Below the pieces are notes generated by a model, which was not told the DNA's origin, did not search any database, and worked only from the letters and a program-made list of their open reading frames with translations. The position numbers and the translations under genes were made by a program. From Candidatus Dojkabacteria bacterium (GTDB taxonomy: Bacteria; Patescibacteriota; Dojkabacteria; B142; WJKM01), in the NCBI GenBank assembly GCA_020429465.1, contig JAGQLH010000001.1:1-24000 (forward strand): a stretch of 24,000 nt of DNA. Direction: 5' to 3'. Below are positions 1-24,000 of this stretch, in pieces (positions within the stretch are counted from its first letter, which is position 1; each line of letters opens with the position of its first letter).

Positions 1-2
1 TG

Positions 3-209
3 TCACTCGCATGGCTTTCACAAGGATTTTTTGGAGCATATGTTGATTATGCACGTAAAACTTCTAAACATATAGACGTAGTGGGAGGATTACTCATAGC
101 AAGCGAAGCTGGAGCCATTGAAGAGAAATGGGAAGTTGCTGATGGTCTTTATCGTTCAATAGTTGCTAGGCCTGAGGTGGTTGAGATAATTAAGGGGCTT
201 TTAGACTAG
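3..209 (+). CDS. Inositol monophosphatase (IMPase/SuhB) family protein, C-terminal fragment; 5' end lies outside the window
   Basis: Frame 3 is open from the window edge to TAG at 207-209. The translation ...LAWLSQGFFGAYVDYARKTSKHIDVVGGLLIASEAGAIEEKWEVADG... resembles the C-terminal D-x-x-G-G-x-L-I-x-x-E-A-G-G segment of IMPase-fold phosphatases. It is absent from the ORF track because no start lies in the window. Confidence 0.5.
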   Translation, partial: SLAWLSQGFFGAYVDYARKTSKHIDVVGGLLIASEAGAIEEKWEVADGLYRSIVARPEVVEIIKGLLD

Positions 210-906
210 GCGGTTCAATATATAGTTGATTGGTTTGTATTAATTTGGTTCCTAGTAGGAGTAAGCCAGACCCAAAAAGAATCCACGCTATTCGTATTGT
301 AAAAGCAAAAAATAATTCATCAGGTAGTATAGCTTTCATGAGGCTTTTCTTTGGATCGAACGCGTAGTTATCGGTAAAGAAAACCTCGTGGAACCAAATG
401 AATAAGTGGTCAAAGTCAAATAATAGGTAGGAAATACCCAGAGCCATAAGAGATCCAAGTATAAGCATTCCGCATACAGATAATACACGTATTATGTGTT
501 CTGAGAATACATTACCAAATGTTGTACTTTCTTGGGTTTTTACTAGTAAGCTATATCCAATAATATCCCCTACTCCTATTGTGAATAGGACTACTCCCCA
601 CACCATTGCTGTATCTAGAATGTTTTGTACATCCTGTAAGTGAAGGAATTCGTTTTGATTAAACCTAGTTCTATCAAGTTCCTCCCGATGAGAAAGAAAT
701 TTAAGGATATTTTTAATGCTTTCCTCTGCAGTTGAAAATTCCACGTATTCAGTTATTCCGAGTTCTTCAAATTGTTTTGTATAAAAGGATACGTCGTAAG
801 TTGCGTACAGGATTATAGCGATAGTAATCGCAAGTGTCAGGCACACTGAGGAGGAGATAGTAAAGATATATTTTAATAGTTTTGTACGCTTAATTTGGTT
901 GTACAT
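190..906 (-). CDS. Integral membrane protein, TIGR01906/DUF1461-like (Lit-type fold suggested by eye)
   Basis: 238-aa ORF with an N-terminal TM helix and a soluble segment carrying F-N-x-N-E-F-L-H-L-x-D-V, which matches the DUF1461 'E..HM.DV' motif. Three or more C-terminal TM helices follow. Its start lies 2 nt after the ruvC stop, suggesting an operon. Confidence 0.65.
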   Translation of the reverse strand: MYNQIKRTKLLKYIFTISSSVCLTLAITIAIILYATYDVSFYTKQFEELGITEYVEFSTAEESIKNILKFLSHREELDRTRFNQNEFLHLQDVQNILDTAMVWGVVLFTIGVGDIIGYSLLVKTQESTTFGNVFSEHIIRVLSVCGMLILGSLMALGISYLLFDFDHLFIWFHEVFFTDNYAFDPKKSLMKAILPDELFFAFTIRIAWILFGSGLLLLGTKLIQTNQLYIEPPSLKAP

Positions 907-908
907 AC

Positions 909-1421
909 TTAGACCCTTACAGTATTTAGGTGGCAGATTGCTACTGCTAGTGCATCTGCAGCATCATCCGGCTTAGGTAATTCTTTTAAATTTAAAATCA
1001 TTTGAACCATTTTTTGTACTTGTTTTTTATCTGCTCTTCCATACCCACTCACAGCCTGTTTAACTTGTAAGGGAGTATAATCGAAAAGTTCAAGTCCTGC
1101 TTGTGTTCCTGTAAGCATAATAACTCCTCGAGCCTGACCAACTTTTATAACTGTTTTCTGGTTTTTAAAGAAGAATAGATCCTCTATTGCCATATGTGTA
1201 GGTTTGAATTCTTTAATTAAAGCAGATAACTCATCGTGTATTTGTTCAAGTCGAATATGCATAGGAAATTTTGCCTCTGTGCGTATTACTCCATATCCAT
1301 GTACTTTGTATTTAGATTTTTGAATTGTATCTATTTCAACTACCCCCCATCCAGTTATGGCAGTTCCTACATCTATACCAATAACAATGGGTCTTTCATT
1401 ATATTTTTTAATAATGTTCAA
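909..1421 (-). CDS. ruvC: Crossover junction endodeoxyribonuclease RuvC
   Basis: Carries IGIDVGTAITGWGVVE (catalytic Asp), AIEDLFF (catalytic Glu) and DDAADALAVAICH (C-terminal acidic pair). Length of 170 aa is typical. The start codon is TTG. Confidence 0.9.
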   Translation of the reverse strand: MNIIKKYNERPIVIGIDVGTAITGWGVVEIDTIQKSKYKVHGYGVIRTEAKFPMHIRLEQIHDELSALIKEFKPTHMAIEDLFFFKNQKTVIKVGQARGVIMLTGTQAGLELFDYTPLQVKQAVSGYGRADKKQVQKMVQMILNLKELPKPDDAADALAVAICHLNTVRV

Positions 1422-1644
1422 GGTTTTTTAGTTTCTTGAATTTTATATAATTTAGAAAAGAGTGATGATCGATCCTGCAGTAACTCATTATATGTACTCA
1501 GTTCAATAATTTTACTATCGTTAAATACATAAGGCTTTTCAGTGAAACAAGACCATGTGTAATTATAACGACAGCCTCGTTTTTGTAAATAGCTCTTGCT
1601 ATGCTTCCCAAGTTCGTCCCAAGAAAATAGGATTCTTTAGAACG

Positions 1645-4600
1645 TTATTTTGTTAATTTTTTAAGCCATTCTCCAGTATAGCTTTTTTTAGATTTCATGA
1701 TTTCCTTTGGAGTTCCTTGTGCAATTATTTCCCCTCCACGAATTCCTCCTTCGGGTCCAATATCTACAATCCAGTCTGCAGTCTTAATTACATCTAAATT
1801 ATGTTCTATCACGAGTACAGTATTGCCTTTCGCTACAAGCGAATGAAGAACTACTAATAGTTTGCGAACATCTTCAAAATGCAAACCAGTAGTTGGTTCA
1901 TCAAGGATATATATTGTTTGTCCAGTTGATCGTTTACTTAATTCCGATGCAAGTTTTACACGTTGTGCTTCTCCACCCGAGAGTGTGGTAGCTGATTGAC
2001 CAAGTCTAATATAACTAAGTCCAACATCATTTAAGGTTTTTAGCTTGTTATAGATTGAAGGTATATTTGCAAAAAATTCAACCCCCTCCTCTACTGTCAT
2101 ATCAAGTACATCGGCAATTGTTTTTCCCTTGTAATCAATTTGTAATGCTTCTCTGTTGTATCGTTTGCCTTTACAGGTATCACAAGTTACATATACATCT
2201 GGCAAAAATTGCATTTCAATTTTTATGAGCCCATCTCCTTTGCATGTCTCACATCTTCCTCCTTTAACATTAAAACTGAATCGACCGGGTTTATATCCTC
2301 TTATTCGGGCTTCTTTTGTTTTTGCAAATACGTCTCGAATAGCTGTAAATACACCGGTGTAGGTAGCAGGGTTTGATCGTGGTGTTCTCCCAATTGGGGA
2401 CTGATCTATATTTACAACCTTGTCAAGATTTGAAACCCCATGTACTTCTTTGTAATTTCCTGGTTGTTTTTTTGCATTGTTCAATCGTTGGGCCAAGATT
2501 GGGTAGAGCGTTTCGTTAATAAGGGATGATTTTCCTGATCCAGAAACACCTGTAACACAAACAAAATCACCGAGCGGAATTTCTAATGTTACTTCTTTTA
2601 GGTTGTTATGTGTACATCCTGTCAGTCGTAATTCATACTTATTCTTTTTTTCTTTCTTGGCCAGATCAAATTTTGGTACAACCTCTTTTACCTCTTTGTA
2701 GATATCTGTCCGGGAAATTTGCTTCTTTCCTGAAAGGTACTGACCAGTTGTTGAGTTTGGATTCTCAATTATTTCCTTTGGGGTACCTTCAGCTATAACA
2801 GTACCACCATGTTCTCCTGCTCCTGGTCCAATATCTAAAACATAATCTGATGTAAGAATAGTATCCTCATCATGCTCAACGACAAGTACAGTATTTCCAA
2901 TGTCTCGAAGATTCTCTAATGTTTTTATTAATCGATCATTATCTCGCTGATGAAGTCCAATTGATGGTTCATCTAAAACATAAAGAACTCCTGTAAGCCC
3001 AGTACCTATTTGAGATGCAAGCCGAATCCGTTGTGCTTCTCCTCCAGAGAGAGTTTTTGCAGTTCTTGAAAGCGTGAGATACTCAAGTCCGACGGCAAGT
3101 AAAAAGTCTAATCGTGCTTCTATCTCTCTAAAAATTTGTTTACCTATTTGTAACTCTTGATCGGTGAGAAGATCTTCTTTTATTTCTATGGGCCGTATTC
3201 CTAGATATGTTTGCATGCTAGAAATAAACTGTTCTTTTGAATCTGTCCCAGATTTAATTTCAGTAATCCATTCCCGTGCATCTTCTATAGACATTGCTGT
3301 AATATCCACAATATTTCTTCCATGAATACTAACTGAAAGTGCATAGTTGCGTAGCCTTAATCCATTACACTCAGGACATGTCATTTCCTGCATGTACTTC
3401 TCTATCTCTTTTCGAATATAGTCTGAATCAGTTTCATTATATCTACGCATTAAGTTCGGAATAACACCTTCAAATGGTTTTTCATATGAACGTTTTGCTC
3501 CGTCGCTTTTTCGAACATACGTGAATGTGTATTTTTTCTTTCCACTACCATTGAAAAGAATGGTCCGTTGTTCTTCAGTCATATCGGCTATAGGTTTTCG
3601 TGGATCAAAGCCTTCTACATCTGCAATAGCTTTTATTTGTTGCATTGACCACGAATTTGGATCATCTGCTACCTTTGCCCATGGGTATACACCACCTTCG
3701 CTTATGGATAGTTTAGGATTGTAAAGCATACCTAAAGAAATTTCTTTTATTGACCCTAATCCATTACAGTGTTTACAAGCACCATGTGGGGAGTTAAATG
3801 AGAACGTATGAGGTTCGATTTCTGGGAAAGACTTCCCTGATGAAGGATCTACATAATTCTCAGAAAAGAAAATATCAGCCCAGGTTTCATCAGTTGTTTT
3901 AGCACTTAATTCCTCTAGTTTCTCTTTTGTTACTTCGGAAGCGTCTAATGCGACAAGCAACTCTTGTTCACCAAGATTCAAAGCTGCTTCTACAGAATCC
4001 GTAACTCGTTTGATAAAATCTTCATCCTCTGTATGTTCAGGTTTTATCACTAATCGATCAATAATTACTTCGATAGAATGCTTTTTATATCTGTCTAGTT
4101 TAATAGTTTCTTCCAGGCTAAATACTTCACCATTCACCCGAGCTCGGACGTATCCTTGAGCTAAAAACCGTTTGAACAGTTCTTCGTAAGTTCCTTTCCT
4201 ATTTTTTACAACTGGGGCCATAAGCATGATTTTGGCTTGATCAGTTTCAATTTTTTGTGGCAAAGAAAGAATAGTATCTACAATTTGTTGAACACTTTGA
4301 CGTTGAAGTCGTTTTCCTGTTATTGGACTTCGTGCGTGACCTACTCGAGCAAACAATAACCTAAGGTAATCATAGATCTCAGTTATTGTTCCAACGGTAG
4401 AACGTGGATTGTGTCCTGATGATTTCTGGTCTATTGATATTGCAGGTGAGAGTCCTGTTATGATTTCAACATCAGGTTTTTCCATCAATCCAAGAAATTG
4501 GCGAGCATAGGCAGATAGGGATTCGACATACTTTCGTTGTCCTTCTGCGTAGATAGTGTCGAATGCTAATGAAGATTTTCCACTTCCAGATAGGCCTGTT

Positions 4601-4689
4601 ACGACAACTAGCTTATTTTTTGGGATATCCACATCTATATTTTTTAGATTATGTGTTTTCGCACCCCTCACTTGGATTTTATCTGCCAT
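1645..4689 (-). CDS. uvrA: Excinuclease ABC subunit A (UvrA)
   Basis: 1014 aa with two ABC ATPase modules ([23 protein letters not shown] and [17 protein letters not shown]) and two LSGGEAQR signatures. Zinc modules are present ([25 protein letters not shown]...CDTCKGKRY). Confidence 0.97.
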
Positions 4690-4800
4690 TTGTAAATGAT
4701 TCTAAATAAAGTCTTAATCTGTTGATAATCAGCATAAATTTTATCATGAAAATTTGCTCTTTTGATTTTTTATACCGTATACTGTGCTTAGGGCATTTGG

Positions 4801-6132
4801 ATGTCTTATTTTGTGCCCATAATTTTTGCACTATGTTATTTATTACAAATCTTTTCCATGCCGGCAAAAAAGAACTCAGAAGAACAATCTTCTCCTCCCA
4901 AAAAACTCGATAGAGCTCGTTTGCATAATAGAGGTGAGATAGATGCATCGGATGATGGTGGTTCGCTTCGCGCAATTATCATTTTAGTAATTATTATTGT
5001 AGCAGTTGCAGTAGGTGGTGCTTTTCTTGTAAGAAGCATTCAAAATTCTAGGTTGAATCAAGAGCAGGATGATACAGTGACTGATGCAGATGTCACGCCA
5101 ACACCAACCCCAGAAGATGAAGAGTTAGATGAACCTGATCTCTCAGACCAAATACTTTCTTCAGACGTACTACCTGACTCTGAAGCTGAATTTGTTACAG
5201 AAGAGTCAGATTATATTACGGAAGATACTCAATTCGAGGGAGATGAAGAAGCTACATTCGCTCTTTCTTCTGTAGTAGGACAGCCATATGAGACATTTTA
5301 CAGATTAGTATTCACCTTTGATTCTCCGGATTCTCCTGAGATTATGGTTCCTCCTACTGATGTGAACTATCGGAATATCAGTCAAGAAGTCGAAGTTTCA
5401 TTCTTGAATACTACAGAGGATACTTCAGGGATTGAAATTGGACAGTCAGTTGTAGCTAAGAATTCAACATTCTCATCTCTTGTGAAAAGCGCACGATCAA
5501 CTGAAGATGTAGTTATTTACAAAATTCAGTTTAATGAGAGTACTTCATATGCTGCTCAAATTCATGAAAATGAGTTTATTCTCGATATTTTTGAGGTAGA
5601 TCCGCTCTCAGCAAATGATACTGAGGATTTGGATGATGATGACACTACATTATTAGAAGACGAAGATAGTGAGGATGAAGATCAAGATGATGTGGAAGAT
5701 GAGGATACATCTTCATCAAGTAGTATTGGTTCTGGAAGTAAAACAGAGATTGCAGGAAGTGGTGATAGTATGGGAGCAATTTCAGGATTTAGTTTCTTTG
5801 ATTCCTCTGATAAATTTACCTACCAGCTCAAATTAGCTGATGAAAATGTTCCAAAAATTACTTCTTCTGTAGAGGAAGATGATGACGAAGTAGTAATAAC
5901 ATTTGTGATTGAAGATATTCGGTTCGATGCATTGCCAAAAGATGGCGTAGGATACCGTGACTTTACAGAAGGAGGGGTAACAAATATGTCAGAGCTAAAT
6001 ATTAGACATGCAGGAAATAAATCTGAATATGCATTTAGCATGAAGGAAGAAGCTGAATACACTATTTATATTGATGATTCAAAAGAAGAATTTGACGAAA
6101 ATCGGATTATAATTGAATTTATGCATCCGTAA
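4801..6132 (+). CDS. Hypothetical single-pass membrane protein with poly-acidic linkers and two beta-rich repeats
   Basis: 443-aa ORF. An alternative and perhaps more likely start is ATG 4858 (MPAKKNSEE...). It has a TM helix (AIIILVIIIVAVAVGGAFLV), D/E-rich low-complexity tracts and two similar-looking beta-strand-rich segments. I recognise no family. Confidence 0.7.
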   Translation: MSYFVPIIFALCYLLQIFSMPAKKNSEEQSSPPKKLDRARLHNRGEIDASDDGGSLRAIIILVIIIVAVAVGGAFLVRSIQNSRLNQEQDDTVTDADVTPTPTPEDEELDEPDLSDQILSSDVLPDSEAEFVTEESDYITEDTQFEGDEEATFALSSVVGQPYETFYRLVFTFDSPDSPEIMVPPTDVNYRNISQEVEVSFLNTTEDTSGIEIGQSVVAKNSTFSSLVKSARSTEDVVIYKIQFNESTSYAAQIHENEFILDIFEVDPLSANDTEDLDDDDTTLLEDEDSEDEDQDDVEDEDTSSSSSIGSGSKTEIAGSGDSMGAISGFSFFDSSDKFTYQLKLADENVPKITSSVEEDDDEVVITFVIEDIRFDALPKDGVGYRDFTEGGVTNMSELNIRHAGNKSEYAFSMKEEAEYTIYIDDSKEEFDENRIIIEFMHP

Positions 6133-6153
6133 ATAACCTCATCATAAATTTTC

Positions 6154-6190
6154 CGTAGGGACGCAAAATTTTGCGTCCCTACGTTTTTTT
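6154..6190. terminator. Rho-independent terminator between convergent genes, probably bidirectional
   Basis: Perfect 15-bp palindromic stem CGTAGGGACGCAAAA/TTTTGCGTCCCTACG (6154-6183) followed by T7 (6184-6190). Outer arms ATCATAAATT (6141-6150) and AATTTATGAT (6192-6201) extend it to a 61-bp composite inverted repeat. Confidence 0.85.
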
Positions 6191-6201
6191 GAATTTATGA
6201 T

Positions 6202-7566
6202 TTATGGTCGCATGCGGTTTAACATTCGAGCGAATGGAATGGTTTCTCGAATATGGTGAATCCCAGAAATAAAACGAACAGTTCGTTCTAGCCCTATTCC
6301 AAATCCTGAGTGAGGAATTGTTCCATACTTACGTAGATCCATATACCACTCATAGTCTTCATGAGGGTAATTATGTTGGTCTATGATATCCAGCATTTCA
6401 TTGTAATCAAATATACGCTCTGATCCACCCATTAGCTCTCCAAATCCTTCAGGTGCTACTAGATCCACAGCTCGTGAGCGGAGAAGTTTATCCCCATCAT
6501 ACTGTACTCGAGTCATATAGAAAGCTTTAATTTCTGCTGGCCAATCTGTGACGAATACTGGGACATCGTAAAGTTCTGCTAACTTTGCTTCTTCAGGGGA
6601 TCCTATATCGTCAAGTGGACTCAGTCCCATATCGTATTTTTCGTTTAGCACTTCTATCGTTTCTGCGTGTGTAAGTCGAACGAATGATTTATCGACATAC
6701 CGTTGTAGTGCTTCTGTATCTCGTTCAAGAACTTGTAACTCTCGCTTACAATTTTTTAGACAATCACTAATAAGACGCTTTAAAAGTGCTTCTTCAAAAT
6801 CCATTAACCCATTTAAGTCAGTAAATGGAAGCTCTGCATCCATCATCCAAAATTCAATGAGATGTTTACGTGTCTTTGATTTTTCTGCTCTAAATACTGG
6901 TCCAAAGTCATATGTTCTTCCGAGAGCAAATTCAGCCGCCTCACAGTAGAGTTGTCCTGACTGTGTAAGGTATGTTTTATCTCCAAAATAATCTACTTCG
7001 AATAATTCAGAAGTGTCTTCGCATGAAACTGGTTGAAAAATTGGTGTATCAATACGAATAAATCCTTCTTCCCTAAGGAAGCTAGTCATGCTGAAGAATA
7101 TTTCATCTCGTATTTTGAGTACAGCTCTTTGTGTGGTAGAACGTAGCCAAAGGTGTCGATTATCCATGAGAAATTCAGGTCCGTGCTCTTTGTTGCTAAT
7201 CGGAAATTCTGGAGAAATTTGAATAATCTTTATATCAGTCAGATCCATTTCAAATCCAAATGGTGAACGATCGTCCTTTCGGACGACACCCTTTACTTGG
7301 AGTGAGGATTCCTGTGTGAGTTCTTGAACATCATTCCAAATTTGCTCAGAAACCTTGGGTTGTTCAACAATGATTTGGATATCGCCACTTCCGTCTCTAA
7401 ACTCTAAGAAGCTGATTTTTCCGGAACCACGTTTTTTATAAACCCAGCCATGAAGTGTCACTTCTTGCCCATCATATTGTGCGATATCCTTCAATAGAAC
7501 TGAGTCGTCTAATTCAGAGGCAGATTTGATTCTGGGTAAGTATTGTTTATCGAGTTTTTGTAGCAT
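6202..7566 (-). CDS. asnS: Asparagine--tRNA ligase (class IIb; archaeal-type C-terminus)
   Basis: N-terminal OB fold (ISFLEFRDGSGDIQIIV). QSGQLY...FGPVFRAEKSKTRKHLIEFWMMDAE matches motif 2 with the SGQL and EFWM signatures that favour AsnRS over AspRS. GGSERI and HSGFGIGLERTVRFISGIHHIRETIPFAR match motif 3. A cognate tRNA-Asn lies immediately upstream. Confidence 0.85.
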   Translation of the reverse strand: MLQKLDKQYLPRIKSASELDDSVLLKDIAQYDGQEVTLHGWVYKKRGSGKISFLEFRDGSGDIQIIVEQPKVSEQIWNDVQELTQESSLQVKGVVRKDDRSPFGFEMDLTDIKIIQISPEFPISNKEHGPEFLMDNRHLWLRSTTQRAVLKIRDEIFFSMTSFLREEGFIRIDTPIFQPVSCEDTSELFEVDYFGDKTYLTQSGQLYCEAAEFALGRTYDFGPVFRAEKSKTRKHLIEFWMMDAELPFTDLNGLMDFEEALLKRLISDCLKNCKRELQVLERDTEALQRYVDKSFVRLTHAETIEVLNEKYDMGLSPLDDIGSPEEAKLAELYDVPVFVTDWPAEIKAFYMTRVQYDGDKLLRSRAVDLVAPEGFGELMGGSERIFDYNEMLDIIDQHNYPHEDYEWYMDLRKYGTIPHSGFGIGLERTVRFISGIHHIRETIPFARMLNRMRP

Positions 7567-7710
7567 TGCTATATGGTGTAAATTAAAACGAGTAGTATTT
7601 ACTGTCTACTGAGCAGGAAATCGATCCACCAAAATCCCACGAAGTCGGAATGAAGGAGGAGACTTTAATCCAAGCTATAGTTCCACGCATGAAATCTGTA
7701 GAAGAGTCTG

Positions 7711-7783
7711 CTGAGCAGGTAGGACTCGAACCTACAACCACTCGATTAACAGTCGAGAGCTCTACCAATTGAGCTACTGCTCA
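7711..7783 (-). tRNA. tRNA-Asn (anticodon GTT), 73 nt, CCA not encoded
   Basis: Manual cloverleaf on the minus strand: acceptor TGAGCAG/CTGCTCA, D arm GCTC-AATTGGTA-GAGC, anticodon arm CTCGA-CTGTTAA-TCGAG and T arm GTAGG-TTCGAGT-CCTAC. The variable loop is TGGTT and the discriminator is G. The next bases are CAG, not CCA. Confidence 0.93.
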
Positions 7784-7897
7784 GCAGACTCTTCATATAT
7801 TTGTACAACAATCTAGTAGACTTTAAATACTTTACCTCTTCTACGTCCTACTTCACTAAATCATGTAGAATTTCGGTAGGTAATAGATACTTGTAAT

Positions 7898-7920
7898 AAA
7901 AAAATCCCTTTCGGGATTTT
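7898..7920 (-). terminator. Intrinsic terminator hairpin, proposed as the 3:4 element of the Asn attenuator
   Basis: Minus strand reads AAAAUCCC-GAAA-GGGAUUUU followed by UUU, giving 7 consecutive U. It has a GNRA tetraloop and lies 115 nt upstream of the tRNA-Asn 5' end. The stem is short with 3 GC pairs, so strength is modest. Confidence 0.55.
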
Positions 7921-7954
7921 GTTAGTTCTATCATTTTTCAACAACAAAAGCCCT

Positions 7955-8011
7955 TTAGAGTTGGGTTATATTCAAATTTGAATTATTATTGTTGTTGATT
8001 TGTTTTCTCAT
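7955..8011 (-). CDS. Candidate leaderless Asn-rich leader peptide (18 aa: MRKQINNNNNSNLNITQL)
   Basis: The reading is ATG AGA AAA CAA ATC AAC AAC AAT AAT AAT TCA AAT TTG AAT ATA ACC CAA CTC TAA. The ATG begins 6 nt after a perfect TATAAT. Seven of 18 codons are Asn and five are consecutive. It is too short for the ORF track. Support is contextual: promoter, alternative helices, terminator and a downstream Asn operon. Confidence 0.45.
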   Translation of the reverse strand: MRKQINNNNNSNLNITQL

Positions 8012-8017
8012 AGGAGT

Positions 8018-8046
8018 ATTATAAAAGAAGAGGTAGGTGAATGCAA
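8018..8046 (-). promoter_or_regulatory. Sigma70-type promoter for the leader/tRNA-Asn/asnS transcription unit
   Basis: Minus strand has TTGCAT (8046-8041), a 17-nt spacer and TATAAT (8023-8018). The predicted +1 coincides with the A of ATG at 8011. The region is AT-rich, so a chance match is possible. Confidence 0.45.
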
Positions 8047-8178
8047 ATATTTTTACTTACTATTAATATAGTATATAATCAGTTCGACTTTTGTAATGTA
8101 GGTGTGAGGATTACGTTACTAGAAGAGATTGGAGATTAGGTTGAGAAAATATCTTTGATATATAAAACAAACTTGCTT

Positions 8179-9285
8179 ATGACAAATAAAACTATAGAAA
8201 TCTCTGTAAAAGGGAGAGTTCAGGGGGTATACTTTCGAAAATCTGCTGCTAATTTTGCTTCCTCTTTGCGATTAACAGGGTATGTTGAAAATTTACCTAA
8301 CGGATCAGTCCATATTGTTGGGCAAGGACCGGAAAGTCATCTTGAAGAGCTTTTAAAATGGTGTCAGAGGGGGTCATTATTTGCTCATGTAGAAGGTATG
8401 AGTTATGAATGGGTTGAATCTGATGAAATTTTCTCGAGTTTTTCTGTTAAAAGAAAAGGCTCGATATTAAAAGATCAAGCTAAGAGTTTTCTCAATCTTG
8501 GAAAAAAGCTGTCGCATGAATTTGGAGTTATAAATAAAGAAACTACAAATATCCCAGAACACGTTGTTATTATCCCTAATGGAAATAGGACCTGGTCTCG
8601 TGAGAAAGGTTTGAAATCGTGGGAAGGGTATTGGCATGTACTTAAGCATAAAGAAAAATTAATTGATGCAGCACGGGATCTCCATATAAAGCACCTTACT
8701 TTCTGGGGATTTTCTACAGAAAATTGGAAACGAAGTGAAGAAGAAATCGATCAGCTCATGAAGGTATTTCATAGCATTGTTGATAAATTTGGACCTCGGT
8801 TTATTAAGGAACAGGTAAGATTTAGACACATTGGGAGAAAGGATCGTCTTCCTGAAGATTTAGTTGAAAAGATTATTGTGCTCGAAGAAAAGACTAAAGA
8901 TTATCAAGACGAATCAGTTAATATTGCATTTGATTATGGTGGTCGAGACGAGATTCTCAGAGTCGTTGATACACTTATTAAATCAGGTAAGACTGAGGTT
9001 ACTGAAGAAGATTTCTCTGAGTTGCTTGATACAGCTGGACTTCCCGATCCTGACCTTATTATTCGAACGGCTGGAGAAAAACGATTGAGTGGCCTCATGC
9101 CATGGCAATCGGTGTATTCAGAATTTTATTCCACAAATGTATACTTCCCGGACTTTGGTGTAGAACACTTACGAGAGGCAATTTTGGACTTCAGTGCTCG
9201 AAAAAGAACATTTGGTGGAGATAAGAATATTCATGCAAAGCAAACATCAAATCATTCTAAGGTTATTCCTAATATTGCAGTATAG
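8179..9285 (+). CDS. uppS: Acylphosphatase domain fused to isoprenyl transferase (cis-prenyltransferase/UppS family)
   Basis: The ORF track starts at TTG 8155, but ATG 8179 is more likely. The N-terminal ~90 aa (VKGRVQGVYFRKSA...GYVENLPNGSVHIVGQG) carry acylphosphatase signatures. The remainder carries UppS motifs: HVVIIPNGNRTWS, FWGFSTENWKRSEEEIDQLM, AFDYGGRDEI, DLIIRTAGEKRLSG..PWQ and a final FGG. Confidence 0.85.
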   Translation: MTNKTIEISVKGRVQGVYFRKSAANFASSLRLTGYVENLPNGSVHIVGQGPESHLEELLKWCQRGSLFAHVEGMSYEWVESDEIFSSFSVKRKGSILKDQAKSFLNLGKKLSHEFGVINKETTNIPEHVVIIPNGNRTWSREKGLKSWEGYWHVLKHKEKLIDAARDLHIKHLTFWGFSTENWKRSEEEIDQLMKVFHSIVDKFGPRFIKEQVRFRHIGRKDRLPEDLVEKIIVLEEKTKDYQDESVNIAFDYGGRDEILRVVDTLIKSGKTEVTEEDFSELLDTAGLPDPDLIIRTAGEKRLSGLMPWQSVYSEFYSTNVYFPDFGVEHLREAILDFSARKRTFGGDKNIHAKQTSNHSKVIPNIAV

Positions 9286-9378
9286 AAACTTTGTCGCAAC
9301 TAATACTGTGATATACGGTGACAAGTTTATGGTATTTTGATAAACTTCTGTGTAAGTCTATTTATTACGACTACCTCT

Positions 9379-9894
9379 ATGCCACGTGGTGTACGAATGT
9401 TAATCATAACTGTTGCCTTTATTCTTATTGGATTTCTAGGTATTTCTTTATACATGAGATACACGGATGAAAGTGATGTTGCAGATAACTCTTCCGATTC
9501 TGTAGAAGATTTTTATCTGGTACAAGTAGGTGATAATGAGACAATACTTGAGAATGGTGATAACTCCCTTTCCGAAGGTACAAAGATTCCTCGTGATATT
9601 GATGTTTCTATATTACCAGAGCTACCTATTACATCTGAGTTACTTAATGTTACAGATAGTAAGCAGACCAATATTCGAATAATCCTTCTTGATTATAATG
9701 TGATTAGGGATGCGGCTGCAGTTCGAGAGATGGTAGTTAGTGATCTTACTAAAAAAGATTGGGACAGCATAACGCAGTTAGATGATGGTCGAATTGAAGC
9801 AGTGAAAGGTGATTACGAACTTACTGTGACGGTAAATCAACTTGCTGCTTTGAAATCTCTGGTTAATATGGTGATTACTATTCGTTCTGATTAG
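9379..9894 (+). CDS. Hypothetical N-terminally anchored protein
   Basis: ORF track gives 9337..9894 with a TTG start. ATG 9379 gives MPRGVRMLIITVAFILIGFLGISLYM (one TM helix) followed by an acidic soluble domain. I recognise no family. Its 3' end overlaps pth by 17 nt in convergent orientation. Confidence 0.6.
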   Translation: MPRGVRMLIITVAFILIGFLGISLYMRYTDESDVADNSSDSVEDFYLVQVGDNETILENGDNSLSEGTKIPRDIDVSILPELPITSELLNVTDSKQTNIRIILLDYNVIRDAAAVREMVVSDLTKKDWDSITQLDDGRIEAVKGDYELTVTVNQLAALKSLVNMVITIRSD

Positions 9895-10441
9895 TAAACA
9901 GTGTTTCTAGTTTGTTCTTGATTTGTGGAAATACAGTGTCAGTTAGTATGGTTTTCTCGCTTGCTGTAAATGTCCCTAGTACATAGTCTCTACCGCTCAT
10001 ATTGTCTTTCATTGCTTGTGTTCTATTCTCTACTCCGATTCTAAATCTTCCAAACAGTATATCATTCATATGTTGTTCAACAGAGATAATTCCGTTATGT
10101 CCCCGTGGGCCCTTTCCTACATGGTACTTCCAATTTCCTAATTCTATATCTAAATCATCATGAATAATCACAATGTTATCACTACTTATTTTGTAAAATT
10201 TCTGAAGTAGATGTACACTCTGACCCGACCTATTCATGAAAGTGGTTGGTTTTGCAAGAACTAATTTAAGATGTTCGTTAATCTTGGTGGTGGAAACTTC
10301 TGCTAAGAACTTACTATCTTCCCCAAAGGGCTCAAGTTTGAGTTCAGATTGAAGATAGTCTAAGCATAGAAAGCCAGCATTGTGGCGTGTATTTGCATAG
10401 TTCTTTCCTATGTTCCCCAATCCGATAAGTAAAAAAATCAT
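9878..10441 (-). CDS. pth: Peptidyl-tRNA hydrolase
   Basis: MIFLLIGLGNIGKNYANTRHNAGF is the canonical Pth N-terminus with the catalytic His, and HDDLD and GHNG motifs follow. The start is moved to ATG 10441 because the track's GTG 10528 extension would run through the rpmA terminator hairpin. Confidence 0.88.
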   Translation of the reverse strand: MIFLLIGLGNIGKNYANTRHNAGFLCLDYLQSELKLEPFGEDSKFLAEVSTTKINEHLKLVLAKPTTFMNRSGQSVHLLQKFYKISSDNIVIIHDDLDIELGNWKYHVGKGPRGHNGIISVEQHMNDILFGRFRIGVENRTQAMKDNMSGRDYVLGTFTASEKTILTDTVFPQIKNKLETLFTNQNE

Positions 10442-10463
10442 ACTAACACTATTAATATTTGGG

Positions 10464-10501
10464 ATAAAAAAAGACCTTGTACTAGTATCATACAAGGTCT
10501 T
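10464..10501 (-). terminator. Rho-independent terminator after rpmA
   Basis: Minus strand has an 11-bp stem AAGACCTTGTA/TACAAGGTCTT with a 9-nt loop. Including the stem-terminal TT it is followed by a T7 run, 32 nt after the rpmA stop. Confidence 0.75.
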
Positions 10502-10532
10502 ATAAGATCTTTCACTAAGATTCCTCACTAAT

Positions 10533-10946
10533 TTACTTCTTATTAGAAGTTGTTTTCTTTTTAGCTGCAGGCTTCTTTGTTGTTTTCTTAGTCTCAGTAG
10601 TTTTTTTCGCAGTAGATTTCGTAGTTGTTTTCTTAGCCTGTTTTACCGTGGATTTTTTCTTTTTTACTGGTTTTTCAAGATCTTCAGGAAGAAGGATATC
10701 AATACATTTTTGACCTCGTTTATAGCCAGTCATTTCTCGATATCTAACTATTCCTGTTACTTTTGCAAATATTGTGTGATCTTTTCCAATACCTGCATTC
10801 TTTCCTGGGTGGAATTTAGTTCCTAATTGTCTAACAATTATTTCACCTGCGTTTACAGTTTGTCCACCATAGCGTTTAACACCTCTGCGTTTTCCTGCTA
10901 CATTAACTGTTCGTTTTGCGGATCCTTGGGATTTATGTTTAGCCAC
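10533..10946 (-). CDS. rpmA: 50S ribosomal protein L27 with a ~50-aa Lys/Thr-rich C-terminal tail
   Basis: [61 protein letters not shown] is the canonical L27 core. The start codon is GTG. The tail reads [43 protein letters not shown]. Confidence 0.93.
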
Positions 10947-10957
10947 TGGTTACAATC

Positions 10958-11392
10958 TTAATAGGTTATATTGGTTACTTTTAGTTTTGTGAGTTGTGCT
11001 CTGTGTCCTACAGTTCGTCGGTATCTTGATTTTGCTTTGAATGTTTTTGTATGAACTTTCTTTCCCTTGAATTGTTCGAGGACTTCTACTTCAACCATTG
11101 CCTTATCGATTGTTGGTTTCCCAATCACTGTTTTTCCATCTGTATGAGTGAGAAGTACTTTATCGAATTTGATTTTCTTTCCAGGTTCTCCATCAATTTT
11201 TTTTACAACAATAATATCTCCTTTTGATACTCGTTCTTGAGAATTTTTGATATCAACGACTACAAAACCATCTGAATTCTTTGTAGTAGTTTTTTTTGCT
11301 ACTGGAGCCTTTTTAGCTGTTTTTGCAGTATCTTTTGCAGTAGTTTTTTTCGAACTAGCTTTTGATGCTGTCTTTTTTTCTGCGTTTGCCAT
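10958..11392 (-). CDS. rplU: 50S ribosomal protein L21 with a ~41-aa Lys/Thr/Ala-rich N-terminal extension
   Basis: The core VVVDIKNSQERVSKGDIIVVKKI...FDKVLL...GKP...VEVEVLEQFKGKKVHTKTFKAKSRYRRTVGHRAQLTKLKV matches the L21 pattern. It forms the conserved rplU-rpmA gene pair. Confidence 0.9.
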   Translation of the reverse strand: MANAEKKTASKASSKKTTAKDTAKTAKKAPVAKKTTTKNSDGFVVVDIKNSQERVSKGDIIVVKKIDGEPGKKIKFDKVLLTHTDGKTVIGKPTIDKAMVEVEVLEQFKGKKVHTKTFKAKSRYRRTVGHRAQLTKLKVTNITY

Positions 11393-11487
11393 GTTTCTGA
11401 AATATGTATGTAAACAAAATGTACGCTTAAACCCTTTTTAAAACTGGACATAGCTGTATGCACAGCAAAGGACGGATAAGCTTTGTA

Positions 11488-11516
11488 ATTATACTAGGTT
11501 TAGCGATTTTGAGCAA
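11488..11516 (-). promoter_or_regulatory. Candidate promoter of rplU-rpmA
   Basis: Minus strand has TTGCTC (11516-11511), a 17-nt spacer and TATAAT (11493-11488). This predicts a 5' UTR of roughly 88 nt containing small hairpins, for example GCUGU-GCAU-ACAGC. Confidence 0.5.
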
Positions 11517-11619
11517 CTTGATATTTTTAACTCGAAAGTTAACTTTTATGATAAGTGGTTCTTGGTGTTCATGAAAATGATTCATTAATCTTAAGATACT
11601 GATTGCATCGAGTGTAGCC

Positions 11620-11628
11620 TGGTATAAT
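11620..11628 (+). promoter_or_regulatory. Extended -10 promoter element (TGgTATAAT) for the lipoprotein gene
   Basis: TGGTATAAT lies at 11620-11628, 25 nt upstream of ATG 11654. No good -35 is present, which is consistent with an extended -10 promoter. A similar TGGTATAGT lies upstream of ftsE on the minus strand (21995-21987). Confidence 0.4.
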
Positions 11629-11653
11629 GATATCTTAAATTACTCAGTAAATT

Positions 11654-12580
11654 ATGGAGCTACCACCATTATTGCGACATAGAAAAAGCATTATATGGAC
11701 ATCATTGCTATTACTTCTCTTAATTGGTTGTAGTCCAAAGTCTAAGCCTGACGGTTCAGATGCAACACCAGACCCAGTTATTTCACCACTGCAGACTGCT
11801 GTGGCGAATGGAGCGGATCTAGGACCGCCATTATTTACTCCTAATCAAGGAGATACTCCTTTGGGGTATCTGCCCGATGAATTTTCTCCTGATGACCCAG
11901 TTGAAGTTGCTGCTAACATAGCAAATCATAGGCTTATGCTTATTGAGCCAAGTGCACTTGAATCAAATTATAATAAATTTGATCCCATGTTCTTGGAAAT
12001 TATAAGAGGAGCTGCATTGACTTTTATGTTTGATCAAAGTGATGCTATTTCAGTTTCAGCAAGTGAAATAAGAGGAGGACCAATATATGAAATAGTAACT
12101 GGAGACACTGATGATTCTTCTGATTTACCTGTTTTGACCTGGCAACGAAAGGTACTTTCAAATCAGGAGGTTACGAATATTCCCCAAATTGTGGAAGAAG
12201 TTCAGATAACATATGGAACGAATTGGGATTTTGATCTGGAAATTGATGAATGGGAAATTTTACCTGGATTCTCAGAAAATTCAGATATATTGCATGTTAC
12301 CATTGAAACATTCTCAGATGATTCAGACTCCCCAACTGCACAACTAATAGCAGATTCTTTAGCTCAAATGTCTCAACATATTTTTGATGATAATCAAACT
12401 AGTGCTGTTTCTGTGGTTATTGAAATAAGAGGGATGGAAGGGAATAATCAAAGTGTAATGATAGAGGCATTTGAAAGATTGGCTAGAGCAAAATTTTACT
12501 ATTCTGGAACGTTGTTGGAAGGAGATTTATATGAGGAATATGCATTAGCAGCATTTCAAATTGAAAATCCTAATAGATAA
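11654..12580 (+). CDS. Hypothetical acidic lipoprotein
   Basis: The signal peptide has a lipobox: ...SLLLLLLIGC|SPKSKPDG. The remainder is acidic, and I recognise no family. Confidence 0.75.
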   Translation: MELPPLLRHRKSIIWTSLLLLLLIGCSPKSKPDGSDATPDPVISPLQTAVANGADLGPPLFTPNQGDTPLGYLPDEFSPDDPVEVAANIANHRLMLIEPSALESNYNKFDPMFLEIIRGAALTFMFDQSDAISVSASEIRGGPIYEIVTGDTDDSSDLPVLTWQRKVLSNQEVTNIPQIVEEVQITYGTNWDFDLEIDEWEILPGFSENSDILHVTIETFSDDSDSPTAQLIADSLAQMSQHIFDDNQTSAVSVVIEIRGMEGNNQSVMIEAFERLARAKFYYSGTLLEGDLYEEYALAAFQIENPNR

Positions 12581-13987
12581 TTAGCCCAATCGTACTACAT
12601 CTTCTGTTTCAATTTCGTATTTACGGATATTTTGTACAAGTCCTAATGCAATTAATGTTACAAGAATAGAGCTTCCTCCATAACTTACCAAAGGAAGTGG
12701 GATTCCAGTTACGGGCATTATTCCTAAGTTCATCCCTACATTAATTATAATATGTGTTAATAACATGCTGCCAACACCGTAGCAGATATATTTCCCATAG
12801 CTATCGGAAGTTTGCAAGCCAAGCAAATAAACACGATATGGGAGTAATAGTAGGACTATAAGAAGTGCTATGCTTCCTGTAAAGCCAAATTGTTCAGCAA
12901 ATGCTGCAAAAATAAAATCAGTGTGGGCGAACGGAAGAATGTGATGATTACTCTGTGTTCCTTGAAGGAATCCCTTTCCAAATACCCTCCCAGATCCAAT
13001 TGCTATTTGAGATTGTCGAACTTGCCACCCTGCTCCTTGGGGGTCACTCATGGGATTGAGGAATGTCTCTATACGAGTTTTCTGGTATGGTGCAAGTACT
13101 TCGTTCCAGGTATAGTTTGCGATTGGAATACTAACAAAACCAATTAAAAGAGCTAGTAATAATAGTACAATCCTCGGGCGTAGAGTTTTTCCGATTAGAA
13201 AAGTACCTAATAAAGTCACAGTTACACCAGTGATTTTTAAAATGAGAGAACTATTTAGATCTAGTAATAGGAATGTAGCTATACCAATAGTAAGTAATAA
13301 TCCGAATGCAAACAGCTCCTTTTTATTGGGATAGAAAAGCAAAGATAGTGAGGCCCAGATGATAAGAGAAATAAGTGTATTTCCCAAGGAGGGCTGTATA
13401 AATATTAGAGCTAGAAATGGACTGATTACTACTATACTAATAAAGATTTTTATGATTCCATCAGAAGTGTTAAATAACTGTGGCGAAAGTTTATGAGATT
13501 TTTGAGGTTGGGATGTCTGAGTAGATGTCCAAGGACCAAGTGTATTTTCTGTGTGAGCTATTTCAATTTTCTTCCAGTTTTCTTTACATCCAAGAACAAA
13601 GATGGCACTCGAAAAAAGGATTATTCCTATCTTTGCATATTCAGCGGGCTGAATATTTACTGGCCCAATACTAATCCATCTATTTGTGCTTGCTATTTCT
13701 GGAGTGAACCACTTCACATAAACAAGGAGGCACAATAGGGTTATGTATAGAGGGATAAGGACTTTATGTTCCTTAAGCCAGTGAAAATCAAAGAATGACA
13801 TAGAGAGATATACAATTATGCCTAGTACTAGCAATAGTAATTGTTTCGAAAATAAGCCTTGTCCTTGTAATACGTTAGTTGCAGTGTATGTAGTGCTATA
13901 GATTGTAGCAGTACCTATAATGAGCAATACAATCGTAAGAATCGTTATTATCCAGTCATGGTTTTTGAAGAGGGATTTTGTGAACAT
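12581..13987 (-). CDS. SEDS-family peptidoglycan glycosyltransferase (FtsW/RodA/SpoVE)
   Basis: Polytopic membrane protein carrying QPAEYAKIGIILF and the C-terminal signature NVGMNLGIMPVTGIPLPLVSYGGSSIL. It has a ~45-aa hydrophilic insertion (KENWKK...SPQLFNTSDG). FtsW and RodA cannot be told apart from sequence alone. Confidence 0.9.
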   Translation of the reverse strand: MFTKSLFKNHDWIITILTIVLLIIGTATIYSTTYTATNVLQGQGLFSKQLLLLVLGIIVYLSMSFFDFHWLKEHKVLIPLYITLLCLLVYVKWFTPEIASTNRWISIGPVNIQPAEYAKIGIILFSSAIFVLGCKENWKKIEIAHTENTLGPWTSTQTSQPQKSHKLSPQLFNTSDGIIKIFISIVVISPFLALIFIQPSLGNTLISLIIWASLSLLFYPNKKELFAFGLLLTIGIATFLLLDLNSSLILKITGVTVTLLGTFLIGKTLRPRIVLLLLALLIGFVSIPIANYTWNEVLAPYQKTRIETFLNPMSDPQGAGWQVRQSQIAIGSGRVFGKGFLQGTQSNHHILPFAHTDFIFAAFAEQFGFTGSIALLIVLLLLPYRVYLLGLQTSDSYGKYICYGVGSMLLTHIIINVGMNLGIMPVTGIPLPLVSYGGSSILVTLIALGLVQNIRKYEIETEDVVRLG

Positions 13988-14047
13988 AGTATTTAAATAA
14001 GTAATGCCATAAGTCGCGGCTTATTTCTGTGTTTAGTATAATCAACT

Positions 14048-14674
14048 ATGAATAAGTCAAAAAGAAAAAAACGAGCGAGCGATATTATAGTACAGTTACG
14101 AAAACGGTATCCATCGGTCTCCCCTCCTCTCAATCATTCATCTGCTTTTGAATTATTGATTGCAGTGATTTTATCTGCTCAATGTACTGACGCTCGTGTA
14201 AATCTTGTTACTCCAGAGCTTTTTAACTATTATAATACACCTGAAAAACTTGCATATGCAGATTTGAATCATGTTAAGGAATTAATCAGAAGTACTGGAT
14301 TTTATAATAATAAATCAAAAAATATTGTGGGGGCGGCTAGGAAAATAGTGGAAGAATTTGATGGTAAAGTTCCGGATACTATGGGGGATCTATTGACGTT
14401 ACCAGGTGTTGCTCGTAAAACTGCAAATGTGGTGCTCGGCCAATGGTTTGGTACTCAAGAAGGGATAGCAGTTGATACGCATATTATTCGTTTATCACAG
14501 CTACTTGGGTTGACTAACCATAGTGATCCTAAAAAAATCGAACAAGATCTGATAGAATTAGTACCGCAAGAAGATTGGACCTACTTTAGTCTTGCATTAA
14601 TTATGTATGGTAGAGAATTTTGTCCTTCAAAGAAACATGACTATACACAGTGCTTTTTGGGTGGTCATGAATAA
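14048..14674 (+). CDS. nth: Endonuclease III (HhH-GPD family) lacking the canonical 4-Cys cluster motif
   Basis: Carries LLIAVILSAQCTDARVN, the HhH motif LPGVARKTANVVL with the catalytic Lys, and VDTHIIR with the catalytic Asp. The C-terminus has only C-x9-C and then ends. Confidence 0.85.
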   Translation: MNKSKRKKRASDIIVQLRKRYPSVSPPLNHSSAFELLIAVILSAQCTDARVNLVTPELFNYYNTPEKLAYADLNHVKELIRSTGFYNNKSKNIVGAARKIVEEFDGKVPDTMGDLLTLPGVARKTANVVLGQWFGTQEGIAVDTHIIRLSQLLGLTNHSDPKKIEQDLIELVPQEDWTYFSLALIMYGREFCPSKKHDYTQCFLGGHE

Positions 14675-14704
14675 TTTTTAATTTATGAAAGTGATAGAAA
14701 ACTT

Positions 14705-15562
14705 ATGATCAAAGATCTTAGTTTCGACCTGTTTGATGTAGTTAATAAAGTAACAACAGATAAGTTTGGAAGAGTATCTGCGTTTCTTGCTATTAACAAG
14801 CCTATTGGTATTACATCTCATGATATTGTTGATAAGGTTCGAAAAAAATTAGGAACAAAAAAAGTGGGGCACGCGGGTGCACTTGATCCGTTTGCTTCGG
14901 GGGTAGTTCTCACTTTAGTAGGGAAAAGATATACGCGATTGGCAGAAGATCTTATTAAATTGGATAAGCGGTATAGAGCTGATGTACTTTTTGGGGTAAC
15001 TACAGATACGCTTGATGTAGAGGGATATGTTACGCAGGTTTCTGATACATCTGTATTTGATTTTGATCGAGTTCCAAAGGTCCTAAAGTCATTTGAGGGA
15101 ACGTATGAGCAATTTGTTCCAGTATTCAGTTCGGTAAAGGTACAGGGGAATAAACTTCGAGTATTGGCACGAAAATCATCACACTTTGAATTTTTCGCTC
15201 AGGAGGGTGAAAAGTGGGTACGCTTTTTCATGGGGAATCAAGAGGATGGATCAGCCAAAATAGTAGAATTGCCATTACCGCACAAACCAGTCAAAATCTC
15301 TGATGTTTCATGTAGTGATAAGGCTACAGTTTCTTTTGATTCTTTAACAGGAGTGTTTACCAAAACAGAAACGGAAATTCCTAATACAAACGCATTGCCT
15401 CGAGCAACTGTAGAATTTGACTGTTCTAAGGGAACGTATGTTAGACAATTCGCTTATGATCTTGCCCAGGAATTAGATCAGGTAGGGATGTTAATTGGGT
15501 TAGAACGGACTCGAGTTGGTGCAATTGGTATTGATCAATGTATTGACATTGAAAGTCTGTAA
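14705..15562 (+). CDS. truB: tRNA pseudouridine(55) synthase TruB (short form, no obvious PUA domain)
   Basis: INKPIGITSHDIVDKVRKKLGTKKVGHAGALDPFASGVVL includes the catalytic Asp in the GxLDP motif. KGTYVRQFAYDLAQEL matches motif III. Confidence 0.9.
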   Translation: MIKDLSFDLFDVVNKVTTDKFGRVSAFLAINKPIGITSHDIVDKVRKKLGTKKVGHAGALDPFASGVVLTLVGKRYTRLAEDLIKLDKRYRADVLFGVTTDTLDVEGYVTQVSDTSVFDFDRVPKVLKSFEGTYEQFVPVFSSVKVQGNKLRVLARKSSHFEFFAQEGEKWVRFFMGNQEDGSAKIVELPLPHKPVKISDVSCSDKATVSFDSLTGVFTKTETEIPNTNALPRATVEFDCSKGTYVRQFAYDLAQELDQVGMLIGLERTRVGAIGIDQCIDIESL

Positions 15563-15574
15563 GGATATTTTCTA

Positions 15575-17788
15575 TTACTTTGCCCACAAGATCATCTTAA
15601 GATCCTTTGCGAAGTTATATAGGAATAGTTTTCCTGCAGGCAATTCCCAAATCCCCATAACACTTGCAAACATTAACCCAACGTGAAGACTAAACTGAGT
15701 TTTTTCTGTGGTATTTCTAGCATCAGTATCTTCCAATTTTTTATCATCTGGGATTTTGACATACGCGAATGTCTGCTTAACTTGAGGATGGTCTTCTAAG
15801 ATTTTAGGGGTTTGATTTGTTGGGGTTTTCACATTCTCCTCTTCGATTGTATCCAAGGGGGTAGTGATAGTTTTATCTATAGTAGATGATTCTATCGATT
15901 CATTATTATTAATCTCTAATACCTCTATATCAGATTGGTATCTTGGTAATATTCGGTACCCTTCTCCAGTTGTTGCACTTGTTTTATATTGAGAAAGTAT
16001 TCCTTTTATACGTACAGTACTTCCTTTAGGTTTTTCAGGCATAGAAATACTAGTTCCACTTTGGATAGAAATTTTCATCTGTAATCCATGGTCTGTCGTA
16101 ATAATAAATGATGACCCTGTATATTCTGTTATAACTCCTTGAGAATGGATAAATGAACCTTCGTAAGGTTCTAAATCTTCGCCATATAGTTCTTTGGATA
16201 GTACTGGATTCGTGTGAGTAAGTATTTTTATATCAGTAGTATCAGAGACGTATAAATATTTTTCGTTTACACTTTCTCGTAACTCTCCTAGCAACTCTAG
16301 TTTTTCACCTACTTCCGCATTAAATGAAATGGAAGACATAAGTTTTGCTTTAATACCAGCAGTTTCATCTTGAATATAAAAAATGTCCTTTCCGAGTAAA
16401 TTAGGTTCAACAAGTACTACACCTGAAATTTTCAAATATGTTCCTATATCATATTCCTTTGCATCTTTTATGTTCGAACTGGTGATAGCCTCATTGTTTT
16501 CATCTTCATTTTGGTCTTGATCTTGATCACTATCGTCATCTTTAGGAGCAGATATAATATTTTCTGTGCCTTTGGTCTGGATGGTTGTAAATGAATAGAG
16601 TTCAGTATCGAATGAATATGAAATATCATCATCAATCTCTGGATATTCAACTGAAGTAATAATATTGCCGGAAGGGTCAGTAAGCAGTATTTGATCACCT
16701 CCATTATTAAGAGTAATGGGTAAAGTTGTATCTTCCAGAACCAGAAAAGAGTATGGTTCTACGATAGTAGAAGTGAGATTTTTTTCACTACTATTTTTAT
16801 CTCTAATAGTCCAGTTCTCAGTATTAATTGGCTCCTCACCATAATTATAGAGCTCAAGCCATTCTGAGCCATTTGATGGGTTTGCAAATATTTCATTTAT
16901 ACGTAAGGTCGTGGATCCAGAGATGGTTGGAGGTGGATCCTCTGATTCTTCGGTACGTTTACTATTTATGATAGTTATTTCGGGATGAATATAGATGATC
17001 CCATCGTTATATGTTAATTCTAATTGTGCATTATGGGTATCCGGAGCATTTGAGTTGAAAGTTATTTCCTCTGTTAAAAAATCTAAAATGGAGTCAATTT
17101 CCCATTTACTATTTTCAATAGTGAATAACTCATTTGGATAGTCAAATTTAAGAGAGATTGTGTCATTCTCAATGAGATTGAGATTATAAGTCCACTTGTT
17201 ATCGTTTAGAGCTTGAATAGAGATACATTCTTCTATAGGAAAGATGGTATCAGAGTAGTCGCTTATAGTTTCATGATCTAGAAAAGAACCTGTTCCAGAA
17301 ATACTCTGAGCGACAGTACTACATTTATATGTGGGACGGACAAGTACTTTACCTTCTTCCGAATCGTTATAGGAAAACGTATCGTACGTAGTACCATATA
17401 CATCGGCTAAAACTACACTATCTCCTGAGTTGGAAAATGATGTTGAACTTACTACCCCACGAACATAATTACCGGGATATTGTGATTTACTGTCGAAGTT
17501 ATCGTCATGAACAATTGCAAATTTACCTGGTTCAAGAATGAGTTCATCGTCGGCATTAAATGTCGTAATGGCTTTTCCATCTAGCAAATAATCAGACAGA
17601 TCTGCTGCAGTCCCTGAGGGGTTGTAGATTTCTAGATACTCACCCTCAGAGTCTGCACCTATAGGATTTGGTAGTAGTTCTGTGATCACTAAATAGCCAA
17701 ATGCCGATTGTGTGCCATTGAAAAAGAATACAAGTGGCAATATGTACCGAAGTAGACTTGTTATAGAACTAGCCTTAGCTTTATACAT
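15575..17788 (-). CDS. Secreted or anchored protein with two lamin-tail domains (LTD) and two OB-fold-like modules
   Basis: An N-terminal signal-like segment precedes LTD 1 (VITELLPNPIGADSEGEYLEIYNPSGTAADLSDYLL...SGDSVVLAD). LTD 2 follows (RINEIFANPSNGSEWLELYNYGEEPINTENWTIRD...GGDQILLTD). Then come an acidic linker, two beta-rich OB-like segments and a C-terminal hydrophobic helix. No nuclease domain was seen. Confidence 0.8.
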   Translation of the reverse strand: MYKAKASSITSLLRYILPLVFFFNGTQSAFGYLVITELLPNPIGADSEGEYLEIYNPSGTAADLSDYLLDGKAITTFNADDELILEPGKFAIVHDDNFDSKSQYPGNYVRGVVSSTSFSNSGDSVVLADVYGTTYDTFSYNDSEEGKVLVRPTYKCSTVAQSISGTGSFLDHETISDYSDTIFPIEECISIQALNDNKWTYNLNLIENDTISLKFDYPNELFTIENSKWEIDSILDFLTEEITFNSNAPDTHNAQLELTYNDGIIYIHPEITIINSKRTEESEDPPPTISGSTTLRINEIFANPSNGSEWLELYNYGEEPINTENWTIRDKNSSEKNLTSTIVEPYSFLVLEDTTLPITLNNGGDQILLTDPSGNIITSVEYPEIDDDISYSFDTELYSFTTIQTKGTENIISAPKDDDSDQDQDQNEDENNEAITSSNIKDAKEYDIGTYLKISGVVLVEPNLLGKDIFYIQDETAGIKAKLMSSISFNAEVGEKLELLGELRESVNEKYLYVSDTTDIKILTHTNPVLSKELYGEDLEPYEGSFIHSQGVITEYTGSSFIITTDHGLQMKISIQSGTSISMPEKPKGSTVRIKGILSQYKTSATTGEGYRILPRYQSDIEVLEINNNESIESSTIDKTITTPLDTIEEENVKTPTNQTPKILEDHPQVKQTFAYVKIPDDKKLEDTDARNTTEKTQFSLHVGLMFASVMGIWELPAGKLFLYNFAKDLKMILWAK

Positions 17789-17812
17789 GTTCTTTATCTT
17801 CTTTTTTATCCC

Positions 17813-18220
17813 CTATTCTCCGTCATCTGATTCAGCTACGACTTCTTTAAGTTTTTTTATTACTCCAAAGGTCATTTTTCTTACCGTGTTTGCTTGCTCG
17901 GTAAGTTCACCAAATGTTTTTTTAGTTACACACGTCAAATCACGTGCAAGAAGCAGTGCGTTATCGAAAGCAGTTAAAGAGTCTTGAACTGAATAGTAGT
18001 ACGTTATTTTTTGTTCAAATGAACGCTTGTGAAATCCACGAGCAGTATTTGTAGTTACAAGTAATACTGTTCTGCGTAATGCGGATATTAAGTCATCGTT
18101 TTTATTATCCAATTGCAAATTAGAGTAAACAGATACTGCTAATTTTTGTGCTTCTTGCCAGGTTTTCATATCCTGGAACGTATCATATGTAATCTTGGTA
18201 GATTTAGATTTATTAGCCAT
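17813..18220 (-). CDS. Four-helix-bundle protein (23S rRNA intervening-sequence protein / S23-like, TIGR02436-type)
   Basis: FQDMKTWQEAQKLAVSVYS...LISALRRTVLLVTTNTARGFHKRSFEQKITYYYSVQDSLTAFDNALLLARDL fits the family pattern (F.dL.vWq.A..L, RRA..si..NiAEG, GS..E). Its stop lies 24 nt upstream of the LTD gene start. Confidence 0.8.
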   Translation of the reverse strand: MANKSKSTKITYDTFQDMKTWQEAQKLAVSVYSNLQLDNKNDDLISALRRTVLLVTTNTARGFHKRSFEQKITYYYSVQDSLTAFDNALLLARDLTCVTKKTFGELTEQANTVRKMTFGVIKKLKEVVAESDDGE

Positions 18221-18438
18221 AAGTACAACGCATAATAGATAAACTAGTGGCTTCGCTTAGCTTGATACAGTTATATCAGGATCGATAAGGGGGATGCATT
18301 GTATACCGGCGCAAAATAGTAATATATACGGATTTGTTTCGGTGTTTAATGAAGGTGCAAGGGAAGTACTAGATAGGATTTTTCAGAGAATGAATTTCTA
18401 GAATTGGAAAGATAATGTTACATTTCCAAATAGTATTT

Positions 18439-19767
18439 TTACTGACAGCTACGAGGGGAACTTGCAGGCTCTGCTGTGCATCGTAAATGGTAATAACTGG
18501 TTGCAAGACCACTTGCACATTTGTCTACTTCACAAACTTTTGCCACAATTGCTCCACCAGCATTACAAACTTTTGCCCAACTGGGGCAAGGTTCAAAGAA
18601 AAAATAGGTATATCCACCATGTGCTGCAACTATATTTGCACCACCACCAGTCGAAATATCAATAGCGTTATGTGTTGGCCGAGACTGTGTTCTAAATCCA
18701 CTTGTGAGTACACCTCCCCCCATCGGTTTACCAATTCTTCCGCTTCCCCCACAACTGCCATATGAGCCTCCTGGGAGGTAATTACATGGGTTTTTGATTA
18801 CTCCACTTTCGGATACTCCAAAATGAAGGTGAGCTCCATATGCATATCCGGTATCTCCTTCTACTCCTAAGAATGCACCTTGATCTACTGGTACACCACT
18901 TACAATCTCATTTCTTGCAAGCAATGCGGATTGAATACTATCTTGTTTTGCGAGTAGATCTTTTTCTTTGCTTGAAAGTACTTGTATTAGTTCATCGTAG
19001 CCGGATAGACGGTTTTGTGCATCTAGCTTTCGAGCCTCAAATGCTGCTTGTTCATTTCTTGCTGTTGTTCTTTGAATATCTATGGCTATTTTTTCATCTT
19101 CGACCTGTTCCCTACTTCTATCAAGCGTAATTTTATCTTCTTCCAATTTTGTTTGGTCCTTTTCGAGTTGAGTTCTTGTATCATCGAGTAATTCTAATTT
19201 TACATTAGTATCTTCCTGTAGGGCTTGCCTGTAGGTATCAACTTTTACAAATTCAGATGGGCTATCACTTGCAAAAAATTTAGAGGAGGAAGAACTGTTT
19301 TGCTTCTGGGCAAGATACATACCTAAGAGTCGTTCATCTGTTTCTTCTTCAAGTGCTTCAATTTGGTCTTGATTATCTTCAATACGTTCTATAAGTTCTT
19401 CAATTTCTTTTTGGAGTAATTCAATTTCCAATTCTAATTGGTTAATCTCTAACTCTTTTTGTTGAATAGTTAATGAGAGTTCTTCGACGGTTGTTTGAAG
19501 ATTGAAAATTTGTTTTTGAAATTCAGTGAGATTATTCTGGTCAGCTATTTTGTTAGCTTTAAGATTTTCTTTCTCTTTTTGAATATTAGAAATTTCACTT
19601 TTTACTTTGTTCAATTCATCTTCCAAATTCCCTCCAATAGAATTTTGTGTAGTTATACTTGGCGATTGAGCATGAGTTAGTATGGGAGGAATAACTTGTG
19701 AGATAACAAATGCACAAATTACTAATATAACGAGAGGAATTGCTGTGCTTAATTGTTCAGATTTCAT
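18439..19767 (-). CDS. Coiled-coil M23 (LytM-type) metallopeptidase, EnvC/PcsB-like partner of FtsEX; catalytic domain appears circularly permuted
   Basis: A signal or anchor segment is followed by ~250 aa of heptad-like E/K/Q/L coiled coil. Next comes GVEGDTGYAYGAHLHFGV (HxH motif) and only afterwards SGFRTQSRPTHNAIDIS (HxxxD motif) ...SYYHL. It lies immediately downstream of ftsE-ftsX. Confidence 0.85.
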   Translation of the reverse strand: MKSEQLSTAIPLVILVICAFVISQVIPPILTHAQSPSITTQNSIGGNLEDELNKVKSEISNIQKEKENLKANKIADQNNLTEFQKQIFNLQTTVEELSLTIQQKELEINQLELEIELLQKEIEELIERIEDNQDQIEALEEETDERLLGMYLAQKQNSSSSSKFFASDSPSEFVKVDTYRQALQEDTNVKLELLDDTRTQLEKDQTKLEEDKITLDRSREQVEDEKIAIDIQRTTARNEQAAFEARKLDAQNRLSGYDELIQVLSSKEKDLLAKQDSIQSALLARNEIVSGVPVDQGAFLGVEGDTGYAYGAHLHFGVSESGVIKNPCNYLPGGSYGSCGGSGRIGKPMGGGVLTSGFRTQSRPTHNAIDISTGGGANIVAAHGGYTYFFFEPCPSWAKVCNAGGAIVAKVCEVDKCASGLATSYYHLRCTAEPASSPRSCQ

Positions 19768-19831
19768 AAACGCATTAGAATATAACGGCAGTTAAATATC
19801 CGTTTTCATAATAGCATATATTCGAAAAATT

Positions 19832-20752
19832 CTAGCGGATGTATCGGCGAATAGCTATGAAACTATTGATCATACCTATTGCTCCTCCGGCGAGTATAAG
19901 AGCTACCAAAGCCATTGCTAGTATTTCCATTGATAGATCTGGCCACGGAAGTGTCCCGAAAAAACGATTGAGGAAAATAAGGAGATCAGATTCAGAATAA
20001 TAGTATAAGATTGCGTAGTAACTTCCAACAAGAATTCCATTTGAAAGTAACGCTCCAAGCATACCGTAAATTGTACTTTCTAAAATGAAAGGTAGGCGAA
20101 TATACCAGAGGCTTCCACCAACAAGTTGCATAATTCCAATCTCTTCAGATCGATAGTAAATTTTGAATTCAACCGTAAGTAGTGTGAATAGAAGTATCAC
20201 GAGTGATAATAATGCAAGAATAACAATCCCAATTATTCTTGCAATGGTAACAAGGTCTTTAATGTTTTCGATTACAGTTTGGCTATATCCTATGTCGAGA
20301 ATATCTGCATTTGTTGAAGCTTCACTTTCAACTATATCAATAATATTTTGTGCATCATCTATCCTTTTCAAGCGTATCCCTAAACTTGCAGGAAGTACGT
20401 CTTCCCTAATTGCCTCTGCAGTAATTGGATTTGCTTTCTGATTGTACTTTTGAAATTCTTCGAGTGCTGCTTCTTCAGATGTGTAGATTATAGATTCTAT
20501 ATTATCCAGTGATTCCCACTCCTCTTTTTTCTCTTCAATTTTCAATTCTGGAACGCCTGGTTTGTAGAATACATAGATGTGTGGATCACTTTCGATCGAG
20601 ACAAGAACTTGCTCCATAACAAAACCAAGTGCAAAGAATACCGTAAGTATTAGAAAAGAAAGTGTCATAACCGCTATAGATGCCCATGTAAGCCATCCAC
20701 TTCTTCGTATTTGTTTGAATGTAGTTTTTAATGCCCTGAGTAAAGTTTGCAT
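19832..20752 (-). CDS. ftsX: Cell division permease-like protein FtsX
   Basis: 306 aa with TM1, a large extracytoplasmic loop and three C-terminal TM helices. Its start lies 19 nt downstream of the ftsE stop, which is the typical ftsEX arrangement. Confidence 0.88.
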   Translation of the reverse strand: MQTLLRALKTTFKQIRRSGWLTWASIAVMTLSFLILTVFFALGFVMEQVLVSIESDPHIYVFYKPGVPELKIEEKKEEWESLDNIESIIYTSEEAALEEFQKYNQKANPITAEAIREDVLPASLGIRLKRIDDAQNIIDIVESEASTNADILDIGYSQTVIENIKDLVTIARIIGIVILALLSLVILLFTLLTVEFKIYYRSEEIGIMQLVGGSLWYIRLPFILESTIYGMLGALLSNGILVGSYYAILYYYSESDLLIFLNRFFGTLPWPDLSMEILAMALVALILAGGAIGMINSFIAIRRYIR

Positions 20753-20771
20753 AAATTGCGTGTTTTAGAAT

Positions 20772-21929
20772 TTATGATGTTATATCTTGTATTGCTTCAT
20801 TTAGTTCAAGAATCTGGTCGCCACTAATTCCATCAATCATTTTAATAGTTTCTGGACCTGCATCAAGTACATCTTGCATATTCTTGTAGTTATTCTTTGT
20901 GAGAAGTGCGATTGTCCCAGGTTTGAGCCCTGTGCTCTCAAAATCATTAGGGTCTTTTGATTCTTCTGAATCTTTCTTCTTTGATGATTCCTCTTTTTTC
21001 TCTTCTATTGATTTCTTTTTAGTACTTTTTTTCTTTTTACTTGAAAGTCCTATTTTTAATTTCGGTTTAGAAGATTCTTTTTTGGGTGGTGTTGTATCAG
21101 TTTGTTTATCCTGCTTAGAACTCTTCTCATTCTTTAGTGAAGATTTTTCTGTTGGTGCTTCGTCTTTGGTTTCAGGTTCTATTTGTTTTTCCTCTTGTTT
21201 TTTGTCTTCTATTGTTGAATCATCCTGAAGTAATTTCTCAGCAAAATCATCACTAGACTGTTTAGATTTATTATGAGAATCATGGATAAGCCTTCCTTGT
21301 TCTAATTTAAGAATTCTCTTTTCCAGTTTATCTATAATGTCTTGGCTATGTGTTGCCATAATAACTGTTGTTCCCCAGTTATTAATGTTTTTAAGTGCTT
21401 CGATAATATCCCATGTAGCTTCCTCGTCCAGGTTTCCTGTTGGTTCATCTGCAATGAGGATCTTAGGATCATTCGCAATTGCACGTGCTATTGCCACCTT
21501 TTGTTTTTGTCCTCCTGAGAGTTCGTAAGGGAATGATTTTAATTTATCTTCGAGCCCAACAATTTCAAGTACGTACGGAACTATATTCTTTATATCTTTA
21601 TCGCTTTTTCCACTTGCTTCAAGTGCAAATGCAACATTTTCAAAAACATTTTTATCATCGAGGAGTCTAAAATCTTGAAAAACAATTCCAATTTTTCGTC
21701 TTAACTTTGCGACGTTCCAGCGTCTCATTCGAGTTATTTCACTACCATCTACATGAATCTCACCTTTAGTTGGTCGGATTTCTCGGATGAGCATTTTGAT
21801 TAACGTGGTTTTACCAGATCCAGAATGTCCAGTGAGCATAACAAATTCACCTTCATCTATCTGGAGGGAAACATCATCGAGCGCAACCATATCTTTGTAA
21901 TACTTTGATATTTTGTCGTATTGGATCAT
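20772..21929 (-). CDS. ftsE: Cell division ATP-binding protein FtsE with a 168-aa C-terminal extension
   Basis: The core (aa 1-217) carries Walker A GHSGSGKTT, LSGGQKQKVAIARA, Walker B ILIADEPTGNLD and an H-loop ATH. It is followed by a K/E/S-rich linker and a terminal ~55-aa helical module. Confidence 0.92.
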   Translation of the reverse strand: MIQYDKISKYYKDMVALDDVSLQIDEGEFVMLTGHSGSGKTTLIKMLIREIRPTKGEIHVDGSEITRMRRWNVAKLRRKIGIVFQDFRLLDDKNVFENVAFALEASGKSDKDIKNIVPYVLEIVGLEDKLKSFPYELSGGQKQKVAIARAIANDPKILIADEPTGNLDEEATWDIIEALKNINNWGTTVIMATHSQDIIDKLEKRILKLEQGRLIHDSHNKSKQSSDDFAEKLLQDDSTIEDKKQEEKQIEPETKDEAPTEKSSLKNEKSSKQDKQTDTTPPKKESSKPKLKIGLSSKKKKSTKKKSIEEKKEESSKKKDSEESKDPNDFESTGLKPGTIALLTKNNYKNMQDVLDAGPETIKMIDGISGDQILELNEAIQDITS

Positions 21930-21933
21930 TGTA

Positions 21934-21979
21934 ACGTAGTTCTTAGTCGTAGACTAAAAATAAAATGTAGTTCTTATTC
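21934..21979. repeat. Two 15-bp direct repeats (13/15 identical) upstream of ftsE
   Basis: ACGTAGTTCTTAGTC (21934-21948) and ATGTAGTTCTTATTC (21965-21979) have starts 31 bp apart. They lie between the candidate ftsE extended -10 (21987-21995, minus strand) and the ftsE ATG (21929). Confidence 0.5.
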
Positions 21980-22094
21980 AGTTATTACTATACCAAAAAT
22001 TATAACGTGCTGGACAGAAGTCTATGGTTCTTTTCATAAATTCCAAAATTTCATATAGTGGAAGTGACATTAACGTATTTTTTATCATTTTTTT

Positions 22095-24000
22095 ATGAAT
22101 ATTCGCAAAATTGCTTTTGGGGTTTTAGGATCATTAGTCTTTGCTCTATTGTTATTCTTTGTGATTTCGTACTTCACTGGACGGTCTGTTTCTGTTTCTA
22201 ATGTAAAACTAACAAACGTAACATCCAATGGAGCTACAGTGGTATGGACTACTGATAAACCAGTAAAGGGGTCTGTAGTAGTAAATGATCAAGAATACTA
22301 TGATGATAGGAATATAGAAGAAACTGATGTAGGGGAATATCGCTATATGTTGGAAAAAGCTGTAGATCGTTATACTCATTCAGTTACGATTAGAAATCTC
22401 TCACCAGAAGCTTCGTATGATTTTTCTATAAAGGTTAATGGAGTTGAGAAAGGGGTTAATGGTAGTACGTTCTCTACTCTTCCTGTAGTTGAAGCAATTA
22501 GCTCCCCAGAGCCAGTATATGGTCAAATTTTTATGGACGATGGGTCGAGAGTTAATGATGGTGTTGTTGTATTTCAAAAATCGGGAATTAATGGAGAGGT
22601 ATCTCAGTATAGGTCTTCAGTCGTGGCAGATGGAACGTATTCACTTGATATTCAGAATCTATACAATGTAGAGAGAACGGAATTGTTCTCAGAAATGGCG
22701 AGTGATATTGAAATCTTTGACTATTTTGTGAGGGGAGAAAAAGGAATTCTTGAAGCAAGTCAAACGGTAGGGGTAGATGGAGACCAGCCTGTAGCTGATA
22801 TGTATGTAGATTCTGTAGTTATGACAGCAATGGATAGTTCAATACAATCATCAGTAAATGCACAAGGGTTTAGTGATATTTTAATGGAGGATGGTACTAA
22901 TCCAGAGGACTTTGAAGTAGAAGAACCAATTGTGAGTCCTAAAATTCCGTATGAAGAACCTGATACTACAACTAAAAAAGATGATTCTAAACCAGTCACA
23001 GATAATAAAGAGACTTTACCTAGTGAATCTACTGATAGTAAAAAGGACCAAGCTGTTGCAACGGTAGATGAGGGAGATAAAAATACGGGAGTTACGAAAA
23101 AAACAGGAGAGGAGGAAGGTGGTACAACAAAAAAGGCAACTGTAGTACAGGAAGAGGATAAAGATGATGAGTTGACTGGTAAGCAAGTAGCTCAAGATGA
23201 AGCATGTGCACATGGGTCTAGTGGTCTTTGCTGTGTTAATGAAGCATATTCTCCAATAGATGATCCAAATACAATTTCTGTTGAAACTATACAAAGTTTT
23301 TGTGCAGCTAGCTGTAGTTTTGCTCAAGCAGGTCAGGATGCTTTAGACCACATAAATAGTATTTGTGAGTCTGTAACAGGTTGTATTGAAGGTACTGGTG
23401 AAGGAACAGGTCTTTGCTGTATGACTAATAGTAATACAGCGAAGGACCCAATAGGCTTTTGTAATGGTGGATGTCAGAGTAAAGTACCTTCTGTCTTACA
23501 AACTCCTGCACAAGAAATTTGTAATCGCCTAACTTTTATTGATAACTCTGGGGCATGTATATTAAGTCAACATACAGGAAAACCAGTTGCAGATAATGAT
23601 GGTGATGGTCTCTTTGAATCTGATAATACATCTAATTTCTGTAATTCATGTAATAATTTTGATGAAATTGATAATCTTGCTCAATTAAAAGAGGAATTTT
23701 GTTCAAAAAAAGATTCAAGTATCAGCAAAGATACATCAACCTCTAAACTCCCTTCTGGCGATACTTCGGGGGTTGCGGTGAAGAAAGGGGCGGATGTTGG
23801 TTTTGGTCTTTCTAATTTACCATCTTTAAATATTAGTTCCCTAGATAATGGCGCATGTGCCAGCTCTAGTTCAAATGCATCATTGATTTCAGTTGTTAGT
23901 GGAGTATCCTCTGGACAGTACCCCTCAGGAGTACCAACCGGTGTTCTTGATCAAGTTTGTACTCATAATACAGCTAAAAATTGTTTTCCTATTCCGACAG
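22095..24000 (+). CDS. Large secreted or anchored protein, 3' end outside the window: FN3-like domain, carboxypeptidase-regulatory-like beta domain, charged linker, Cys-rich repeats
   Basis: Not in the ORF track because it has no in-window stop. I translated ATG 22095 as open to the window end (635 codons). MNIRKIAFGVLGSLVFALLLFFVISYF is a TM or signal segment. VKLTNVTSNGATVVWTTDKPVKG...YTHSVTIRNLSPEASYDFSI looks FN3/PAP-N-like. VYGQIFMDDGSRVNDGVVVF...ADGTYSLDIQNL looks CarbopepD_reg-like. K/E/T-rich linker and repeats with GLCC...FCxxxC...IC follow. Confidence 0.8.
   Translation, partial: MNIRKIAFGVLGSLVFALLLFFVISYFTGRSVSVSNVKLTNVTSNGATVVWTTDKPVKGSVVVNDQEYYDDRNIEETDVGEYRYMLEKAVDRYTHSVTIRNLSPEASYDFSIKVNGVEKGVNGSTFSTLPVVEAISSPEPVYGQIFMDDGSRVNDGVVVFQKSGINGEVSQYRSSVVADGTYSLDIQNLYNVERTELFSEMASDIEIFDYFVRGEKGILEASQTVGVDGDQPVADMYVDSVVMTAMDSSIQSSVNAQGFSDILMEDGTNPEDFEVEEPIVSPKIPYEEPDTTTKKDDSKPVTDNKETLPSESTDSKKDQAVATVDEGDKNTGVTKKTGEEEGGTTKKATVVQEEDKDDELTGKQVAQDEACAHGSSGLCCVNEAYSPIDDPNTISVETIQSFCAASCSFAQAGQDALDHINSICESVTGCIEGTGEGTGLCCMTNSNTAKDPIGFCNGGCQSKVPSVLQTPAQEICNRLTFIDNSGACILSQHTGKPVADNDGDGLFESDNTSNFCNSCNNFDEIDNLAQLKEEFCSKKDSSISKDTSTSKLPSGDTSGVAVKKGADVGFGLSNLPSLNISSLDNGACASSSSNASLISVVSGVSSGQYPSGVPTGVLDQVCTHNTAKNCFPIPT

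What the first reader, a model, noticed from the sequence alone, without database searches (positions are those of the whole stretch)
7898..8046. Candidate Asn-codon leader-peptide transcription attenuator upstream of tRNA-Asn and asnS
All coordinates are on the minus strand. TTGCAT (8046-8041), a 17-nt spacer and TATAAT (8023-8018) are followed after 6 nt by ATG (8011), which is leaderless-mRNA geometry. The ORF encodes MRKQINNNNNSNLNITQL, with 7 Asn codons of 18 and five consecutive at 7996-7982. Segment 1, UCAACAACAA (7998-7989), lies inside the Asn run and pairs 10/10 with segment 2, UUGUUGUUGA (7947-7938). An overlapping segment, GGGCUUUUGUUG (7953-7942), starts 2 nt after the stop codon (7957-7955). 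It pairs with UAACAAAAUCCC (7924-7913) through 10 Watson-Crick pairs and 1 GU pair, with 1 mismatch. That partner is also the 5' arm of the hairpin AAAAUCCC-GAAA-GGGAUUUU (7920-7901), which is followed by a U-run to 7898. The 1:2, 2:3 and 3:4 helices share nucleotides and so are mutually exclusive, as in the trp, his, thr and pheM attenuators. A ribosome stalled on the Asn run would mask segment 1 and free segment 2 to form the antiterminator. A ribosome reaching the stop codon would cover segment 2 and allow the terminator to form. The genes downstream on the same strand are tRNA-Asn(GUU) (7783-7711) and AsnRS (7566-6202), so the sensed signal matches the regulated products. I know of no described Asn-specific leader-peptide attenuator, nor one controlling a tRNA gene together with its synthetase.
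Basis: partly seen in the sequence, partly recalled or inferred. Interest (0 to 1): 0.85.

Follow-up and report, generated by a model that had tools for sequence, protein, structure and literature searches.

The report
Asparagine-sensing leader-peptide attenuator before tRNA-Asn
Upstream of the asparagine tRNA gene and the asparaginyl-tRNA synthetase gene of this candidate-phyla-radiation bacterium lies a tiny gene full of asparagine codons followed by a stop signal for transcription. It appears to switch those two genes on when charged asparagine tRNA runs low, and I found no earlier report of this classic mechanism for asparagine or for a tRNA gene.

Summary

The window comes from a Candidatus Dojkabacteria (CPR/Patescibacteria) genome. 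I found 16 further distinct leaders of the same design in related loci. Each has a short ORF with an Asn run and a terminator, and in most a -10 box ends 6-8 nt before the start codon. All sit directly upstream of tRNA-Asn or asnS, often with no room for another promoter.

Folding with a modelled ribosome shows that stalling on the Asn run lets an antiterminator form, and reaching the stop codon blocks it. Each antiterminator strand matches its own terminator (swap test, 0 of 20,000 permutations).

Rfam has no matching family, and nine literature searches found no Asn-specific leader or leader-controlled tRNA gene.

This is a new variant of classical ribosome-mediated attenuation. There are no expression data, the leader is patchy among close relatives, and the window's own statistics are modest.

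The parts
8041..8046 (-). -35 box TTGCAT
   Evidence: Read. The scan reports the overlapping TTTGCA with an 18-nt spacer and TATAAT, 10 of 12 matches.
8018..8023 (-). -10 box TATAAT, ending 6 nt before the ATG (leaderless geometry)
   Evidence: The same 6-8 nt geometry occurs in 14 of 17 related leaders.
7955..8011 (-). Leader ORF MRKQINNNNNSNLNITQL plus stop codon (7957-7955)
   Evidence: Found again by the unbiased scan for short ORFs with a residue run and a terminator.
7982..7996 (-). Run of five consecutive Asn codons (AAC AAC AAT AAT AAT), the proposed sensing site
   Evidence: Asn runs of 3-8 codons occur in all 17 leaders, with synonymous AAC/AAT variation.
7989..7998 (-). Segment 1, UCAACAACAA, inside the Asn run
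   Evidence: Inverted repeat I5, 10/10 complementary. Paired in the unconstrained minimum-free-energy fold.
7938..7953 (-). Segment 2. Bases 7947-7938 pair with segment 1. Bases 7953-7942 form the 5' strand of the antiterminator, which starts 2 nt after the stop codon.
7913..7924 (-). Segment 3, UAACAAAAUCCC. It is the 3' strand of the antiterminator and also the 5' arm of the terminator.
   Evidence: RNAduplex -10.5 kcal/mol, 11 pairs. Inverted repeat I7.
7898..7920 (-). Intrinsic terminator AAAAUCCC-GAAA-GGGAUUUU followed by a U run
   Evidence: An identical hairpin and U run (AAATCCCGAAAGGGATTTTTTT) lie upstream of asnS in L204.
7784..7897 (-). 114-nt spacer between terminator and tRNA. No promoter at 9 or more of 12 matches was found.
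   Evidence: By eye the best candidate is TTTAAA-16 nt-TACAAA, which is weak, so an internal promoter is not excluded.
7710..7783 (-). tRNA-Asn (GUU), no CCA encoded, proposed first regulated gene
7701..7794 (-). 18-bp perfect stem made of the acceptor stem plus 11 bp of flanking sequence. It encloses the tRNA and may be a processing stem.
   Evidence: Inverted repeat I1.
6202..7566 (-). asnS (asparaginyl-tRNA synthetase, 454 aa), proposed second regulated gene. No terminator lies in the 143 nt between it and the tRNA.

Best explanation
This is a ribosome-mediated, leader-peptide transcription attenuator that senses the supply of charged tRNA-Asn. It controls read-through into tRNA-Asn and, most likely, asnS.

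**Proposed sequence of events (inferred from the anatomy):**
1. Transcription starts at or next to the ATG at 8011, giving a leaderless mRNA.
2. A 70S ribosome translates the 18-codon ORF while RNA polymerase moves ahead.
3. If Asn-tRNA-Asn is plentiful, the ribosome reaches the stop codon at 7957-7955.
4. At the stop codon it covers segment 2, which begins 2 nt later.
5. Segment 3 then pairs with segment 4, and the terminator at 7920-7898 releases a transcript of about 114 nt.
6. If Asn-tRNA-Asn is scarce, the ribosome stalls on the five Asn codons. This masks segment 1 and leaves segment 2 free.
7. Segment 2 pairs with segment 3 (-10.5 kcal/mol) before the 3' arm of the terminator has been made.
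8. Polymerase then reads on into tRNA-Asn and asnS.
9. Untranslated RNA forms helix 1:2 plus the terminator and also terminates.

The result is negative feedback on the level of Asn-tRNA-Asn.

**Shown:** the sequence elements, their mutual exclusivity, their conservation and co-variation, and their exclusive association with tRNA-Asn and asnS.

**Inferred:** the transcription start site, coupling of translation to transcription, termination in vivo and the response to asparagine.
For: **1. The anatomy is confirmed**.

**2. The design recurs in other genomes.**
- In 80 AsnRS-anchored genome loci, 8 of 9 tRNA-Asn genes are preceded on the same strand by a short ORF with an Asn run plus a terminator.
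- One further locus, L020, has the same leader directly before asnS.

**3. Close relatives carry it.**
- The relatives with 71-76% AsnRS identity (L201, L204, L206, L207) carry an Asn leader 18-23 nt before asnS.
- L204 shares the window's synteny and has an identical terminator.

**4. An independent pattern search agrees.** A metagenome search that did not include any tRNA sequence returned four real leaders. Every one is followed by tRNA-Asn 9-57 nt later.

**5. There is often no room for a separate promoter.**
- In 8 of the 12 distinct tRNA-linked leaders the terminator ends only 8-18 nt before the tRNA.
- In 5 loci it ends 18-23 nt before asnS.
- Expression of these essential genes must therefore pass through the terminator.

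**6. Ribosome-constrained folding supports the switch**.
- A stall on the Asn run gives an antiterminator of -7 to -17 kcal/mol. It occupies most of the terminator's 5' arm in 12 of 14 leaders and part of it in L043 and L046.
- A ribosome at the stop codon leaves the 5' arm free in 12 of 14.

**7. The antiterminator is not a chance feature.**
- Shuffling the spacer gives a combined Fisher p of 1.8e-10.
- In the swap test, each leader's own terminator pairs at -12.2 kcal/mol on average, against -6.7 +/- 0.8 for permuted partners. None of 20,000 permutations reaches the observed value, and the cognate terminator ranks 1-3 of 14.

**8. The signal is specific to Asn.**
- I scanned 1.06 Mb (both strands counted) for short ORFs with four or more identical consecutive residues followed by a terminator.
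- Every Asn hit lies upstream of tRNA-Asn or asnS.
- The scan returned no Lys or Ile runs.
- The only Phe run lies upstream of prephenate dehydratase.

**9. The leaderless geometry is conserved.** A -10 box ends 6-8 nt before the start codon in 14 of 17 leaders, and 9 of these are exact TATAAT.
Against: - There are no expression data of any kind. The organism is an uncultured candidate-phyla-radiation bacterium.
- Among Dojkabacteria-like asnS loci with at least 67% AsnRS identity, 10 of 15 lack the leader at asnS. L211 lacks it despite sharing the window's synteny.
- For the window alone the spacer-shuffle test is only marginal (p = 0.05).
- With the full leader at equilibrium, the terminator state stays more stable even with a stalled ribosome (-17.0 against -10.9 kcal/mol). 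The switch therefore has to be kinetic, as it is in the trp attenuator.
- The window has 114 nt between the terminator and the tRNA, and 143 nt between the tRNA and asnS. Weak internal promoters there cannot be excluded, for example TTTAAA-16-TACAAA, or TAGACA-17-TAATTT before asnS.
- The second structural subtype (L043, L051, L077, L046, L047) does not show a clear 1:2 helix in the unconstrained fold.
Confidence: 0.85

Rival explanations
1. The short ORF is an independent small-peptide gene with its own terminator. tRNA-Asn and asnS are driven by their own promoters, and the alternative helices are incidental.
For: The window has 114 nt between the terminator and the tRNA, where a weak promoter could lie (one search found none at 9 or more of 12 matches). 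L046 has a TATAAT-containing stretch between its terminator and its tRNA.
Against: - The peptide sequence is not conserved apart from the Asn run.
- In 8 tRNA-linked leaders only 8-18 nt separate the terminator from the tRNA, and in 5 loci only 18-23 nt separate it from asnS. This leaves no room for a promoter.
- The antiterminator strand co-varies with the terminator.
Confidence: 0.05
2. The hairpins act without translation, for example as an RNA switch that binds a ligand, a protein or a tRNA, or as a small RNA. The ORF is a by-product of AT-rich sequence.
For: Helix 1:2 and the terminator fold well without any ribosome (z = -4.15).
Against: - The reading frame, the start codon at a fixed distance from the -10 box, the stop-codon position next to segment 2 and the synonymous AAC/AAT changes are all conserved. 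The primary sequence is not.
- No Rfam family matches, and in particular no T-box, even at E up to 10 in the window or at gathering score in 13 relatives.
Confidence: 0.05
3. The TCAACAACAA/TTGTTGTTGA inverted repeat is a DNA operator for a regulator acting in the divergent promoter region between the acylphosphatase/UppS fusion gene and asnS.
For: The repeat is a perfect 10-bp inverted repeat in a divergent intergenic region.
Against: - It lies downstream of the promoter, inside the ORF and its 3' flank.
- In relatives the paired sequences differ and keep only their complementarity to the Asn codons.
- The same design is found where no divergent gene is present (L201, L206, L207).
Confidence: 0.02
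4. The whole arrangement is a chance product of AT-rich, low-complexity sequence.
For: A loose pattern (an Asn-codon run, 45-75 nt, then GGGAKTTTTTT) matches many unrelated metagenome sequences. Of 120 hits, 116 were not leaders.
Against: - The four hits with a proper short ORF are all followed by tRNA-Asn.
- In the unbiased scan of 1.06 Mb, every Asn hit sits before tRNA-Asn or asnS.
- The swap and shuffle tests are strongly significant.
Confidence: 0.01

Closest known systems
pheM leader of the Escherichia coli pheST operon (leader-peptide attenuator of an aminoacyl-tRNA synthetase; from established knowledge)
   Same: A short leader ORF with tandem codons for the cognate amino acid. An intrinsic terminator with an overlapping antiterminator. 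The regulated gene is the synthetase for that amino acid.
   Different: Asn instead of Phe. The start is leaderless rather than Shine-Dalgarno-led. A tRNA gene lies in the regulated unit. There is no sequence similarity. The host is a different phylum (candidate phyla radiation).
trpL, hisL, thrL, leuL, ilvL and pheL attenuators of amino-acid biosynthesis operons (Yanofsky-type attenuation; Rfam leader families)
   Same: The same four-segment logic: helices 1:2, 2:3 and 3:4, with the outcome set by ribosome stalling on regulatory codons. In the window and its subtype, untranslated RNA also forms 1:2 plus the terminator.
   Different: - The targets are a tRNA gene and a synthetase, not biosynthetic enzymes.
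- No Rfam leader model matches.
- No Asn-specific member turned up in nine literature searches.
[quoted passage not shown] 2014, PMC4007540)
   Same: [quoted passage not shown] Synthetase genes such as cysS are the proposed targets of attenuation.
   Different: - The phylum is different.
- No tRNA gene is reported as a target.
- The list of the 14 peptides (their Table S9) could not be read here, so I do not know whether asnS is among them.
T-box riboswitches upstream of asnS and other synthetase genes in Firmicutes (from established knowledge)
   Same: The regulatory purpose is the same: synthetase expression rises when the charged fraction of the cognate tRNA falls, through a terminator/antiterminator choice.
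   Different: A T-box binds uncharged tRNA directly and needs no translation. No T-box match was found here. Here the ribosome reads the signal.
His leader peptide upstream of hisS paralogues and hisZ in Bacillus (Naville and Gautheret 2010, PMC2965389)
   Same: A leader-peptide attenuator in front of a synthetase-family gene, found outside Proteobacteria by comparative analysis.
   Different: His rather than Asn. No tRNA gene. Not leaderless, as far as that paper describes.

Membership tests
Ribosome-mediated leader-peptide transcription attenuators (functional class) | A short ORF in the 5' leader with tandem codons for the amino acid that matches the regulated genes | tested here: met
   The window ORF has 7 Asn codons of 18, five of them consecutive. 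All 17 leaders have Asn runs of 3-8 codons. The downstream genes are tRNA-Asn and AsnRS.
Ribosome-mediated leader-peptide transcription attenuators (functional class) | An intrinsic terminator between the leader ORF and the regulated gene | tested here: met
   Hairpin at 7920-7901 plus a U run. A terminator is present in every related leader.
Ribosome-mediated leader-peptide transcription attenuators (functional class) | An antiterminator helix that shares nucleotides with the terminator's 5' arm | tested here: met
   - In the window, 7953-7942 pairs with 7924-7913 at -10.5 kcal/mol.
- An antiterminator is present in all 14 leaders tested.
- It exceeds shuffled spacers, combined p = 1.8e-10.
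Ribosome-mediated leader-peptide transcription attenuators (functional class) | Ribosome position decides the outcome: a stall on the regulatory codons frees the antiterminator strand, and a ribosome at the stop codon covers it | tested here: met
   Constraint folding used a footprint reaching 12 nt past the A site. The antiterminator forms on a stall and is lost at the stop codon in 12 of 14 leaders. In the window its 5' strand begins 2 nt after the stop codon. This is an in-silico test only.
Ribosome-mediated leader-peptide transcription attenuators (functional class) | Conservation in relatives with compensatory change in the helices | tested here: met
   In the swap test each leader's own terminator ranks 1-3 of 14, and 0 of 20,000 permutations reach the observed mean. 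Column-by-column covariation could not be counted because the MAFFT alignment was too poor.
Ribosome-mediated leader-peptide transcription attenuators (functional class) | Premature termination in vivo that is relieved by starvation for the cognate aminoacyl-tRNA | not testable with these tools
   No transcriptome or experimental data are available for this uncultured organism.
Curated Rfam leader families (His, Thr, Trp, Leu and other leaders) | A match to the family covariance model | tested here: not met
   In window 7400-8400 at E up to 10, only the tRNA and weak chance hits were found. In 13 related loci at gathering score, only tRNAs were found.
T-box riboswitch | Stem I with a specifier loop and the conserved T-box antiterminator sequence, detected by the Rfam T-box model | tested here: not met
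   No T-box hit at E up to 10 or at gathering score in relatives.

The most novel reading that the evidence does not exclude
A tRNA gene is feedback-controlled by ribosome stalling at its own codons. A leaderless Asn leader peptide and its attenuator gate transcription of tRNA-Asn, and in some lineages asnS, across diverse candidate-phyla-radiation bacteria. If so, this would be three things at once: the first Asn-specific leader-peptide attenuator, the first leader-peptide control of a tRNA gene, and direct evidence for coupled transcription-translation and leaderless initiation as regulatory tools in these reduced genomes.
Probability: 0.6. Interest if true: 0.8.

Novelty: new variant of a known kind. 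Interest (0 to 1): 0.72.

Why it matters
- **A new target for a classic mechanism.** Leader-peptide attenuation is a textbook mechanism, known mainly for amino-acid biosynthesis operons and a few synthetase genes. Here the same logic appears with a new amino acid, asparagine, and a new kind of target, a tRNA gene. In many of these loci the tRNA can only be transcribed by reading through the terminator.
- **A simple homeostat.** The circuit would hold the level of charged tRNA-Asn steady without any protein regulator. That suits candidate-phyla-radiation bacteria, which have tiny genomes, few regulators and probably depend on hosts for amino acids.
- **Evidence on basic biology of these bacteria.** It gives concrete comparative support for leaderless translation and for transcription-translation coupling in a group where almost no gene regulation has been described.
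- **A testable element.** The leader is about 115 nt long and compact enough to be tested directly in vitro or in reporter fusions.

Tried and rejected
- **Metagenome pattern scan** (AAAAAAMTCCCN{45,75}ATTATTATTRTT).
- **MAFFT alignment of 11 leaders** (A1). Indels misplace the helices, so I did not use it for column-wise pair counting or a covariance model. I used per-sequence constraint folding and a swap test instead.
- **Exact look-up of the window's AsnRS.** It is not on record, so no second copy of this genome was available.
- **The ddG measure.** It blocks only the terminator's 5' arm, which understates antiterminators that extend upstream of the arm. This applies to the window, L204 and L020, whose individual p-values are therefore weak.
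Rejected, because the repeat sequence is not conserved.
- **T-box and other Rfam families.** No match.
- **Literature.** Nine full-text searches on Asn leader peptides, asnS attenuation, leader-controlled tRNA genes, pheV and candidate-phyla-radiation attenuators found nothing relevant except the D. deserti leaderless leader peptides. Their Table S9 is not held.
- **An unverified memory.** I recalled that E. coli pheV might carry an attenuator-like leader, but could not verify it, and I do not rely on it.
Full report
**1.

All coordinates are on the minus strand. The following are read directly from the sequence:
- TTGCAT at 8046-8041, a 17-nt spacer and TATAAT at 8023-8018.
- Six nt later, ATG at 8011.
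- The ORF ends at TAA (7957-7955) and encodes MRKQINNNNNSNLNITQL.
- It has seven Asn codons, five of them consecutive at 7996-7982.

Tool results agree:
- The consensus scan reports this promoter and the terminator AAAATCCC-GAAA-GGGATTTT (7920-7901) with its T run.
- The repeat finder reports helix 1:2 (7998-7989 / 7947-7938, 10/10) and helix 2:3 (7953-7943 / 7923-7913).
- RNAduplex reproduces the 2:3 pairing as 10 Watson-Crick pairs, one G-U pair and one mismatch, at -10.5 kcal/mol.
- The free RNA folds into 1:2 plus the terminator at -25.3 kcal/mol, with z = -4.15 against dinucleotide shuffles.
- tRNA-Asn(GUU) is at 7783-7710.
- A class II AsnRS is at 7566-6202.
- No terminator-like site lies between the tRNA and asnS.

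**2. Where the window comes from**

- The best AsnRS homologues are 71-76% identical. [quoted passage not shown]
- The upstream gene is divergent. It encodes an acylphosphatase fused to undecaprenyl-diphosphate synthase.
- The terminator therefore cannot belong to an upstream gene on the same strand.

**3. The same design recurs in other genomes, always before tRNA-Asn or asnS**

*AsnRS-anchored genome loci.*
- I fetched 80 genome loci using AsnRS as the anchor.
- Nine of them carry a tRNA-Asn gene near asnS.
- Eight of those tRNA genes are preceded on the same strand by a short ORF with an Asn run followed by a terminator: L021, L040, L043, L046, L047, L048, L051 and L077. Only L016 is not.
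- L020 has such a leader directly before asnS, with no tRNA.
- Examples of the peptides are MIFLNNNNILIFIGG, MKTTFNNNNNFNSN, VIKKSSNSNNNNSNS, MKLLNNNNNNNNTACGM and MVKLHLKSNNNNNNNSPVDGV.

*Closest relatives reachable through exact-protein look-ups.*
- Four of them carry an Asn leader 18-23 nt upstream of asnS: L201 (MNKTINNNNNSNSSQ), L204 (MNNNPSINNINQNNSQI), L206 (MIKTIGYNNNNNSNCSH) and L207 (MNKINNNNNNSNSG).
- L204 shares the window's gene order. Its terminator, AAATCCCGAAAGGGATTTTTTT, is identical to the window's, but it has no tRNA.

*Metagenome pattern search.*
- The pattern contained no tRNA sequence, and most of its hits were chance matches.
- Its four genuine leaders (L142, L178/L196, L194) are each followed by tRNA-Asn 9-57 nt later.

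In all there are 17 distinct leader sequences, counting the window.

**4. What is conserved and what is not**

- Apart from the Asn run, the peptide sequences differ. The runs themselves mix AAC and AAT, and near-identical copies differ by synonymous changes.
- A -10 hexamer ends 6-8 nt before the start codon in 14 of 17 leaders. Nine of these are exact TATAAT, and four have TTGACA 17 nt upstream. Conserved spacing of this kind is what a leaderless mRNA requires.
- The terminators fall into unrelated sequence types: ..AUCCC/GGGAU.., CUCCC/GGGAG, GCUAG/CUAGC and CCGC/GCGG.

**5. Tests of the mechanism**

*Constraint folding.*
- I folded each of 14 non-redundant leaders with a ribosome modelled as an unpaired block reaching 12 nt past the A site.
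- With the ribosome on the Asn run, and with the terminator's 3' arm not yet transcribed, an antiterminator of -7 to -17 kcal/mol forms. It occupies most of the terminator's 5' arm in 12 of 14 leaders and part of it in L043 and L046. In the window it is -10.9 to -12.8 kcal/mol and covers 6 of 7 arm nucleotides.
- With the ribosome at the stop codon, the 5' arm is free in 12 of 14 leaders, and the terminator is the only substantial structure.
- Untranslated RNA of the window's subtype forms 1:2 plus the terminator.

*Spacer shuffle.*
- Shuffling only the spacer between the stall site and the terminator shows that the antiterminator is stronger than expected. The combined Fisher p is 1.8e-10.
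- The window alone gives p = 0.05.
- This measure understates antiterminators that extend upstream of the arm.

*Swap test.*
- I paired each leader's stop-proximal region with every leader's terminator 5' arm.
- Cognate pairs average -12.2 kcal/mol. Permuted partners average -6.7 +/- 0.8.
- None of 20,000 permutations reaches the observed value, and each cognate partner ranks first to third of 14.
- This is helix-level compensatory change.

**6. Specificity for asparagine**

- I scanned 1.06 Mb (both strands counted) of the held loci for ORFs of 8-32 codons that have four or more identical consecutive residues and a terminator within 90 nt.
- Every Asn hit lies before tRNA-Asn or asnS.
- The scan returned no Lys or Ile runs.
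- There were a few Ser and Leu hits without promoter geometry.
- One hit was a Phe run, MKQNKNKFFFFFFIRS, in a Dojkabacteria contig (L017). It lies directly upstream of prephenate dehydratase.
- That hit looks like a classical pheA-type attenuator, so these bacteria seem to use the mechanism more generally.

**7. What is regulated**

- In 8 of the 12 distinct tRNA-linked leaders, the U run ends only 8-18 nt before the first base of the tRNA.
- In the five asnS-linked loci, it ends 18-23 nt before the start codon.
- There is no space for a separate promoter in either case, so these essential genes must be expressed by read-through.
- The window is looser, with 114 nt to the tRNA and 143 nt from the tRNA to asnS.
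- No promoter reaching 9 of 12 matches was found in either spacer. Weak ones cannot be excluded.
- L204 has the same attenuator abutting asnS. In the window the tRNA is bracketed by inverted repeats, and its 3' end is partly duplicated. The tRNA therefore looks like a cassette that came to lie inside an asnS attenuator unit.

**8. Comparison with what is known**

- By function this is a Yanofsky-type leader-peptide attenuator. All the features that can be tested in silico are met.
- Its nearest functional analogue is the pheM leader of E. coli pheST (from established knowledge).
- It is not a member of any curated Rfam family, and it is not a T-box.
- Leaderless leader peptides upstream of synthetase genes were proposed in Deinococcus deserti (PMC4007540). 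I could not read their list.
- His leader peptides upstream of hisS paralogues were described in Bacillus (PMC2965389).
- Nine full-text searches found no Asn-specific leader peptide and no tRNA gene under leader-peptide control.
- Absence from this library does not prove absence from the literature.

**9. Caveats**

- Nothing here is experimental.
- The leader is patchy among close relatives. Ten of 15 Dojkabacteria-like asnS loci lack it. In those genomes the position of tRNA-Asn is unknown.
- At equilibrium the terminator state is more stable than the antiterminator even with a stalled ribosome. The decision must therefore be kinetic.
- A second structural subtype (L043, L051, L077, L046, L047) has an antiterminator inside the 3' end of the ORF and no clear 1:2 helix. 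Untranslated RNA of that subtype might read through.
- Some taxon labels in the record titles, such as 'uncultured Gammaproteobacteria', are probably unreliable. I do not use them to claim spread beyond Patescibacteria.

**10. Verdict**

- It is a new variant of a known kind: new amino-acid specificity, a new target class (a tRNA gene, with or without its synthetase), leaderless, and found in candidate-phyla-radiation bacteria.

Noticed in passing
window 7701-7794 (inner stem), 7594-7610 / 7815-7831 (outer repeat), 7604-7617 (direct repeat): - tRNA-Asn is enclosed by an 18-bp perfect stem made of its acceptor stem plus 11 bp of flank. It has no encoded CCA.
- A second inverted repeat (15 of 17) brackets the whole 238-nt region.
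- Fourteen nt of the tRNA's 3' end are repeated (13 of 14) about 100 nt downstream.
- Together with L204, which lacks the tRNA, this suggests an inserted tRNA cassette. The stems could be RNase III-type processing sites that separate the tRNA from the asnS mRNA.
- Similar flank complementarity is visible at the tRNA-Asn genes of L046 and L047.
   Followed up: partly
L017 2529-2640: This Dojkabacteria contig has a leader ORF MKQNKNKFFFFFFIRS with six consecutive Phe codons and a strong terminator. It lies directly upstream of a prephenate dehydratase gene (PDT plus ACT domains). It looks like a pheA-type leader-peptide attenuator in a candidate-phyla-radiation bacterium.
   Followed up: partly
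window 7620-7638 versus 7913-7931: GGGATTTTGGTGGATCGAT lies between the tRNA and asnS. It resembles the 3' arm of the terminator and is 79% complementary to segment 3. It may be a remnant of a duplicated terminator arm or a further long-range pairing. Unexplained.
   Followed up: no
proteins P0002, P0013, P0019, P0026, P0038 and others (L204 2501-4354, L207 2001-3872): Several Dojkabacteria AsnRS proteins are about 615-660 aa long and carry an N-terminal YbaK-like tRNA_edit domain (PF04073) fused to the synthetase. The window's AsnRS (454 aa) lacks it.
   Followed up: no
window 8155-9285 (+): The divergent neighbour is a fusion of an acylphosphatase domain with undecaprenyl-diphosphate synthase. 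The fusion is conserved next to asnS in L204 and L211.
   Followed up: no
L040 2359-2366, L178 and L194 (just before tRNA-Asn): In this leader subfamily a TATAAT hexamer abuts the first base of tRNA-Asn. It lies too close to the tRNA to serve as a promoter for a full-length tRNA. Its conservation is unexplained, though it may simply be AU-rich context for RNase P.
   Followed up: no
window 6154-6183: A GC-rich hairpin, CGTAGGGACGCAAAATTTTGCGTCCCTACG, lies between the convergent asnS gene (-) and the 443-aa ORF at 4801-6132 (+). On the minus strand a run of seven A precedes it, which reads as a T run after the hairpin on the plus strand. It is probably a shared or bidirectional terminator.
   Followed up: no
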